In this document: positions 1 to 64,000 of the stretch, piece by piece
Numbering within the stretch: position 1 is the first letter of the stretch
How the letters are laid out: every line of letters starts with the position of its first letter
IMG/VR virus record: IMGVR_UViG_3300030616_000017
Location: 32,001-96,000 of that record
Source: a virus
Reading direction: 5' to 3' (one strand)
DNA length: 64,000 nucleotides
Translations under genes and position numbers: made by a program
The notes under the pieces: model-generated
Told to the model about the DNA's origin: nothing
The model's input: the letters and a program-made list of their open reading frames with translations, nothing else
Database searches by the model: none

Positions 1-26
1 TCGTCTTTAACCCAATTAACTGGCAT
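1..26 (-). CDS. 5' end of a gene running off the window (MPVNWVKD...)
   Basis: ATG at 26 with a GAGGAG RBS upstream and a late-type motif at 61-72. Confidence 0.5.
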
Positions 27-60
27 CTCTACTTTCTCCTCAAAAAAATCTTGTTACTAT

Positions 61-72
61 GTTATATTAGTA
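61..72 (-). promoter_or_regulatory. Putative late promoter TACTAATATAAC
   Basis: One-mismatch copy of the recurring TACTAATATAAT motif, upstream of an RBS and ATG. Confidence 0.65.
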
Positions 73-90
73 ACAAGATTTTAAAAGTTT

Positions 91-417
91 CTATTCTAAG
101 GAAAAATAAATCGTTTCAGGGGGCTGTTCGAAGTACTGATACAACACAGGGCAAAGCCATCCTTCTCTTCCTGTTTCCTCTGAATGGTACAGCGACCATT
201 GATCTCCGCATGCTTCCTGAAGCTCAATTTTATGCTCCAGTTCCACTACATCAGAAAACATAAGCGTACGAGGCTCTTTTCCTAGCTGTTCTTTTACAGC
301 TTCAATAATTTCTGAACTTCCCATAACAAATGCTTCATTTTTGATACCTTTGCCTCGATCATCAAAAACCCAATTATTTCCTTGTCTATGTATCCACACA
401 ATGTATGTGTTTTCCAT
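91..417 (-). CDS. Small hypothetical protein, DUF6717-like
   Basis: Start moved to MENTY (GAGGAGG RBS); WVFDD...EAFV.G...GWLCP.L..YF pattern. Confidence 0.6.
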   Translation of the reverse strand: MENTYIVWIHRQGNNWVFDDRGKGIKNEAFVMGSSEIIEAVKEQLGKEPRTLMFSDVVELEHKIELQEACGDQWSLYHSEETGREGWLCPVLYQYFEQPPETIYFSLE

Positions 418-465
418 CTTCTCCTCCTCGCGAGTCTTGTATATGCAGTTTTGTTGTATATATAT

Positions 466-494
466 AATATAACAAAAAAAGCAGGAAAAGTCAA
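466..494 (-). promoter_or_regulatory. Sigma70-like early/middle promoter TTGACT-17-TATATT
   Basis: Exact 17-bp spacing; the same architecture recurs 12 times in the window. Confidence 0.75.
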
Positions 495-535
495 GTAACT
501 CTTCCCGCTTTTTGAATATTTTTTCAAAAATGAAA

Positions 536-2086
536 CTAAGCAGTATACTTACCTTCTTTAAGTTCAATGAGAGCCCATCTCTGCCATTTTTTACTCTCTA
601 ATGATTCTCCTGACATGAGAAATATGTGAAGCACTTTGGTGAAAAGTCTAAAGCTGAGAGGCTGATTAGCTTTATGAATAAATCTCTTTATCCAGTCCAA
701 GATACTCTGCTTCGTGTTAATATCTACATCTGTAGGGTCTATACCTGATAGTGCTTGTTGAATAATATCGGCTACCTGCTCATCTGTAAAGAGAAAACTG
801 ATAGCGTATACGCGGTCTTGAATCGGTTGAGGAATTTTAGGAAAGTTGGTAATCATAATAACTTTAGAATTAAAGGCAAAGTTATACATACTCTCTCCTG
901 CCTCCACATCCATAAGACCTGCATCGGAAGTAAAATCTATAACATCGCTCGTACTAACTTCGGGGGCTGCTTCTCCAGTATCCCCTCTTTTTTGTTTCTT
1001 TTCCACCTTTACAATTCTAGGCGTATCAGGATCAAGAATACTTTTAAGAATGTTCTGAATGGTGTTATTTTTCATATCATCATTGGTGAGGATATCATCC
1101 AAGATAATAATCTCTCCTTCTCTATGCTTGTAAAGCAGCGTAAGGAGACCTTCATATCCCTTAACCTTTCCTTTAGTATAATATGTTTGAGGCAGATTAC
1201 CCAAGATTTCTTTAGCATAGTATGATTTTCCAATACCGCCTCTTCCGTAGAGATACACGCCCTGAGCAGGGAGTTTATCTTGCATCATTTGACGGAAATA
1301 GAATTTCATAAGATCATACTTCTCTAAATGTTCGTTCTGCATAATCTCTTGCTCGAACTCATCCTCTGCACTCGAATTAGTGGTAATAGGCTGTTCCGGC
1401 TGGCCTCTTCTAATATTTACGTGAGGAATTGCGTCAGCGGCTCTATCATCCCCCATTTCGCTGAAAGCTCTTCGACAATACATCTGAAAAGTCCCTACGT
1501 TTGGAATACTTTCTCTGATGCCTCTTGAGCTGAGCCAATTTAAATACATGTCTTGGATAACAGCCCAATCCCTGCTTCTCCCTCTTGCCATTTCGGCAGC
1601 AGCGCCCGGATCTGATTGCATCCACTCTAATACACCACTCCTATGAGAAAACCTTTCTTGGAGATTTGCTTGAGCCTTGTAGCTTTCTTCTACAACATCG
1701 AAATACTCTCCAGTCAATACCATAGCAATATGATCTAGCACCTGTACAATATTAAACTGAGGAGGAATTTCAATTGTATAAGTGGGTGTCCTAGATACCT
1801 TCTCAAACACATCTACCGACACAATGCTATCAGAACTACCTGTTAAAGCAAAGTTAAGTCTAATAGCCTCAAATGTACCATAGAAAGACATATAACCAGC
1901 AAACTTTCCTTCTGCGTTTTGATATTCAATAGGGAATGAAGCTGGTTCTTTCATCCCACTAAAATCAATTCCTGTTTTTCTGTTCAACACTCTCAGCATC
2001 TTGGGAACCATTTCAGCAGCCTTTCCTGCACGAAACGCTTCTTGAGTGCTTTTCTTTTTGTCTTCAAAGCTCTTTACTAATCTCAT
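536..2086 (-). CDS. P-loop AAA-type ATPase with N-terminal extension
   Basis: Walker A GRGGIGKS, Walker B IIILDD, sensor-like MITN. Confidence 0.75.
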   Translation of the reverse strand: MRLVKSFEDKKKSTQEAFRAGKAAEMVPKMLRVLNRKTGIDFSGMKEPASFPIEYQNAEGKFAGYMSFYGTFEAIRLNFALTGSSDSIVSVDVFEKVSRTPTYTIEIPPQFNIVQVLDHIAMVLTGEYFDVVEESYKAQANLQERFSHRSGVLEWMQSDPGAAAEMARGRSRDWAVIQDMYLNWLSSRGIRESIPNVGTFQMYCRRAFSEMGDDRAADAIPHVNIRRGQPEQPITTNSSAEDEFEQEIMQNEHLEKYDLMKFYFRQMMQDKLPAQGVYLYGRGGIGKSYYAKEILGNLPQTYYTKGKVKGYEGLLTLLYKHREGEIIILDDILTNDDMKNNTIQNILKSILDPDTPRIVKVEKKQKRGDTGEAAPEVSTSDVIDFTSDAGLMDVEAGESMYNFAFNSKVIMITNFPKIPQPIQDRVYAISFLFTDEQVADIIQQALSGIDPTDVDINTKQSILDWIKRFIHKANQPLSFRLFTKVLHIFLMSGESLESKKWQRWALIELKEGKYTA

Positions 2087-2095
2087 TATTCTCTC

Positions 2096-2695
2096 TTACT
2101 CCTTTCCTAATCTTTTAAGTAATGCGTTAAATATATTTTTGTTTAATAAATACCAATGTCTATCTCTTTTTCCCGTCTCTTTATTAGCATAGATAAGATT
2201 GCCTTGCTTTTCTGCTTCTCTCGATAGAATTTCATAAACAGGAACCAAATCCCCGTAAGCAGGCGTAAAAGATATGCATTGAAAATCAGCAGGGTCTTGA
2301 TAATGGTCTTGAAATGCGGTAAGAATTTTAGCAATAGTTGAAAAGACTAACGTACCTAAATTGGATTTAAGATTGCTCATACCTGAAAGAGAATTACTAA
2401 AAGCTAGCGTATGAATAAAAACTTTTATTTGTGTTTCCAGCCCTTCTCTATTCACCTTTATTATACGCCCTGTTGAAGTTAGACGTGTAAGCGTTACCTT
2501 ATACGTAATCGATGTAGCGCCAGGATACATAATTGCAAGATCTACCCACTCTCCGTTGGTATCTTGTAGCTTTACATCTTCTCCTTTGATCTTGAACTCT
2601 GCTTCAAACTCTTTGACTGTATCTTTTTTAATGCTAAAAGGGAGGTATTTGGTAAACCCAATTTCCTCTATCTTATCTTTCTTTACGTATCTCAT
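2096..2695 (-). CDS. Hypothetical protein, distant paralog of 4775-5338 and 5332-5916
   Basis: Shares the (G/T)..F.(V/I)(L/F)ST...I...SF(T/S)...VY..L pattern. Confidence 0.6.
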   Translation of the reverse strand: MRYVKKDKIEEIGFTKYLPFSIKKDTVKEFEAEFKIKGEDVKLQDTNGEWVDLAIMYPGATSITYKVTLTRLTSTGRIIKVNREGLETQIKVFIHTLAFSNSLSGMSNLKSNLGTLVFSTIAKILTAFQDHYQDPADFQCISFTPAYGDLVPVYEILSREAEKQGNLIYANKETGKRDRHWYLLNKNIFNALLKRLGKE

Positions 2696-2724
2696 TGTTT
2701 GTTTTCCTTAAATAATTTCAATAT

Positions 2725-2736
2725 ATTATATTAGTA
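2725..2736 (-). promoter_or_regulatory. Putative late promoter TACTAATATAAT
   Basis: Exact motif 30 bp upstream of the start at 2695. Confidence 0.7.
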
Positions 2737-3664
2737 CGCCAACTTCTTCTAATTCATTATCCCACTCTTTCGTGCTAAGATTAGAAAGTTTTTGCAGAGC
2801 AGCATAGTCTACACCCCACATATCTTCATAATATTCCATCATACTACCTGTTTGATGATTGGTGTTTTTAGCAATATTCAAAATCATAAATTGTTCTTCT
2901 ACAGGATATCTCGCAATGCTTTTAAGTTGAGATGTAATTTTCTTAATATTAGCATGAGTCTTATCTAGCCCCTTCGCTTTCCAAAACTTATACCATGCTG
3001 GAAAAAGAATTTTTTCATATGCTGTCATCATCATTTCGTGAGTATCAACAAGAGGAATCTTTTTGCGAGCCTCATCTTCGAAAACACCCATTCTTTCAAG
3101 CTCATCATACAATTGTTCAGGAGTAAGGTAGTTCATTGAAGTTTGTTTTTCTACTTCCGCTTTTAGATCTGTAAACAACTCTTCCTTTTCAACTGCAATA
3201 GCACAAAAGAGATCCTTTCTCGTTCTTACAGAAGGATTATACCCTTCTATTTCGCGAGCGATTATATCCATTGTATACAGAAGACCTTCTTCTTCCAACA
3301 TCGACTTGCCTTTCTCGTCATGAAACCGCAAGTACGCCCATTTTCGTGGTTCTTGTATTCCATGTTGAGTAAGCCACTCCTCAAACACCGTTAAAAAAGT
3401 AGGGGAAAGTAGATGAATTAACTTCTCCCCCAATTCTTTCAAAATATTTACTATGTTCTCTTTTCTATCTAAGGAGCCAGAAAATCTATAAGAAACAAGT
3501 TTATTGTATTTGTATTCCACCTCGTAAAGATAGGTAAAATAAGGAAGAAGATCGTCTCCCTTTTTTGCTTCTCTAGGAATTCTTACTCTTACGCTATTAA
3601 GCTCGGCAAGAGAGGACTCATGAAGAGGTATATTGGATTTACTAATTTGTTTTATCCGAATCAT
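2726..3664 (-). CDS. Hypothetical protein (possible virion-internal protein)
   Basis: 312-aa ORF in a co-directional gene run; no family recognised. Confidence 0.65.
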   Translation of the reverse strand: MIRIKQISKSNIPLHESSLAELNSVRVRIPREAKKGDDLLPYFTYLYEVEYKYNKLVSYRFSGSLDRKENIVNILKELGEKLIHLLSPTFLTVFEEWLTQHGIQEPRKWAYLRFHDEKGKSMLEEEGLLYTMDIIAREIEGYNPSVRTRKDLFCAIAVEKEELFTDLKAEVEKQTSMNYLTPEQLYDELERMGVFEDEARKKIPLVDTHEMMMTAYEKILFPAWYKFWKAKGLDKTHANIKKITSQLKSIARYPVEEQFMILNIAKNTNHQTGSMMEYYEDMWGVDYAALQKLSNLSTKEWDNELEEVGVLI

Positions 3665-3707
3665 CTTATTTCTGCCCTTTTACAATAAACTTTTGTTTAT
3701 TCATTGT

Positions 3708-4130
3708 TTATCTATTAAAATACTCGGCTGGGTCTATGAGGCTATAAACATAATCCTTTTTCCAGGCCCAATCGGCTTCGAAATTACCTTTTCTATCTGG
3801 GTCATAAATCCAACCAAGCTCCCATCTGCCTCGTTTCCAGACCCCATCGTGCCACCAGCCTTTTTCCCAAGTTCCGTCTTCCCAAATTCCATCTGCCCAA
3901 TAACCGTCTTTCCAAGTTCCTCGTTTCCAAGTCCCCCTTGACCAAGTACCATTATACCAGATGCCATCTTTCCAAGTTCCGCCTTTCCAAACACCATCTC
4001 TCCAACGGCCGTTTTCCCAAACGCCATCTTCCCAAATGCCATCTTTCCAAGTTCCACCTTTCCAAGTTCCCCCTTCCCAATTCTGAAAAGACGAACTTTC
4101 GTTTACTCCAAATCTTTTAAGTTGTATCAT
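3708..4130 (-). CDS. Trp/Gly five-residue repeat protein (WxxGx)n
   Basis: About 18 tandem WxxGx units such as WKGGT, WEDGV, WKDGI. Confidence 0.75.
   Translation of the reverse strand: MIQLKRFGVNESSSFQNWEGGTWKGGTWKDGIWEDGVWENGRWRDGVWKGGTWKDGIWYNGTWSRGTWKRGTWKDGYWADGIWEDGTWEKGWWHDGVWKRGRWELGWIYDPDRKGNFEADWAWKKDYVYSLIDPAEYFNR
3815..4081 (-). repeat. Degenerate 15-bp coding tandem repeat
   Basis: (T/C)TCCA/CCCA recurs every 15 bp and encodes the WxxGx repeat. Confidence 0.8.
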
Positions 4131-4164
4131 TAATCTTCTCCTAAAAATTATTTAATGTTGCTGT

Positions 4165-4398
4165 TTATAAATCCTCTATTTTAATTTTCTCTTTTTTCTT
4201 TTTATGACTTAATTCAATTAACTGAATTAATAAGCTCTTCTTTTCTCTAAGCCTATCAAACATAAAACCCTCTTTACTAATTTTCATCTTCCTATTAGCA
4301 AGCTCATTAATAACGAAAATAAAACCTACTAATAAAATTGATAAAAATACCATTACAAACCATTCCGGCAATGCAAAAAACCCTTTCCAAAATTCCAT
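4165..4398 (-). CDS. Small membrane protein (one TM helix, basic tail)
   Basis: Hydrophobic WFVMVFLSILLVGFIFVI followed by a Lys-rich C-terminus. Confidence 0.6.
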   Translation of the reverse strand: MEFWKGFFALPEWFVMVFLSILLVGFIFVINELANRKMKISKEGFMFDRLREKKSLLIQLIELSHKKKKEKIKIEDL

Positions 4399-4754
4399 TA
4401 CTTTTTACTCCACACCTTTATTTTTTGCCCAGGATGTAGAGTTATCTCATTTATTGTTACTTCAGTTTCAATATCAATAACTTCTTCATACCCCGCTTCT
4501 TGAGATTCTACTTCTTCTGAATCAACACGATCAAGAACGGCATGAAATTCCCCAATATGTACTTTTTCTTCTTTTGCAATATCCAATAATACTTTTTTAA
4601 GTAAAGAGTGCTTGGACGCACGCGCAAGAATATTATATAGATTTATTGCACTTTGTTCCGCTGAAATTGCTATTCTTAGAATTTCTTGATCTGTAGCATC
4701 CTCTAAGTTTAATTCTGTTATAGCCTGTAAAACTGATTCTTTTATTCTTTTCAT
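4398..4754 (-). CDS. Short ferritin-like/rubrerythrin-family protein
   Basis: LRIAISAEQSAINLY...LLDIAKEEKVHIGEF (E...Y and EExH di-iron ligands). Confidence 0.8.
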   Translation of the reverse strand: MKRIKESVLQAITELNLEDATDQEILRIAISAEQSAINLYNILARASKHSLLKKVLLDIAKEEKVHIGEFHAVLDRVDSEEVESQEAGYEEVIDIETEVTINEITLHPGQKIKVWSKK

Positions 4755-4774
4755 TCTGATTTCTTCCTAAAAGT

Positions 4775-5338
4775 TTATATATAAGAGGTGTCTATATATT
4801 TCCTTATAAACTCCTCTATGTTCATAAATATGTAGACTCTTGATCCGTATTGATCAAACGATCCTAAATATGTCAGTTCGGGAATAGCACGAGCAAACTT
4901 TCTAGATAGCAGCTCATATACTTTTACTCTTGATTGTTCTTCTTGTTTTGCTGTGAAACAAAAAGCACAAGTATAACTCATCAAATCTGGTATAAGATCA
5001 TGAATAGCAATATCCACTACTGTAGAGAGTACTGTGAATTGATTTCCTGTATCGGTTAAGTCATACTGAATATTATCCCCATCACCTAACAGAGCAAACT
5101 CTATAGAAATAGCAAGGGTTCTTTCTACACCTTCACGAATTTCATAAGGATCAATTATGGGTACTATACCCTCTATTTGCTTAACTAAAGGGTCTAGCAT
5201 ATCCTCTGCTATATCTTCCAGGCTGAAATGCTTAGTGTGCACCTCATACTCATTCTCCCCCACCGTAAAAGTGTACTGTCTCTTATTGTGCTTTTTATAG
5301 GGAACTGGTTGATCTAAGATTTCTTTTATTCTTACCAT
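4775..5338 (-). CDS. Hypothetical protein, tandem paralog of 5332-5916
   Basis: Start moved to MVRIKEILDQP (overlaps upstream stop); TDTGNQFTVLSTVV and SRVKVY shared with neighbour. Confidence 0.7.
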   Translation of the reverse strand: MVRIKEILDQPVPYKKHNKRQYTFTVGENEYEVHTKHFSLEDIAEDMLDPLVKQIEGIVPIIDPYEIREGVERTLAISIEFALLGDGDNIQYDLTDTGNQFTVLSTVVDIAIHDLIPDLMSYTCAFCFTAKQEEQSRVKVYELLSRKFARAIPELTYLGSFDQYGSRVYIFMNIEEFIRKYIDTSYI

Positions 5339-5916
5339 ATCGGCAACCTCGCCATACCACTCTTCAGCCACTCTAACATCTCTTTTTCTCTCATAAAATA
5401 GAATACCATCTCTTTATCGACCCCTTCAAACTCGCCTAAAAACATAATATCGGGAAACTGTTTAATAAACCTTTCAACAAGAGTCCTGTATACTCTTTCT
5501 CTGGATTTCTCCTTAGCACTAAAAGAGATTAAGGGCACTTTGAATTGAGAAAGAATTTCTTTTGTTATGATTTCTACAACAGTAGAAAGAATAGTAAACT
5601 GTTCCCCTGTATCTGTTACTTTGAAATGTGTCCCTTCTGTATCCTCTCTATAAAACACAATATCGGGACAAGAATCAATACTCATAAGTTTTCGGAGCAT
5701 ATCTGGAGGGAGAGCTCCTTGAAACTTTTCCATGAAATGGGTAATAAGAACTTCTTTTGCCTTTGTTGCTACCCAGCTGCTAAGCACATCTACCACATAC
5801 TCTGCGTGGTTACTATCTCTTTCATTCCCCAGCTCAAATCGCCACCTATCACTAGCAATTTGTTCGTAAGGAAGCGGTTTGTCTAAAATCTCATTAAACT
5901 TTTTAATTTTAACCAT
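5332..5916 (-). CDS. Hypothetical protein, tandem paralog of 4775-5338
   Basis: EILDKPLPY, TDTGEQFTILSTVV and SRERVY motifs. Confidence 0.7.
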   Translation of the reverse strand: MVKIKKFNEILDKPLPYEQIASDRWRFELGNERDSNHAEYVVDVLSSWVATKAKEVLITHFMEKFQGALPPDMLRKLMSIDSCPDIVFYREDTEGTHFKVTDTGEQFTILSTVVEIITKEILSQFKVPLISFSAKEKSRERVYRTLVERFIKQFPDIMFLGEFEGVDKEMVFYFMREKEMLEWLKSGMARLPIW

Positions 5917-5921
5917 AGAGT

Positions 5922-6071
5922 TTATCCTTTTTTCTTAATGATAAAGGGAAGAGAAATATCCCATCTCCAGCTCGTGTATTGAACATAATCTAAGCTGTCT
6001 CTGTTCTCCCAAGGCAAAATTGTGCCAACATCCGGGTGAACTTCTTTTAAGTTTTTTCTCGTCTCAATCAT
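5922..6071 (-). CDS. 49-aa small protein missing from the ORF track (MIETRKNLKEVHPDVGTILPWENRD...KKKG)
   Basis: ATGA overlap with the upstream stop; fills the gap exactly to TAA at 5922. Confidence 0.55.
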   Translation of the reverse strand: MIETRKNLKEVHPDVGTILPWENRDSLDYVQYTSWRWDISLPFIIKKKG

Positions 6072-7105
6072 TGAATTAAACCTCTACTTTTTAATTTTTT
6101 AGACAGCATAGCTGCCATCTGATTTATAAAGAACTTGATTTGTCTCATTAAGCCGTATAAATGTTTATCTAAGAATGCTTCTCCATCTCCGTGAAATGCA
6201 TCCCACCGTTGAGGACGTCTACTTTCTGGATACATAGAAGCATCCAGCTGTGTAAGCCAATAATTGAAGCCTTGGAACTGAAACGAAGGACTAGTACTGA
6301 ATACCTGCACGTCGCTCACTTCCAAGATTTCTTTCATCTCCTTCTGCCCTATACTCTCTCCTTCAAACGCTTCTATCCACTCTAAAGCTCCTAGTATCTT
6401 GACTTGAATCTCATACACTTTAGCGCGATTGCGATTAAGAGAGAGAGAAGAAGGGTCTACTTCCATCTTATCAGTGCTATAAAATCTGTAAGAGCTTCCT
6501 ATGTTATCGTTAGGAGCTTTAGCCCCAAGCTCTGTAGCACTAGTTAAGAATTGAAATGTAACACTCCCTTCTGCTTCATTTATTACACAATCAACAAGCT
6601 TTGCTGTAATGTTTTCTGCACCCATTACTCTATTTCTATCTTTGCGCCATGTCTGTGTAAAGTCGCTTGCATTACCTGCGTCAGCTAAGTCATACAGAGA
6701 AATCTCTTTAAGTGTTCCTTTAGGATAATGAATAAGAGGACGATTGATTGTCTTCTTTTCTACCCTCTCAAACTTCTTTGTATATTCTTTGTCATTTATA
6801 AAACGATCACCTGCTAAGTCTACAGGAATCACTAACGCACCTTTCACATTGCCGTCATAATCCTCTATATCCATAGGAGGAGTCATGGTGGTATAATGTT
6901 TATCCCCATGCAAAAGATCAGTACCACTAAAAATAGTAGCGACTCTTGGAAACTTTGATATTCTATGTTTAGTCACCAAGAAGTCTCTATAGGAGTCAAA
7001 AAACACTCCTAACACTTTGTAAGAGGAAATAACAAATCTCACTATTCTTACTTCATCTAAATTATCTAGCCCTAATTGGGTCTTTAGAAGCTTTCCTGTT
7101 GTCAT
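6068..7105 (-). CDS. Phage protein with a degenerate SWIM-like C-terminal domain
   Basis: DVQVFSTSPSFQFQGFNYWLTQ...FLDKHL resembles CxCxxF...CKH with the Cys residues replaced. Confidence 0.55.
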   Translation of the reverse strand: MTTGKLLKTQLGLDNLDEVRIVRFVISSYKVLGVFFDSYRDFLVTKHRISKFPRVATIFSGTDLLHGDKHYTTMTPPMDIEDYDGNVKGALVIPVDLAGDRFINDKEYTKKFERVEKKTINRPLIHYPKGTLKEISLYDLADAGNASDFTQTWRKDRNRVMGAENITAKLVDCVINEAEGSVTFQFLTSATELGAKAPNDNIGSSYRFYSTDKMEVDPSSLSLNRNRAKVYEIQVKILGALEWIEAFEGESIGQKEMKEILEVSDVQVFSTSPSFQFQGFNYWLTQLDASMYPESRRPQRWDAFHGDGEAFLDKHLYGLMRQIKFFINQMAAMLSKKLKSRGLIQ

Positions 7106-7611
7106 TAGATTTCATCCCCATAGCTCTCTACAATAGACTGCACCTCTTCTGGAAGAGGCATATTATGAGGAGAGCAATTAAACTTTCTTCCTGTAATGTA
7201 ACCTGCTTGCACTGTTCCTAGCAGCTCCGACACTCTTAATACTAAATACAAATCTTTTGCACTCCTTCCATCATGAATTATATGAATAAGAATATCTCCT
7301 TTTTCCACATTATCCTCATGAGCGGCAAATCCTTCTATAGGAAGTACATCGTAAAAGTAAAGAGCTTCTGGCTGAGCGACTGCGCTTGTAACATCCTCTC
7401 TTAGTCTTGTGTAGGGTAGGTCATCAGGAAAAATTAAATTAACGGTGATTTTATCACTATCAATAATTTCTACTGTTTCGTCTCCATATATGTTTTCTTC
7501 TACTTTAAGACGAACAACAACAGACTCTATTCCTATTTGACTTATTTTATAGTCTCGGAGTTTGAGTCTGGCTTGTATTTGGCTTTTAGCGATTTTATCT
7601 TGTAGGCTCAA
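7105..7611 (-). CDS. Putative head-closure/neck protein
   Basis: ENIYGDE and KGDIL motifs, size, late promoter, position near head genes. Confidence 0.45.
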   Translation of the reverse strand: MSLQDKIAKSQIQARLKLRDYKISQIGIESVVVRLKVEENIYGDETVEIIDSDKITVNLIFPDDLPYTRLREDVTSAVAQPEALYFYDVLPIEGFAAHEDNVEKGDILIHIIHDGRSAKDLYLVLRVSELLGTVQAGYITGRKFNCSPHNMPLPEEVQSIVESYGDEI

Positions 7612-7636
7612 CCTTTCTTTCCTTTTTGAGTATTAT

Positions 7637-7648
7637 ATTATATTAGTA
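7637..7648 (-). promoter_or_regulatory. Putative late promoter TACTAATATAAT
   Basis: Exact motif 26 bp upstream of 7611. Confidence 0.7.
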
Positions 7649-7664
7649 CTCATATAGAAAAGAT

Positions 7665-8216
7665 TTAAGAAACTGGTCGCCGAGCAGAAGGAACTCTTGT
7701 TTGAGCTCTCTCTTCTCCTTTTACAGAGTTGGCTCTATCCTCTATAGAAAGAGAGCGAAGTTCACTTCGCATATTAAGCGAAAGGTTGATGAGTAGATTA
7801 TCTATTTTTTTCCACCCCTCCACAAGTTGGCGGTATAGGGATAGTTCCCTTTCAAGACGATCTAAAGAAGACCTCTTCTCCCTAAACTCTTCTTTATTTC
7901 TTACTCTTGTTTCAGATTCAAGCTCTTGTTTAGAGAGCCACTTAGTTCCCGCGATATCGTTCGTGTTGATCTCTCTTCTTGTAGCTACGAATCTCTCATC
8001 CCACCACATATCGAACTCTCTCTGTGCGGAAATCAATTCTGCTTTCTTTCTTTGATACTCCGATGTAAGAGTAAAAAGAATAGGCCCATAATTAGCAAGA
8101 GCTCCGTTGAGTCTATCTGGTGTAATAATTTCATTATCGGTTAGGGTAGCATATCGTCTGTACTTTTGTACGACAGCACTTACCATATCGATGTATTCTC
8201 TTGTATTTTCATCCAC
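7665..8216 (-). CDS. UvsY-like recombination mediator (coiled-coil)
   Basis: Helical pattern FDMWWDE...SKQELE...L..W...L.NL..NMRSE; own early-type promoter. Confidence 0.5.
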   Translation of the reverse strand: MDENTREYIDMVSAVVQKYRRYATLTDNEIITPDRLNGALANYGPILFTLTSEYQRKKAELISAQREFDMWWDERFVATRREINTNDIAGTKWLSKQELESETRVRNKEEFREKRSSLDRLERELSLYRQLVEGWKKIDNLLINLSLNMRSELRSLSIEDRANSVKGEERAQTRVPSARRPVS

Positions 8217-8262
8217 GAAAATACCCTCCTCGTTGTGTTGTAATTTCCTTACTATATGTTAT

Positions 8263-8291
8263 AATATAACAAAAAATATCACTTTTTTAAA
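8263..8291 (-). promoter_or_regulatory. Early/middle promoter TTTAAA-17-TATATT
   Basis: Recurring motif with exact spacing. Confidence 0.6.
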
Positions 8292-8310
8292 TGATAGAGG
8301 AGGGTATTGT

Positions 8311-8895
8311 TTATAACAATTCGTGTTCTTTCAACTCTTCTTTATACTCATCAGTCATTTTTTCTTCTGCATTTTCATCTACTTTCTTCAACTCCTCTTC
8401 TAAAGCTACGTCATCTGGAATAACCTTGCCAGAAAAAATTCTCTCATCTGCTTCACTCAAGCCGGTTCCATCTGCTTTTCCTTTTCCAGGCCCAGCGCCT
8501 TGACCATGAGGCCCGGTTCCATCTCTTTTATACAACCTATCTTCTTCTGTTTCTTCCTCATCTTCATCTTCCTCTTCCTCTTCATCTTTATACGGCTCTT
8601 CTTTATGAGTCATCACTGAATCAATTCCAAAAGAAGTAGAGCTTTGTACTGCTTCTTCTATAAAGTCTTTAGCGGATTTTTCAGATTTAATAAACTCTGC
8701 TACACTAAATCTTTCATCTACTCCCAGATGAGAGAGTACAATACGCTTTGCATATTCGAAATGCTTGCTCTCAAAAACCTCTTCCTTTACTCCGTAAGCT
8801 TCAGAGGTGCTTGCTTTAGCTTTTTCCCACAACTTTTTAATATCGTTTTCTGACTGTCCTGTTTCTTTAACCAATGCTTTCACATAAGGGCTCAT
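8311..8895 (-). CDS. Acidic hypothetical protein with RDGTGPHGQGAGPGKG Gly-rich motif
   Basis: ORF with RBS and a poly-E/D tract. Confidence 0.65.
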   Translation of the reverse strand: MSPYVKALVKETGQSENDIKKLWEKAKASTSEAYGVKEEVFESKHFEYAKRIVLSHLGVDERFSVAEFIKSEKSAKDFIEEAVQSSTSFGIDSVMTHKEEPYKDEEEEEDEDEEETEEDRLYKRDGTGPHGQGAGPGKGKADGTGLSEADERIFSGKVIPDDVALEEELKKVDENAEEKMTDEYKEELKEHELL

Positions 8896-8910
8896 CTTTC
8901 TTTACCTCTC

Positions 8911-9240
8911 TTATATACTTTGGATGGTGTTTCTAGCAGCCCACTTATTGGACCAAATCCAAATATATGGATCAGTTCCGTTTTTGGCTGTTTGAATCAT
9001 CTGCTTATATGTTCTGTTCTTTGTTGAGGGAGGATCGGTTTCATGATCCTTTGCTTTCAATCGTCTAAGTAACAAAGCGAATTCATCTTCAGATCCTCTA
9101 AAGCGAAACTCCCCTTTGTTAACCCCATCCCCTTGCCTGTTTTCGACAGGGCGTAGGCGATATTGATTTTCTCCCTCTACATAAATCTTAATTTTAAGTA
9201 GTCTATTTCTTTCTTCTTTTACTTTTTTAAGTATAACCAT
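8911..9240 (-). CDS. Hypothetical protein
   Basis: ORF with RBS in the late gene run. Confidence 0.6.
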   Translation of the reverse strand: MVILKKVKEERNRLLKIKIYVEGENQYRLRPVENRQGDGVNKGEFRFRGSEDEFALLLRRLKAKDHETDPPSTKNRTYKQMIQTAKNGTDPYIWIWSNKWAARNTIQSI

Positions 9241-9253
9241 CTATCCTTGCTCC

Positions 9254-9643
9254 TTAACTTGAGGATGATTCTCCCTCTTCATCACTGTCTGGTGTATAAC
9301 CGTACACTCTTACTTTTATTGTATTCTCTTCCCCCGATGTATCTGCAAACCCAATAGAAACTAATCCTGCAGAAAACAATTCAGAAGGAGAAAAAGCAAA
9401 AAAATCTTTTATACCGAATTGAACTACTTCTGCTCCTGTAAGTGTAATAGTCGCTTCTCCTGTCGCCTCAATCACCACTAAGCGAATATCTTCTATAGTG
9501 TTTACAGGAAGGGTAAGAGCTCCCAGAGCGAGAAGATTTACATCGTATTCTACTTTCTCTTGTAATGTCCAAGTTATCTCTTTGTAAAAATTATTTGTAT
9601 TTCTTGTGAGATTTTCATCGTATACTTTGCTTATGAATTTCAT
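9254..9643 (-). CDS. Hypothetical beta-rich protein, possibly structural
   Basis: Late motif at 9656-9667; Thr/Val/Gly-rich beta character. Confidence 0.55.
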   Translation of the reverse strand: MKFISKVYDENLTRNTNNFYKEITWTLQEKVEYDVNLLALGALTLPVNTIEDIRLVVIEATGEATITLTGAEVVQFGIKDFFAFSPSELFSAGLVSIGFADTSGEENTIKVRVYGYTPDSDEEGESSSS

Positions 9644-9655
9644 TCTTTTCCTCTT

Positions 9656-9667
9656 ATTATATTAGTT
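9656..9667 (-). promoter_or_regulatory. Putative late promoter AACTAATATAAT
   Basis: One-mismatch copy of the motif. Confidence 0.6.
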
Positions 9668-9893
9668 ATATTTCCCCATAAAGATACTTAACAATGTAAT
9701 CGTATAAGTAACTATAAAATACATTATCACTTGGTGTTGGTACTTCTGAAATATTCACTCTATCAAAACTTATAGGAATAAGAGTATTGTTAATGAAGAT
9801 TTCAGTATGCTTTCTCTTTTCCTTCAAAGAAATATAAAATCCGGGCAAGTCTTCTTCTAAACGTTGTTGTATCCTTCTAAGCTCTGCGTCCAT
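9666..9893 (-). CDS. Hypothetical protein
   Basis: ORF in a tightly packed gene run. Confidence 0.55.
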   Translation of the reverse strand: MDAELRRIQQRLEEDLPGFYISLKEKRKHTEIFINNTLIPISFDRVNISEVPTPSDNVFYSYLYDYIVKYLYGEI

Positions 9894-10138
9894 GGTGCGT
9901 CTTTATAGTTTTCAGCAAGTTTTTCTAATTTTTTTACAATTTCTTCCGTTATTGTAAAATCTAAAACTTGCTGAGGAACACCTTCTTTTATGGCTTGGAA
10001 GTCGAGGTCTTGTTCTACCTCATCTTCCTCTTCCATGTATTCGGCGTACCACCTATCCTCCTCTATATTTAATATAACAGTAAAATGATCAAAATTAAAG
10101 GATATCTCATGGAAAGTTTCTATTAGAGGATCACTCAT
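9857..10138 (-). CDS. Acidic hypothetical protein
   Basis: Overlaps both neighbours; strongly acidic. Confidence 0.55.
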   Translation of the reverse strand: MSDPLIETFHEISFNFDHFTVILNIEEDRWYAEYMEEEDEVEQDLDFQAIKEGVPQQVLDFTITEEIVKKLEKLAENYKDAPWTQSLEGYNNV

Positions 10139-10823
10139 CTTTTAAGATACCTCTTTTCATAAGATGTTCTATAAGAGCTAAGCCGTGCTTTGGAAAAAAA
10201 GGAATATTACTTGGATTTCTTTCCGGGGCTGATCTAAGAGGATGCATCTGCCCATACAAGTGTCCGTGGTAGCGAAGAGCCCATGCATCTCTAAAAATAA
10301 AATCACCATTTATTCCTAGCATTTGGGCGTTATAGTCGCCAACATCTAAATACTTAGCACTGCGCTTGTGTCGTTGAACTAAACGCCTATACTCAGCTTG
10401 AGCTTCTTGTTGGGTGCGTGCTCTTCTTTGAGCTTTTTCTCTAAAACGTCTTCTTGTTTCGGGATACAGAGATTGAATATGCTTTTGAGGAGGCTTCTTT
10501 ACCCACTTCTTATAACTACCTAATCTATATTTCCATATTTTATTATTGAGGGTGAGTTCTTTTAAGGTAAGAATGCTTTCGTATTGATGACGTATTCTTC
10601 GCTGATTCCTTCCTCTGCTCCCCCTAACGTAAGCTCCGTATTGAGGATAGGAAAAGGTTTCTATTTTAAAATACTTCTGGGGTCGCTCAGGGTGATTAAC
10701 ATTTATATCATATCTTTCTTTGATAACTACACGCCTCAATACATCTCTTTCTCTGTAGTTGAAGCGTGTGGGGAAGTGTCTGCGGGTAAGTAGCATGACT
10801 TGTTTTATGGTAAAATTACCCAT
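10131..10823 (-). CDS. Very basic protein with a degenerate SWIM-like C-terminus
   Basis: DFIFR.AWAL...P.RNP....FPKH resembles the C-terminus of 6068-7105. Confidence 0.55.
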   Translation of the reverse strand: MGNFTIKQVMLLTRRHFPTRFNYRERDVLRRVVIKERYDINVNHPERPQKYFKIETFSYPQYGAYVRGSRGRNQRRIRHQYESILTLKELTLNNKIWKYRLGSYKKWVKKPPQKHIQSLYPETRRRFREKAQRRARTQQEAQAEYRRLVQRHKRSAKYLDVGDYNAQMLGINGDFIFRDAWALRYHGHLYGQMHPLRSAPERNPSNIPFFPKHGLALIEHLMKRGILKDE

Positions 10824-10829
10824 AAACTG

Positions 10830-11570
10830 TTACCCCCGTAGCAGCACAACTTTAGGATAGTTTTTCCACTTCTCTGTTACTTCTTCGTATAACTCTTCTG
10901 CTCTAGAAATAAGCTCTCCTCCATCTAAATCATCAGGAGAGGAGGTAGAGATTTGATTGCGTAAAGAACCAAAATAATGAAGAACATAGCTCTGGGCTAA
11001 TTTAATAACATCTTCTTCAAATCTAAAATCAACAGATGCCCAGTCTAAAGAGTATTTAGCCCATATAATAGACAATTGGCCTGTAATGTTGCTGTAGCCT
11101 GTGACTTTTCTGTTAGCATAATCAATTGTTTTCTTAAAGCCTTTATATGTATCTGTGATACTTTGTCTACGAGCTTTCTCTGCATAGTACACTTCACTAT
11201 ATCCATAGTCGTTTCCTGTATTCCACATATTAGCATACCCTCTGCTTTCCGCTTGTCTGATGTTGAGGTCGTTAATAAGAGGGTTACCTGTTTTTATCGT
11301 AGAATAATAAGGGCGGGTGTTAAGACGAAGATCTAGTACGCCCCATGTCTGCTCATCAGGAAAATCCACTGAAAATGTAGAATTGACTTGATAAGAGGCT
11401 TCCTCTTTCACGGGAAACCATTTGAAGTAAATGTTCTTTAGAGCGGGCAAAATGAGTAGATCTTCCACTTGATCTCTTGTTACTTCTAAATCGGTTTCCG
11501 ATACAATGGGATAACCCATGCAAGTCATTATTCTTTGATATATGTCATCGGGAAGTGTAAGTTGAGACAT
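10830..11570 (-). CDS. Neck/head-completion protein (T4 gp13-like)
   Basis: I...MGYP.V..E....Q.E N-terminus and LDG.EL...A..L.EE C-terminus typical of gp13-like adaptors. Confidence 0.65.
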   Translation of the reverse strand: MSQLTLPDDIYQRIMTCMGYPIVSETDLEVTRDQVEDLLILPALKNIYFKWFPVKEEASYQVNSTFSVDFPDEQTWGVLDLRLNTRPYYSTIKTGNPLINDLNIRQAESRGYANMWNTGNDYGYSEVYYAEKARRQSITDTYKGFKKTIDYANRKVTGYSNITGQLSIIWAKYSLDWASVDFRFEEDVIKLAQSYVLHYFGSLRNQISTSSPDDLDGGELISRAEELYEEVTEKWKNYPKVVLLRG

Positions 11571-11580
11571 CTCTTCTCCC

Positions 11581-11865
11581 TTAGAATTGTTTAGATGCTG
11601 TAAAGCTTAAATTCCTAAAAAGCTGGGAAACTTCGTAATCTACATCTGCCCAATCTTCAGACATGTACATAAAAAGATTAGCTAAATCTGTTGCTAAGTA
11701 TCTAGAACCTTTATCACTGTAAACTTCTGTTGTAAGACTGGAAAAGTCAGGTCCAAGAAATCTTTTAAAATGATCCTCTTTTAGAATACGAATCTTATCA
11801 CCTTTTTCAAGAATAATATTCCCAATACGAGTATCTTCTTTTATTTCCACAATACCTTTTTTCAT
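11581..11865 (-). CDS. Small protein carrying an EDTRIGNIILEKGDKI module
   Basis: Module shared with 11965-12222 and with the C-terminus of 4398-4754. Confidence 0.65.
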   Translation of the reverse strand: MKKGIVEIKEDTRIGNIILEKGDKIRILKEDHFKRFLGPDFSSLTTEVYSDKGSRYLATDLANLFMYMSEDWADVDYEVSQLFRNLSFTASKQF

Positions 11866-11900
11866 TCTTGTTTACTCCTTCTTAAATAAACCACTTAGAA

Positions 11901-11949
11901 AAGCCTTTTACCTCAATCTGTAGTAGGAAGAGGAGGAGGTAAAAGGCTG
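11901..11949 (-). terminator. 13-bp stem-loop (AGCCTTTTACCTC/GAGGTAAAAGGCT), terminator or processing site
   Basis: Perfect intergenic inverted repeat followed by a short T run on the minus strand. Confidence 0.55.
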
Positions 11950-11964
11950 ATGTAAAGAGTTCAC

Positions 11965-12222
11965 TTATTTCTTTTTCTTTTTAGATTCTTCTTTTTCTTC
12001 TTCGTCATCTTTTTCTTCTTCGTCTTCACCTTCTTCATCTTCTTTTTCGTCTTCGTCGCCCATTTCTTCTTCTTCATCTTTCTTTTTAGCTTCCTCTACC
12101 TTAGAGTAAACTATAATTTCATCACCTTTTTCAAGGATGATGTCGGTGCCAGCAATTCTAACATCCTCTTCTATAGTAAGCTTTACACCTTTTTCTTTTT
12201 TCTTCTTTTCTGCGTATCTCAT
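11965..12222 (-). CDS. Small protein with IILEKGD module, acidic tract and Lys-rich ends
   Basis: Start moved to MRYAEKK (AAGGAG RBS); late motif at 12264. Confidence 0.7.
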   Translation of the reverse strand: MRYAEKKKKEKGVKLTIEEDVRIAGTDIILEKGDEIIVYSKVEEAKKKDEEEEMGDEDEKEDEEGEDEEEKDDEEEKEESKKKKK

Positions 12223-12263
12223 GCTTTTGTTCTCCTTTTCTAAATAAAGCAATCCGTGTTAAT

Positions 12264-12275
12264 ATTATATTAGTA
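12264..12275 (-). promoter_or_regulatory. Putative late promoter TACTAATATAAT
   Basis: Exact motif. Confidence 0.7.
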
Positions 12276-12335
12276 TGCCTTTTATAAAAAAATACAAGAA
12301 TATAATAAAAAAACCCTTACTATAACAAACTTATA

Positions 12336-14264
12336 TCATTTTTTGTGACGAGACGTACCTACTACTTGATTTTTCCATTTTGCAGTTTGAGAAAAATGTT
12401 CAACCCCATACTTACTTAAATTATTCTTCTTACGTGTTTCTTTAACTTCTTTGTTTTGCATTACCCATTCTGTTCCGTATTTTTTAAGATTAGTTTGTTT
12501 TCTTTTTTCTAACACACTTCTCCACTCTTCTTTTGTATACTTAGCATGATGTTTTTTTATTTTTTCACTACTGAGTTTATTTTTACACTTTTTATCTCCG
12601 CAAGTGTCCCAATAGAACATACCTGAACCTGAAAATGCTTTTTCCTTTCCACAATAAGGGCATATAGTAGACTCATTTTGAGACTTCAAGTATTTATTGT
12701 AGTAATCTTTGCGATCAATCTCGGGGTGAGCTATTGACAAGTGTTTTTTAAGACCTTTGAGAGACTTCATATTACGTTTACAAATTTCGCAATATTCGTA
12801 CCCTTCTTTACGGGGTTCTTCATGGTGTTCTGGCTTATGAAAATAATCTATTTGCTTTTCATTATTTTTTATATTCTCTTCTACTACTCCCCATCCAAAC
12901 ACCATATTACCGCAATCCCATATACGATCAAATCCATTATTTTTCATATTTTCCCATTCAGATAATTCAGAATTAAAATCATTAATCAGTTTATGTAATT
13001 TATGTTTTTGATATTTAATTCTACTCTCTAGATTCATATAATCTTTTGTGTAAAAATAGTTTGGGGAACTGGTATTTATATATGTAAACCCATTAGTTCT
13101 ATACACTTTTCCTGTGCTGTATCTCTTATCAGCATAAGATAATATATTTTTAGGATGATAATTTTTAACAAAATGATTTAATAATTTACTAAATCCCCCC
13201 ACTATTTGTACACTATGCAAAGAAGCAAAACGATGTATCTCATATTCATAAGTATTGTACCTTGAATGACCTAGAGCAAGCACCTGAACCAATCTACTGT
13301 TTTGATCTCGCAGACCATAAAAAATAGTGCTTCCTAAATAGGATTGTTGTAAATGATTTTGTTTGAGAAAATCTTGCGCTTCCTTTTTGTTTACTTTCTC
13401 ACAAATAGTTTTACGGGCATATATTCTTTCATTAAAAATACCTAACTTGCTTAATACAAGACTTTTCACTATATCCCAATATTTTACCATCTCTACATCT
13501 AATATATGTATAACATCAATATTAAAGTAGTCCTTAAAAAAATTATTTTTTTGTATATGATAACTTCTAGGGGTATTTCCCCTTATCTCTGAGTGCCAAT
13601 ATACCCCATCTATTTCTATACCAATGTTTTTATCAGGTATGTATACATCAAGCTCTTTATTTTTACCTCCATCTATATAAAACCTCTTGTTTTTTTCATA
13701 TTTTATAGAATATTCATCAAGAAGATCGGTTATATAAAGTTCTATACCGGAAATACCTTTATACTCTTTAGGAAAACACTTAGGGCATAACGGTACCCTT
13801 CTTCCTACAGAATTACCAGTAAAAATAGTTCCGCAGTGTTTACATTTCCATTGATATTCATATCTAACTCCCTTCCACTCTGTATCTATATTAAATAGTG
13901 GTTCAGAGTGCTTATCTTGCTTCATCTCAGTTTTAATACGAGAAATACTTCTATAATAATTTTTACAAGAGGCGGAGCATAATGTAGGAAACTTTTTAGA
14001 GGTTTTATTCCATGTTACTTTTTTACCGCAATATACGCAAGTAGGATGTTTATGGAGTTCATTTTCTATGCAATATATGCGAGCATTGAAATCTATGTCT
14101 TCAGGAAGAAAATTAGTGGCTTGCTCTACTTCTCTTTTAATTTGATTAAAGAAAGGATATTTAACAGGGTCTCGATCCTCATTTAATTTATTTAAGGTTT
14201 GGGTATTTCCTTCTTTAAATAAATGTTGATACATTCTACTCTTTAAATCTTTAGTATAAACCAC
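12336..14264 (-). mobile_element. Free-standing Hef-like homing endonuclease gene (PD-(D/E)XK/Vsr-like domain plus zinc fingers)
   Basis: ELDVYIP...IGIEIDGVYWHS; RIYARK...IWDCG tail; several CxxC; KRKQTNLKKYG repeats; more AT-rich than the flanking genes. Confidence 0.8.
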
Positions 14265-14295
14265 TAATCAACCTCTTTTTATACAATCTAATTAT

Positions 14296-14324
14296 AATAT
14301 AACATTATATTAGTAATAGTTCAA
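14296..14324 (-). promoter_or_regulatory. Nested promoters: TTGAAC-17-TATATT with late TACTAATATAAT (14304-14315) inside the spacer
   Basis: Both motifs are exact. Confidence 0.75.
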
Positions 14325-14357
14325 GAGTAGAGGTTATTTTAATGTAAAATAAGCAGT

Positions 14358-14390
14358 AAAAAACCCTCCTACTAAGAGGAGGGTTGTTTT
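14358..14390 (-). terminator. Rho-independent terminator after the capsid gene
   Basis: AACCCTCCT/AGGAGGGTT stem followed by a T-tract. Confidence 0.8.
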
Positions 14391-14416
14391 TTAGTTTATC
14401 TTATAAAGTCAATCTC

Positions 14417-15826
14417 TTACAGATTGTTAAGCTTCATCCGAACAATATAATTAGAATTGAGAACCTTATTATCACCAAAGTGATAAAGTCCAGTCTCTTT
14501 GTAAGCTTCTTTATATTCCAAAGTTTGAGTTTGATACAGCGGAATCAGCGAACCGAATACAATCGCCATATCGTTGCTTTCACTTGGGTTTCTCCAAACA
14601 CCAATTGCTTCGTCAGCAGGAACAATATTAGCAGGAGCAACATACACCGGCTTGCCAAGAAGCGTACCAGCTCTGTAAATACCTACTTGGGGCTGAGCAC
14701 CGTCCATGGTGAATTTGTCGTGAAGAGTAAGATAAGAGTACACATCAGAACCAACAACGAGATTGTTAATTCCACCTCTTTGAAGAGCTTTGTAGATTAC
14801 CTGACCAGCTTCAGTAAGCTTTCTTGTAAAACTCTGAGCATGGGCAACTTCACTATCAGCACCAGCAGCAGCAAAATCAGCGTTGAACTCGGTAAGGGTG
14901 TTACCCTTTGAATAACGATAAGCCATTCTAACAGCTTGGAAATCAAGAGATTTCTTCAGCTCGTCGCCGGCTCCAGAAAGAAGAGCTTCTTCAGCGTCGA
15001 TGTCAAGAGTAGTACCAAGCAGAAGCTCAGTCATCTTACTCCAAGACACATACAGCGGCCAAGGTTTGGCTCTCAGCTGGTAGTCACGAAGTTGTAACTC
15101 AACAGCTTCAATTTCATCAGTGGTTTCTTCAGAGTCGAAGAAGTACTGAACAACAACAGCAGTAGGAGTAAGTGAATCAAAATTCACAGTTACGCCACCA
15201 CTTGCAGTGTATTCAACGGTATTAGTCCCGCTTGAAAGAGCATCACCAACAAGATTACCACTACCGTCATCAACAGCAACGGGGGTATTGTCAGCAAGAA
15301 TCTTGACTGAGAAGGGGCGAAGAGGCCCATTAGCTACAGTAAGGGTCCAAGGACCGGTACCAGAACCAGAAGCTGATTCTTCTTCCATTTCAGAAGCATA
15401 ACGATAAGCTGAACTTTCGTGAGTTACATTACCATCGGTAGCTCCTCTATTGGTGGCAGCATAAACAGGGCTGAGGTAGTAAATACTATCTCTTGCAGTT
15501 ACCATCGGATAGTCGTGGAAGATTTCTCCTCTTACACTATTCGGATAACCAAGTCTGACAACGCGAAGAACGTTTTCAGGGGTTGTTGAGAACGCACTAG
15601 AGATCTGAGTCTCAGTGAGTCTTGATAGGTGGCGTTCTTGGTTTTCTAACATAATAGCAAGGCCACGAGCCTTTTGCTCATCTTTTTCCATGAGCTTATC
15701 CATGTTAGTTCCTACGCCGGGATCTTTCGACCATTTTTCAAAAAGCTGATTACCAATCTGCTTGTATTCAGAGAGGTTCTGCTTTTCTTGTTCTTTAAGA
15801 ACTTTTTCTTGCATAGCTTTACGCAT
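14417..15826 (-). CDS. Major capsid protein (T4 gp23-like, HK97 fold) with a beta-rich insertion
   Basis: KWS...A.MLENQ.R.L...E N-terminus; G.L.G..VY; E-rich propeptide; position next to protease and portal. Confidence 0.9.
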   Translation of the reverse strand: MRKAMQEKVLKEQEKQNLSEYKQIGNQLFEKWSKDPGVGTNMDKLMEKDEQKARGLAIMLENQERHLSRLTETQISSAFSTTPENVLRVVRLGYPNSVRGEIFHDYPMVTARDSIYYLSPVYAATNRGATDGNVTHESSAYRYASEMEEESASGSGTGPWTLTVANGPLRPFSVKILADNTPVAVDDGSGNLVGDALSSGTNTVEYTASGGVTVNFDSLTPTAVVVQYFFDSEETTDEIEAVELQLRDYQLRAKPWPLYVSWSKMTELLLGTTLDIDAEEALLSGAGDELKKSLDFQAVRMAYRYSKGNTLTEFNADFAAAGADSEVAHAQSFTRKLTEAGQVIYKALQRGGINNLVVGSDVYSYLTLHDKFTMDGAQPQVGIYRAGTLLGKPVYVAPANIVPADEAIGVWRNPSESNDMAIVFGSLIPLYQTQTLEYKEAYKETGLYHFGDNKVLNSNYIVRMKLNNL

Positions 15827-15971
15827 GACTGTTTTTTTCTCCTATAAGGTTTTTAAAAGTTATACTTTCGAAGGCAGGACCTCTTATATTAAAAGAAGGC
15901 ACTCAACTTCACTTTTTTTCGGCTCTTATTTGAAAGAAACCTCTAATACTTTTATACTATCATTTCTTTAT

Positions 15972-15983
15972 ATTATGTTAGTA
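15972..15983 (-). promoter_or_regulatory. Putative late promoter TACTAACATAAT (capsid gene)
   Basis: One mismatch; lies just downstream of the Hsp20 terminator. Confidence 0.65.
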
Positions 15984-16006
15984 GTATTTTTTCAGAAAAG
16001 TTACAT

Positions 16007-16033
16007 AAAAAAAGGAGGCTTAGTAGCCTCCTT
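16007..16033 (-). terminator. Rho-independent terminator after hsp20
   Basis: AAGGAGGCT/AGCCTCCTT stem plus T run. Confidence 0.8.
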
Positions 16034-16036
16034 AAT

Positions 16037-16447
16037 TTAAGTTAGTTTCAATCGTTTTGGTTTTAGGTCTTCTTTAGCTGGAATAAAAATAGTTAGAATT
16101 CCATTGCTTAGTGAAGCACTTGCTTTATCCACATTGTACTTGGACTGTGGAATAGCATACTTAGTTACAGAAGAAGAAGTTTTAATCCCTTTGTGTAGTA
16201 CTTTCAACTTCCCTTCCATTTCCGTTTTTACAGAAGGTAGAGTTAGTTTTAGAGCATCATTCTCAAACTCAATCTCCACTTCTTCTTTGTCATACCCCGC
16301 TACAGCAAAACGAAAAGTAATATCTTTCGTTTCTTCATCAATAATGACATCGTAAGGGGGAAATGTTGGGTAAGGAAAATCCTCTACCTCAAAACCTTTG
16401 AACACTTGATCAAATAGATCAAACACGTTGTAAATAGAACGATTCAT
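16037..16447 (-). CDS. Small heat-shock protein (Hsp20/alpha-crystallin)
   Basis: FPPYDV, AVAGY.KEE, A.L.NGILTI.IP. Confidence 0.9.
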   Translation of the reverse strand: MNRSIYNVFDLFDQVFKGFEVEDFPYPTFPPYDVIIDEETKDITFRFAVAGYDKEEVEIEFENDALKLTLPSVKTEMEGKLKVLHKGIKTSSSVTKYAIPQSKYNVDKASASLSNGILTIFIPAKEDLKPKRLKLT

Positions 16448-16542
16448 AGTATAAACCTCCTTGAAGCGTTTATATAAATATATTTAAGACCTTCATACGA
16501 AGCGTCTCTTTGTTCTATATTTGTATATGTAATAATATCAAA

Positions 16543-16564
16543 CCTCTCTCTAAAAAGAGAGAGG
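16543..16564 (-). terminator. Stem-loop CCTCTCTC/GAGAGAGG, probable terminator
   Basis: Perfect 8-bp inverted repeat downstream of 16599. Confidence 0.55.
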
Positions 16565-16598
16565 AAAAATATTACAACATTTTTTATGATGTTAAATC

Positions 16599-16907
16599 TT
16601 AGGTGTCTGCTTCGCTGTCTGAATTACCATCTCTCTGAGCAATCACAACAATTTGCTGATCTTCAGTGAGAGAGTATGACCCGCCGTTTTCAATCTTAAC
16701 TTGACCTTCATCAGGGTAAGTAATCACTGCGCCCGTCATAGCTACGACAGCGCCTGATGAACTAAGGGTCATCACAGTAGAAGCTAAAAGATAATCGTCT
16801 ACTTGAAAGTCAATTAGAAGTTCTCCATCGCTGGCATCTCCCGCTGTAACTGTATGTCGATATCCAAAGCTAACACCGTTGGTTGGTCTGGCTAGTACTG
16901 TACTCAT
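16599..16907 (-). CDS. Probable head decoration/structural protein
   Basis: Beta-rich 102-aa protein in the head module. Confidence 0.5.
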   Translation of the reverse strand: MSTVLARPTNGVSFGYRHTVTAGDASDGELLIDFQVDDYLLASTVMTLSSSGAVVAMTGAVITYPDEGQVKIENGGSYSLTEDQQIVVIAQRDGNSDSEADT

Positions 16908-16939
16908 TCTTTTTCTCCTTTATAATTGTCTTTAATATT

Positions 16940-17242
16940 TTAGTGGTTAATTTCTTCTTGTATAGAAACTGACCCAACCCAGTTAACACTTCTCAAAGCC
17001 TGTAGTTCTGAATTATCTACTTCAACCCAGAATACCATATTCTTAGGATCCATTACAGGCTCTTCGAAAGCAATACCGAGATTATCTAACACTTTCTTCA
17101 CCTGACTCTGAGCTCTCTTGTCTCTAGGGTCAGTCATAATCATGATATCATTTGAAGCTCGTTCTCTCAATTCGAGATCTTTTTGAAACTTTTCAAAAGC
17201 AAGACCTTCTTCTATAGATGAAAAATCTCGGATTTTCCTCAT
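16940..17242 (-). CDS. Hypothetical head-module protein
   Basis: Directly downstream of the protease/scaffold gene. Confidence 0.6.
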   Translation of the reverse strand: MRKIRDFSSIEEGLAFEKFQKDLELRERASNDIMIMTDPRDKRAQSQVKKVLDNLGIAFEEPVMDPKNMVFWVEVDNSELQALRSVNWVGSVSIQEEINH

Positions 17243-17246
17243 GATC

Positions 17247-18788
17247 TTACAGCCATCCTTCTCTGATTTTCATACCTGAACTAAGATAAGCTTTTTCTCT
17301 TTCTGTTCCTTTGTCATCTTCCTTGATAAGAGGAATTTTATGATAAGGAGAAGGAGAATCTTCAATTAAGTCTTTCAGAGAAAGGTACGTTCTTTGAGCT
17401 TCCATAAGAGTTCTGCACTTGAGAATTTGCTCTTTGATCTTTTTCATATTAGGATAGCGATCAACCATTCTTTCATAGTAATCTCTTACGGATGCAGTTG
17501 CGCTTTCTAAAAGATCATCGTTCTGTTCTTCCTCTTCTTCAACCTGCTCTTCAACTACCTCATCCTCTACCTTTTCTTCTACCTCTTCTTCTTTTTTCTT
17601 CTTTATTTTCTTTGTAGGTTTGTCTACCTTTTGAGATTCTTCAACTTGCTTTTTAAGCTCTCTGATTTTTTCTTTGAGCTCTTCAATCTCTTCCTCTTTT
17701 TCTTCTGTATAATGATACAGCTCATTGTACTCGGAGGCTTTTACCATACCGTTTTTCTCTGCAAGAGCGGTATCATACATTTCCTTAAACTTTTCTTCTC
17801 TAAGTTTAAGATCATCCAGCATCTGCGCGGCCTTCTCGTACTTGACTTTAACCGCTTCATATTTTTGAGTTACTTCTTCAATTTGTTCAGTAAGAGTTGT
17901 TTTCTCTTTTTCCACAGACTCTACAGATTCTTTTAACTTATCTGTCTCTTTACCTTTTATAGCTAACTCGTAAAGGGTATCATTAATTTCTTTGATTTTA
18001 GCGTTTGCTTCTTCAAGATACTCTTGTACAAAAGAACTTTCAGCGTCTTCGCAATACTCTACGATTTCTTGGTAAACAGAAAGCTTGTCTTTTAGATCTT
18101 CTGTAGCATCTGCACTTTCGAAAAGATGCTTTAGCCCAAGCTTTAAATTCTTCTCTGCAAGAGTAAGCTTCTTCTCTTTTGTGGGATTCTCAGCCATTGC
18201 TTTCTCCTTTTTTTCTTCGACTTTTTCTTCTACTTTTTTCTCAGCAGACTCTTTATCCTCTTCTTTCTCTTCTTTTTTTGATTCTTTAGATGCAAACACT
18301 TGGTAAGACGGTTGGTCTACCCAATCTGCATATCTCTCAATTTCAAATCCTTCTTCTAAAACGGTGCCATTATCATCAACATCACCATAAGCTGAACTTG
18401 ATAATCCTATTTGGCCGCCCGCTTCTAAAATCTCATTAGCAAGTTCGCCATTCTTCCCTACTAGATAAGCATCTACATACATAATCCCCTCTCGCACATG
18501 AGGATTTTTCTCCACTGCGAAAGTGTTAAGTACGTCTGCTTCGTCTTTAGGATGATTGGCTAGCCCTAATGTTACCGCACTTTCCTTCATCAGTTTTTCA
18601 GCTAATTTAGATGAATAAATTCTTTCATTCAGGTTTTTCTGATCTAGTCTCCAAACCGGAATTTCATACGCCCCTCTACACTTGTAAGTGGTGCCATCTT
18701 GTTCAAGTAAAGCCTCACTTTCTGTTAGAGGAAGTTTCTTTATATCATCTTTTTTGACTGTAAATCTTTCTTGAAGTTTTTGTCTCAT
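17247..18788 (-). CDS. Prohead protease (gp21-like) fused to a coiled-coil scaffold
   Basis: NLNERIY, GLANHP, IGLSSSAYG, DWVDQPS catalytic motifs, then a long E/K coiled coil; start moved to MRQKL. Confidence 0.85.
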   Translation of the reverse strand: MRQKLQERFTVKKDDIKKLPLTESEALLEQDGTTYKCRGAYEIPVWRLDQKNLNERIYSSKLAEKLMKESAVTLGLANHPKDEADVLNTFAVEKNPHVREGIMYVDAYLVGKNGELANEILEAGGQIGLSSSAYGDVDDNGTVLEEGFEIERYADWVDQPSYQVFASKESKKEEKEEDKESAEKKVEEKVEEKKEKAMAENPTKEKKLTLAEKNLKLGLKHLFESADATEDLKDKLSVYQEIVEYCEDAESSFVQEYLEEANAKIKEINDTLYELAIKGKETDKLKESVESVEKEKTTLTEQIEEVTQKYEAVKVKYEKAAQMLDDLKLREEKFKEMYDTALAEKNGMVKASEYNELYHYTEEKEEEIEELKEKIRELKKQVEESQKVDKPTKKIKKKKEEEVEEKVEDEVVEEQVEEEEEQNDDLLESATASVRDYYERMVDRYPNMKKIKEQILKCRTLMEAQRTYLSLKDLIEDSPSPYHKIPLIKEDDKGTEREKAYLSSGMKIREGWL

Positions 18789-18834
18789 AATAATTGACTT
18801 CTCCTTAATCGCTTTCCAATACAAAACTTTATAT

Positions 18835-18846
18835 ATTATTTTAGTA
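18835..18846 (-). promoter_or_regulatory. Putative late promoter TACTAAAATAAT
   Basis: One mismatch; upstream of the protease gene. Confidence 0.6.
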
Positions 18847-18863
18847 GCGATTTCTCAAAAATA

Positions 18864-20663
18864 TTAACCTTTTAGAGCTTTTACCCTATCTTTGCTGATA
18901 ACTTGTAACAGTTCTCTCTGTTGCCTGCTCATGTTGGACGAACAATAGAAATGATTATTAGCTAATACCCCTTCTTTAAGAGATTTTTTAGCTTGAAAAA
19001 GAGCTTCTGTGATTAAATCATGGAACTCTTCCTCGTTATAACTTTCTAAAATCTTATTAGTTTTATTTTTCTTAGTTTGTGCCCACAAACTTCCACTTGT
19101 CTCTTCCTCTTCTTCTCCGCCGCTCTCTCTTGCTTTAATAACTGCACCTACCCATTCGTCGATATCTTCGGAATTTAAGAATGAGAGTTTACTAAAGATT
19201 TTTTTGACTACATCTGGGGGAAGCGCTTCTCCTCTATCAAGCCCTAGAGCTTGACCTAAATTATCGATGGTGTCTTTAGCTAATCTTAAAGTATCGTTCT
19301 TAGTCTGTGTTCTATCTCTACTTTCTTCCACCATTGGATAATTCATAGAGAGTTCAAAATCTTCATCATAATCGAAAGCGCCTGTCATTGCAAATTGATT
19401 TCTAACAAGCTGTGTGAGCTCCTCAAGAATTGCAGATTGAAGTCGATAGACAGCTCTTGCAAAAGGCTTATGTTGTCGTAAAAGTGACTGCCCGCTAGTA
19501 CCAAAACTGGACCTATCTACTACCAGATAACCTTTAGGCACTCTTGTACCCATAATAAGATCATCTCGCAATAGCTCTATATCTGCTATATCGTCTAAGT
19601 TCATACGGCTTTCTATTTGGTCAACAGATATAAGTCCTGAGGGGGTCCAAATAGAGGAATTAGCCGCAAATTCTTCTTTGCCTGAAGGATCATTTCCTAA
19701 ATTATTAAATTCTTCTATCGCCTCTTGCACTTTTTCCCATTGAGATACTGCATCTACTTCATCTCCTGTCTCTACCTCGTAGTGACGAATAGGGAAGCTA
19801 GTGGCTCTTGCTAATGCCATGAGATTTTTCGCAGCTTGAAGTTGGCGGAACGGTGCTAAAGAATTAATAAGTAAGGGTCTACCAAAAGGCCAAAATTCAC
19901 TCTGTGTAGTAAAGGAGCGGAAATGTAGGAGGTTCCATGGCGGTAAATAAAGTTTAGCCCCTAAATCGAATCCAAAAAGATAAGACTTGAATGCTTGAGC
20001 TGTCATCTCTACATCTTCACTTTGCAGAATTTTAGAAAGAGCTACAAGACGGGAATCGCTCTGTAAAAATGTGCTGAATTTCTTCTTTTTATTCTGTTTA
20101 CTCATTTGAGAGGCTTTGAATTCAAACCTCTCTTTTACATCGTATACGTCAATAGGCACCAACTCTGTATAGCCTTCTTCTCTGTTGGAAGGGGCTACAA
20201 TAAAATCATCGCCATAAAGGGCTAACCCCCAAGCAATGTTACGAAGAATAGAAGAGTTAAGCCCTATTTTTTCAAAAAATTCTACAATATATTTTCTTAC
20301 TTTTCTGTCTTTAGCGTCTACTTTGATGATTTCTTTTTGGGAATCGTCTTGCACCACTTCGTCAGCGTACAATTCTACTGTCATGGAAATAATGCTATTA
20401 TTGTAATAAGCGTATTCTAAAGCCGCATACCTCTCCAATCTATTTTTTAGCGTTTCGGAATTTTCATACGTATCCGCTAAATACATAGTATAAAGCTTCT
20501 GCAGTTCATCAGGAAGCTTTATTGCAAGAGGTGATTTTTCTTTTCTATCTGGCTTCTTTTCGCCGGGTACTGGAATAGTTACGTCGCTATTTTTGTATGT
20601 TTGCGACGCTATTCCAAAAATATTTCTTAGACTATTTAAAAAACCCTTTTGTGATTTGGCCAT
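18864..20663 (-). CDS. Portal protein (T4 gp20-like)
   Basis: LYADE, LALYGD.F, PWNLLHFR, PFGRPLL, DIADIE...L...RVPK.YL. Confidence 0.9.
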   Translation of the reverse strand: MAKSQKGFLNSLRNIFGIASQTYKNSDVTIPVPGEKKPDRKEKSPLAIKLPDELQKLYTMYLADTYENSETLKNRLERYAALEYAYYNNSIISMTVELYADEVVQDDSQKEIIKVDAKDRKVRKYIVEFFEKIGLNSSILRNIAWGLALYGDDFIVAPSNREEGYTELVPIDVYDVKERFEFKASQMSKQNKKKKFSTFLQSDSRLVALSKILQSEDVEMTAQAFKSYLFGFDLGAKLYLPPWNLLHFRSFTTQSEFWPFGRPLLINSLAPFRQLQAAKNLMALARATSFPIRHYEVETGDEVDAVSQWEKVQEAIEEFNNLGNDPSGKEEFAANSSIWTPSGLISVDQIESRMNLDDIADIELLRDDLIMGTRVPKGYLVVDRSSFGTSGQSLLRQHKPFARAVYRLQSAILEELTQLVRNQFAMTGAFDYDEDFELSMNYPMVEESRDRTQTKNDTLRLAKDTIDNLGQALGLDRGEALPPDVVKKIFSKLSFLNSEDIDEWVGAVIKARESGGEEEEETSGSLWAQTKKNKTNKILESYNEEEFHDLITEALFQAKKSLKEGVLANNHFYCSSNMSRQQRELLQVISKDRVKALKG

Positions 20664-20691
20664 ACTATCTCTCTACCTTAAATAAGTGTAT

Positions 20692-20703
20692 ATTATATTA
20701 GTA
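20692..20703 (-). promoter_or_regulatory. Putative late promoter TACTAATATAAT (portal)
   Basis: Exact motif. Confidence 0.7.
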
Positions 20704-20715
20704 GAAAGAAAGCAA

Positions 20716-20922
20716 TTAGTAAAATCTTTTATTTTGCTTTTTATGTGTTTTTATCCTTGTCTGGTTCCAGCTGTATGGAATTTGAATAGAAGTGGTAAAC
20801 ATTCTATACGCAGTTTCTGTGTTGCAAATAGGGCATAGAACTACTTTAGGATGTTCATCTTGCATAGGAAACTCTTTCTCTACAACTTCTCCGCAGGCTT
20901 CACACTTGTAAGAATACTTCAA
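20716..20922 (-). CDS. FmdB-family zinc-ribbon protein
   Basis: Y.YKCEACG...CPIC. Confidence 0.75.
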   Translation of the reverse strand: MKYSYKCEACGEVVEKEFPMQDEHPKVVLCPICNTETAYRMFTTSIQIPYSWNQTRIKTHKKQNKRFY

Positions 20923-21902
20923 AGTATCAACTCCTTAATTTTATCTTGTATGGTTGGATTATTGATTTTCTTTACAGTAAAGAACTTTTCAAGATAGCTC
21001 GCTAAGTCTTCTTTCTCCCCTACCACTACTCCTACCTCTTTATCCTCCGTTTCTTCATTAGGCTTGAACCACTGATTTATATAAATCTCTCCGTATTTGT
21101 GCTTAATAGAAGGAAGGTCGGGAGCATTGTACACATTATAAATAGGATAAGGACAATCCTGTCTATCGAGAGGTTTCACATTACCTGTCGTAGCCTTATT
21201 ATAATCAACCTCATAAAAATCAATAAACTTCGGGATTTCTTGTACTTCTTCTTCTCCTGTTTCAGTATCAATGAGGTTAAGTGTACAAGTAATTCCCTTT
21301 TCATCACTTCTTGTAATGGTATTTACTCCTACATAACCTTCACTTAAATTAGGAATATGGTAATGCCCCATACGTCGAATACCTGATAAAGCATCAATAT
21401 CTACTTTATCTCCAAACATCTCTTTATGAAAGAAGTGTCCGAAAATATAATTAAACTCTATCTCTTTGTGCCCCTCTACCCATTCTTCGTAATACTCCTG
21501 CTGGGATTTTCCTCCGTAAAAACCAGGAGGAATAGCAGGAAGAAGAGCTATTTTTATTTTGTCAATATCTGCCATTTGAGGAGTACGGACAATTTCTACA
21601 TTGGAATGCTCTTCAAGAGGATCAACTGCATACGTTTCTTTAACTCTATTTATCTCATGCACTCCATTACCGGCAAGCACATAAATTCTTTTAAAGTTCA
21701 AAGAATTAAAAAAGCGATGGGCGAGCTGGTATTCCTTAGGGCTGGGACTTCTTCTATGAAAAAAATCTCCTACATGAACAGCATAATTTTCTTCATTATT
21801 CCATTCCTGTTTCGCAACCCAGTCAAAATAGTCTTTCTTTGCAGAAAAGTACGGTTCTTCGAAACGAACGTGGTCATCTCCAAATACAATAAGTTTACTC
21901 AT
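20919..21902 (-). CDS. SbcD/Mre11/gp47-like metallophosphoesterase nuclease
   Basis: GDDH, GDFF, GN..H, GH, GHYH motifs. Confidence 0.75.
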   Translation of the reverse strand: MSKLIVFGDDHVRFEEPYFSAKKDYFDWVAKQEWNNEENYAVHVGDFFHRRSPSPKEYQLAHRFFNSLNFKRIYVLAGNGVHEINRVKETYAVDPLEEHSNVEIVRTPQMADIDKIKIALLPAIPPGFYGGKSQQEYYEEWVEGHKEIEFNYIFGHFFHKEMFGDKVDIDALSGIRRMGHYHIPNLSEGYVGVNTITRSDEKGITCTLNLIDTETGEEEVQEIPKFIDFYEVDYNKATTGNVKPLDRQDCPYPIYNVYNAPDLPSIKHKYGEIYINQWFKPNEETEDKEVGVVVGEKEDLASYLEKFFTVKKINNPTIQDKIKELIL

Positions 21903-21929
21903 TTACACTCCTTTTAAAATATTTTTATC

Positions 21930-22208
21930 TTACAGGGGGGCATCCATTTGGGGACCACCTGTAAATCGGGTTTCTTTAATAGGGGTTATTTGCTCTTCCT
22001 TCTTAACTGTTTTCAACTGTTGCTCATCAAAATATTCTCCAATTGGCAACTCCATCTTTGTATCTTTTTTAAAAATAATTTTCGGTTTAACACAATACTG
22101 AATACATTCATTAAAATATTGCACTCTGGCAGTTACAGTTCCCTTAAACCCAGTAACAATATCCTCTACCTGTTCTCCAAGATCAAACTTAAAATAAACT
22201 TCACTCAT
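21930..22208 (-). CDS. Conserved small phage protein (SH3-like)
   Basis: F.LG..V.D.VTGF.G...R.QY...C.QY.V.P...FDE..L...GGP. Confidence 0.65.
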   Translation of the reverse strand: MSEVYFKFDLGEQVEDIVTGFKGTVTARVQYFNECIQYCVKPKIIFKKDTKMELPIGEYFDEQQLKTVKKEEQITPIKETRFTGGPQMDAPL

Positions 22209-22221
22209 ACTATTTATCTCC

Positions 22222-22635
22222 TTATAATAGTTTTAAATTACCAGTAATTTTATTAATTTCTTCAGACTTTGCAGGGCCTATAGCAATACAAGTAGGTGTT
22301 TTTACACCATGAAATTCAGTTAAGCCGCTATCTACAATATAAGAACAAGGTAAATTTCTTTTTTCAGCTTCCCTGTATAATTCATTTAACTCTTCCTCTG
22401 AATTACAGCTTACTACTACTTTAGTAAAAAGACCCTCCATCCAATCTCTCATATCTTCTGTTATATTCTGAATAACGCAATAATACTGATTCTCAACCCC
22501 AGCATCGATATCCATTACAGTAATATTGTCAAAAAATACTTTCATAGAAGCATGTGCTGATTGAGCTGCAATTTTTCCTTTACGCATTTTAAGGTCTTTT
22601 CTTACTACTATAACTTGTTTAATTTCTTCACTCAT
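22222..22635 (-). CDS. pth2: Peptidyl-tRNA hydrolase, Pth2 type
   Basis: KQVIVVRKDLKM.KGK.AAQ.AHA, TKVVV, D.G.TE, T..AIGP, ITG.LKL. Confidence 0.95.
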   Translation of the reverse strand: MSEEIKQVIVVRKDLKMRKGKIAAQSAHASMKVFFDNITVMDIDAGVENQYYCVIQNITEDMRDWMEGLFTKVVVSCNSEEELNELYREAEKRNLPCSYIVDSGLTEFHGVKTPTCIAIGPAKSEEINKITGNLKLL

Positions 22636-22644
22636 ATTTTTTCC

Positions 22645-23070
22645 TTATATATAACATACTCGAATTTCTATGTTTGTATTTCTAAAAACTTCCTTTATGT
22701 CTTCCTCTGTAATCTCCCAGGGAAGCTGATCTAAACCTGAACCAATTTTAGGCATTACAATATGTTTAATTCCAGTATTCATTGCTATATATTTCATATC
22801 ATGTAAAGCATAAAAAAGATCCTGTTGTTTAGGCTTCCCAGATGATCTGGCCTTTGTAATAAGATTAAAAACTCCATGATGAAGAATACACGTAGGGTAT
22901 TTCCTTTCCTGTTCAGAGTATATGTCTTTCATCTCATAAAGATTAAACTTTTTTTTAATTGGTACAGCAATACCAGCCCCCATTCTACAATCAGATGCAA
23001 TACAATGAGCAACATGGTACTTATTAAAATCAACTGTAAAAATATCTCGCTTTTCTATGCTGTATATCAT
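22645..23070 (-). CDS. Macrodomain (Poa1/TARG1/DarG-like) ADP-ribose hydrolase
   Basis: HCIASDCRMGAGIA, NLITK, MPKIGSGLD.L.W. Confidence 0.9.
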   Translation of the reverse strand: MIYSIEKRDIFTVDFNKYHVAHCIASDCRMGAGIAVPIKKKFNLYEMKDIYSEQERKYPTCILHHGVFNLITKARSSGKPKQQDLFYALHDMKYIAMNTGIKHIVMPKIGSGLDQLPWEITEEDIKEVFRNTNIEIRVCYI

Positions 23071-23091
23071 TTTTTTTCTCCTTATTTATAT

Positions 23092-23120
23092 AATATAACC
23101 AAAAAATCATATATTTTCAA
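23092..23120 (-). promoter_or_regulatory. Early/middle promoter TTGAAA-17-TATATT
   Basis: Exact spacing; upstream of the macrodomain gene. Confidence 0.75.
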
Positions 23121-23700
23121 GTGATATATCTAAATGGTTTTTGCCTTCTAAGTAGTGTTTAGCATATAAATCTTCCGGTAAATTACTAAGGATGTAGGGT
23201 TTATGATCTTTTCCAATAAATTCTACTCGATCTAAGCCAAAGTGATTAGCAATTTTTCTCCAATTTTTTATCCATTTGGATTTATCCTTTCTTTCATGAT
23301 GCTGCACATATAAATCCATTCCTCCCAAATCAAACCCTAACACTTTAACTTCCTTATATCCCTCATACAGAGCTGCTGCTACCAATGTAGATCCAGATTC
23401 TGCATAAAAATGTTTCGGTAAAGTTAATTGTTGAACACCAGGTAATTCCCAAGATCTTTTATTCTTTCCATATATTGCCATTTTTAATCGGTATTTTCTT
23501 TTGTATTTTACTGCGATTTTTAACGCTACATAATCTCCTATCAATCTATCCAAGCGGGGTAATGAGCCATTTGCAAGCTCTAAAAAAGCAGAATTACAAG
23601 CCCATATTTCACCTTCCCATTCTTGAATAAACTTAACATAATTTTTTCGGGATACGCCGTTTCCTAAAATAAGTACTTTTTCATGATTGATTTGTTGCAT
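23107..23700 (-). CDS. Putative sialyltransferase-fold protein (CstII/Maf-like), paralog of 25118-25738
   Basis: LILGNGVSR, W.CN, SGSTL, LGFD motifs. Confidence 0.55.
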   Translation of the reverse strand: MQQINHEKVLILGNGVSRKNYVKFIQEWEGEIWACNSAFLELANGSLPRLDRLIGDYVALKIAVKYKRKYRLKMAIYGKNKRSWELPGVQQLTLPKHFYAESGSTLVAAALYEGYKEVKVLGFDLGGMDLYVQHHERKDKSKWIKNWRKIANHFGLDRVEFIGKDHKPYILSNLPEDLYAKHYLEGKNHLDISLENI

Positions 23701-24400
23701 AACCTTTTTCCTGTAATAATGTTTCTAGTATGTTCCAATCCTCTTTTTCATCTATTTCATAAGAAGTATACGGTGGTGTAATATATAAAGAAACAGGGGG
23801 AGTTAAGCGACATTTATTGTCTATATAATTTTGAATAGAGTTTATGTATATACCTCCATTTTCTACAAATAAGCCATTATGAAAGTTCTGTCTTCTTTCT
23901 CTTTTTATAGGATCATAATTAACTGGAACTCCAACTTGTTCTATTCTAGATTTATATGTCCAGAAAAACCTTTCACTTTGACTTACACTTAACAAGGATT
24001 TACAATCAGTTTCTTCTACATATTGTGAAATAGCTCCATCAACAAAAAAAGAATTTACCCACGGAGAAGTGGCCTGAACAAGAACTATGTGATCTTCTGG
24101 CTCTCTTTTAAACACACCTTTATGTATCCAGTCCATTACCGCCGATTCAGTAGTAGCTTCGTCTGTAGCTGTCTCAATAGAACGCCAATGTATTCTACCT
24201 TTTGAAAAATAAAAAGAAACAAAAGCATCTGCATAGTTCATACTATCTAAAAGTACGTGAAACTCTTCTATATAATGTGATTTTTGAAGAGCATTACATA
24301 CCCACCAAAATAAAGGCTTTCCAAGAAAATCTTTAATGTTTTTATTCGGTATTCCCTTGGATCCGCTTCTTAGAGGAACAATCCCTATATATCTACTCAT
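23681..24400 (-). CDS. neuA: Acylneuraminate cytidylyltransferase (CMP-nonulosonate synthetase)
   Basis: PLRSGSKGIPNKNIK, QATSP, RRQ, ENG.IY, EIDE..D; start moved to MSRYIG. Confidence 0.9.
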   Translation of the reverse strand: MSRYIGIVPLRSGSKGIPNKNIKDFLGKPLFWWVCNALQKSHYIEEFHVLLDSMNYADAFVSFYFSKGRIHWRSIETATDEATTESAVMDWIHKGVFKREPEDHIVLVQATSPWVNSFFVDGAISQYVEETDCKSLLSVSQSERFFWTYKSRIEQVGVPVNYDPIKRERRQNFHNGLFVENGGIYINSIQNYIDNKCRLTPPVSLYITPPYTSYEIDEKEDWNILETLLQEKGYATNQS

Positions 24401-25118
24401 AGCTTTTTTCTCCATTTTTCGTAAATACAAAAGTTGCGTAATGAATTTTTTCTCTAATGTTAGAAATATATAAAGGTTGTAAAGAAACAGAAAGTAGGGC
24501 TTTCCAAAATTCATCTAGCATAAACGAAGTAGCACGCATATGCTTAACTTTATATTCATCTATATTCTCAATAGGCTTATAAGCTTCTTCCCCATTATCG
24601 TAGCGTATTTGAATCACTCCTACTCCGTTTACTTTCAAAGCTTGAGCTATTATTTGTAACACTTCCATAGCGTATTCTTTCGAGGGAAAATGCTGAAAAA
24701 CAGCAGTAGAAAGAAAAAGGTCAACAGGATCGTGAATCGATTCTAGAACAAATTGCGGGTTCTCTTCTATTAAAATAGGAGTAAATGTAATGTTGTTTTC
24801 TTCCGCAACCGCTTGTGACGCTTCTAAACTACGGAGAGAAATATCAATACCGATATATTTTTTTATGTAAGGAATTAAAGCATTGATATTAGAACCGCCA
24901 CCAACTCCCCACTCAGCAATTATCATTGGCCCCATTTTTCGATCTAAAAATGAGAAACCCTGTTTTATTTGCGGTAAATTCCTTTTTCCTAGACTTTCCC
25001 ACTTAGCAAGGTCTTTATAAATTCCTTTTCCTCGAATATGAGAAATGGCGTCTTGATGATCTAAATCAGAACTGTTTACCCACACATCTTTTACTTTATT
25101 AAAATCTTTTTGGTCCAT
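24393..25118 (-). CDS. Class I SAM-dependent methyltransferase
   Basis: EWGVGGGSN, GIDIS, DLFLS.AVFQH; start moved to MDQKD. Confidence 0.85.
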   Translation of the reverse strand: MDQKDFNKVKDVWVNSSDLDHQDAISHIRGKGIYKDLAKWESLGKRNLPQIKQGFSFLDRKMGPMIIAEWGVGGGSNINALIPYIKKYIGIDISLRSLEASQAVAEENNITFTPILIEENPQFVLESIHDPVDLFLSTAVFQHFPSKEYAMEVLQIIAQALKVNGVGVIQIRYDNGEEAYKPIENIDEYKVKHMRATSFMLDEFWKALLSVSLQPLYISNIREKIHYATFVFTKNGEKSYE

Positions 25119-25738
25119 TATACAACCTCCAAGTGATTTATACCCTGCGAATACAATTGCCAATATTTATTATCTGGCTCATCACTCAATAAATATTTTT
25201 TATGATCTTTTCCTATGAATTCAATCCTATCAAGCCCATAACTTTTGGCTATCTTGCGCCAATGCTGAATCCAATTAGTTTTATTCTGAGTATGAAGATC
25301 ATCCACGTAAATATCATAACCCCCCAAATCAAACCCAGCTAAATAAATCTTTTCATACCCCTCTACTAATGCTTTAACGGTAAGCGTGCTTCCTGAATCT
25401 CTAACATACATTGCAGGAATATTATCTAATTTTTCAACATGAGGTAAAGCTATATTTTGAGGTCGTTTAGAAAAAATTCTATAGGCAAACTTGTATTTAT
25501 CAATAGCAGCAGAAGCTTCTTTTAATGCATCGTGATCACCTGTTAGTACATTAAGCCTTGGAATGTCCTTAGTAATAAGTTCTTTGAACACGTTATTGCA
25601 GCCCCATATCTCTCCCGGCCAATGCTGTACAAATGGTTTATGCCGCAGTCTTGATACCCCGTTTCCAAGAATCAATACAGATTTTATATTTGGATTTTTC
25701 CTATAGGTGTCTAGGATTCGTTTACATTGTTCTGTCAT
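25118..25738 (-). CDS. Putative sialyltransferase-fold protein, paralog of 23107-23700
   Basis: LILGNGVSR, W.GEIWGCN, DSGSTL, AGFDLGG, GLDRIEFIGKDHK near-identical to paralog. Confidence 0.55.
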   Translation of the reverse strand: MTEQCKRILDTYRKNPNIKSVLILGNGVSRLRHKPFVQHWPGEIWGCNNVFKELITKDIPRLNVLTGDHDALKEASAAIDKYKFAYRIFSKRPQNIALPHVEKLDNIPAMYVRDSGSTLTVKALVEGYEKIYLAGFDLGGYDIYVDDLHTQNKTNWIQHWRKIAKSYGLDRIEFIGKDHKKYLLSDEPDNKYWQLYSQGINHLEVV

Positions 25739-25740
25739 AA

Positions 25741-26331
25741 CTAGTTGTACCCTTTCTTTTTAAATACTAGCATTTTTAAAAAACTACTTTCTATAAACCC
25801 CCACTGATCATCCTCAATTCTACTAAACCACCAATCTCTATTTCGAATAGTTTGATGTAAGTTTCCTATATCCTTAAACTCAGATTCTTTTTTTAGAAGA
25901 TTCGTCCAAGTCATGTTTATTTCTTTTCCATATGCAATTTTAAGAAATAAATATTTTTTACTAACCCTTTTGATTTCTTTGATAGCTTGTTCCGCGTCTT
26001 CAGGAATTAGATGTTCTAATACATCACACGAAAAGACAGCGTCGAATTTATTATCCTCAAAAGGTAATTCTACAGCAGTTGCAACTTGACAAGTTGAAAG
26101 CCCTATGGTTTTAGATTCCTGAATAGCCGTAGTAGAAACATCAACACCATATCCCTCTATTCCTTTTTCAATGAATTTTTTAACCGCCATGCCTTGTGAA
26201 CAGCCAATTTCTAATAGAGAAGAAAACTTATAGTTATCGGTTATATAGTCCACATATTTTATACCGTGATTTTTTAAATCTTTATGATAGCCTTTCCTGT
26301 ATAAAAAATCATACACTTTATAATAATCCAT
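25741..26331 (-). CDS. Class I SAM-dependent methyltransferase
   Basis: LEIGCSQG, GVDVS, LPFEDNKFD, DVLEHL. Confidence 0.9.
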   Translation of the reverse strand: MDYYKVYDFLYRKGYHKDLKNHGIKYVDYITDNYKFSSLLEIGCSQGMAVKKFIEKGIEGYGVDVSTTAIQESKTIGLSTCQVATAVELPFEDNKFDAVFSCDVLEHLIPEDAEQAIKEIKRVSKKYLFLKIAYGKEINMTWTNLLKKESEFKDIGNLHQTIRNRDWWFSRIEDDQWGFIESSFLKMLVFKKKGYN

Positions 26332-26994
26332 TCAATTCTCCTTTAAATGCCCAAGTCTTTGTTCTAAACTATTGATTGTTTCAGAAGATGCTTTCACTTT
26401 TCCTGAAGATATTAACTCATAAATATACCGATGATTATTATCAGAATCATGAACTGTCTGAGGTGTTTTTCTGTTTCTTTGCATTTCCGCAGCTTCCTCA
26501 ATTATAGATTCTGGCAAATACCCCGGATAATATTTTTGTTTATTATTAGAATAAAAATCCACGCCTGTAATGTGAAACTCTTTTGGCGAAGCAGAAACAA
26601 TCATATCTAAAATAATAGCACCCATTAAAGCCCCTCTAATTTCCAATACTCGGGGACTTTGAACTATTACTTCAACAGGAACACCATTATCTATAATTGA
26701 ATCATATAAAGGAGAGTTAAAACTTTTACAATATATATGCTTTAACCCCCGGGCTTTAAGTTTGTCCATATCTATTTCTTGAATATGCCTTTGAAATTGA
26801 GAATTAAAAAATAGAACTGAGTACTTACTTCCATAATCTCTATTAAAATCGGGATCATCTAAGAAAAAAACTGAACCGTTAGTTCTTACAACTATGTCAA
26901 AAGAATCAATCCATTCCCCTAACCCCTTATTTCTAATGCAAGGAGAGGGACCTACAAATATAACTTTTTTATTGGTCATATATTCTATATTCAC
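26332..26994 (-). CDS. GT29-like sialyltransferase
   Basis: Sialylmotif-L-like VGPSP...GLGEWIDSFDIVVRTN; ITGVDFY; C-terminal His. Confidence 0.75.
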   Translation of the reverse strand: MNIEYMTNKKVIFVGPSPCIRNKGLGEWIDSFDIVVRTNGSVFFLDDPDFNRDYGSKYSVLFFNSQFQRHIQEIDMDKLKARGLKHIYCKSFNSPLYDSIIDNGVPVEVIVQSPRVLEIRGALMGAIILDMIVSASPKEFHITGVDFYSNNKQKYYPGYLPESIIEEAAEMQRNRKTPQTVHDSDNNHRYIYELISSGKVKASSETINSLEQRLGHLKEN

Positions 26995-27012
26995 TTAAAC
27001 CTCTTTTTTAGT

Positions 27013-28110
27013 TTAATTGCTTTCACAATATCTATTAAACTCATCAAAATTATTTTTGATAATATGAAATAAGTTTTCTTTAGCTTCTTCAATTTCCTTT
27101 TGAATTTTTCTCTTGTGCTGTAACATATATAAAGCTTTTTCTACTAGAGTTTCTTGTATTTTATCTTCATCATCCAGATCAATCATCCAGTCAAGTTTAT
27201 TTATATCTTCCAGAAAAAACTTAATTTTATTATGCACATGCAAAGACAGAACAGGAATTCCTAATCCAAAAGGAATCATCTGAGAGTGACCTCTACCTGC
27301 AATTACTAAATCGAAAGATTTATAGAAGTTAAAAGAATCTTCTACTGAGTAACGTCTTATATCAATAATAGTATGTGGAATATTTAATTCAACTAAATAA
27401 TCTAGAATTTCAACATCAAAATTGGGAGCATGAAGAACAACAGTAATTGAATACCCTTTATCTACTAATTCCTCAATCCCTTTAGCAATAGGTAAAACTT
27501 TTTGGCGAGGTGTTTCTCCGTATCTCAAAACTTTTCGATCAAAAGGAATATTTATTGCAATCTTTTTTGTTTTTCCGGGGTTTGTAGGAACATTCCACAG
27601 ATGATTAATAATTGTGGTAGTACAAGGTACAAAAGAAATATCAGTGTCTAAATCTGAAGGAAAATGAGGTAATAGTTTCTCAATATCCCCTTTATGTCTA
27701 AGACTGAAGTGAATAGTTTTTTGAGATAATAATTCTACAGAAGATAGAAATAGTTCACTTGGTTCTTGCCCCCAAAAATAATTAAACCCTACAGTAAAAA
27801 CAATAATAGGAATTTGAATACTTTCTAAGACCTCATTGCTTACTTTCCAATGCCAACCAGAAACTTCATTAGAGGATAATCCATGCGCCATAAACAGACC
27901 TCCTCCCCCCACCAGAATTACATCAACATCTTCTAAAATAGTTTTAGCATTTTCATCTGCCCATTCTCTTATATTCATAGGTTTCCATGAAATAGAGTGC
28001 TTACAAAACTTTTCAAACGTTTTTCTAACAGCATGTGTTAAGACATAGTCTCCGTAATTGCCTCTTTTTTCTGAGTAACTTAGATGTAGAATTCTTACAG
28101 GCTCACTCAT
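27013..28110 (-). CDS. Polysaccharide pyruvyl transferase family protein
   Basis: GNYGD, VGGGGLF, FSLR, R.H..., GIP. Confidence 0.85.
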   Translation of the reverse strand: MSEPVRILHLSYSEKRGNYGDYVLTHAVRKTFEKFCKHSISWKPMNIREWADENAKTILEDVDVILVGGGGLFMAHGLSSNEVSGWHWKVSNEVLESIQIPIIVFTVGFNYFWGQEPSELFLSSVELLSQKTIHFSLRHKGDIEKLLPHFPSDLDTDISFVPCTTTIINHLWNVPTNPGKTKKIAINIPFDRKVLRYGETPRQKVLPIAKGIEELVDKGYSITVVLHAPNFDVEILDYLVELNIPHTIIDIRRYSVEDSFNFYKSFDLVIAGRGHSQMIPFGLGIPVLSLHVHNKIKFFLEDINKLDWMIDLDDEDKIQETLVEKALYMLQHKRKIQKEIEEAKENLFHIIKNNFDEFNRYCESN

Positions 28111-28768
28111 ACGCTTCCTTATGTGATATTATCATATCTAGTTTTTCTAAAAAACGAGCATCACAACTTATATAATGTGTTTCAATTATTTCTTTTAAGA
28201 CTACAGCATTCCAATACCTCGAATGGGCTAAGTGGCCGTCTTTATGTGATTCATCTTCAAACGCTTTCATAGTTGGATGAATATACCCTTCCACATATCC
28301 ACTCCAATCTTTATTGTACACATTAGCCCGATTTATGTACATATCCATTCCAGTAAGAAAGAGGTGCTTAGGCTTTAATTTTGTTAAATAGTGGACAACA
28401 GCAACTCCTGAATACGTAAACCCTCTTTTCATTTTACTTTCCACTTCTTTGAAAGCTCGAGGAATAGCTGTATGAGGAATATCTGTATATTGCGGGTAAT
28501 TTCTTTTGAAAAGAAAATGTTTTACAAAAGGGTATTTTTTAAGGTCTGGTTTTAATTCTCTTACAAATGGATTAGTTAAAAAATGAAGTGTGTCTTTTTT
28601 TCCGTAATCTTTTTGATATTCTTTATCTTTTTGTATAAAGAGAGAGCCATTAAACTTCACCACAACATCATGTGAATCAATAAACTCTCCGAGGCGTTTC
28701 CCTTTAATAATATCACTGCTGCCAACAACAATAATTGATTTTCCTTCTACAATTTCCTTGCAATCCAT
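28103..28768 (-). CDS. GT29-like sialyltransferase
   Basis: IVVGSS...LGEFIDSHDVVVKFN...DYG.K; YSG; LTGMD; HS. Confidence 0.75.
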   Translation of the reverse strand: MDCKEIVEGKSIIVVGSSDIIKGKRLGEFIDSHDVVVKFNGSLFIQKDKEYQKDYGKKDTLHFLTNPFVRELKPDLKKYPFVKHFLFKRNYPQYTDIPHTAIPRAFKEVESKMKRGFTYSGVAVVHYLTKLKPKHLFLTGMDMYINRANVYNKDWSGYVEGYIHPTMKAFEDESHKDGHLAHSRYWNAVVLKEIIETHYISCDARFLEKLDMIISHKEAYE

Positions 28769-30039
28769 GATGTATCCTTAAAGGTTGCTTCAACCTTAAT
28801 GTTTCTATCTACAGCTTTTCGAACTCCGGGATGATGTTTACTTAAATAATCATGACCCCCTATAAAGCCGCCTCTCTTGACTTTCGGTAGCCACATTTTA
28901 ATATCCTGCTCTACGAATTCTTCTGCGTGATTACCATCAATATATACAAAGTCTAAACTCCCCTCTTTGAAATCTTTTACAGCTTCTTGAGATTTTGTTT
29001 TTATTTTAGTCACGTTAGGATATTGTGAAAGTACAAAGATATCAAATTGTTTTTCCACCTCAACCATATTATATTTAGACGGATCGGAGGCCCCGTCGTA
29101 ATTACTATAATTAGATTGCCAAGGGTCAACACAAGTTAAATGTTTAACTCTTTTAGCAAAAACTTCGGATGAATTTCCGGCAAAAGAACCAATTTCCACC
29201 ATAGTTACTTTTTCGATAGGTTTTACTCGGCTGATGTAATCACATAAATCTTCTAACCCCGAAATAGCATTTTTTGCTTTTCTTATACTAATTCTGTTCA
29301 TAATGTTCCACCATTTTTCTTCTAACTTAGCAAAATCTACCTTATCGCGGTAGTCTCTTCTTGTAATAGGATCTTGCCAAGGTTTAATAGCTACGTAATG
29401 TAGAATCTTAGCTTTATCAACTGTTTTCTTAAACTTATCACTTTTATACATTCTTTTTTCTACATTATACTCTTTAGGTAGAATTTGTGTTTTTTCTCTG
29501 AAATACTTATTTAAGCATTCTTGATCAGGCAACTTATATCCCTGTTTAATATCTTCGACTAATGCGTGATACGTTTTCTCATTTAACCATTGTTTGCCTA
29601 TAACAAATACTCCGCTATTGAAAGTACTAACAAGTCTATCACAAGCCTCTCTGTAGCTTCTCACAGCTAAAAACTCAGTATGATCTCTAAACAATAAACT
29701 TATTCTATCAAGCACTATCACATCTAAATCAATAAAAATAGCTTGTTGATACCCAAGCTTATACAAAGAAAAAATATCTAGCTTGTAATACGTATTGCGA
29801 AGATGAGGTACGGTTATTTCAAAATTAGTACCTTCATACATCTTATAATTCGGTTGAATAAATGTAAGCTTTGGATAGTATTGACGACAAAACTCTCTAT
29901 CTTTCTCTGTCATTCCTATTTCAAGAAGAACAAAATCAAGAGAAAAATCGGGATGCACTTGAAGCAGAGATTTAACAAATCCTACATAACCAGGAATAAA
30001 ATTCGGCGTAATTAGGGAGCATAAACACTTTTTTAACAT
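28747..30039 (-). CDS. GT8 glycosyltransferase fused to a Methyltransf_24-type methyltransferase
   Basis: FIDLD, FNSGVF, DQ..LN, HY...KPW; then EIGSFAGNS, DFVYIDGNH, GGHDY. Confidence 0.9.
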   Translation of the reverse strand: MLKKCLCSLITPNFIPGYVGFVKSLLQVHPDFSLDFVLLEIGMTEKDREFCRQYYPKLTFIQPNYKMYEGTNFEITVPHLRNTYYKLDIFSLYKLGYQQAIFIDLDVIVLDRISLLFRDHTEFLAVRSYREACDRLVSTFNSGVFVIGKQWLNEKTYHALVEDIKQGYKLPDQECLNKYFREKTQILPKEYNVEKRMYKSDKFKKTVDKAKILHYVAIKPWQDPITRRDYRDKVDFAKLEEKWWNIMNRISIRKAKNAISGLEDLCDYISRVKPIEKVTMVEIGSFAGNSSEVFAKRVKHLTCVDPWQSNYSNYDGASDPSKYNMVEVEKQFDIFVLSQYPNVTKIKTKSQEAVKDFKEGSLDFVYIDGNHAEEFVEQDIKMWLPKVKRGGFIGGHDYLSKHHPGVRKAVDRNIKVEATFKDTSWIARKL

Positions 30040-30875
30040 CCACGTAAATCCTCTCTCTTTTTAAGTTCGCTGGGAAACACTTCTCTGGGCTCATACCCTG
30101 TATATGCGGTACTTAAATCTCTGATGCCTTTGACTAACTTAAAAAATCCCGAAGGCTCTATTGAGGATTTTTGATCACTCCCCCACATAGCGTGGTCCAT
30201 TGTAATGTGTGCTTCTACCCATTTAGCTCCTAGGTAAATAGAAGCAATGGTTGGTATAATTCCATAATAGTGATTGCTGTAGCCTGCACAAATATGAGGC
30301 CACTTATCCTTTATCCACTCAATATAGCGCAAGTTTAATTCTTCTACGGGAGTAGGATAGGCAGAGTTGGTGTGCATAAGCACGTGAGGTTGTAGCAAAC
30401 TGACTGCTTCTGCAACTTCTTGTTCATTACTCATACCAGAGGACATAATCCTAAATCTGAAATTCTCTTTACAAAACTGTAAAAGTTCTTTGTTGGTAAT
30501 ATGAGCGGAAGGAATTTTGACAATTTGTGTCAGTTCGGTCATAAATTGAGCGCTCTCTATGTCCCAAACAGAAGCAAAAAAGCCAATGTTGTTCTCTTTT
30601 GCTTTTTTACTGAGATACAAGTACTCATCTCTATCAAACTCAATGTCTTTTTTGTATTGAAGGTATGTGGTGGGATCTTTTCGCCAAGGAACAATTTTCT
30701 CTTGGTTTTTCTTCTCAGGAGGAACTGCTTTATCTGGGTCTCTTTTTTGGAACTTTACATAGTCCGCGCCAGATAAAGCAGCTACTTGAATTAACTTTAC
30801 AGCTGTATCGACATCTTTTCCTTTTTCCTCTGTTACCGCATTGATACCTATTTCTGCAATAATATTTACTTTCAT
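30033..30875 (-). CDS. neuB: N-acetylneuraminate/nonulosonate synthase (no C-terminal SAF domain)
   Basis: IIAEIGIN, GAD.VKFQKR, KIPS, SAYP, GYS.H, E.H.T.D, GSDQ.SS.EP. Confidence 0.92.
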   Translation of the reverse strand: MKVNIIAEIGINAVTEEKGKDVDTAVKLIQVAALSGADYVKFQKRDPDKAVPPEKKNQEKIVPWRKDPTTYLQYKKDIEFDRDEYLYLSKKAKENNIGFFASVWDIESAQFMTELTQIVKIPSAHITNKELLQFCKENFRFRIMSSGMSNEQEVAEAVSLLQPHVLMHTNSAYPTPVEELNLRYIEWIKDKWPHICAGYSNHYYGIIPTIASIYLGAKWVEAHITMDHAMWGSDQKSSIEPSGFFKLVKGIRDLSTAYTGYEPREVFPSELKKREDLRGC

Positions 30876-30919
30876 CTTTGCTATATCCTTTTCTATATAG
30901 TTTTTACTTGGAACGTTAC

Positions 30920-30931
30920 ATTATATTAGTA
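30920..30931 (-). promoter_or_regulatory. Putative late promoter TACTAATATAAT heading the glycan operon
   Basis: Exact motif 45 bp upstream of neuB. Confidence 0.7.
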
Positions 30932-30959
30932 AAAGGGGTGAAAGTAAAAGCAAAGATAA

Positions 30960-31607
30960 TCAAGGAGATAAATATCGCCTGAGATCCTGCTGAATATCTT
31001 TAAGACGAATTTGTATCCATTGAGTAGTATATCCCATTTTTTTCCCAATAGCGTTATAAGTATAACCGCCCAGCCTCATCTCTAGCATAGAGCTATCTTC
31101 TACAGAAAGACTCTTCTTGAAAGAATCAATAGTAATCTTTAAATCTATATCACCCCCGAAACTTTCGTAGTTCTTAGAAGCGCAAATAGAATTATCTATT
31201 CTTTGATCTATTCCTGCTAAAGAGTCGTTAAAGGAATGAGTTACAAGAGCTGCTTCAGGGAGAGGGGTATGTCGGGGTCTTTTTTTTCTTCCGTCCACTT
31301 CAAAAACGGAAAATCTTTCTTTCGTGGCATATCTTTTTATTTGATTGCGAAGAATGTAGTTAAAAATTGCCCAAATCTTCCAAGTAGAAGAATTAGTGAT
31401 TTTATTAAGTTGCACGTTATTTACTGCTTTTTGCATAGAAAAATAGGCATCTGATACAAAATCCTGTTTATCTTCCCTGGTAAACCCATATATTTTGCCT
31501 ATTTTAAAGGCAGTATGGGTTATAAAAGGTTTGTATTTTTCATACAAAGCATATAACATGTCATTATTTCCATTTTTTGCAGCTACTACCATTTGGTAAT
31601 CGTTCAT
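30960..31607 (-). CDS. Sigma70-family sigma factor (regions 2 and 4)
   Basis: AKNG....LYEKYKP.I, D.QD..S.AY; HTH GYTYNAIGKKMGYTTQWI; late-like CACTAATATATG upstream. Confidence 0.8.
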   Translation of the reverse strand: MNDYQMVVAAKNGNNDMLYALYEKYKPFITHTAFKIGKIYGFTREDKQDFVSDAYFSMQKAVNNVQLNKITNSSTWKIWAIFNYILRNQIKRYATKERFSVFEVDGRKKRPRHTPLPEAALVTHSFNDSLAGIDQRIDNSICASKNYESFGGDIDLKITIDSFKKSLSVEDSSMLEMRLGGYTYNAIGKKMGYTTQWIQIRLKDIQQDLRRYLSP

Positions 31608-31642
31608 AGAGCCTCCTGTTACATATATTAGTGCATATAAAA

Positions 31643-31670
31643 TAGCAGGACCCGTTACGGATCCTGCTTT
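31643..31670 (-). terminator. Rho-independent terminator
   Basis: AGCAGGATCC-GTAAC-GGGTCCTGCT stem followed by ATTTT. Confidence 0.8.
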
Positions 31671-31683
31671 TGAAAAAAGGGGG

Positions 31684-31944
31684 TTAAATAAGGTTATAGG
31701 ATTTCGCCTTTGTAATCAGGTCATCCACTACTTCATCTATCGTGGTTCTTTCTTGAAGAACATCGTCGATGAAATTCGACATCGTAGAAATGTCGGTTCC
31801 CTCTCTTGTATTGACAGCTCTCAGAACAGAAGGAAGAGAGTATCCTGCAGGACTTCCTGTCATACCCTGCGTTTTTGCCTCAAAAACCTTCTGAAGATCC
31901 TGTCCCGTCTTTTCAATCTCGGTCAGTTCAATTCTCTTATTCAT
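31684..31944 (-). CDS. Small stand-alone protein (86 aa)
   Basis: Start moved to MNKRIE (CAGGAGG RBS); TATAAT upstream and own terminator. Confidence 0.65.
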   Translation of the reverse strand: MNKRIELTEIEKTGQDLQKVFEAKTQGMTGSPAGYSLPSVLRAVNTREGTDISTMSNFIDDVLQERTTIDEVVDDLITKAKSYNLI

Positions 31945-32036
31945 AAATGCCTCCTGGTTATTGTTTCTATTAATATTATACCTTATTTTCAAACAAAAAG
32001 CCAGGGTTTTTGAATCTTTTTTTGTTTTTTTTTACT

Positions 32037-34814
32037 TTAAGCAGTTATTTCTCTCCCAAACCCCCATACTTCGCCCTTCCCGTACCAATCTGCCTCTTCT
32101 ACCTCTAGTACAAGAGGAACTCCGTTGTTTTCCGGGATGTTTTCCTCAAAAACTTGTTTGGCCAATTTTCTTAAATAGTGCTCATCTTTGTGGGTGTACA
32201 TAACAATAGAATCATGCACTGTTCCTACAACCCTGCTCTTCAAGTTCTTTTTTCTAATTTCATTTACTAAAGCTACAAGAGTGCGATTAATAATAATAAC
32301 TTCATAATTCTGTACAGGAGAATTCGCTGCTATATTTTTTAAGTTTTTAATATCGGCTTGCTCTCCGTGCTTCCCTTTGTACAGTAATTGAGGTAATCGT
32401 CTTATAGCCCCAAAAGCGGAGATAACATATCCGTTATCCTCTGCGAATTTTATTTCCTTTTCTATATTACTCTTTAATCCCGGATATGTTTCGAAGTGTT
32501 TTCTTTTTATATCGCTTGCTACTGCCCAATAATAAGCAAACTCCAAGGGTTCACTTTTATGTTCTTCGCTTAGCATTCTTTGAAGCATATCTACTTTCTT
32601 TTCTAAATTATTTTTCTCTATATAATCTTGACATTCCTTTAATGACCATTCTTTTTCTATACTTGATTTTGCAAAACTGAAGGCAGTGGCATTAAACAAA
32701 AGGGAAAAGTTAATCATTTTGGCCTTAAATCTGTCGTTTTTAATTTCTGAATCTCCTTCCTTTTTCAGGCGTAGAAATTCCTCTAACGTCAGGTCTCTCC
32801 TTAAAACTGATTGGGCTGTTACACTATGCAAATCCCCTCCGAATTCAGTAAAGGCTCTGTACATATTGAGGTCTTGACTATAAATAGTTGCAATTCTAAG
32901 CTGAAAACCTGCCCCATCCAACTCGTCTATTGAAAATTCCGGAGAAGGCGGCTTAAACATTTTTCTTACTTTTATAGCTTTCTCCCCGTGCTTAGGTATA
33001 TTCTGCAAATTAGGTTCGCGGCATTTGTTGCGATGTGAATCTGTAAGATTAACTCCGAATTTAGAATGAACTCTCCCGTCATTTTTGAGATATTTGTAAT
33101 AACCTTTTTTCTCACTTTTGCTTTTTGATGCAAATCCTTTAGAGGGGGCGTGGTCAAAAAAATCAAAATCGGTGCTGCTGTTTTTGTTTTCTTCATCCTC
33201 GCCTATAAAAGTTTTGAAGAGAGTTTTTAATTCTCTGTACTTGAGAAGCTCATCGATACCTTTTTCCCAACCCCTTCTCTTCCACGCCAACAACTGATCT
33301 TCTCCTGTGAGATAAATATTCCCTACCTTAACGTCCTCTTTTATTTTTAATAAGGTCTTAATTCTTTCTACCGTATTAACGTTTGCTCCCTTTTTACCCC
33401 TTTCTATGAAGGGATACCCTTTTAACTCTAGAAGAATACCTAATTCAGAATCACTATTAAAATTAATAGAGTTTGGAGGAACTCCGAAGGCTTTTTCTAC
33501 ATTTTCCAAAGCTATTTTTATTTCTTTTACCATTGAGAGAGAATTGTGATCTAAAGTAGGTTTGTCAACACAAAAACCTTCCAATTCAATATCTATAAAA
33601 GCGTTTACCGCAGGCATAGTTTCATTATAGAAATAATTTGCTTGGGTTTTGTTGGTGTGCTTGGCGGCTATTGCGGTTACTTTCTTAAAGTGATTTACCT
33701 GGTACTTATATACCAAATAAGTAACAATAGCGTCCATTGTTGCATAAGGCTTTAACACCTCCTTTGGTATTTTGGAATAATCCCTTTTGAATTCAGGGTG
33801 TTTGTCTAGGTAATCATCTAAGTCTCTATCATACCCTCCGTAGGGGGTAAACAACCAGGCAGAAGTTTTAAGACCATTTCTTTGAAGCTCGTTTAGCTGA
33901 TGGGAGGCATGCATAGTATCATGATAAATATAAATACTATTTCTTTCTACGCCGTGTTTAATAACAAACTTAGCATCAAACTTGCCGTTTTGCAGAATCT
34001 GTTTTTTAGGTTTCAAAAATTCTGAAAGAAGGCTTTTATCTATTTTGTCCCAGGGGAGATAATATCCTGTTTTCCCATCAAAGGAGCAGGTAAAACATAT
34101 TATTTTTCCTTCGGGATCAAAAGCATCCAATGTGTTTGTCTCAATATCCCACGCAACGTCTCCCTCGTACTCTTTCCATTCTTGTAAAAATTCGTTGGGG
34201 TTTTCGGGCTCGACAATAGCTGGTTTAGGTATTCTCCTAAGAGGCTCAGCCAGCGTAGCGGCCTGTTTGCATTGATATTGAAAAAAGTAATGATCCCAAC
34301 TATCTTTAGGGATTTTACCGTGATTCATCCATATACCTTCGAATCTCACAGGAAATACATAAGATTTTATATCTGGAGAATAAAAATATGACTTGTTAAA
34401 AACAACATCGTAAAATCCCTGATAGTTTACATCATCGCTTTGCATCAATCCGTATAATACTCTCTGGTTCGCTACTATTTTAGCTCCCGGGCGTATATAC
34501 TGAGATAAATCTATAGTATTTTTCTTATAAAACTTCTTAATAGTGTTTTTAAGGTCTTTATCTTCTCTCGCCCTGAACGGAATAACACATAATACATTTA
34601 TATTTACAGGCCGGCCAAACAAAGGTCCAATAGCGGCTTTAGCCTCTTTTACCAATCTGTCTACGTAATAGGTTTCATATACATTATCTTGCAAAAGCCA
34701 TATATCAGGCTGAACACCTCTCTTTCCTTCATAAAGAAGGACATCATGCAAGATATCCTTCCTTCGCTTTACATCTATGTTTCTTGGAACTGCATTCGTA
34801 AAAAAAGAACTCAT
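32037..34814 (-). CDS. polA: Family A DNA polymerase with 3'-5' exonuclease
   Basis: Exo DIET, QNGKFD, YA.MD; PNLQNIP; motif A DGAGFQLR; motif B R.KAK.INF; motif C VHDS. Confidence 0.95.
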   Translation of the reverse strand: MSSFFTNAVPRNIDVKRRKDILHDVLLYEGKRGVQPDIWLLQDNVYETYYVDRLVKEAKAAIGPLFGRPVNINVLCVIPFRAREDKDLKNTIKKFYKKNTIDLSQYIRPGAKIVANQRVLYGLMQSDDVNYQGFYDVVFNKSYFYSPDIKSYVFPVRFEGIWMNHGKIPKDSWDHYFFQYQCKQAATLAEPLRRIPKPAIVEPENPNEFLQEWKEYEGDVAWDIETNTLDAFDPEGKIICFTCSFDGKTGYYLPWDKIDKSLLSEFLKPKKQILQNGKFDAKFVIKHGVERNSIYIYHDTMHASHQLNELQRNGLKTSAWLFTPYGGYDRDLDDYLDKHPEFKRDYSKIPKEVLKPYATMDAIVTYLVYKYQVNHFKKVTAIAAKHTNKTQANYFYNETMPAVNAFIDIELEGFCVDKPTLDHNSLSMVKEIKIALENVEKAFGVPPNSINFNSDSELGILLELKGYPFIERGKKGANVNTVERIKTLLKIKEDVKVGNIYLTGEDQLLAWKRRGWEKGIDELLKYRELKTLFKTFIGEDEENKNSSTDFDFFDHAPSKGFASKSKSEKKGYYKYLKNDGRVHSKFGVNLTDSHRNKCREPNLQNIPKHGEKAIKVRKMFKPPSPEFSIDELDGAGFQLRIATIYSQDLNMYRAFTEFGGDLHSVTAQSVLRRDLTLEEFLRLKKEGDSEIKNDRFKAKMINFSLLFNATAFSFAKSSIEKEWSLKECQDYIEKNNLEKKVDMLQRMLSEEHKSEPLEFAYYWAVASDIKRKHFETYPGLKSNIEKEIKFAEDNGYVISAFGAIRRLPQLLYKGKHGEQADIKNLKNIAANSPVQNYEVIIINRTLVALVNEIRKKNLKSRVVGTVHDSIVMYTHKDEHYLRKLAKQVFEENIPENNGVPLVLEVEEADWYGKGEVWGFGREITA

Positions 34815-34823
34815 TTAATCTCC

Positions 34824-35531
34824 TTAAATATTTTTAGTGTAAAAATCTACAGCTCTCTCCCAACTTTCGTCTGAAAGATATAGAGGATCTCGAAGATTAT
34901 TTTCTAGAAACGCTTCCGTTCTTTCTACGCAAGACCCGCATTTTCCGCAAGGCTCCTCTCCCCCTTTGTAACAGGTCCATGTTTTAGAGTAATCGACTCC
35001 GAGCTTGATTCCTCTTTCCAAAATAGAAATCTTATTCAAATGAACAAAGGGAGCTGACATCGTTGCTTCTTCATATGTTCCATACTTAATAGCTTGCGCC
35101 ATTGCTTGTTCAAACTCAGGACGACAATCGGGATAGATAGCATGGTCCCCCGCATGGGCCCCATATAGAATATAATTACATTTTTCTGCTTCTGCAATTG
35201 CGGCTAGAATAGAAAGGATAATTCCATTTCTAAAAGGCACAACTGTTGACTTCATATTTTCGTCTGCATAATTCCCCTCCGGAATAGCCTCCGCTCCTTG
35301 TACAAGGGAGGAGGTTTTAGCAGCGATCTCTCCCAAAAACGAAATATCAATTAAACGATGAGGAATGTTATTCGTTTTGCAATGCTCTGCTGCAAGCTCT
35401 ATTTCTTTGGAATGATTCTGTCCATAATAAAACGAGACAGCTTCGAGCTCAAAGCCTTCGTTAAGTGCATGATACAACAAAGTAGTAGAATCCATTCCCC
35501 CTGAAAGGGCAATAACTGCTTTTCTTTTCAC
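34824..35531 (-). CDS. queC: 7-cyano-7-deazaguanine synthase
   Basis: SGGMDS, YGQ.H, VPFRN, YPDCR, TWTCY, CGKCGSC.ER. Confidence 0.97.
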   Translation of the reverse strand: MKRKAVIALSGGMDSTTLLYHALNEGFELEAVSFYYGQNHSKEIELAAEHCKTNNIPHRLIDISFLGEIAAKTSSLVQGAEAIPEGNYADENMKSTVVPFRNGIILSILAAIAEAEKCNYILYGAHAGDHAIYPDCRPEFEQAMAQAIKYGTYEEATMSAPFVHLNKISILERGIKLGVDYSKTWTCYKGGEEPCGKCGSCVERTEAFLENNLRDPLYLSDESWERAVDFYTKNI

Positions 35532-36067
35532 TTCAAATCTCCTTTAATAAAATTAATAATATGATGGGCTTTTATAAGGGGAGGGCCAGGTAACTGCACG
35601 GCACGCAATTCGTAGTTTTCTATATAAGTTAAAAAGAGATTATGAGTTTCTTCCCTGAACTCTTTATTGACACTTCTTACTCCATCTTCAATAACAGCTA
35701 TTTCAGGAGGAAGATAAAAAAACACGTCATATTTATCATAAGTTTTTTCAAAAATGTTCAAAAAATACAAAAAATAGGATTCAGGAATCATTTTATGATA
35801 ATATGAGTACGTGGTATATACCATTGCATCCAATACCGATCTATCTGTAATAATATTACCTTTTATTATATTAGATAAATGCTCTAAAAAAACAAAAGCC
35901 TGAGTACAAGATGTCCCCTCTTCATTGATAGCTACGCCCATATTTTTTAAGGTGCGCACTATTTCGGTCTTAAATTCAAAATTATCTTTAAGATAATTAT
36001 CTTCGCGAAGTAAAGCCATTGTTTCTGTTTTGCCAGTACACTGAACACCCGATAAGCTAATAAGCAT
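35528..36067 (-). CDS. P-loop nucleoside/nucleotide monophosphate kinase (AAA_28/NadR-like)
   Basis: SG.QCTGKT, DRS.LD, EDGVRS. Confidence 0.75.
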   Translation of the reverse strand: MLISLSGVQCTGKTETMALLREDNYLKDNFEFKTEIVRTLKNMGVAINEEGTSCTQAFVFLEHLSNIIKGNIITDRSVLDAMVYTTYSYYHKMIPESYFLYFLNIFEKTYDKYDVFFYLPPEIAVIEDGVRSVNKEFREETHNLFLTYIENYELRAVQLPGPPLIKAHHIINFIKGDLK

Positions 36068-36925
36068 TTATTTCTCCTTTTTTTGCTTTAAAAATAATTC
36101 CCTGTCAATTATTGCTTTTTCCAACGATAAATATTTTTCATCTTTTATTAGCTGTTTGAAAAAGCGTATATTATATATAATATCCGAAGTTTGATCAAAA
36201 GTCAATTCAGCAAGTAAATTATCTGCTAATTTTCCTTCAGGCTTCGTCTCAAGCCCCTTATCCCCAGAGTATCTCACGTTATTGATACCTGCCATTATGG
36301 GGCTGCTGGTATCTATAGTTTCTATGAAAGAAGAATCTCTATAAAAAGAAAATTCATAAGGAAGAGCGCAGCCCAACAGATGATGCGGTTTCTTTTTATT
36401 TAGGATTTTCTTAGTAGATAACTGATAAACAAATCTTTGACGGGCTTTTACCAATTTTTCATCTTTGGAGAAATTGTCGCCGAATTGTTCCAAATAACAA
36501 GGAAGGCCAAAAGTTATAGCAATTTTATCCGCGTGTTCACTCATAAATCTATAGCATTCAAATAACTCAGTCCAAGTGCTTCCTTGCACCACGCCTATAG
36601 CTTTGCCTGGTAAATTAGGATATTTCTTTGTAAAATCTTTAAACTGGTTTATGGTAAGATTTTTATCTCCCCAAGCATCGGGAACAATATATTCTGTAGG
36701 TTTTAGTTTCTTAATCCAATAAGCAAAACGGTCCGCTTCGAAACTTTCTCCTAATTCAAAAAGACTATTATCTAATATAACTCGCCTACCCTCTAAAAGA
36801 GAGTCCTCAAAAAAAGAATAATAAGAAGGGTGTTCTTCAAAAAGATGAACGAGGGCATAGTCATAATCATTGAATATTTTGCTAATGTCTAATAGTTCTA
36901 AAGGAACTTCGTGTGCTACTTCCAT
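36068..36925 (-). CDS. TGT-fold transglycosylase (DpdA-like)
   Basis: ILDNS.FE.G, PD, IGVVQG, HHLLG, DTSSP match TIM-barrel TGT motifs; lies within the que cluster. Confidence 0.7.
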   Translation of the reverse strand: MEVAHEVPLELLDISKIFNDYDYALVHLFEEHPSYYSFFEDSLLEGRRVILDNSLFELGESFEADRFAYWIKKLKPTEYIVPDAWGDKNLTINQFKDFTKKYPNLPGKAIGVVQGSTWTELFECYRFMSEHADKIAITFGLPCYLEQFGDNFSKDEKLVKARQRFVYQLSTKKILNKKKPHHLLGCALPYEFSFYRDSSFIETIDTSSPIMAGINNVRYSGDKGLETKPEGKLADNLLAELTFDQTSDIIYNIRFFKQLIKDEKYLSLEKAIIDRELFLKQKKEK

Positions 36926-36934
36926 GTACTCTCC

Positions 36935-37420
36935 CTAAAAGAAAAATGTATGCGTATTAGCTATATATCTTGCCCTTTCTCTCAAAGAAAAAAATTCCTC
37001 TCTATATCTGTTGCTGTTTTTATAAGATCCTAAATACGATAAAAGATTTTCCATAAACTCGTTTTGTTTTTGATGTATATAGCCTTTTTTAAGCCATCTT
37101 TTATTTCTTGCGTGTAAATCTACAAACGTTTTATAAACATCTTCTATGTTGTAGTCTCCTATGGAAGAGTCTTCTACTTCAAAAGAAAAAGAAGGTTGCG
37201 CTTCGACCGAAGCCAAAAACGCATAAGCTTTACGTTTATCTTCTCCTTTAAGAGAGATAGCGCAACCTTTGATGTAATTAACGATTATATCTTTATAATC
37301 GTGATTGAACCTGCCTTCAGCAAACCTTCCTATTCTTACTTCCTTTTCTTCCCAAGAAAGCCCCTTCAAAGAAGCTCTGAAAACCTGCCAATCCATTCTG
37401 TACTTGTCTACCTTGCTCAT
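36935..37420 (-). CDS. Hypothetical protein inside the deazaguanine cluster
   Basis: 161-aa ORF tightly packed between yhhQ and the TGT-like gene. Confidence 0.6.
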   Translation of the reverse strand: MSKVDKYRMDWQVFRASLKGLSWEEKEVRIGRFAEGRFNHDYKDIIVNYIKGCAISLKGEDKRKAYAFLASVEAQPSFSFEVEDSSIGDYNIEDVYKTFVDLHARNKRWLKKGYIHQKQNEFMENLLSYLGSYKNSNRYREEFFSLRERARYIANTHTFFF

Positions 37421-37442
37421 AGTAGATATTGTACCCTATTAT

Positions 37443-38069
37443 TTAAGAAGTTTCAAGTGCCGTGCCCTCAAATTCCCCTGTTTTTCCTTTAGTAAACAAG
37501 TAAAAGAACGGGGTATCTACTGCAGCAATTATTAGCTTGAGTACGTACTGGGAAATAATCATCCACCACAGATCAGGAACGATGCCCGCAAAAGCTATAG
37601 TAATAAAAATAGAAGTATCAATAAGCTGACTAGTCATAGTGCTTGCATTATTTCTTAGCCATTTATGTTTTCCCTTGGTAAAAGATCCTAACTTATGGAA
37701 AAACCATACGTCCCACGACTGGGATAAATAATAAGCAATCATCGAAGCCATTACCAGTCGGAAATTCATTCCCAGCAAGACCTTATAAGCATCGGCCTGT
37801 GCCTGAGCAAAGGGCGGAGAAGGCATAAGCTGAGTCAAATAAATCATACCAGCCGCGAACAGCGAACAAATAAAACCCGTCTGTACAAGCTTTATCGCTT
37901 CCTTTTTTCCCCACAACTCTGAGGTGAGATCCGTCATTAGAAAGGTAATGGCATAAAGAAGAAAGGCTCCCGGAACAATAAATCCAAAGATATTAAGTAC
38001 CTTCCCCGCCACCACATTTGAAACTACCAGAGCAGCAATAAACAAACTCTGAATAAGCAGCTTTTTCAT
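37443..38069 (-). CDS. yhhQ: Queuosine precursor transporter (YhhQ/VUT family)
   Basis: SNV.A.K, TD..SE..G, R...AS..AY..SQ..DV, W.RNN.ST..SQ.IDT. Confidence 0.92.
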   Translation of the reverse strand: MKKLLIQSLFIAALVVSNVVAGKVLNIFGFIVPGAFLLYAITFLMTDLTSELWGKKEAIKLVQTGFICSLFAAGMIYLTQLMPSPPFAQAQADAYKVLLGMNFRLVMASMIAYYLSQSWDVWFFHKLGSFTKGKHKWLRNNASTMTSQLIDTSIFITIAFAGIVPDLWWMIISQYVLKLIIAAVDTPFFYLFTKGKTGEFEGTALETS

Positions 38070-38077
38070 TAGTCCTC

Positions 38078-38569
38078 CTATTTATAATCTTTATGGCCCT
38101 GCCATTGGCCATTGTATAAGTTTTCTTCTTTTACTTCCTCTTTATTTTCAACCATATAAATCTGCGCAACTCTCGCATGCCTTTCAATCACTAACTCACT
38201 AAAGGGAAGAAGAAGAATAGCTCCACAATATTCTGTCTCGAAACCTGCGTCGTATACGCCGCTAGTAATCAAACCTCCTGCCCTGGCCACACTACTTCTA
38301 TGTCGTATAAAAGCGGTAGCCCACGCAGGAACTTTAATACCCTGATCAAATGTTAAAGCGTAAACCCCAGGAGTAAGACGGTATTGAGATCTTGCTTTAA
38401 CTTGAAAAACAGGTTCATAGTCGTTGATAATAGTCTCATCCCGGTTTACAACCCCTCCTTTAATACGATTAACGTATTTAAGAGTTAGGTCGTAGCCTAT
38501 TTGAGTTTTCTTACCTTCCACGTCGTGAATGCGAAGGTAAGAAAACAGTTCATCTGCTGATAATATCAT
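38078..38569 (-). CDS. Trimeric dUTPase/dCTP deaminase family protein
   Basis: GYDLTL, RSS.AR.G, DAGF, R.AQ, Y.GQ.QG. Confidence 0.8.
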   Translation of the reverse strand: MILSADELFSYLRIHDVEGKKTQIGYDLTLKYVNRIKGGVVNRDETIINDYEPVFQVKARSQYRLTPGVYALTFDQGIKVPAWATAFIRHRSSVARAGGLITSGVYDAGFETEYCGAILLLPFSELVIERHARVAQIYMVENKEEVKEENLYNGQWQGHKDYK

Positions 38570-39190
38570 TTACTTTCCCTGTTTAATAAGGTGGAAAAAT
38601 TCTTCCCTTACTTCTGGCTTAGAGCGAAATACTCCTCTCAAATCAGAGGTTCGCATGCTTGAATTCTCGCTCTCTTCTACACCCCTCATCACCATACACA
38701 TATGGGTGGCCTCAATAAAAACAGCTACGCCGAGAGGATCAAGAGTTTCCTGCACAAAATCCGCTATCTGCTTTGTTAACTCCTCTTGGATTTGGGGTCT
38801 ACGCATAAACCATTTAGTAATGCGTACCAGCTTACTAATTCCTACCACTTTGTCACCCGGAATATAAGCTACATAAGCGTTCCCCAGGAAAGGCATCCAA
38901 TGATGAGAACACATACTCTTAATCTGAATAGGTCCAAGCACAACCATTTCATCGTATTCTTTTGTATTAGGAAAAACAGTAATCTTAGGTTGCTCATCAT
39001 AATTCCCAGAAAAGACCTCATTAACATACATTTTAGCTATGCGGTGAGGCGACTCCTCAAGCTGAGGATCGTTTCGGTTGAAATGAAGAAGATCAAAAAT
39101 CTCTTCAAACTTTTCTTCTACTTTAGAAATCATATCATCCTTCTCTTCGCGGGTGAGGACAACATTGTCATTACTAACAATAGGTGACAT
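38570..39190 (-). CDS. folE: GTP cyclohydrolase I
   Basis: [38 protein letters not shown]. Confidence 0.97.
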
Positions 39191-39530
39191 TAAATAACTC
39201 CTTTTTATTTTTAATATTTTCTCTACAATAAGGACAACGCTTGTTTAGTTCTTTCAAACTGTTTTCGCTGTCTACTGATCCTGCTTCATACAGAAGGCTG
39301 TATTCATCGTCTTTTATAGGACTTTTATGGTTGTAGCCTCTCTTCAACATTTCCTCTACTAGGGCGTCATGTCTTTTAATTACATTATGAACTTCTACAA
39401 GACCGTTAGTAATATAACCCCTTAAAGAAATTCCTTTTCTTAGAGACCCCAGTAAAGTATGCATTTCCCTGTGCTCCCCCAGTAAATGTGATCTGCACAT
39501 TATAGAAGGGTCCACATTCCACATTCTCAT
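39174..39530 (-). CDS. Pyrimidine-dimer DNA glycosylase (DenV-like)
   Basis: [26 protein letters not shown]; start moved to MRMW. Confidence 0.8.
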
Positions 39531-39531
39531 T

Positions 39532-40218
39532 TTATACTCCTTGAATATTACCAAAAATTATAATATGACTTCTTAGAGAAAGGTTCCAGCCTCTCTCTAT
39601 AAGAATATCATAATATTTTTTCACAATACCTAAAATAGTTTTTGCATCTACTCCTTTGGGTTGAATGTAGATTCTTTCAGAAGGTATAGAATGATTCTTT
39701 TGTTCTTCTATAATATAACCTAAATCTTCATCATTTTCTAGTAAAAACTTAACTATTTTATTTGAGTAGCCTATATCGAGAAGGTAGGGGTAAGTAGCTT
39801 TCTGCAAGCCGGCGCTGTCTTGAGCTACGTTAGTTTTGGGGGAAATGTTAAGCTTAACATTATACTTTTTAAACAAAGACAACACCATTTCATTAGGTAC
39901 CAATGTCCCGTTTGTTTCAATTTCAAATGAAATCTTATCTCCATAGTCCACCAAAAAATCTACAATAAAGCCCTCATGCTTAGGAAGAAGTGGTTCTCCC
40001 CCTGTTATAACTACATTAGAGGTTTTCTTGATCATCTCCCCCACTGTTTCTGCATTATAGGCAATCCCATTATCTGTCCATGTAAACTTAGAATCACAAA
40101 AAGAACATCTAAGATTGCACCCGGGAAATCGAATAAAAAGGGAGTGTTTACCTTGTGTATCTCCTTCTCCCTGAAACCCATAGAAAGGCTCTTCTGCGAG
40201 ATAAATTAATTCTTTCAT
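39532..40218 (-). CDS. queE: 7-carboxy-7-deazaguanine synthase (radical SAM)
   Basis: QGEG, FIRF.GCNLRCSFCD, ITGGEP, IETNG, SPK. Confidence 0.95.
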   Translation of the reverse strand: MKELIYLAEEPFYGFQGEGDTQGKHSLFIRFPGCNLRCSFCDSKFTWTDNGIAYNAETVGEMIKKTSNVVITGGEPLLPKHEGFIVDFLVDYGDKISFEIETNGTLVPNEMVLSLFKKYNVKLNISPKTNVAQDSAGLQKATYPYLLDIGYSNKIVKFLLENDEDLGYIIEEQKNHSIPSERIYIQPKGVDAKTILGIVKKYYDILIERGWNLSLRSHIIIFGNIQGV

Positions 40219-40589
40219 TAGTCCCAATCTCCGCATTCACACCATGTCTGCTTCCCCACGGCTGTCTCATACACCCTTACCTTAAATTCTAGGCTAGGAT
40301 TAGAAAGCTTAACTTCGTCGTAAAACCGTTGGCAGAGATTTTCTGCTGTAGGGTTAATATTGTCGAATGGAGCGATGTCGTTAATAAATTGGTGATCGTA
40401 CATTTCCTTCAATCGTTTGACATTCCCAAAATCCCAAAGAATCCCTACTTCATCTACTTGAGAAGACTCTCCTCTAACCCACACTTCTACGAACCAAGTG
40501 TGCCCATGAATCCTGCTACAGTTGCCATCATATCCTCTGAGCTGATGAGAACTGTCTATAGTTGTCTCTGTATGCAATGTAAGTATCAC
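40218..40589 (-). CDS. queD: 6-carboxy-5,6,7,8-tetrahydropterin synthase
   Basis: SSH.L, C.RIHGH, DF, DH..IN, PTAEN, V.ET. Confidence 0.95.
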   Translation of the reverse strand: MILTLHTETTIDSSHQLRGYDGNCSRIHGHTWFVEVWVRGESSQVDEVGILWDFGNVKRLKEMYDHQFINDIAPFDNINPTAENLCQRFYDEVKLSNPSLEFKVRVYETAVGKQTWCECGDWD

Positions 40590-40600
40590 TCTTTCTCCTC

Positions 40601-41176
40601 CTATATATTATATATTAATAACTCTTTTTGTGCGTTTTGTAAATCTAAAAGCCACTCATCCCATAAATTAGAGCCTTCACCTCCGTTTCTTACGATGTAA
40701 GAGGGGTGGTAAGTAGGCATAATTAAAAAGCCTAGTTCCTCAAAAGTCTGCCCATGCACTTTAGTAATTTTCGGTGGAATGGTTACAAAAGCATTACAAG
40801 GGTTGTTTCCTAAAGGAATAAGCATTTTATACCCTCTGCCTTTTAGATATTCTAATTCTTCATATAGCCCTTCGTTGCAGTGTTTTTTAAGAGCTATCTT
40901 TGTATTAGTTTCTGTAAACTTATTATCTTTTGGTCTGCAGTTTATTACGTTAGTTAGCCAATAGTAGTGACTTGTTATCCCCACCTCTCTAAGGGCTTTT
41001 CTTAGAAGCTTTCCAGCTGCCCCTATAAAAGGTTCTTTGTTCTCATCTTCCATTTTTCCAGGGGCCTCTCCTATGAAAACAAAATCGCCCCTTTCACTAC
41101 CCCTTCCCCAAACTCTATTTCTATAGGCAAGGGGGCATCCCTCGCATTTTACTTGTTGTCTTTCATATATAAGCAT
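40601..41176 (-). CDS. Uracil-DNA glycosylase family 4 (Fe-S)
   Basis: C..C, GEAPG..ED, PF.G.AG, N...CRP, PTYHPS. Confidence 0.92.
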   Translation of the reverse strand: MLIYERQQVKCEGCPLAYRNRVWGRGSERGDFVFIGEAPGKMEDENKEPFIGAAGKLLRKALREVGITSHYYWLTNVINCRPKDNKFTETNTKIALKKHCNEGLYEELEYLKGRGYKMLIPLGNNPCNAFVTIPPKITKVHGQTFEELGFLIMPTYHPSYIVRNGGEGSNLWDEWLLDLQNAQKELLIYNI

Positions 41177-41182
41177 GCTTCT

Positions 41183-43024
41183 CTACATCTCTCCCTTTAG
41201 TATGTGCTTCCACTCATCTTTGGATAAGCTTTCTCTCTTAAAAATAGATTCATCTAAATCTTTCTTGTTCTTGAGAGATTTATCTAATCTTGTATCAATC
41301 GTATTTTCAAAAATTAAATTATGAACAATCACAGGGTCTTCTTGGCCTATTCTATGAAACCTCTTAATAGATTGAGCGTACTCAACATAGGAAAAACTAC
41401 GAGAAAAATATACGACTCGTTTGCATTGAGTAATATTCACTGCTGTTTGCAGCACTTTAGAGGATGCAATTAAAAGATTACACTTAGGGTCGTGCTTGAA
41501 CTTCTCTAGTTGTTCGTTTCTCCACTCAATAGCTTCTCTCCCCTTCGGAGTATTTTGCCCATGCAGGACTATCGGATTATACTTTGCATACCTTTTTGCT
41601 AATTGTTCTATCGTACTAGGATGAAAATCAAAGATTGTTAATTTCTGTTTTTCATCCTTGATGTATGTAGTTACCAGCGAATCTAAAATGCTCAATTTAC
41701 CATGATGCTTATCAAACTTGAATTGCTGCACGAGAGACGCCAAAGTCGATGAGCGGACAGGATCGATTCTATCCTTTAATAAAGAGGCGTTTTCGTAAGC
41801 TAAAGAAATATAAGGGAACTTATTAAACAGCCTTTTAGGAATAAGTTGCCCGTCATCTTCTTCCTTCAGAACGCTTATAACATAATTGATCAGCTGTTCA
41901 TAAATCATAGATTGGGTAGGTGAAAGGGCTGCATACGTATCTTTTATATATAGATCGGGAAGATCTAACAGTTCATTAGAAGTAAATCTTGATACCCACG
42001 GAGCAAAAAGCTGTTCCCATTCCTCTCTTTTCTTCTCATAAATAAAGTTTATAGCGTAGGCGCTAAATCTATTTCCTGTATTGGCTATCTCATCTACCCA
42101 TTCATAATAATTATGAGGTACCAGACTAGAGTCTAAAAACTTCATCTGAGAATAGACCTCTGTAAAGTTATTAGGAGAAGGGGTTCCTGTCAATAAATAT
42201 CTATACTCAAAAAACTGTTTATGCAAATGCAGTGCTTTCGATTGCCTTGCTTTGTGGTTCTTTATGTTATGAGATTCATCCAATATAATAGCTCTATTAC
42301 TGCCCCAACTATCAAAGGGAATAGTTGCTTTTCTATAATTCTTACTTGTTTTCTTTCCGCTTCTTTTGTGATAATCATCGCTCAGCGTAAGAAAGTGACG
42401 ATATGTCATTATAATAACTTTAGGAGACAAAGGAAGAGGGTCACGCACCGTTTGTGGGCTGGAAATAATAATATCTTTATCCTTATTATCAATAAAAGTA
42501 GCAAATTGAAGTAACTCTCTCCTCCAGTTGTAGACGCCTTCAGGCGGGGTAACAACTAAAACCCTATCGCACTTTCCTTGCTCAAAATAATGATTCAAAG
42601 TAGAAATATTAATAAAAGTTTTTCCACTACCCATCCCCAAAAAGAAAGCATATCGATTGCTGTTGATACCTTTCTGTATGCAATCGAGTTGAAAACTCTC
42701 ATTGGGAGCTTTTCCTTTAATAGGCTCACTTTTTAAAAGCCGTTCGTTTAATTTATTACGTTTGAATTTGGTTTCTCTTTTTCCAAACTGCTGAGATGCT
42801 TCTTTTATTTTTTCTTCAGCCCCTTGCTCAAAGACCACGTCATCATAATCTTGAATATGAGGAAGGGCCTGCATAAGCTTGCGGGCGGAAGCCCCCCACT
42901 CTTTTGTTTCTCCATTATAAGTAAACTTATGGCGTTTAACTGTTTCCAACACGGCTGAAAATGCAGAGCCGGAAAAAGTCACAAAAGCTGTTTCTTCTCC
43001 TGTACTGTAAGAGATCTTAACCAT
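41183..43024 (-). CDS. SNF2-like SF2 helicase
   Basis: MGSGKT, DESH, LTGTP, Q...RFHRIGQ. Confidence 0.92.
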   Translation of the reverse strand: MVKISYSTGEETAFVTFSGSAFSAVLETVKRHKFTYNGETKEWGASARKLMQALPHIQDYDDVVFEQGAEEKIKEASQQFGKRETKFKRNKLNERLLKSEPIKGKAPNESFQLDCIQKGINSNRYAFFLGMGSGKTFINISTLNHYFEQGKCDRVLVVTPPEGVYNWRRELLQFATFIDNKDKDIIISSPQTVRDPLPLSPKVIIMTYRHFLTLSDDYHKRSGKKTSKNYRKATIPFDSWGSNRAIILDESHNIKNHKARQSKALHLHKQFFEYRYLLTGTPSPNNFTEVYSQMKFLDSSLVPHNYYEWVDEIANTGNRFSAYAINFIYEKKREEWEQLFAPWVSRFTSNELLDLPDLYIKDTYAALSPTQSMIYEQLINYVISVLKEEDDGQLIPKRLFNKFPYISLAYENASLLKDRIDPVRSSTLASLVQQFKFDKHHGKLSILDSLVTTYIKDEKQKLTIFDFHPSTIEQLAKRYAKYNPIVLHGQNTPKGREAIEWRNEQLEKFKHDPKCNLLIASSKVLQTAVNITQCKRVVYFSRSFSYVEYAQSIKRFHRIGQEDPVIVHNLIFENTIDTRLDKSLKNKKDLDESIFKRESLSKDEWKHILKGEM

Positions 43025-43042
43025 AATTTCTTCCTTATATAT

Positions 43043-43071
43043 AATATAAGGTTAAAAAGAAGAAAAGGCAA
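43043..43071 (-). promoter_or_regulatory. Early/middle promoter TTGCCT-17-TATATT
   Basis: Exact spacing; heads the helicase-UDG-que-polA run. Confidence 0.7.
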
Positions 43072-44100
43072 TCAACTTCTTTCAATTTTAGGGGGGCGAA
43101 ATTCAAATGCTTTTTGCGGGGGAGAAGGTTTGTAGTGCTGAGATACCTTACTATTATCTTTTCTATCTATGTGGCGAAAAAGGCGAGGATCAATCTTTTC
43201 AATATCAAAAGCTAGCCCTTCATATAATAATGCGAGATTGCGTGGCTTGAATTTCGAGTTGGTAGTAAATTCCTTTATGTAAGATTCTGAGATAGGGATA
43301 AAAGCAACTAACTGGTGGTTTAAGCGTAAGCGCGCGGACCTCTCTTTGAACTCTTGTTTCCATCTATCTGTTAAATAAGGTATTATATCTATATTAGCTA
43401 ATACCTCAAATATATCTTTATAATCCCCTATGAGCTGCTCTAATTTTTTAGAGGGGAAGTTTTTTATGCCTATGGGTATTTCATCGGCCTTATCTCCCCT
43501 TATTACCTTGTACAAGACTACGGAGGACTCGCTGGGCATGAAATTAAAACGTTCATTAAAAAGTTTTCTGTCATATACTTTCTTTCCCATGTATTGAGCC
43601 ACATCTCTTTTTTTATAGTATATGCCTCTTGACCAATCTAAATCTTCGCTTATAATTAAGGAGGATTCTTTCTCGTTTATAGAATTAAGTACGGGAGGTA
43701 ACAAATCATCTGCTTCAAACCCCGTACCATATACAACGGAGATATTCTCGCCGTAATTCATTAGAATCAATCTCAGATAATCCAGTCCTCTATAAAACGA
43801 ATCACTTTTCTTTTTGCGGGATACTTTATAAGTAGGATCATATAATTGCTGTCTCATGTTCTTTTTGCTATCCGCATTATCAAATAAGCAATAAATCCTT
43901 CCTCCCTGTTTGAGAAACTCCCTTTTAAATCTTTTAAGAGATTGAAGAAAACCCCACACTCCTCCTGTTATTAGATGTTTGCCGTCTATTTCAACTGTCA
44001 GATTTTTATGGATTTCGTAGTTACGATAATACCAATTATTGACGTCTATTATGAGGTTGTCATAATATTTCTGCGGTTGAAAAAAATCTTTTTTACTCAT
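43072..44100 (-). CDS. 5'-3' exonuclease/flap endonuclease (T4 RNase H-like)
   Basis: IIDV, FD, YK..R, EADD, SED.D, GD.AD.I. Confidence 0.9.
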   Translation of the reverse strand: MSKKDFFQPQKYYDNLIIDVNNWYYRNYEIHKNLTVEIDGKHLITGGVWGFLQSLKRFKREFLKQGGRIYCLFDNADSKKNMRQQLYDPTYKVSRKKKSDSFYRGLDYLRLILMNYGENISVVYGTGFEADDLLPPVLNSINEKESSLIISEDLDWSRGIYYKKRDVAQYMGKKVYDRKLFNERFNFMPSESSVVLYKVIRGDKADEIPIGIKNFPSKKLEQLIGDYKDIFEVLANIDIIPYLTDRWKQEFKERSARLRLNHQLVAFIPISESYIKEFTTNSKFKPRNLALLYEGLAFDIEKIDPRLFRHIDRKDNSKVSQHYKPSPPQKAFEFRPPKIERS

Positions 44101-44104
44101 ATCT

Positions 44105-44578
44105 TTATGCTTCTAACGTATCTTTTAAGTAAAGCTCAAACACTTCTTGCAACATAAGGTTATTTTCTTGTAATTGTGCAAGGAATTGTTTTTGATTTTC
44201 TTCGTCTTGGGCTATTTTCTTTGCTTCATCCTTCGCATGAAGAAAGTCAAAGGAGGAATCTACAGAAGAAGAGAAATTCATTTTCTCTGGTTTTTCTCCT
44301 CCTTCCATTGCCTCACCAACCAGTCCTAAAATATTTTGCACAGTATAGGCTATACCTTGTTCAGATTCTTCCTCTTCTAATAAGTTTTCTTGAATATTTT
44401 CTAAAAAATCTTCCAAAAAAATACCATATTTTTCTAAAAAAGATCGTAATGCCTTGAATAGGGACGCAGAAAGATCTTCGTCTGAGTCCCACTCATAAAC
44501 AGGAGCTTCTGATGAAATAATATCTTTAACGGACTCCCGATTAGAGGTTGTAAGTTCAATTTTTATTGTTCCCATCAT
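44105..44578 (-). CDS. Acidic hypothetical protein
   Basis: ORF overlapping the upstream stop. Confidence 0.6.
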   Translation of the reverse strand: MMGTIKIELTTSNRESVKDIISSEAPVYEWDSDEDLSASLFKALRSFLEKYGIFLEDFLENIQENLLEEEESEQGIAYTVQNILGLVGEAMEGGEKPEKMNFSSSVDSSFDFLHAKDEAKKIAQDEENQKQFLAQLQENNLMLQEVFELYLKDTLEA

Positions 44579-46032
44579 TGGTACTTGTCCCCTAGTTTAA
44601 GTTCATCGACAAATCTTACGCCGTTCTCTTCGTCCACCACGTAATATGTTTGCGTGGGTTGTTCCCCTTTCTTCAAAGCTCCGAGGGAAAATTCATTAGG
44701 ACCTATAAGAGAGCCGTTCATAATAATCTTGGCTCCGCTAAAAGACTTGGTAATATTAGAAGAATGAAAATGGCCCATGTTCACGTATTCAAAACTCTTG
44801 TCTATCTGATTAAGAGTTCCTCCCAACAGAGAAATGTCTCTGGATAGATTACCTGGAACAGAGTTCAAACCATTTCCTCCTTTAATTACATCTCCATGCA
44901 GAGAAAGAAATTCATGCCCTACAATCTCGTGCAACTTCATATGTGATTCTGGAATATCAAATTCAACAATATTCTTGGTTTCTCTTTTTATAAATTCATA
45001 AAGAATATATTCATGGTTTTGTCTCTGCTTATGCTTGTAGCGGGGCTTGATATGATGACGAGGATGATTACCTACCAAGCCTAAAGCTTTAATTTTAGCA
45101 AAATGTTTGGACAGATTTTGAATATGCTGAGCGGTATAATCAGCAAGTTCTATAATTCCTTTGGTTACGCCTAGTTCACTATTCTCCGCCAAATCATGAA
45201 GCGTCCCTGAAATCATATCTCCAAGAAAAAGAATATTCAAAACATTTGTACCAAAGATTTTATTATTCTCTAAAACTTTTCTAAAAAGCTTATCAATTCT
45301 CTTTCGTGATATCGAAACAGAATATGCATTAAGGCCTAACATCTCCTCATAATCAACCACCTCATCCCAATGCCAGTCGCTAGCAAGAATGACCGATTCT
45401 GCATTATCCTTGAAATTCTTAACATTGATGTTAGAGGGCTTGAATTCGAAAGGTTCGTACTCTTCTACAACCTGTTCTAAAATGCTTACGAGTTTTTCAT
45501 CTTGAATTTGTCGTGTTTTGTAAAAATCTAATTCTTTTCTAATTTTTTTATTTTCGTGCTCTACTTTATTAACTTTTTTATCTGTCTGAATATGAAATAA
45601 ATTCATTTCATAAATACTTTTTAACACCTGCTTCAAATCAGGTATTTGATATAAGAATGCTTTGTAAGGTATGCTTACTTCTGCAGCTAAATCCCTCACA
45701 TCATCCATTTGAAAAGGCTTTTTAAGTTTTTTAGACTTTGCCTCCAAAAGAGAAATTAAATACTCTTCATCGTACTCTGCGTATTTCTCTTTTTCTCTCT
45801 CTTGTTCTTTTGCCTGCTCTTCTTTGGTTTCTGTTAAGTCGCTTTCTCCATCAGCCATCAGCTGATTGTAGTACAGATGAATAGCTTTCCTATAAGATAG
45901 ATAAGAAGAGTTTGAATCAGTATCTTTAATAAAGTCCGTGTACATACTTTCTGACAGAACCGGCTCTAATTCATAATTATGTTCTGACAGTTTTTCTAGT
46001 ATCCAATCTTTTTTCTTTATGGGTTTCGCCAT
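44575..46032 (-). CDS. Metallophosphoesterase with N-terminal helical region
   Basis: SDWH, GDM, GNH, HGD, GHFH. Confidence 0.85.
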   Translation of the reverse strand: MAKPIKKKDWILEKLSEHNYELEPVLSESMYTDFIKDTDSNSSYLSYRKAIHLYYNQLMADGESDLTETKEEQAKEQEREKEKYAEYDEEYLISLLEAKSKKLKKPFQMDDVRDLAAEVSIPYKAFLYQIPDLKQVLKSIYEMNLFHIQTDKKVNKVEHENKKIRKELDFYKTRQIQDEKLVSILEQVVEEYEPFEFKPSNINVKNFKDNAESVILASDWHWDEVVDYEEMLGLNAYSVSISRKRIDKLFRKVLENNKIFGTNVLNILFLGDMISGTLHDLAENSELGVTKGIIELADYTAQHIQNLSKHFAKIKALGLVGNHPRHHIKPRYKHKQRQNHEYILYEFIKRETKNIVEFDIPESHMKLHEIVGHEFLSLHGDVIKGGNGLNSVPGNLSRDISLLGGTLNQIDKSFEYVNMGHFHSSNITKSFSGAKIIMNGSLIGPNEFSLGALKKGEQPTQTYYVVDEENGVRFVDELKLGDKYQ

Positions 46033-46304
46033 TATGCCCTCTTTCTATTCTTGCGATGGTTTTGTATATGCTTGGTTCGATGTTCGCTGTTGGTCTTAAT
46101 GGTTCCATCTCTCCACCAACAACGAAACTTCATTCTACGTCTTTGAGCTCTATTTGGCCCCGCGGAGCCTTCAATATAAAAAGCAGCTTCTAAAGGCCGG
46201 GTCATTCTTTTATCCCATTTCCTCTTCTCTGCTCCATCCATTTTTTCAATTTTAGCTCTCTCGTAGCTTGTCAAATAATATATGCCTGTTTTTGCTCTAA
46301 ACAT
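46032..46304 (-). CDS. Small basic protein
   Basis: RBS, PNRAQRR motif, Arg/Lys-rich. Confidence 0.6.
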   Translation of the reverse strand: MFRAKTGIYYLTSYERAKIEKMDGAEKRKWDKRMTRPLEAAFYIEGSAGPNRAQRRRMKFRCWWRDGTIKTNSEHRTKHIQNHRKNRKRA

Positions 46305-46319
46305 CTTTTCTACTCCTTT

Positions 46320-46907
46320 TTATTCATCTGTGGGGTCAAGCGGTTTTTGTTCTGATTTTTCTTCAAACAATTCCCAAGCCGCTATGGGAGTCAAGATGCC
46401 TTCCTGTAGCTTAGAAAGAAAGCTGGTGATAGGCATCTTCATCTTAAACCTATATAGATAGTTGTCATATAGATTGCGGACAAACAGTTCGTCTCTCTCT
46501 ATAAGCGCTTTCTCGATTCTCCACGTTCTTTCTGTTTCCTTCCAAAAACCTTCTCCTGTTACGTCTACTAACCCTAGAGTTCCTTCAGAGATCTTTTGAT
46601 TAATTTCTTCAGCAGGAGCCCTCACTTCCTCTCTTACTTTTTGTATCATGAGGGGAAGATAGGGTAAAAGTTTTTTCTTGATAAGATAAATGTTCTTTCT
46701 CACGTCCATCTCATAGTCATATTCAAAATAAAACAGCCTTTCTTTATTCTCAGGGTCATTTTCATCAAAATGTTTATAAAGAATAACTCCACTAGGCTGC
46801 AGAATAAAAGAAATCAGAATAGGAAGTTTGCTGCAGAAATTCGTGAATTTTTTCGTAAACACTTTCTTGAATTGATGGACATCGATGTTTTTCTTGTGTA
46901 CAATCAT
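46320..46907 (-). CDS. Hypothetical protein
   Basis: ORF with AAGGAG RBS. Confidence 0.65.
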   Translation of the reverse strand: MIVHKKNIDVHQFKKVFTKKFTNFCSKLPILISFILQPSGVILYKHFDENDPENKERLFYFEYDYEMDVRKNIYLIKKKLLPYLPLMIQKVREEVRAPAEEINQKISEGTLGLVDVTGEGFWKETERTWRIEKALIERDELFVRNLYDNYLYRFKMKMPITSFLSKLQEGILTPIAAWELFEEKSEQKPLDPTDE

Positions 46908-46941
46908 GGTGCTTCGTCTCCTTAATTATTATTTTATAATG

Positions 46942-48039
46942 TCACACAAACCGAATTGTGGCCACATGTCTCTCTATATTAGTCTCGCCAATCGTGTTAA
47001 AGGCAGGTTGATCTGTATCAAACTGAAAAACAATAAAATCATCATTTATAGATGCAACTGCTTTTTTAACAAGACTCCTTGAAACCCAAAATTCTTCGCC
47101 TACAAGCGCTTCGCTGCACTCTTTCAAAGCCATCTGTCTATTAGCAGGCGTATCTGATTGAGATTCCACCGAAAGAGTTTCCTCGTCTATAATACGAAAA
47201 CAAATCTGTTGATTAGGAACTGTAGTGACAAATACTTCTAAAAAGTCCAAAATATTGATTATTTCGCTTTTCTCAACACAGAGGCTTGTATCATGTTTGT
47301 ACTTACTAATGTGGTCTTCGTCGAAGACATCGGGCGTTGTTAAATCCGCACTGTCTGTCGTTAGACGAAGTTCCTCTCCCTCGCCTATAGTAAAATATAC
47401 GTCGCCATTTTCTTCATTAAAAAACAAGTAGGTGGGAAAAAGAGAAGCCACAGATGATATAAGGCGGGCGATATCTCCTCTTATTCTTATGTTGGGGTAG
47501 TCAATGGGGTTACCATCTTCGTCTTTCTCATCAACCTGAGCTTCGAATATCTGCGAGATGTCATTAGCTATTACTTCGTTTTTCCATAGAGAAACGCCAT
47601 AAAAATTCTCTCCGGGGACAGAAGAGTGTGACCCCGCGTAATTCATGGCTGTTTTAATATTCCGAATAAGGTTGGAAGTAAGAAAATAAGATGTAAAATT
47701 GTTTTCCTCTATTTCTGGAACCGGCATTTCTTCTTCAATAAGAGGAATCTTAAACTTTTCCTCGCCATTATAAAACTCGTAATCTTCATTGAGATAAAGC
47801 GTGTCATATTGACTACAGAGAGTAAGAAAAATGTTTTTATCTACGCTAATGGAGGGGAAAGCTTCTGCAGCCTCAAATTCAAATTCAAATGCAAGCTTTC
47901 CAAAAAGATGTTCTCCTGAAAAAGAAGCTTCTGATGATTCGAAGTTAAGACACAGGTACTTATGCCTTTTATCTTCTTTTTTATAAGAAGCCTCTATAAT
48001 CTTAGCGTACTTATTAAAATTTTCTGTTGAAATCTTCAT
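46942..48039 (-). CDS. Putative DNA sliding clamp (DnaN/beta-like)
   Basis: 365 aa, acidic, three-domain pattern with A.D...I motif; replication context. Confidence 0.6.
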   Translation of the reverse strand: MKISTENFNKYAKIIEASYKKEDKRHKYLCLNFESSEASFSGEHLFGKLAFEFEFEAAEAFPSISVDKNIFLTLCSQYDTLYLNEDYEFYNGEEKFKIPLIEEEMPVPEIEENNFTSYFLTSNLIRNIKTAMNYAGSHSSVPGENFYGVSLWKNEVIANDISQIFEAQVDEKDEDGNPIDYPNIRIRGDIARLISSVASLFPTYLFFNEENGDVYFTIGEGEELRLTTDSADLTTPDVFDEDHISKYKHDTSLCVEKSEIINILDFLEVFVTTVPNQQICFRIIDEETLSVESQSDTPANRQMALKECSEALVGEEFWVSRSLVKKAVASINDDFIVFQFDTDQPAFNTIGETNIERHVATIRFV

Positions 48040-48066
48040 TTACCACCTCCAAATGGCTTATTATTT

Positions 48067-48151
48067 TTTATTTTAGTAGATATTATCTCACTAACATAAT
48101 ACATCCTGCAGTTACATTATATAATATAACCTAAAAAAATAGGAAAGTAAA
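48067..48151. promoter_or_regulatory. Divergent promoter cluster at the strand switch
   Basis: Late-like TACTAAAATAAA (-, 48067-78), late-like CACTAACATAAT (+, 48089-100), early TTTACT-17-TATATT (-, 48123-151). Confidence 0.65.
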
Positions 48152-48549
48152 TGGATCAACAACAAAAAATAAAAATAATTGTAGCTTTTCCTCGTAACCA
48201 AAGATACTATGGCTATTACGTCAATAACAATCTTACAGATAAACACTTAATGAAAAGAGATGCGTTTTATCTTTTTTTAGCTAAGATGGTAAAGGCTCCT
48301 CAAACAGCTAAAATCAAAGAGTTTATAGATTTAAATTTTTTCTTTATCGTTGATATAGAGAATAACATGGCAACGAGGCTTGAATTAAGTAATCAACAAG
48401 ATGTACAAAAATTAAAAGAATCAATCAGAAAAATAGATGGGAATAGAGTCAAAAAAGAACTAGAAAGAGAGATAAATAAAGTAAAAAACGATTTATATGA
48501 GCAAGATGTAAAGAAACTGCAAGATTCTTGTTTAAATTCGGAGGAATAA
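48151..48549 (+). CDS. Hypothetical protein
   Basis: First rightward ORF, with RBS. Confidence 0.6.
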   Translation: MDQQQKIKIIVAFPRNQRYYGYYVNNNLTDKHLMKRDAFYLFLAKMVKAPQTAKIKEFIDLNFFFIVDIENNMATRLELSNQQDVQKLKESIRKIDGNRVKKELEREINKVKNDLYEQDVKKLQDSCLNSEE

Positions 48550-48559
48550 AAGTTATATT
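48531..48559 (+). promoter_or_regulatory. Early/middle promoter TTTAAA-17-TATATT
   Basis: Recurring motif; transcript would be nearly leaderless. Confidence 0.6.
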
Positions 48560-48568
48560 ATATATAAT

Positions 48569-50176
48569 ATGAATGCTCAAAAAAATAAAACTATTTTAGA
48601 AAAGTTTCCTGGTGTAAGTGGTTTTGATTTTACTTCCAATAAAGTAGCTCTTAATCATGGGGGCCGGAACTGGGTTTCAAAAAACTTCAAAAATATTACT
48701 CCTAAATTGCTGAAAAAACATTTCAGCGGGGAGCAAACTATGGCCCTACCTAAATACCCTCATTCTAAATATTTGATCTTTGACATAGACCAGAGAAGTC
48801 AATTAAAAACAGTAAGGGTAAAAAAAATAGTCGATCAAATTATAAAAGATTTTGGATTTCCTTTTTATATAGAGCGCTCTTCACAAACAGGCAATTATCA
48901 TTTATACTATGAGATGGAAGAGTACTTATCTAAAAAAGGAATAAGCGCCCTTCTCGATTATTATGGAAAAAATTATGGATATATAATAGAAGTAGTTCAT
49001 GATCGTAAGGTTATGAGGCTACCTTTCTCATCTCCCTACCAGCAAAAGGCATTTACTTACAAGAATGAAAAAATAGAAGAGGTAGAGAGGCTTCTTGAAG
49101 TGTTTGCTTCTCATGAGCTTTCTCCCCTGCCTTCTTGGTTAAAAAAAGAAAACACATTTGGAGACCCTATTTCTAAAAGAAGGGATGTAAACAAAGACGG
49201 GGGCAAAGATAAAGTGTCTCCTCATTTATTTTACGGGGCCGGAGACAGGCATGAAAAACAACCTCGTATTGGCCTTGAAACCATAAGACTTTACGGCCCG
49301 GAAAGAGAAAGGTTTTATGAGTTGTGTGAATACTACAACGACGGCACCTCTAAAGATATGAAAAAAAATCTTTATGAAAGAAATCAAATCTTGGATAAGG
49401 TTTGGGACTGGTGCTTAACCCATTATGATGATTCTCTTACCTTTGAGAAAACAGAAGAGGGTATGATAGTAGATTATTACGGGAATTTTAAGTTCCTTAA
49501 TAAAAGTGAATTCTCATTTGATGACGAAGAATACAAAAAACTTGAAAAAATTCTAACTTTCTTTTTTAGGAGAAACAAAATAGGAAAGATAAATAGCAAA
49601 TATGAAAAGAGATTTATATTAGACGCTATTATCTTATTAGAGGCAGCGGAAAGCAAAAGATTGTATGATGAGGAAACCAACGCCCATTATTCTAAAGAGG
49701 AATTTTCTAAGTTCTCTAATGCAACTTTACTAACTCATAATCTAAAGAAAAATATAGCCAAATTCTATAAAATTAAAAATGGGATTAAGGTGTGGAGATT
49801 TTTAGAAAGTATCAGAGCTATCACCCCCGTATATATTGGGAAGTACACTCATTCGTATAAAGGAACAAAAAGATTCGGCAAGCATTACCGAATTAAAAGA
49901 GTCTCCCATCTCTATAATAGGTATATGAGAATTAGGAAAAACCACCAAAATCTAAAAAATCTCAAACGTACTCCTATTATTTATAATTATATTAATAAAA
50001 ATATTAATATTAATAATATTAATTCTCTTAGAGAGAGGAAGAAAAACAATATAAATTATAGTACCAACTTTTTGTTACAAGGAAAATCCTTAGATGAAAG
50101 ATTGGAGGCTGTACGCAAATGGAAGAAGACAAAACCTAAGGCTTATTTAAGAGCTTTAAGAAAAAAAGCGTTATAG
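48569..50176 (+). CDS. AEP-superfamily primase/replication initiator
   Basis: Motif I YLIFDID, motif II SS.TGNYHLY, motif III-like RLPF; basic C-terminus. Confidence 0.7.
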   Translation: MNAQKNKTILEKFPGVSGFDFTSNKVALNHGGRNWVSKNFKNITPKLLKKHFSGEQTMALPKYPHSKYLIFDIDQRSQLKTVRVKKIVDQIIKDFGFPFYIERSSQTGNYHLYYEMEEYLSKKGISALLDYYGKNYGYIIEVVHDRKVMRLPFSSPYQQKAFTYKNEKIEEVERLLEVFASHELSPLPSWLKKENTFGDPISKRRDVNKDGGKDKVSPHLFYGAGDRHEKQPRIGLETIRLYGPERERFYELCEYYNDGTSKDMKKNLYERNQILDKVWDWCLTHYDDSLTFEKTEEGMIVDYYGNFKFLNKSEFSFDDEEYKKLEKILTFFFRRNKIGKINSKYEKRFILDAIILLEAAESKRLYDEETNAHYSKEEFSKFSNATLLTHNLKKNIAKFYKIKNGIKVWRFLESIRAITPVYIGKYTHSYKGTKRFGKHYRIKRVSHLYNRYMRIRKNHQNLKNLKRTPIIYNYINKNININNINSLRERKKNNINYSTNFLLQGKSLDERLEAVRKWKKTKPKAYLRALRKKAL

Positions 50177-50178
50177 AA

Positions 50179-50207
50179 GTTACTTATTGAGTTTTTTAGG
50201 TTATATT
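50179..50207 (+). promoter_or_regulatory. Early/middle promoter GTTACT-17-TATATT
   Basis: Recurring motif upstream of the SSB gene. Confidence 0.6.
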
Positions 50208-50269
50208 ATAGTGTGAACAGATAAGCTATCGGTTATAGCTTTGTATATTTCTATTAGGAGGTTGTACTA

Positions 50270-51595
50270 GTGAGTAGTACCGAAGACATTTTTCAAGCTG
50301 CGCTAAAGAACAGGCAGCAGGAGAGATCAAATCAAAACAATTATGGATTTGACTCAGCATTTGAACAGCCGGAATACACGGCTCTGGAAGCGAATGAGTT
50401 TAAGCTTCTTCGTTTTCTAGGAGAACCTATTTCAGTGAGAAAGGACCCTACTTCTCCTTCTCTTATCTTTCATTCTTTTATTGCAGGAGACGATGGGAAG
50501 AATTTTCGCTGCGTCTGGCCCGATAAGAAAGCTCAGCCGGATTGGCTTCTTTGGAAGATTTACAACAAGGTAATGGCGTACGATTGGGATAAGGACAGTC
50601 AGGTGCCCCGCTATCATCACAGCACCTCTCATCCTGATCTTTTTAACAGGGTCGCAAAAAACAACAAGATTGACAACAAGTATGAAACAGGGTGGAGACC
50701 TACTTCTTATGTTCTGTGGAATGTAATTGACAGGGCCGAGAAGGTGTATAATGGTTTTCATAAGGAACAAAAGAAAACACTTCTTCTTTCTAAGAAAGGA
50801 AGTCCTACTCAGTCTGGCTCCATGTTTTATTTGCCCGGTGTTCCTGTTTCTCTTTACAACATTATTCTTGATGAGATAGTGGAGATTAACGGGGATTGGA
50901 ATAAGTACGATATTTTTGTTACCAAGATGCAGCAAGACCCTTGGTACAAGGCTTATCATGCTGTAGATGATTTCAAAAAAGTATCTGCACGCTTAAACGA
51001 TGAGGCCACTATGAGAGCTATGGGATATGATCCTTCTGTTGCAGAGAGACCTCTCACCGAAGAAGAACTTACGTGGGAGAGATACAATATCGATAAGATG
51101 TTCCCCCTTACTTCGTATAGAAAGATTCATAATCGTCTTGGCGTTTTTATTCAGTCTGTAGATAAAGCTTTCGGAACTCATTTTTATGAAGAGCTGGAAA
51201 CTCTGAAAGAGAAAGAAATTGCGGAACAGCCAGAAAAAGAAGAAAGAACCCCAAGCAGGTCTGCTACGCCCTCTCCTTCACCGCAGCCTGAAGCTTCCAC
51301 AGATGAGGCTCCTGCACCAGAAAAAGCAGAAGCCAGGCCAAGACCGAGACGTACCCCTCCTGTAGAGGGGCAACTCAAAGAACCCAGCTTTGATGAAATT
51401 GCCAAGGAGAACAATTTTGTAGGAATGGACAAACTCACAGAAGAGATGAAAGCAATGATTACAGGGTACGATGATACTAAAGGCACATTCACCTACAGAA
51501 CCGATGAAACTGTGTATAGTTGCGTCGACGAAAACTGTACTATGGAGTCCCCCGAATCATTTACTCATTGTCCGAAATGCGGCGCTGAATTTTAA
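50270..51595 (+). CDS. ssDNA-binding protein (gp32-like) with C-terminal zinc ribbon
   Basis: LRFLG, NVIDR, YDI.VTK, Pro/acidic linker, C..C...CPKCG. Confidence 0.65.
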   Translation: MSSTEDIFQAALKNRQQERSNQNNYGFDSAFEQPEYTALEANEFKLLRFLGEPISVRKDPTSPSLIFHSFIAGDDGKNFRCVWPDKKAQPDWLLWKIYNKVMAYDWDKDSQVPRYHHSTSHPDLFNRVAKNNKIDNKYETGWRPTSYVLWNVIDRAEKVYNGFHKEQKKTLLLSKKGSPTQSGSMFYLPGVPVSLYNIILDEIVEINGDWNKYDIFVTKMQQDPWYKAYHAVDDFKKVSARLNDEATMRAMGYDPSVAERPLTEEELTWERYNIDKMFPLTSYRKIHNRLGVFIQSVDKAFGTHFYEELETLKEKEIAEQPEKEERTPSRSATPSPSPQPEASTDEAPAPEKAEARPRPRRTPPVEGQLKEPSFDEIAKENNFVGMDKLTEEMKAMITGYDDTKGTFTYRTDETVYSCVDENCTMESPESFTHCPKCGAEF

Positions 51596-51621
51596 GATAA
51601 GATTTTTTAGATAATTTAAAT

Positions 51622-51665
51622 GCAGGGTACCGAAATGAAAATATTTTTGGTATCCTGCTTTTTTT
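51622..51665 (+). terminator. Rho-independent terminator
   Basis: GCAGGGTACCGAAA/TTTGGTATCCTGC stem plus T7. Confidence 0.8.
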
Positions 51666-51683
51666 ATTGACTAATAAAAATAG

Positions 51684-52193
51684 ATGAAAGAAAAAGATTT
51701 AAATACAGTGATAAATAATTCATTTAAGTGTTTGGGCTTTTCACATAAGATTTCAGATCCTATGGGAGGACAAGGAAGTCAAAATCCGTTTGATGGTTTT
51801 TCTGTATGTTTCGACCAGGCCTGGTACTGGGAAAGCAAGTTAATTAAAGAGGGCTACTACGCCTTTAATTTTAATAAAATAGAAGAACATCAGTGGGGGA
51901 ATCTCCTGCGTATCAAAAAAGAGATGCCAACCGCTAACTGTGTGATTATTGTAGGGTTTTGGGCTTCCAGATCTTTTTTTGAGTATTTGGTATTTGATGT
52001 TGTTTGTTTGTGGAAAATGAAGAATCAAGGTCAAAAATCAATTAAGAAAACAGAGTTGGAGAAGTTGCGAAAAAAAGGATATAATATGATTATTAAAAAG
52101 AATAAAAACACTAACAAGCTTATGACAGAGAACATGGAAGCAATACAAAATAAAATTATCACGTGCGAGGTGTTACAACATGCAGATAGTTAA
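51684..52193 (+). CDS. RecU-like Holliday junction resolvase
   Basis: P.D, E.K, I.EHQ...L; late-like GACTAATAAAAA upstream. Confidence 0.7.
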   Translation: MKEKDLNTVINNSFKCLGFSHKISDPMGGQGSQNPFDGFSVCFDQAWYWESKLIKEGYYAFNFNKIEEHQWGNLLRIKKEMPTANCVIIVGFWASRSFFEYLVFDVVCLWKMKNQGQKSIKKTELEKLRKKGYNMIIKKNKNTNKLMTENMEAIQNKIITCEVLQHADS

Positions 52194-53022
52194 TACGAAA
52201 AAAACTACGAAACAAGGGGTGCTCTATTACCGCACTTGTGCCTATTGCGGCAATGTAGTCACTTATTACCACACAAACAAACCCACCCACTGCCCCTATT
52301 GTGGAGCTTCTAAGTTTGTAAAACCAAAAACAGAAACAACACTTTTTCTTCTTCAAAAGAAGTATTTTGATTCGGGAAGAGACCCCGCCGTTCTAGCTGA
52401 GTTATATAAAAAAATGAAACCGTATACTATTAGTCTTATAAAAAAAGGTCCCCTAAAAAACTTTTATTATGAATATGATGATCTGGACATTAAAGCTTCT
52501 GAAGCTACAAGTCTTGTGATAGAATACTATTTGGCCAAGCCCGCATTTAAGATAGAAAGTTCTTTCGGAGGTTATTTAAATTATAAAATTAAAGAAGTGT
52601 TTTACAATAAGGTCGACCAAAAAGAAGATCAAATGTTATCTCTAAATGGGCTGATTCCCAATCAAGAAGGTAAAACCAAAGAAGTACAAGACCTATCTAT
52701 GCAAATGAACCTCCAACCTATTTTTTACGACGAAAATAAACACCTTCGATACGAAAGGAATAAAAAAGAAGTATTGGAGGGAGTATATAAAATAATCGAT
52801 TTAATTTACAATACAGCGAGACAAGAATTGTCGGTTAAAGATGCAACCTTCGTAATACTAGGTATTTTAATAAGGGTGCAGAAAGATGGTTTAAGAAACA
52901 TAGATGCATATTACCATTTATTTGGCAGCAAATACAAAAAACACGTAGATAAGGCTCTCCTATTTCTTTATGAATTTATTAAGGAGAGCGAACAACACCA
53001 TGAGGAATGGGATCATGAATAA
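52180..53022 (+). CDS. Zinc-ribbon plus sigma region-2-like protein (candidate late sigma factor)
   Basis: CAYC/CPYC; L.ELY..M......I, DDL, F....SF..Y....I, SLN; no obvious region-4 HTH. Confidence 0.5.
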   Translation: MQIVNTKKTTKQGVLYYRTCAYCGNVVTYYHTNKPTHCPYCGASKFVKPKTETTLFLLQKKYFDSGRDPAVLAELYKKMKPYTISLIKKGPLKNFYYEYDDLDIKASEATSLVIEYYLAKPAFKIESSFGGYLNYKIKEVFYNKVDQKEDQMLSLNGLIPNQEGKTKEVQDLSMQMNLQPIFYDENKHLRYERNKKEVLEGVYKIIDLIYNTARQELSVKDATFVILGILIRVQKDGLRNIDAYYHLFGSKYKKHVDKALLFLYEFIKESEQHHEEWDHE

Positions 53023-53467
53023 CAAAGAAGAAAAAAGAGAATATAAAAATGTTTGGGAATATAGAGTAAAAGAATATTTCAGAAAAAAAGAAAAACAACA
53101 CCAAAATAATTCTTCCACCATACTGTGGGAGATTGTTAATTTGGTTCTTTACGAAAGCACCAAAGATCGACTATTGGTGGACTTGTACAATGTATTAGAC
53201 AAAGAGAATTTTGTAAAAGTTATTTCCCTTCTCGACGGCCGTACTTTCAAATGCCCTACTAAAAAAGAGTTAGAAGAAACCCTTTTACTAGCTTTGTTGT
53301 ATTACGAGAGGGAGGTAGAGCATAAGAGTTGGGGGGAAATACAAAAGACATTCGACTTCCCCGTCTCGTCTATTAAGTATGGTATAAGGATTAAAAATCT
53401 AAACAACTGGATTAAACAAAAAATACAAGAGTTGATACGAGCTCAAGTAGGAGAAAGCAATGGATGA
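53015..53467 (+). CDS. Mor-like HTH transcription factor
   Basis: F.K.I.L.DG.TF..P plus C-terminal HTH-like SWGEIQKTF; start moved to MNNKE. Confidence 0.5.
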   Translation: MNNKEEKREYKNVWEYRVKEYFRKKEKQHQNNSSTILWEIVNLVLYESTKDRLLVDLYNVLDKENFVKVISLLDGRTFKCPTKKELEETLLLALLYYEREVEHKSWGEIQKTFDFPVSSIKYGIRIKNLNNWIKQKIQELIRAQVGESNG

Positions 53468-53921
53468 AGAAACTAAACAAGAGACACAAGAACTTATAAA
53501 TACACTGAAAAATAAAGATATAGCAGAGGAAATTAAAACCGTCCAAGCGCAAAGTCCTGTGCAGCAATTGAGAGAAAGTTTATTTAACTTTTTTGACAGC
53601 CGATTAAAGGCTATCGAGAAAGAAGACGATTTCCTCCGGGTGGTGAGGGAAGCCCTGATAGCTAAGGTAGAAACAGATGAGATGTCTACCGCCCAACTTA
53701 TGCAACTTTTTAATCAAATTAAAAATCAAAGCAGCAAGTCATTAGAAGTATTACTAAATGCATTTAAGCCAACCGAAGGGGATTCTACTATTATGGGGTC
53801 TAGTTCTCACCCGGATACAGATAGAGCTATTGAGGAATTCAATAATCTTTCCCCCGATCAAAAAGATAATCTGAATAAGATTGCTAATCTGTTGGAGATT
53901 ATGAAACAAAGTAGCGAATAG
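53460..53921 (+). CDS. Hypothetical helical protein
   Basis: ORF with RBS overlapping the upstream gene. Confidence 0.6.
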   Translation: MDEETKQETQELINTLKNKDIAEEIKTVQAQSPVQQLRESLFNFFDSRLKAIEKEDDFLRVVREALIAKVETDEMSTAQLMQLFNQIKNQSSKSLEVLLNAFKPTEGDSTIMGSSSHPDTDRAIEEFNNLSPDQKDNLNKIANLLEIMKQSSE

Positions 53922-53924
53922 TAC

Positions 53925-53953
53925 TTTACTATTCACAATAAAGTAGTTATATT
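53925..53953 (+). promoter_or_regulatory. Early/middle promoter TTTACT-17-TATATT (leaderless transcript)
   Basis: ATG lies 8 bp after the -10 box, with no RBS. Confidence 0.7.
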
Positions 53954-53960
53954 ATATAAG

Positions 53961-54539
53961 ATGTTACCATATTTATCATACAAAGATTATACTGAATTTT
54001 ACAATAGGAATGGGCGTACGGTTGACCAAATGGTTAAACCCAAGAACCCACTTAGCGAAAGGCAACTCCATTCGAAATACGAAAAGTATTTGAAAAAGTT
54101 GGATAAGCAAACCGCTAAGATAGAAAGGGGTATGAAAAAATCTCTTAAACCCTCTAAGACTAAGATTGACGAGGCGTGGAAAAAAGTAGCCACTAAAGTG
54201 AGAAGAAGAGATAGAGTATGCCAACTTTGGCCTCGTCTCTTCGCTAATGAGCAGAACGAAGTAATAACATCTACTGGCTATTTTTTACTAGACATTACAG
54301 ATCCTGCTCACATTTTTAGTAGAGGTTCGTACCCCCATATGAAATATGACGAAGAAAATGTAGTATTGTTATCACGTCTTTTTCATAGCCGCATTGATCA
54401 ACTCCAAGATCCTGTTACAGGAGAGTCAATTAGCCCTGAAGAAAGGCAACAGTGGTGGATACGCATTGTAGGTAAAAATCGTTACGACAAATTATATAAC
54501 AAAGCTCACAAGAAGGAAAAAGAGGAAACGAATGGCTAA
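53961..54539 (+). CDS. HNH/NinG-like nuclease
   Basis: V..RD..C, DPAHIFSR, D.EN...L...H. Confidence 0.65.
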   Translation: MLPYLSYKDYTEFYNRNGRTVDQMVKPKNPLSERQLHSKYEKYLKKLDKQTAKIERGMKKSLKPSKTKIDEAWKKVATKVRRRDRVCQLWPRLFANEQNEVITSTGYFLLDITDPAHIFSRGSYPHMKYDEENVVLLSRLFHSRIDQLQDPVTGESISPEERQQWWIRIVGKNRYDKLYNKAHKKEKEETNG

Positions 54540-55665
54540 AAGACCAAAAAAAGAACAAGAAGCAACTACACCCGATGTAACAAAAGAATTAAATTCACTT
54601 ATGAATTCAATTAACAAAGCTTACGGAGATGGCATAGTACAAATAGGCGAAAGCGTAATGAATCAAAAAGTGGAAAGATGGGAAATTGATTCTCCGAACG
54701 TGTCTTATGTGTTAGGAGGAGGAATTCCTAAAGGACGTATTATAGAGTTGTACGGGCCGGAGAGTTCTGGCAAAACAACATTAGCTACTTTTATGGCCGC
54801 TCAGATTCAGCAGAGAGGTGGAAAAGTAGCTGTTATAGACGCTGAACATGGTTTCGATATGGAGTATGCAGAAACGCTCGGCTTGAAAAAAGAAGAGGTA
54901 GTTTTCTCTCAACCCAGCTCAGGAGAGCAAGCCCTCAATGTTACACAAAAAATGGCTGAATCCGGTTTAATCGATTTTATCGTTATAGATTCTGTTGCTG
55001 CTCTCACGCCCGAAGCAGAAATTGCAGGAGAAATGGGCGACCAGACTATGGGTCTTCAAGCTCGTTTGATGGGGAGAGCTTTAAGAAAACTCATCGCTGT
55101 TTGCAACGAAACAAAAACTACTCTTTGTTTTATTAACCAAATCAGAATGAAAATCGGGGTATTGTATGGTAACCCCGAAACCACTCCTGGAGGCAAAGCC
55201 CTCAAATTCTACAGTTCTGTTCGTCTTGAAATCCGTAAAGTAGAGTGGATCAAAGAGAAACAAGAAGTAATAGGAGTTACTTCTCGTGTAAAGGGGGCTA
55301 AGAATAAAGTAGCACCTCCTTTTAGAAAAGCGGAAATAAATATTATTTTTGGAAAAGGACTGCAATACGAAATGGAATACGTAGACCATGCCATCACCTA
55401 CGACATTGTAAAGAAAGGAGGGGCGTGGTATAGTGTATTTGATGAAAAGGGGGAATTCATAGATAAGTTTCAAGGCAAAGACAATCTTGTGGCTTATCTA
55501 AAAGAGAACGATGATGTATTCTCTCTCATCAAAGAACAAACTAAAAAAGCTATTGCAGGTAAGGTTATTAACGAGGTAGAGGAGGAAGAAAATGAACAAG
55601 CATTTGAAACCGATGAAATCGATTCCAATAGACTACAAGAAGATGGCTTACAATCAACTGATTGA
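54532..55665 (+). CDS. recA: RecA recombinase
   Basis: GGIPKGRIIELYGPESSGKTT, IDSVAAL, FINQIRMKIG, PGGKALKFY. Confidence 0.98.
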   Translation: MAKRPKKEQEATTPDVTKELNSLMNSINKAYGDGIVQIGESVMNQKVERWEIDSPNVSYVLGGGIPKGRIIELYGPESSGKTTLATFMAAQIQQRGGKVAVIDAEHGFDMEYAETLGLKKEEVVFSQPSSGEQALNVTQKMAESGLIDFIVIDSVAALTPEAEIAGEMGDQTMGLQARLMGRALRKLIAVCNETKTTLCFINQIRMKIGVLYGNPETTPGGKALKFYSSVRLEIRKVEWIKEKQEVIGVTSRVKGAKNKVAPPFRKAEINIIFGKGLQYEMEYVDHAITYDIVKKGGAWYSVFDEKGEFIDKFQGKDNLVAYLKENDDVFSLIKEQTKKAIAGKVINEVEEEENEQAFETDEIDSNRLQEDGLQSTD

Positions 55666-55759
55666 GGTTATCTATTACAGCCAGTTGGAATTAGAAGAAA
55701 GGGGAACCAAAACCTCTTGTAAGGAAAACTCGCTAAGACAAAAATATATAAGACAATAA
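55643..55759 (+). CDS. Possible 38-aa small protein (MAYNQLIEV...)
   Basis: Open frame filling the recA-mazG gap; weak RBS. Confidence 0.3.
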   Translation: MAYNQLIEVIYYSQLELEERGTKTSCKENSLRQKYIRQ

Positions 55760-55775
55760 AAGGAGTACAACAATA

Positions 55776-56162
55776 ATGGATTGGAGTGAATATCAGGAAG
55801 GTACAACAGCAACAGCCATGTTTAAGAATTCTGTAAAGGATATTATTCTTTTTGATAGAGAGGAAGGACAGAGCAATCAGAGAGTATTGAATTCCTTAGA
55901 GTTAAGTTACATAGGCCTAGGTTTAGGAGAAGTAGGAGAAATTCAGAATAAGCTTAAAAAGATTATTCGTGATGATAAAGGGATTATTAGAGAAGAGGTC
56001 CGCAAGGATTTGTTAAAAGAAGCAGGAGACGCTCTTTATTATCTTACACAATTAGTTGATAAGCTTGGAGGAACATTAGAAGAAACAGCTCAGGATAATC
56101 ATGATAAACTTTTTTCACGAATGGATAGAGGGGTTATTCAGGGTTCTGGTGATAATAGATAA
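55776..56162 (+). CDS. MazG-like NTP pyrophosphohydrolase
   Basis: GE.GE...K.KK, E.GD.LYY, N..KL..R..RG.I.GSGDNR. Confidence 0.88.
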   Translation: MDWSEYQEGTTATAMFKNSVKDIILFDREEGQSNQRVLNSLELSYIGLGLGEVGEIQNKLKKIIRDDKGIIREEVRKDLLKEAGDALYYLTQLVDKLGGTLEETAQDNHDKLFSRMDRGVIQGSGDNR

Positions 56163-56179
56163 AAAGTATAAGGAGTAGT

Positions 56180-58486
56180 ATGGTGGAGAAGTTTACGTTC
56201 AAGCAGAACATAAGTGAAGAAATATTTGAACAAAAATATAATCTGTATAATCAAGCAACTGTAGAAGATGTCATGGAGAGCGTTGCTGAAGAAGTGGCTT
56301 TAGCAGAAGAAACAAAAGAAGATGTGGAAAAATGGAAAAGTGTTTTTTATGATGAGTTAATAAGTACGCGATTAATCCCTGCAGGCCGTATTCTTGCGAA
56401 TGCAAGACCTTTTTCCACCATGAAAAATTACAACAATTGTTTTACCATTGATGTAGAAGATAATATGGAGGGAATTTATCAATCCATCTATGAAGATGCT
56501 ATGATAAGTAGAACAGGAGGAGGAGTAGGGTTTGATATTTCTAAATTACGCCCCAAAAATTCTCCTCTTTCTAAGTTACAGGGGGCTGTCAGTTCTGGTC
56601 CTATGTCTTTTCTGCGTATTTTTAACGAAAGTGCTAAAATTATTCAGACAGGGGGTTATAGAAGAAGTGCTCATATAGCCCTTATGGATATTTCTCACCC
56701 AGATATTGAAGAATTCATTACTGCTAAAAGAGGAGATATAAATAAAGAGTTTACTCAGTTTAATATATCTGTAAAAATACCAGACGCTTTTATGAAAGCG
56801 GTAAAAGATGATGCAGATTGGGATTTAGAGTTTGAAGGAACGGTTTATAAAACAGTCAAAGCCCGCCATTTATACAAGCTTCTTTCTGATAACGCTTTTA
56901 TGCACAATGAACCCGGTGTATTTTATTCTGATACCGTTGAAAAGTATAATAACGGCTGGTGGGCATTTAAACTTGATCGTGTTAATCCCTGTGGCGAGAT
57001 CGTAATGCCTCCTTATTCACTCTGTTGTTTGAGCGCGGTTAATTTATCTCAATTTGTAAGAAACCCTTTCGAAAAGGAAGCCGCTTTTGATTACAAAGCT
57101 TATGCGGAAACAGTCCGAGTAGGAATTAGATTTTTAGATAATGTGTTGGAGCGCACAGATTATCCCCTTGAGCGAATTGAAGAGTTTTCAAAGGAATGGA
57201 GAAGAATAGGTTTAGGTATTACAGGCTTAGGAGATGCCTTTGCTATGCTAGGAATAAAGTATGGCAGTAAAGAATCTAAAATACTAGCTGAAGCGATTGC
57301 AGAAACGCATATGGTAGAGTCTTATACTACCAGTGTAGAGCTTGCTAAAGAAAAAGGGCCTTTTTTAGCTTGTGATAAGAAAAAGCTATCTCAAAGCGCC
57401 TTCATTACAAACAGACTTCCTGAAAGCTTGCAGAAGAAAATAGCAAAAGTGGGTTTAAGGAATATCGCTCTTAATACAATTGCACCTACCGGCACCATTT
57501 CTTTTTCTATAGGGCAGAACTGCAGTAGTGGAGTAGAACCCATCTTTTCTCTTCAGTATGATAGAAATATCAGAACAGGAAGAGGGGACGAAACAAGAAC
57601 AGAAACAGTGTATGATTATGCTTGGTTGAAATATATAGAGCATCTAGGAGAAAATCATTTAGAGTTTAATGGAGATGTTCCTGAGTTTTTTAATACGACG
57701 CTAAATATTGATCCTTATGACGCTATTGATATCCAAGCTATTTGGCAAACGTATATTGATCACTCTATCTCCAAAACTCTCAATTTACCCAAAGGAACTA
57801 AAAAAGCAGATTATGATAAACTTTTTGAGTATGCTTACGAAAAAGGTCTTAAAGGGTTTACAACATTTAATCCTGAAGGTTCTATGAAGGGCGTGCTAGA
57901 ATATAACGAAGCGAAAGAAGAGCAGGTAGATGAATTCGGCCGTCCGCTTACTATTAATAGAACTAATGCTCCAAAGCGCCCTAAAGAGCTACAATGTGAT
58001 ATGCATCAAATCGTAGTGAATAAAGAAAAACATTTGGTGTTAATAGGAAGATTAGACGATGGGTCTATTTATGAAGTATTTGTTACTCCTAATACCGACA
58101 ACCAAATTGACATAGGAACATATAAAAAAGGCCTGCTGAGAAAAGTAAAGAAAGGGCATTATCAGTTGGTTGTCGTGAATGGAGAAGAGAAGAAGATTAT
58201 TGAAGATATTGGAAAACAGTTTAATGAACTTTATGGCTCCCTCTCTCGTTTTATATCTATGGGGCTAAGGCATGGAATTGATCTTCAGTTTGTAATTACA
58301 CAGCTTCAAAAAGATACTTCTTTTGCTTCATTTGAAAAAGCTGTCGCAAGAGTGCTTAAAAAATATCTGAGAGAAGGAGAGAAGGTAAAAATCTCAGAGG
58401 CATGCCCCGTGTGTGATTCAACTAATCTCTTTTTCAAAGAAGGCTGTATGACTTGTGCTGATTGTGGGTGGTCAAAATGCAGTTAG
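56180..58486 (+). CDS. nrdJ: Class II (B12-dependent) ribonucleotide reductase
   Basis: PAGRIL, NCF, GGGVG, NPCGE, R.GLG.TG, IAPTGT, C-terminal CP.C...C..CGWSKC; no beta subunit nearby. Confidence 0.92.
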   Translation: MVEKFTFKQNISEEIFEQKYNLYNQATVEDVMESVAEEVALAEETKEDVEKWKSVFYDELISTRLIPAGRILANARPFSTMKNYNNCFTIDVEDNMEGIYQSIYEDAMISRTGGGVGFDISKLRPKNSPLSKLQGAVSSGPMSFLRIFNESAKIIQTGGYRRSAHIALMDISHPDIEEFITAKRGDINKEFTQFNISVKIPDAFMKAVKDDADWDLEFEGTVYKTVKARHLYKLLSDNAFMHNEPGVFYSDTVEKYNNGWWAFKLDRVNPCGEIVMPPYSLCCLSAVNLSQFVRNPFEKEAAFDYKAYAETVRVGIRFLDNVLERTDYPLERIEEFSKEWRRIGLGITGLGDAFAMLGIKYGSKESKILAEAIAETHMVESYTTSVELAKEKGPFLACDKKKLSQSAFITNRLPESLQKKIAKVGLRNIALNTIAPTGTISFSIGQNCSSGVEPIFSLQYDRNIRTGRGDETRTETVYDYAWLKYIEHLGENHLEFNGDVPEFFNTTLNIDPYDAIDIQAIWQTYIDHSISKTLNLPKGTKKADYDKLFEYAYEKGLKGFTTFNPEGSMKGVLEYNEAKEEQVDEFGRPLTINRTNAPKRPKELQCDMHQIVVNKEKHLVLIGRLDDGSIYEVFVTPNTDNQIDIGTYKKGLLRKVKKGHYQLVVVNGEEKKIIEDIGKQFNELYGSLSRFISMGLRHGIDLQFVITQLQKDTSFASFEKAVARVLKKYLREGEKVKISEACPVCDSTNLFFKEGCMTCADCGWSKCS

Positions 58487-58502
58487 TTTTTAAGATATTA
58501 GC

Positions 58503-58514
58503 TACTAATATAAA
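58503..58514 (+). promoter_or_regulatory. Putative late promoter TACTAATATAAA
   Basis: One-mismatch motif. Confidence 0.55.
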
Positions 58515-58559
58515 AATGGTAGACATTGTAGATCGGGATAATTTTTATTGACTCATTTT

Positions 58560-58588
58560 AATACCCCCTTCGTGGAGGTATTTTTTTT
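58560..58588 (+). terminator. Terminator-like hairpin between nrdJ and the permease gene
   Basis: AATACCCC...GGAGGTATT imperfect stem plus T8. Confidence 0.65.
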
Positions 58589-58615
58589 GGGTAAAAACAA
58601 CTATAGGAGGTTGGA

Positions 58616-59827
58616 ATGAAACTTTTCACAGAAACATGGAAACAAAAGATGCAGGATATCATTGTAGGTATTCAGTATCTTTTCGTAGCGGCAGGAGCAA
58701 CAATTCTTGTTCCTCTGTTAACAGGTATTCCTGTATCAGTATGCGTAGTGACAGCTGGTATAGGGACTCTTATTTTTCACTTCATTACGGGTAAGGGAGT
58801 ACCTGTTCTTCTTTCTTCATCGTTTGCATTTATTGCGCCGATTGTGGCTGTAAAAGAACTATATGGTTTGCCTTTTGCATACGGAGGAGTTATTGTAGCT
58901 GGTTTATTGTACTTACTGTTTGCAGCTCTTATCTATTTTGTTGGGTTAGAGTTTATTAAAAAACTATTTCCCACCCCTGTGACAGCAACGATGGTAATTC
59001 TAATCGGTTTAATTTTAGCTCCTGTTGCGATTTCAAGTGCTTCACAAAACTGGATTATTGCTTTGATTACTCTTGCTGCTGGAGCTGCTATTAAAGTTGT
59101 GTGGGATAATAAATTCATTGGCTCATTAGCTATAATTGGAGCAATGGCTGTAGGATATCTTGTTTCAATAGCAGCAGGAATTGTAGATGTAAGCGCTGTT
59201 CAAGCAGCTGCGCTTGTAGGTGTTCCTGAATTTCAATTACCTCAATTTAATGCAAACGCTATTATGATTATTGCTCCGATTGCTATTGTAACATTTCTAG
59301 AACATTTTGCAGATATTTCCGCAGTGAGTAAAGTAGTTGAAAAAGATTTTCTAAAAGATCCTGGTGTACATAAAACATTGATAGGCGATGGTATAGCAAC
59401 AGCAATTGCTGGTTGTTTAGGAGGTTGTCCTAATACCACGTATTCAGAAAATATAGGGGCATTAGAGATTACAGGAGTTAAGAGAGCTAGCGTACTAAGA
59501 ATAACAGCTATAGCTTTAATCGTGGTAGGGTTTCTTCCTAAGATTGCATACCTTATTCATTCTATTCCTGCTCCTGTTGTGGGAGGAATCAGCATTCTTC
59601 TTTTCGGTCTTATCTCAGCAAATGGAGTTAAAAACCTAGTACAAGAACAAATTGATCTCAAAGATCATAAGAACCTCTTTATTATAGCGTCCATGTTAAT
59701 TGTTGGTGCTGGAGGCTCAGTTATTGAAATAGGTTCAGTTACATTTTCCAGCTTAGCTCTTGCAGCTCTTGTAGGTATAGTGATGAACGTAGCGTTCAAT
59801 TGGAAAACTTTTTTCAAAAAAAGTTAA
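58616..59827 (+). CDS. uraA: NCS2/UraA-family nucleobase permease
   Basis: GATILVP, SSFAFI, EH..D, GDG.AT, PNTTYSENIG; many TM helices. Confidence 0.9.
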   Translation: MKLFTETWKQKMQDIIVGIQYLFVAAGATILVPLLTGIPVSVCVVTAGIGTLIFHFITGKGVPVLLSSSFAFIAPIVAVKELYGLPFAYGGVIVAGLLYLLFAALIYFVGLEFIKKLFPTPVTATMVILIGLILAPVAISSASQNWIIALITLAAGAAIKVVWDNKFIGSLAIIGAMAVGYLVSIAAGIVDVSAVQAAALVGVPEFQLPQFNANAIMIIAPIAIVTFLEHFADISAVSKVVEKDFLKDPGVHKTLIGDGIATAIAGCLGGCPNTTYSENIGALEITGVKRASVLRITAIALIVVGFLPKIAYLIHSIPAPVVGGISILLFGLISANGVKNLVQEQIDLKDHKNLFIIASMLIVGAGGSVIEIGSVTFSSLALAALVGIVMNVAFNWKTFFKKS

Positions 59828-59835
59828 GAAAGTAG

Positions 59836-59864
59836 TTGAAAAATCTCTTTCGCTTGGTTATATT
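59836..59864 (+). promoter_or_regulatory. Early/middle promoter TTGAAA-17-TATATT for the RNA cluster
   Basis: Exact spacing, 10 bp before the tmRNA-like 5' end. Confidence 0.8.
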
Positions 59865-59873
59865 ATGAGGAGA

Positions 59874-59978
59874 GGGGGAGAAAATGGATTCGACTGCTAC
59901 ACTGCTGAAGCGACGAAAGGCCCAAAGTAACGAAAGCTGAGGTGTAGCAGGACTCGGGTTCGATGCCCGACTCCTCCA
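59874..59978 (+). ncRNA. Minimal tmRNA-like RNA (tRNA-like domain only, 105 nt)
   Basis: 5' GGGGGAG...GGATTCGAC; acceptor stem with G3:U70 and discriminator A; helix CTGCTACAC/GTGTAGCAG; GGAC-TCGGG-TTCGATG-CCCGA T-arm. Confidence 0.85.
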
Positions 59979-59991
59979 AAATAAAAAATAT

Positions 59992-60081
59992 GGGCAAGTG
60001 GCGAAGCTGGTTGAAACGCATGAGACTTAAAATCTCATACCCAAGCGGTAAACATCGTGGGTTCGATCCCCACCTTGCCTA
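59992..60081 (+). tRNA. tRNA-Leu(UAA)
   Basis: Cloverleaf, TGAGA-CTTAAAA-TCTCA anticodon arm, long variable arm. Confidence 0.93.
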
Positions 60082-60085
60082 ATAT

Positions 60086-60159
60086 GGCACCTTAGCTCAG
60101 CTGGATAGAGCATGAGATTTCTAATCTCAGGGTCACAGGTTCGAATCCTGTAGGTGTCA
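60086..60159 (+). tRNA. tRNA-Arg(UCU)
   Basis: TGAGA-TTTCTAA-TCTCA; GTTCGAATC T-loop. Confidence 0.93.
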
Positions 60160-60171
60160 TACTAATATAAA
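60160..60171 (+). promoter_or_regulatory. Putative late promoter TACTAATATAAA inside the tRNA cluster
   Basis: One-mismatch motif 5 bp before tRNA-Lys. Confidence 0.55.
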
Positions 60172-60175
60172 AAAT

Positions 60176-60248
60176 GGACCGTTAGCTCAGTCGGTAGAGC
60201 AACGCACTTTTAATGCGTAGGTCACAGGATCGTAGCCTGTACGGTTCA
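60176..60248 (+). tRNA. tRNA-Lys(UUU)
   Basis: ACGCA-CTTTTAA-TGCGT; atypical T-loop ATCGTAG. Confidence 0.9.
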
Positions 60249-60252
60249 CTAA

Positions 60253-60324
60253 GGTTTATTCGTATATTGGTTAGTACGCTGGATTGTCGATCCAGAAGGC
60301 GGGGTTCGATTCCCCGATAGACCG
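60253..60324 (+). tRNA. tRNA-Asp(GUC)
   Basis: CTGGA-TTGTCGA-TCCAG; discriminator G. Confidence 0.88.
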
Positions 60325-60325
60325 T

Positions 60326-60361
60326 TTTTGTAAGAAATCTATATAGTTTTTTCTTACAAAA
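60326..60361 (+). repeat. Inverted repeat TTTTGTAAGAAA/TTTCTTACAAAA between tRNA-Asp and tRNA-Glu
   Basis: Perfect 12-bp stem. Confidence 0.6.
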
Positions 60362-60368
60362 TCTCTTT

Positions 60369-60442
60369 GCTCCCTTCGTCTAATCGGTTAGGATATCGCC
60401 CTTTCAAGGCGAAGATATCGGGTTCAAGTCCCGTAGGGAGTA
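60369..60442 (+). tRNA. tRNA-Glu(UUC)
   Basis: TCGCC-CTTTCAA-GGCGA anticodon arm; GTTCAAG T-loop. Confidence 0.9.
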
Positions 60443-60453
60443 AAACATTTTAC

Positions 60454-60482
60454 TTTACTTTTTGGTAGAAAATGATTATATT
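60454..60482 (+). promoter_or_regulatory. Early/middle promoter TTTACT-17-TATATT
   Basis: Predicted +1 near 60489 coincides with the first base of RNA repeat 1. Confidence 0.75.
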
Positions 60483-60488
60483 ATATAT

Positions 60489-60546
60489 GTAGGCAGAGGG
60501 AGTTCCTCTAAAAAACACGGTGAAAGTTTGAATACTCTCCGCCTAC
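60489..60546 (+). ncRNA. Structured RNA repeat unit 1
   Basis: GTAGGC-AGA-GGGAGT-TCCT...T-ACTCTC-C-GCCTAC; 30-nt loop. Confidence 0.75.
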
Positions 60547-60561
60547 TTTATTGAAATTAAT

Positions 60562-60617
60562 ATGGCATAGAGGGTTCCTATACTATCAACTTTAAATTGA
60601 ATTCTACCCTCCGCCAT
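60562..60617 (+). ncRNA. Structured RNA repeat unit 2
   Basis: ATGGC-ATA-GAGGGT-TCCT...T-ACCCTC-C-GCCAT; 30-nt loop. Confidence 0.75.
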
Positions 60618-60633
60618 TTTAATATGAGTAATT

Positions 60634-60723
60634 AAGGGCATAAGAAGTTCCTAATGTAAAGAATTTACAGGGCAACTCCTACGGGAGCAGGGCCCTGTGC
60701 CAACAAACTTACTTCTCGCCCTT
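60634..60723 (+). ncRNA. Structured RNA repeat unit 3
   Basis: AAGGGC-ATA-AGAAGT-TCCT...T-ACTTCT-C-GCCCTT; 62-nt loop containing an ACAGGGC/GCCCTGT stem and a cUACGg tetraloop. Confidence 0.75.
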
Positions 60724-60750
60724 TTATTAACCTACCAAAAGGAGAATCAA

Positions 60751-62694
60751 ATGATTTCCACTCTACGTCTTTTTAATGGTATTATTATTCCCAACAAAGA
60801 AGTTCCTGAAGATACTAATTCAGTAATATGGCCTCATGAAAAGTCTTACGAACAGCTTACTAAAGAAACTCTCAAGAAAGGATACATTGTTGATAAGGCT
60901 ATCTATTTTAATCTTACTCCTGAAGGCTTAAAAGACTTTAACAAGGCTATGAAAGAAAAGCTTACTTTTCATCGAGATTGGAATAATAGCTTTTATAAGT
61001 CTTGGAATAAACTGGAAACTCTTTCAGATTTTGAATTGCGTTTAGACCAGCTTTTTCATTACTTTACTACGTATGGAGCCGAAGCTCTTGGAATAAAAGA
61101 TTCTTTTGTTTACCTCCCTAAAGGCAATACTTTTATGCCCCCTGTAAGTGAAGATTTTTCTTTTCTTTATATTCGTGGATTTGAAAGAGAAGAAATTCAG
61201 GAAAAGATTGTAGCTATGGTTGGTTCTGGAATTGCTCTAAAAGAAGAAACCATTGAAGATCTTCTTACTATTGTTATGGAATTTTCAAAGAAGCACATTT
61301 TCGACATCTTCTCTGTTTGCAAGAACAAGGAAGTGAAGGTTCGATTAGCAGAGTTATATGATTTTATTCCTAAAAATGTAGGAGAATTTCTTAGATACGT
61401 TATTTACAAGAATACAGGGAAGTCTCTTGTTATTAAGAATAAAGCTACAATTGACGCTATAAAGATAGGGAGAGATAGAAAAACTCCTTCTTATTTCTAT
61501 GCGTATAGAGATGCTTATGGGCTTGAAAGTCTTGCTAAAAACTTTTATCGGTATAAGCCTCTTCTTCTTGCTTTTCGGTCTGCATTCCCTGAACTAAAGC
61601 CACTGATTAATCAAGTAAGAAAACTTGCTGTAAAGTTCCATGAACCTATGAAAGAAGATTTTCTTAATACTGTTACCAAAAAAATCAAACAGAATGCTGT
61701 TCTTAATCTCACCACTTTAGAACAAGAACTCTTTAAGGCAAACACCTTTAGAAAAGTACGGTTGCTATATGCTCTTCAGAATCTGGAAAGCCAAACTGAA
61801 GATAAAATCTATAATATTCGGAACGGTAAACAGTATGTAACGAAAGCAAGTATGCCTCGATTTAAAAAAGAGGATGTTGCTTTTTTAGCTGATAAGGTCT
61901 ATTCTCATATTGTTGAAGATATTAAACCAAATGTAGAAGGTAAGACAGTTTTGGTTCATCCAAGACTTGCATATGCTCTTCCTTCTTCAGAAAAGAATTT
62001 TATAGGAAACTACCCTGTCAAGAGTAAGGTAGAATTCAACAGTACAAGAGACCTGATTATTGGTGTTCACTGGAAAAATCAAAAAAATAGAGTAGATCTA
62101 GATCTTTCTCTTCTTAGTCTTGATGGAACCAAGTTTGGATGGAATGGTCGTTATAGGGATGAAGGAATTCTTTTTTCAGGCGATGTGACTGATGCTCCTG
62201 GAGCAGGAGCTTCTGAGTTTTATTATTTCAAAGGTGTTAAAGACGGGATGTATTCAGTAGTTTTGAATTATTACAATTCTTATGGGGTAGAAGAAGAATG
62301 CCCTTTTGATATAATTATTGGGGCTTTTGATGGACAAGATATTAATAGGAATTTTATGTTACGCCCTGAAAATATTGTTTTTCAAGCCTCCTCATCTATC
62401 GGCCCTGAACAGATTAATCTGGGAATGGTGGTTATAGAGGGAGACAAAAAAGTATTTAGTATGATAGAGGGAAAGAGAGCTCGTGCTTCAGTGTCTGCTA
62501 ACGATGAACTCAATGCTGTATATTTGAATGCACTTAAATCTGAAACTGAAAATATTATATTTCTAACAGATGTGCTTACTGATGCTGGAGCTGTAGTAGT
62601 AGAAGATCGAGAAGATTCAGTTATTGATTTTGATCTTACTCCTACCTATATTCAGAAAGATACCATTATGTCAATGTTTACAAAGGAGAGGTAA
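60751..62694 (+). CDS. Large protein with helical N-terminal region and TerD-like C-terminal domain
   Basis: Start moved to MISTL (AAGGAG RBS); GVHW...DLDLS and SGD.TDAP..GASEF in the C-terminal third. Confidence 0.7.
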   Translation: MISTLRLFNGIIIPNKEVPEDTNSVIWPHEKSYEQLTKETLKKGYIVDKAIYFNLTPEGLKDFNKAMKEKLTFHRDWNNSFYKSWNKLETLSDFELRLDQLFHYFTTYGAEALGIKDSFVYLPKGNTFMPPVSEDFSFLYIRGFEREEIQEKIVAMVGSGIALKEETIEDLLTIVMEFSKKHIFDIFSVCKNKEVKVRLAELYDFIPKNVGEFLRYVIYKNTGKSLVIKNKATIDAIKIGRDRKTPSYFYAYRDAYGLESLAKNFYRYKPLLLAFRSAFPELKPLINQVRKLAVKFHEPMKEDFLNTVTKKIKQNAVLNLTTLEQELFKANTFRKVRLLYALQNLESQTEDKIYNIRNGKQYVTKASMPRFKKEDVAFLADKVYSHIVEDIKPNVEGKTVLVHPRLAYALPSSEKNFIGNYPVKSKVEFNSTRDLIIGVHWKNQKNRVDLDLSLLSLDGTKFGWNGRYRDEGILFSGDVTDAPGAGASEFYYFKGVKDGMYSVVLNYYNSYGVEEECPFDIIIGAFDGQDINRNFMLRPENIVFQASSSIGPEQINLGMVVIEGDKKVFSMIEGKRARASVSANDELNAVYLNALKSETENIIFLTDVLTDAGAVVVEDREDSVIDFDLTPTYIQKDTIMSMFTKER

Positions 62695-62695
62695 A

Positions 62696-63808
62696 ATGAG
62701 AGACCTTGCTTATATTGCTAAAATTGAAAAGCTTGAACCCATTAAAGATAAGGATAGAATTGAACTCGCCACAGTAGCTAATTGGGAAGTAATTGTAGGA
62801 AAAGGAGAATATAAGGTTGGAGACCTTGTGGTGTATGTTGAGTATGATACTGTTCTTCCTGTCAAGCCCGAATTCGAGTTTCTAAGAAAAAGATGTTATT
62901 CAAAACTTTATGACGGGTTTAGAATTCGTAATATGTCAATGGCTGGTGTATTTTCTCAAGGAATTGTGTTTCCTCTCTCTATTCTCCCAAAGAGTGTTAA
63001 GATTGAGGAGGGAAGAAATGTTGCTAAAGAACTAGAAATTGTTCGATATGATCCAGAAGAGATACGAGAAAATAGAATGATTCATAATTCCAAGCCTAAA
63101 AATCCTCTTATGAGATTTAAGTGGTTTAGAAAACTTCGGAATAAATATTTTGGTAAAACTTCCTCTTATCCTTCTACAGTAAAGAAATCTGATGAAACAA
63201 ATATTCAGAAGCTTTTCAACGCGTACAAAGAAAATTATAATGATGTGAAGTTTTATGCTACGGAAAAAGTAGAAGGACAAGCAGCAACCTATGTGCTTAA
63301 ACGAGGTCGCTTTCACGTTTACTCCCACAATAAGAGTGTGCGGAACGATGGAAAAAACAATTGGTCAGCAACTGCTAAACTGTATGACATTGAAAAGAAG
63401 CTGCGTCAGTATAAAAGAAAACACGGAGTAGAGCTTGCAATCCAAGGAGAAATTGCGGGGCCGGGAATTCAAAAGAATATCTATGGGTTTGATACATTTA
63501 GATTTTTCGTATATAAAATCACTAATGTGAAAACAGGTGAAGCGTACAACTTCGTGGATTTAGTTAATCTTATTGTAAAGTTAGATCTATTTCTTTGTCC
63601 TCTTGTTTATACATCTATATATCTTAATGCGTTTGAAACCGTACAGGAAATTCTTGAGCATAGTAATGGAGATAGTGTATTAAGAAAGGATAAGAAGATT
63701 CCAAGAGAAGGGCTTGTATGGAGAGCTGTAGAAGATCAAAATATAGGGTTTAAAGCTAAGAGTCCGGTATACCTTGCAGCTTGGGATAAAAAAGATAAAA
63801 CTGAATAA
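62696..63808 (+). CDS. ATP-dependent RNA ligase (DRB0094/Rnl2-like with N-terminal OB domain)
   Basis: I...DRIE.A.V..W..., SQG, DE.NIQ, motif I TEKVEG, QGE..GPGIQKN.Y, REG.V, FKA.S..YL. Confidence 0.9.
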   Translation: MRDLAYIAKIEKLEPIKDKDRIELATVANWEVIVGKGEYKVGDLVVYVEYDTVLPVKPEFEFLRKRCYSKLYDGFRIRNMSMAGVFSQGIVFPLSILPKSVKIEEGRNVAKELEIVRYDPEEIRENRMIHNSKPKNPLMRFKWFRKLRNKYFGKTSSYPSTVKKSDETNIQKLFNAYKENYNDVKFYATEKVEGQAATYVLKRGRFHVYSHNKSVRNDGKNNWSATAKLYDIEKKLRQYKRKHGVELAIQGEIAGPGIQKNIYGFDTFRFFVYKITNVKTGEAYNFVDLVNLIVKLDLFLCPLVYTSIYLNAFETVQEILEHSNGDSVLRKDKKIPREGLVWRAVEDQNIGFKAKSPVYLAAWDKKDKTE

Positions 63809-63814
63809 AATTAC

Positions 63815-63843
63815 TTGATTTTTTTCAAATTAGCTGTTATATT
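63815..63843 (+). promoter_or_regulatory. Early/middle promoter TTGATT-17-TATATT
   Basis: Exact spacing. Confidence 0.7.
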
Positions 63844-63874
63844 ATAATCTGTAACCAAAATGAAGGAGTTTAAA

Positions 63875-64000
63875 ATGAAAAAACTACTGCTTGTAATTAT
63901 GTTGTTTCTTTTTACCACGTCTTTTACTTTTGCAGGTAAAGCTATCAATACTGAGTTAACTAAGTTTACTTATGAGACTTGTCAGGCACATAATGTCCCT
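63875..64000 (+). CDS. Truncated secreted protein (signal peptide; possibly a lytic transglycosylase)
   Basis: AAGGAG RBS; MKKLLLVIMLFLFTTSFTFA signal peptide; YETCQAHNVP resembles an SLT N-terminal helix. Confidence 0.5.
   Translation, partial: MKKLLLVIMLFLFTTSFTFAGKAINTELTKFTYETCQAHNVP

What the first reader, a model, noticed from the sequence alone, without database searches (positions are those of the whole stretch)
60454..63808. Candidate new RNP system: three covarying stem RNAs co-transcribed with a TerD-like protein and an RNA ligase
Seen: one promoter has its predicted +1 at the first G of an array of three elements with the same architecture: outer stem (GUAGGC/GCCUAC, AUGGC/GCCAU, AAGGGC/GCCCUU), an asymmetric A(U/G)A x C internal loop, a 6-bp inner stem (GGGAGU/ACUCUC, GAGGGU/ACCCUC, AGAAGU/ACUUCU), an invariant UCCU and a variable loop (30, 30 and 62 nt). 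Stem sequences differ between copies but pairing is kept, which is compensatory covariation. AT-rich spacers separate the units. The array leads directly into a 647-aa helical+TerD-like protein and then an RNA ligase 1 bp downstream. Known: Ro60/Rsr binds Y RNAs at a bulged helix formed by their 5' and 3' ends, and is encoded with RtcB ligase in RNA-repair operons. Inference: this is an analogous but different module in which the protein binds the bulged stem and the variable loops act as adaptors, decoys or guides, possibly to repair tRNAs cut by host defences. An autoregulatory multi-site leader is the alternative.
Basis: partly seen in the sequence, partly recalled or inferred. Interest (0 to 1): 0.92.

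Follow-up and report, generated by a model that had tools for sequence, protein, structure and literature searches.

The report
Y-RNA-like handle RNAs with TerD partner
Three small folded RNAs that share one conserved "handle" sit in front of an uncharacterised phage protein. The same RNA-protein pair recurs in over a hundred phage and bacterial loci, often among tRNA or RNA-repair genes, so it looks like an undescribed counterpart of the Ro60/Y-RNA particle.

Summary
Three hairpin RNAs lie at 60488-60547, 60560-60619 and 60633-60724. Each has an outer stem, an A-N-A bulge opposite a single C, a 6-bp inner stem, UCCU and a variable top. They sit between a tRNA cluster and a 647-aa gene.

A covariance model of this "handle" finds 211 units in 80 phage loci and 51 in 39 bacterial or archaeal loci. 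All are on the gene's strand and nearly all lie just upstream, in 110 of 114 testable loci. Pairing covaries strongly in a set not used to build the model. No Rfam family matches.

The protein has a helical domain plus a TerD-fold domain. It has no Pfam family and no detectable TROVE/Ro60 homology, and the family holds about 1,200 clusters at 50% identity.

The variable tops imitate tRNA parts: anticodon-type loops, D-loop-like GG loops, T arms, or a whole permuted tRNA-like domain as in YrlA. Two loci hold tRNAs whose anticodon loop is replaced by the handle.

RNA ligases (three kinds), CCA-adding-type enzymes and RlaP are occasional neighbours, not core parts.

Best reading: a new Ro60/Y-RNA-like particle acting on tRNA or in RNA repair. 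Binding is inferred, not shown.

This scan reached the same reading on other genomes; I tested it independently here.

The parts
60454..60482 (+). Promoter-like site TTTACT-17-TATATT. It would start transcription at about G60489, the first base of unit 1.
   Evidence: Consensus scan, 9 of 12 matches. Sites with the same -10 hexamer TATATT precede the mini-tmRNA (59836-59864) and the gene after the ligase (63815-63843). This is a consensus match only, not evidence of function.
60488..60547 (+). Handle RNA unit 1. Outer stem 60489-94/60541-46, bulge AGA opposite C60540, inner stem 60498-503/60534-39, UCCU 60504-07. The 30-nt top contains a GGUGAAA stretch.
   Evidence: Model R1 53.2 bits, E 4e-12. 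Fold z -2.59. Sequence.
60560..60619 (+). Handle RNA unit 2. Outer stem 60562-66/60613-17, bulge AUA opposite C60612, inner stem 60570-75/60606-11. The top holds an anticodon-arm-like hairpin, UCAA-CUUUAAA-UUGA.
   Evidence: Model R1 57.6 bits, E 2e-13. Fold z -2.59. Loops of the form C-U-NNN-A-A are enriched across the family.
60633..60724 (+). Handle RNA unit 3. Outer stem 60634-39/60718-23, bulge AUA opposite C60717, inner stem 60643-48/60711-16. The 62-nt top is a G+C-rich extended hairpin capped by a UACG loop.
   Evidence: Model R1 43.0 bits, E 4e-9. Fold -33 kcal/mol, z -3.65.
60751..62694 (+). 647-aa partner protein. It has an N-terminal alpha/beta region with a conserved HYxTTYG motif, a helical-repeat domain (about 140-400) and a TerD-fold beta-sandwich (about 428-595).
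   Evidence: No Pfam or PDB sequence match. AlphaFold2 model pLDDT 77. TerD fold Z 9.9 (2qz7) and 9.5 (2kxt). The family holds 1,176 clusters at E<=1e-30. The start codon is set by alignment to homologues.
62696..63808 (+). ATP-dependent RNA ligase of the DraRnl/Rnl5 type, with an N-terminal OB domain. It is an accessory neighbour, not a conserved part of the module.
   Evidence: PF21189 9e-28 and PF09414 2e-16. TIGR02306 151.4 bits against a cut-off of 151.15. phrog_968 9e-63. No homologue lies next to the gene in the other 119 loci.
59991..60443 (+). Context: a cluster of five tRNA genes (Leu-UAA, Arg-UCU, Lys-UUU, Asp-GUC, Glu-UUC) directly upstream on the same strand.
   Evidence: ARAGORN. 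Rfam tRNA 57-69 bits.

Best explanation
The three units are genes for small non-coding RNAs of a large, uncatalogued family built as "handle plus cargo".

The handle has four conserved features:
- an outer stem ending in GGC/GCC;
- an A-N-A bulge opposite one C;
- a 6-bp inner stem closed by GU/AC;
- UCCU.

I infer that the handle is the docking site for the 647-aa helical+TerD protein encoded directly downstream, so that RNA and protein form a particle.

The cargo on top of the handle varies from unit to unit and imitates tRNA or parts of it. I infer that it links the protein to tRNA-handling factors, or acts as bait for them. Candidates are nucleases, repair ligases, and modification or processing enzymes. 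This would parallel the way Y RNAs couple Ro60 to partner enzymes.

In this phage the array is probably transcribed with the gene and the ligase, from a promoter just after the tRNA cluster, and then trimmed to single hairpins. The last unit abuts the ribosome-binding site, so the protein may also limit its own translation.

Shown here: the RNA family, its structure and covariation, its near-obligate linkage to the protein gene, the tRNA-like cargos, the protein's fold, and the occasional RNA-repair and tRNA neighbours.

Inferred: binding, processing, and the role in tRNA surveillance, repair or counter-defence.
For: 1. Linkage. Model R1 finds 211 units in 80 viral loci, 51 in 39 genome loci and 11 in three named phages, S-CRM01, S-CBWM1 and Phass-1, whose proteins are only 27-28% identical. 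Every hit is on the gene's strand. In total, 110 of 114 loci with upstream DNA have at least one unit. Some loci lie on multi-megabase chromosomes next to housekeeping genes such as secA.

2. RNA structure. In the seed alignment the outer stem was not constrained beyond its innermost two pairs, yet the next three pairs form in 43/43, 42/43 and 35/43 sequences, with up to 6 pair types. In an independent set of 59 units, 91.8% of cells pair. There, 11 of 12 pairs change on both sides, and the covariation score is 0.541 against 0.198 for shuffles and at most 0.21 for slid registers. G-U pairs and the single strand orientation point to RNA rather than DNA.

3. Cargo mimics tRNA.
- 39 of 124 short cargos hold a hairpin with a 7-nt Y-U-NNN-R loop, against 8.0 +/- 2.7 in shuffles. 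21 have C-U-NNN-A-A, against 0.84.
- Among real hairpins, 7-nt loops are the commonest, and 36 of 128 fit the anticodon-loop rule (binomial p 1e-10).
- WUGG loops occur in 35 cargos, against 8.2 in shuffles.
- 18 of 32 long cargos carry a T-arm motif, and many have the order T arm, capped acceptor, D arm.
- The L035 unit scores 42.4 bits against Rfam YrlA through that tRNA-like core only.
- In L026 and L071, tRNAs scoring 57 and 46 bits have the anticodon loop replaced by a circularly permuted handle. This shows the handle is a portable module.

4. Context. The gene sits inside tRNA clusters in this window, in S-CRM01, in S-CBWM1 and in at least 10 metagenomic loci. Neighbours include Rnl1-type ligase (6 loci), RtcB (4), CCA-adding/poly(A)-polymerase-type enzyme (5), RlaP (4) and the Rnl5-type ligase here.

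5. Conserved geometry. The last unit ends a median of 22 nt before the start codon in 51 loci.
Against: - No experiment or structure shows that the protein binds the RNA. Neither the TerD fold nor the helical domain is an established RNA-binding module.
- RNA-repair neighbours occur in only 16 of 120 loci, and no background rate was computed.
- The three units of this window do not carry full tRNA-like domains. Only unit 2 has an anticodon-type loop.
- Many loci come from related phages, so counts are not independent events.
- The position immediately 5' of the gene also fits a purely cis-acting leader.
Confidence: 0.6

Rival explanations
1. The units are only a cis-regulatory leader. The hairpins are repeated operator or sensor sites in the 5' UTR that control translation or stability of the downstream mRNA, through the protein itself or a ligand. 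They have no life as separate RNAs.
For: Almost all units lie just upstream on the same strand. The last unit ends a median of 22 nt before the start codon, directly before the Shine-Dalgarno sequence. No terminator-like site separates the array from the gene in the window.
Against: - Units also lie downstream of the gene (S-CRM01 L084 4827-4882; L013, L023, L050, L051, L072) or about 1.3 kb away (Phass-1, six units).
- Arrays hold 1 to 8 units, with cargos that are tRNA-like domains.
- In L026 and L071 the handle is embedded in a tRNA that would be released by tRNA processing.

A feedback role may still coexist with a trans-acting role.
Confidence: 0.12
2. The protein is an enzyme or processing factor that acts only transiently on these RNAs, by cutting, modifying, ligating or charging them. 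The RNAs then work alone, for example as decoys for host anticodon nucleases. There would be no stable particle.
For: Many invariant polar and charged residues lie outside the TerD domain, including HYxTTYG, H297/D303/N306 and R357-N-G-K360. Anticodon-type loops would suit decoys. Ligases and nucleotidyltransferases are occasional neighbours.
Against: No catalytic fold was recognised by Pfam, PDB sequence search, Foldseek or VIA-align. A portable handle that keeps its sequence while the cargo changes is what a binding tag looks like.
Confidence: 0.15
3. The array is a repeat-encoded antitoxin or guide array. This would be like type III toxin-antitoxin RNA repeats or a CRISPR/TIGR-type guide array: the protein processes it, and it inhibits the protein or directs it to targets through the variable loops.
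For: A tandem array of structured units sits directly upstream of a protein gene. The middle parts are variable.
Against: - The units are not near-identical direct repeats. Their stems differ and covary.
- Many chromosomal loci have a single unit.
- The variable parts are structured tRNA mimics, not free spacers.
- No nuclease fold was found.
Confidence: 0.04
4. The handle is an intron-like or mobile insertion, or a processing signal, that happens to travel with the gene. The protein plus a ligase would excise and reseal it.
For: Two tRNAs carry the handle at the anticodon-loop position. RNA ligases are sometimes adjacent.
Against: Removing the handle from the L026 tRNA would not leave a 7-nt anticodon loop, because the 46-nt insert replaces the whole loop. 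More than 95% of units stand free, with no tRNA exons around them.
Confidence: 0.03

Closest known systems
Ro60 (Rsr) with Y RNAs, especially bacterial and phage YrlA (Rfam RF02553; Chen et al. 2014, PMC4201824), as in the Salmonella rsr-yrlBA-rtcBA RNA-repair operon
   Same: - Small RNAs are encoded next to one protein gene, often in several copies.
- The build is modular: a closing bulged stem formed by the 5' and 3' ends, plus a variable module.
- In some members that module is a tRNA-like domain in the permuted order T arm, capped acceptor stem, D arm.
- The system occurs in both bacteria and phages.
- RtcB and other RNA-repair genes are occasional neighbours.
- The protein has a helical-repeat domain followed by a separate C-terminal domain of a family known to bind metal ions.
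   Different: - The handle sequence (GGC-ANA-NNNNGU-UCCU ... AC-NNNN-C-GCC) is not the GNCGAAN0-1G Ro60 motif described in PMC4201824.
- The window units give no YrlA hit, and the best relative reaches 42 bits against a threshold of 69.
- The protein has no TROVE or vWA match. A profile-profile comparison with a Ro60 alignment gives probability 0.4%.
- The protein carries a TerD fold where Ro60 has vWA.
- Most cargos are mini-hairpins rather than full tRNA-like domains.
- 12 of 15 host genomes and this phage have no TROVE gene at all.
TerD-domain proteins of the tellurite-resistance (Ter) stress system (PF02342; structures 2qz7, 2kxt, 3ibz)
   Same: The C-terminal domain (about 428-595) has the TerD beta-sandwich fold (Z 9.9 and 9.5; Foldseek probability 1.0 to 3ibz). 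It keeps DLDLS and GD...E motifs that resemble, from my own knowledge, the calcium-binding residues of TerD.
   Different: There is no Pfam TerD hit at sequence level. The domain is fused to a 420-residue N-terminal region absent from Ter proteins. There are no Ter-operon neighbours. Ter proteins are not known to have an RNA partner.
MXAN_6230/SCO0854 family RING-domain proteins (NCBIfam NF041916; Prok-RING_4)
   Same: The ESM Atlas model of this protein aligns over 552 residues with that family's cluster (TM 0.64 by the query). There is also a weak NCBIfam hit on the TerD region (E 9e-4). The helical+TerD body therefore seems to be shared.
   Different: Those proteins are about 850-1000 aa, carry a RING finger, are confined mostly to Actinomycetota, and are themselves uncharacterised. 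I did not test whether they have a handle RNA.
Type III toxin-antitoxin RNA arrays (ToxI/ToxN type)
   Same: A tandem array of short structured RNA units lies directly upstream of, and is probably co-transcribed with, a protein gene.
   Different: The units are not identical repeats, the cargos differ, single-unit loci are common, and the protein has no ToxN-like endoribonuclease fold.

Membership tests
Rfam YrlA (RF02553) Y RNA-like | Reaches the family's gathering score (69 bits) | tested here: not met
   The window units gave no hit, even at E<=10. The best relative, L035 2772-2875, scores 42.4 bits.
Rfam YrlA (RF02553) Y RNA-like | Ro60-binding motif GNCGAAN0-1G on the 5' strand of the closing stem (PMC4201824) | tested here: not met
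   The 5' strand of the handle reads (N)GGC-A(U/A/C)A-NNNNGU-UCCU. In the L035 alignment to YrlA, the stem columns are mismatched or gapped.
Rfam YrlA (RF02553) Y RNA-like | tRNA-like domain in the order T arm, capped acceptor stem, D arm, on top of the closing stem | tested here: inconclusive
   Present in a subset of family members: 18 of 32 long cargos have a T-arm motif, and L035 folds this way. Absent from the three units of this window.
Rfam YrlA (RF02553) Y RNA-like | Encoded beside a TROVE (Ro60) gene | tested here: not met
   There is no TROVE match in the 147-kb phage. Only 3 of 15 host genomes have one. It is adjacent only in L104.
Ro60 / TROVE proteins (PF05731 + PF25045) | Sequence match to the TROVE and Ro60-vWA profiles | tested here: not met
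   None of 21 family members hits either profile at E<=5. hhalign of family profile A1 against Ro60 profile A6 gives probability 0.4%. The PDB profile search found nothing at E<=1.
Ro60 / TROVE proteins (PF05731 + PF25045) | HEAT-repeat ring fold of the N-terminal domain | tested here: inconclusive
   Phage phiLo Ro60 (9l5y_B) aligns over 213 residues (148-406), the longest alignment in the list. However, Z is only 5.9 and rmsd 5.8 A, which is within the noise for helical repeats.
TerD domain (PF02342) | TerD beta-sandwich fold | tested here: met
   VIA-align Z 9.9 (2qz7_B, 146 aligned residues, rmsd 3.5) and 9.5 (2kxt). Foldseek probability 1.0 to 3ibz.
TerD domain (PF02342) | Pfam profile match above threshold | tested here: not met
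   No PF02342 hit in any of the 21 members at E<=5.
DraRnl/Rnl5-type RNA ligase (TIGR02306), for ORF 62696-63808 | Equivalog score above the cut-off, with an N-terminal OB domain and a nucleotidyltransferase domain | tested here: met
   TIGR02306 151.4 bits against a cut-off of 151.15. PF21189 97 bits and PF09414 61 bits.
Type III toxin-antitoxin RNA array | Near-identical direct repeats and an endoribonuclease toxin | tested here: not met
   Mean column identity across the alignment of the three units is 61%, and their stems differ. No nuclease fold was recognised.

The most novel reading that the evidence does not exclude
This is a second, evolutionarily independent class of Y-RNA-like particle. 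A helical+TerD protein docks on a portable RNA handle. The handle's exchangeable cargos are anticodon-arm, D-arm or T-arm mimics, or whole tRNA bodies. These cargos let phages and bacteria bait, sense or repair attacks on specific tRNAs, for example by soaking up or reporting host anticodon nucleases. If so, the "anticodons" displayed by the cargos would record which tRNAs are under attack.
Probability: 0.3. Interest if true: 0.92.

Novelty: new variant of a known kind. Interest (0 to 1): 0.82.

Why it matters
Ro60 with its Y RNAs is the only established particle of this design that I know of: a protein paired with modular small RNAs that mimic tRNA. Its role in bacteria is still only partly understood.

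This would be a second system with the same design but unrelated parts. The handle has no Rfam family. The protein has no Pfam family and forms about 1,200 clusters at 50% identity. It occurs in large phages, often inside their tRNA gene clusters, and on bacterial chromosomes.

If the particle is real, three things follow:
- It shows that coupling a protein to tRNA look-alikes arose more than once.
- It gives the TerD fold a first link to RNA.
- It offers a way into how phages protect or monitor their tRNA supply against host tRNA-cutting defences.

It also corrects annotation. Hypothetical ORFs drawn over these RNAs in the S-CRM01 and Phass-1 records are probably not genes.

Cultured systems exist for testing: Synechococcus phages S-CRM01 and S-CBWM1, Ktedonobacter racemifer DSM 44963 and Geminocystis sp. 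CENA526.

Tried and rejected
- **Rfam.** No family matches the units. I ran permissive searches of the window region and of L026, L071 and L035, plus a gathering-threshold search of 10 loci. Only tRNA, a mini-tmRNA and a sub-threshold YrlA hit on one tRNA-like cargo appeared.
- **Named phages.** A nucleotide search of the phage collection found only the tRNAs. A protein search found three named phages, all annotated as hypothetical.
- **Conserved protein neighbours.** Clustering ORFs from 120 loci gave none beyond the gene itself. The larger clusters were antisense ORF artefacts inside the gene.
- **Homology to Ro60.** Pfam, a PDB sequence profile search and hhalign were all negative. Whole-model fold searches listed no Ro60 entry. 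The N-terminal domain alone gave only a weak, long alignment to phage phiLo Ro60.
- **Collecting more TROVE genes.** I sampled 121 genomes of the Bythopirellula phylum. Only one match passed E<=1e-10, so I used a protein-database search instead.
- **Homology among large downstream genes.** In chromosomal loci these genes showed no detectable relationship to each other or to Ro60.
- **Literature.** Five searches found no description of this RNA or protein. Subscription journals are not covered.
- **Readings rejected.** A DNA-level repeat or operator is unlikely because of G-U pairs and the strict strand bias. A terminator is unlikely because the 3' flanks are not consistently U-rich. A T-loop or K-turn identity for the handle fails on the consensus positions, by my own reading.
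- **Not run.** I sent no protein-complex prediction, because I do not claim that the protein binds the ligase.

Full report
**What is in the window**

The window is part of a 147-kb viral record. On the + strand it holds, in order:

- a 108-nt mini tmRNA-like gene at 59874-59981 (Rfam tmRNA 59.9 bits);
- five tRNA genes at 59991-60443;
- a 44-nt spacer with a promoter-like site at 60454-60482;
- three hairpin units at 60488-60547, 60560-60619 and 60633-60724;
- a Shine-Dalgarno sequence and a 647-aa ORF at 60751-62694;
- an RNA ligase gene at 62696-63808, starting one base after the stop codon.

Each has an outer stem of 5-6 bp ending in GGC/GCC and a three-base bulge (AGA, AUA, AUA) opposite a single C. 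Each also has a 6-bp inner stem closed by GU/AC, an invariant UCCU, and tops of 30, 30 and 62 nt. Each unit folds better than its shuffles (z -2.6 to -3.7). The 15-nt core pattern occurs three times in the whole phage, all here.

**Is it more than chance? Comparative test**

The 647-aa protein has more than 1,100 relatives of uniform length (about 630 aa) in the 90%-identity protein collection, none with a Pfam domain. An exhaustive profile search finds 1,176 clusters at 50% identity with E<=1e-30.

I fetched three sets of loci:
- 80 viral loci;
- 39 loci from bacterial and archaeal assemblies;
- three named phages: Synechococcus phages S-CRM01 and S-CBWM1, and gut phage Phass-1, whose proteins are 27-28% identical to this one.

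A covariance model (R1) was built from 43 units. Its hits were:
- 211 in the viral loci;
- 51 in the genome loci;
- 11 in the named phages.

Every hit lies on the strand of the gene, and nearly all lie within about 600 nt upstream. Of the loci that include upstream DNA, 75 of 76 viral and 35 of 38 genomic loci have at least one unit. Two of the three genomic exceptions have weak candidates in the expected place. Arrays hold one to eight units.

Several loci lie on chromosomes of 4-10 Mb, for example in Bythopirellula, Limisphaerales and Desulfobacterales, and others in cyanobacteria and in the isolate Ktedonobacter racemifer DSM 44963. Some sit next to housekeeping genes such as secA and a phosphoglycerate mutase. 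The pair is therefore not confined to phages.

**RNA structure**

My seed selection forced the inner stem to pair, so the outer stem is the fair test in that alignment. Beyond the two invariant pairs, the next three pairs form in 43/43, 42/43 and 35/43 sequences, with up to six pair types.

The cleaner test uses 59 units from genome loci and named phages, none of which was used to build the model:
- 91.8% of cells form standard pairs (shuffles 74.2%).
- 11 of 12 pairs change on both sides.
- The covariation score is 0.541, against 0.198 for shuffles and at most 0.21 for registers slid by 1-3 columns.

That alignment was fitted to the model, which favours the structure somewhat, but the margin is large. 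G-U pairs and the absolute strand bias argue for a transcript, not a DNA site.

Sequence conservation is concentrated around the asymmetric bulge and the junction: GGC, A-N-A, GU, UCCU, AC, C, GCC. The helices between them covary freely. That is the pattern expected of a protein-binding or tertiary-contact module.

**Not a catalogued RNA**

Rfam 15 gives no hit on the window units, even at E<=10 with permissive filters. It also gives no hit on short units elsewhere. Five literature searches found no description. The library lacks most subscription journals, so this absence is not proof.

**The cargo imitates tRNA**

This is the main thing the comparative data add.

- *Anticodon-type loops.* Among 124 distinct short tops, 39 contain a hairpin of at least 3 bp with a 7-nt loop of the form Y-U-NNN-R-N. 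Composition-matched shuffles give 8.0 +/- 2.7 (maximum 18). 21 have the stricter C-U-NNN-A-A, against 0.84 (maximum 5). Unit 2 of this window is one of them (UCAA-CUUUAAA-UUGA).
- *Loop size.* Among hairpins actually present, 7-nt loops are the commonest size (128, against 57-76 for 5, 6, 8 or 9 nt). 36 of those 128 fit the anticodon-loop rule, where base composition predicts 8.6% (binomial p 1e-10).
- *D-loop-like loops.* Another class has loops with WUGG, reminiscent of a D loop (35 tops against 8.2 in shuffles).
- *Long tops.* Of 32 long tops, 18 carry a T-arm motif (GUUC[AG]A). Many have the order T arm, capped acceptor-like hairpin, D arm. That is the order produced when a tRNA is opened at the anticodon loop, and it is the architecture of bacterial YrlA Y RNAs (PMC4201824). 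One such unit (L035 2772-2875) scores 42.4 bits against Rfam YrlA, below the 69-bit threshold. The match runs through the tRNA-like core, while the YrlA stem columns do not align.
- *Other topologies.* In L071 2620-2743 a whole cloverleaf (57 bits) is the cargo. In L026 2802-2912 and L071 2493-2609, an otherwise normal tRNA (57 and 46 bits) has its anticodon loop replaced by a circularly permuted handle whose outer stem is capped by a short loop.

The handle is thus a portable module attached to tRNA bodies in three different ways. That is hard to reconcile with a riboswitch, a terminator or an intron. Removing the handle from the L026 tRNA would not leave an anticodon loop.

**The protein**

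Two AlphaFold2 models were made: full length (pLDDT 77) and residues 1-425 (pLDDT 78). They show three parts:
- an N-terminal alpha/beta region holding the invariant HYxTTYG motif, which is poorly modelled;
- a helical-repeat domain (about 140-400);
- a beta-sandwich (about 428-595).

The sandwich has the TerD fold: Z 9.9 to 2qz7, Z 9.5 to 2kxt, and Foldseek probability 1.0 to 3ibz.

The helical domain matches nothing convincingly. The longest alignment, 213 residues, is to Ro60 of Thermus phage phiLo. At Z 5.9 and rmsd 5.8 A this lies within the noise for helical repeats. A profile-profile comparison with a Ro60 alignment is negative (probability 0.4%), though that alignment was shallow (75-100% identical to its query), which limits sensitivity. 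I therefore do not file the protein under TROVE/Ro60.

The ESM Atlas links the whole body structurally (TM 0.64 over 552 residues) to the uncharacterised MXAN_6230/SCO0854 RING-domain family.

**Neighbours**

No protein gene is consistently adjacent. The RNA and the gene form a self-contained pair. The neighbours that do recur point in one direction:
- tRNA clusters around the gene, in this window, in S-CRM01, in S-CBWM1 and in at least 10 metagenomic loci;
- Rnl1-type RNA ligase directly downstream in 6 loci;
- RtcB in 4 loci;
- a CCA-adding/poly(A)-polymerase-type enzyme in 5 loci;
- the RNA-repair nucleotidyltransferase RlaP in 4 loci;
- the DraRnl/Rnl5-type ligase here.

That makes 16 of 120 loci. 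The association is suggestive, but I could not compute a background rate. The ligase in this window is an accessory, not a core part.

Ro60 itself is absent from this phage and from 12 of 15 host genomes tested. In one Bythopirellula chromosome, however, a true Ro60 gene lies 1.8 kb from the TerD-type gene.

**How it most likely works**

- *Shown:* a structured RNA family tied to one protein family across phages and bacteria, with a constant handle and tRNA-mimicking cargos.
- *Inferred, about 0.7:* the protein docks on the handle to form a particle.
- *Inferred, about 0.5:* the cargo couples the particle to enzymes that recognise tRNA, serving tRNA surveillance, repair, or counter-defence against tRNA-cutting host systems.

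The design parallels Ro60/Y RNA, in which the Y RNA stem binds Ro60 and the other module recruits a partner. The example given in PMC4201824 is Y RNA tethering Ro60 to PNPase in Deinococcus.

The last unit ends a median of 22 nt before the start codon, directly before the Shine-Dalgarno sequence, in 51 loci. So the protein may also repress its own translation. The cis-regulatory reading is a likely second role rather than a full alternative, because units also occur downstream of the gene, 1.3 kb away, and inside tRNAs.

**Novelty and verdict**

The design is known: a modular small RNA that includes a tRNA mimic, paired with a dedicated protein. The parts are not: the handle has no Rfam family and the protein has no Pfam family and no detectable Ro60 homology. 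I rate it a new variant of a known kind, with a real chance of being an independent invention with its own function.

Earlier notes of this scan describe the same RNA-protein pair in at least seven other genomes, with the same reading. I treated them as leads, not evidence.

Noticed in passing
window 59874-59981 (+): A mini tmRNA-like gene heads the tRNA cluster. Rfam tmRNA scores 59.9 bits (threshold 47). The tRNA-like ends and helix 2 are intact, but only 22 nt stand where the model has 288 positions for the pseudoknots and tag reading frame. A TTGAAA-17-TATATT promoter-like site lies just upstream (59836-59864).
   Followed up: partly
window 58616-59827 (+): A 403-aa xanthine/uracil permease family gene (PF00860, E 2e-75) is in a phage genome, just before the RNA cluster. 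This is an unusual auxiliary gene for a phage. Upstream lie a ribonucleotide reductase with a TSCPD domain (56180-58486) and a MazG-like pyrophosphatase (55776-56162).
   Followed up: no
L104 7684-9333 (-), Bythopirellula chromosome: A true Ro60 homologue (TROVE plus Ro60 vWA) lies 1.8 kb downstream of the helical+TerD gene, separated by a PcfJ-like gene. TROVE is rare in that phylum (1 of 121 sampled genomes at E<=1e-10). The two systems may therefore be functionally linked in some organisms, rather than simple substitutes.
   Followed up: partly
L026 2802-2912 and L071 2493-2609: These are tRNA genes (57 and 46 bits) in which the 7-nt anticodon loop is replaced by a 46-54-nt insert. The insert is a circularly permuted copy of the handle, with its outer stem capped by a short loop. 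Such chimeras would have tRNA ends and could be processed like tRNAs.
   Followed up: partly
L084 2791-2937 (S-CRM01 g173c) and L086 5995-6294 (Phass-1 WIC39680.1): These annotated hypothetical ORFs lie over handle RNA units: two units in S-CRM01, on the opposite strand, and part of a six-unit array in Phass-1. They are probably annotation errors.
   Followed up: no
protein 60751-62694, whole length: The ESM Atlas model of the protein aligns over 552 residues (TM 0.64) with the MXAN_6230/SCO0854 RING-domain family of Actinomycetota. The helical+TerD body may therefore be an older module that also serves in a ubiquitin-ligase-like context. I did not test whether those genes have a handle RNA nearby.
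   Followed up: no
51 loci, including window 60724-60751: The 3' end of the last RNA unit lies a median of 22 nt (mostly 12-35 nt) before the start codon, immediately before the Shine-Dalgarno sequence. This conserved spacing would allow translational feedback by a handle-bound protein.
   Followed up: partly
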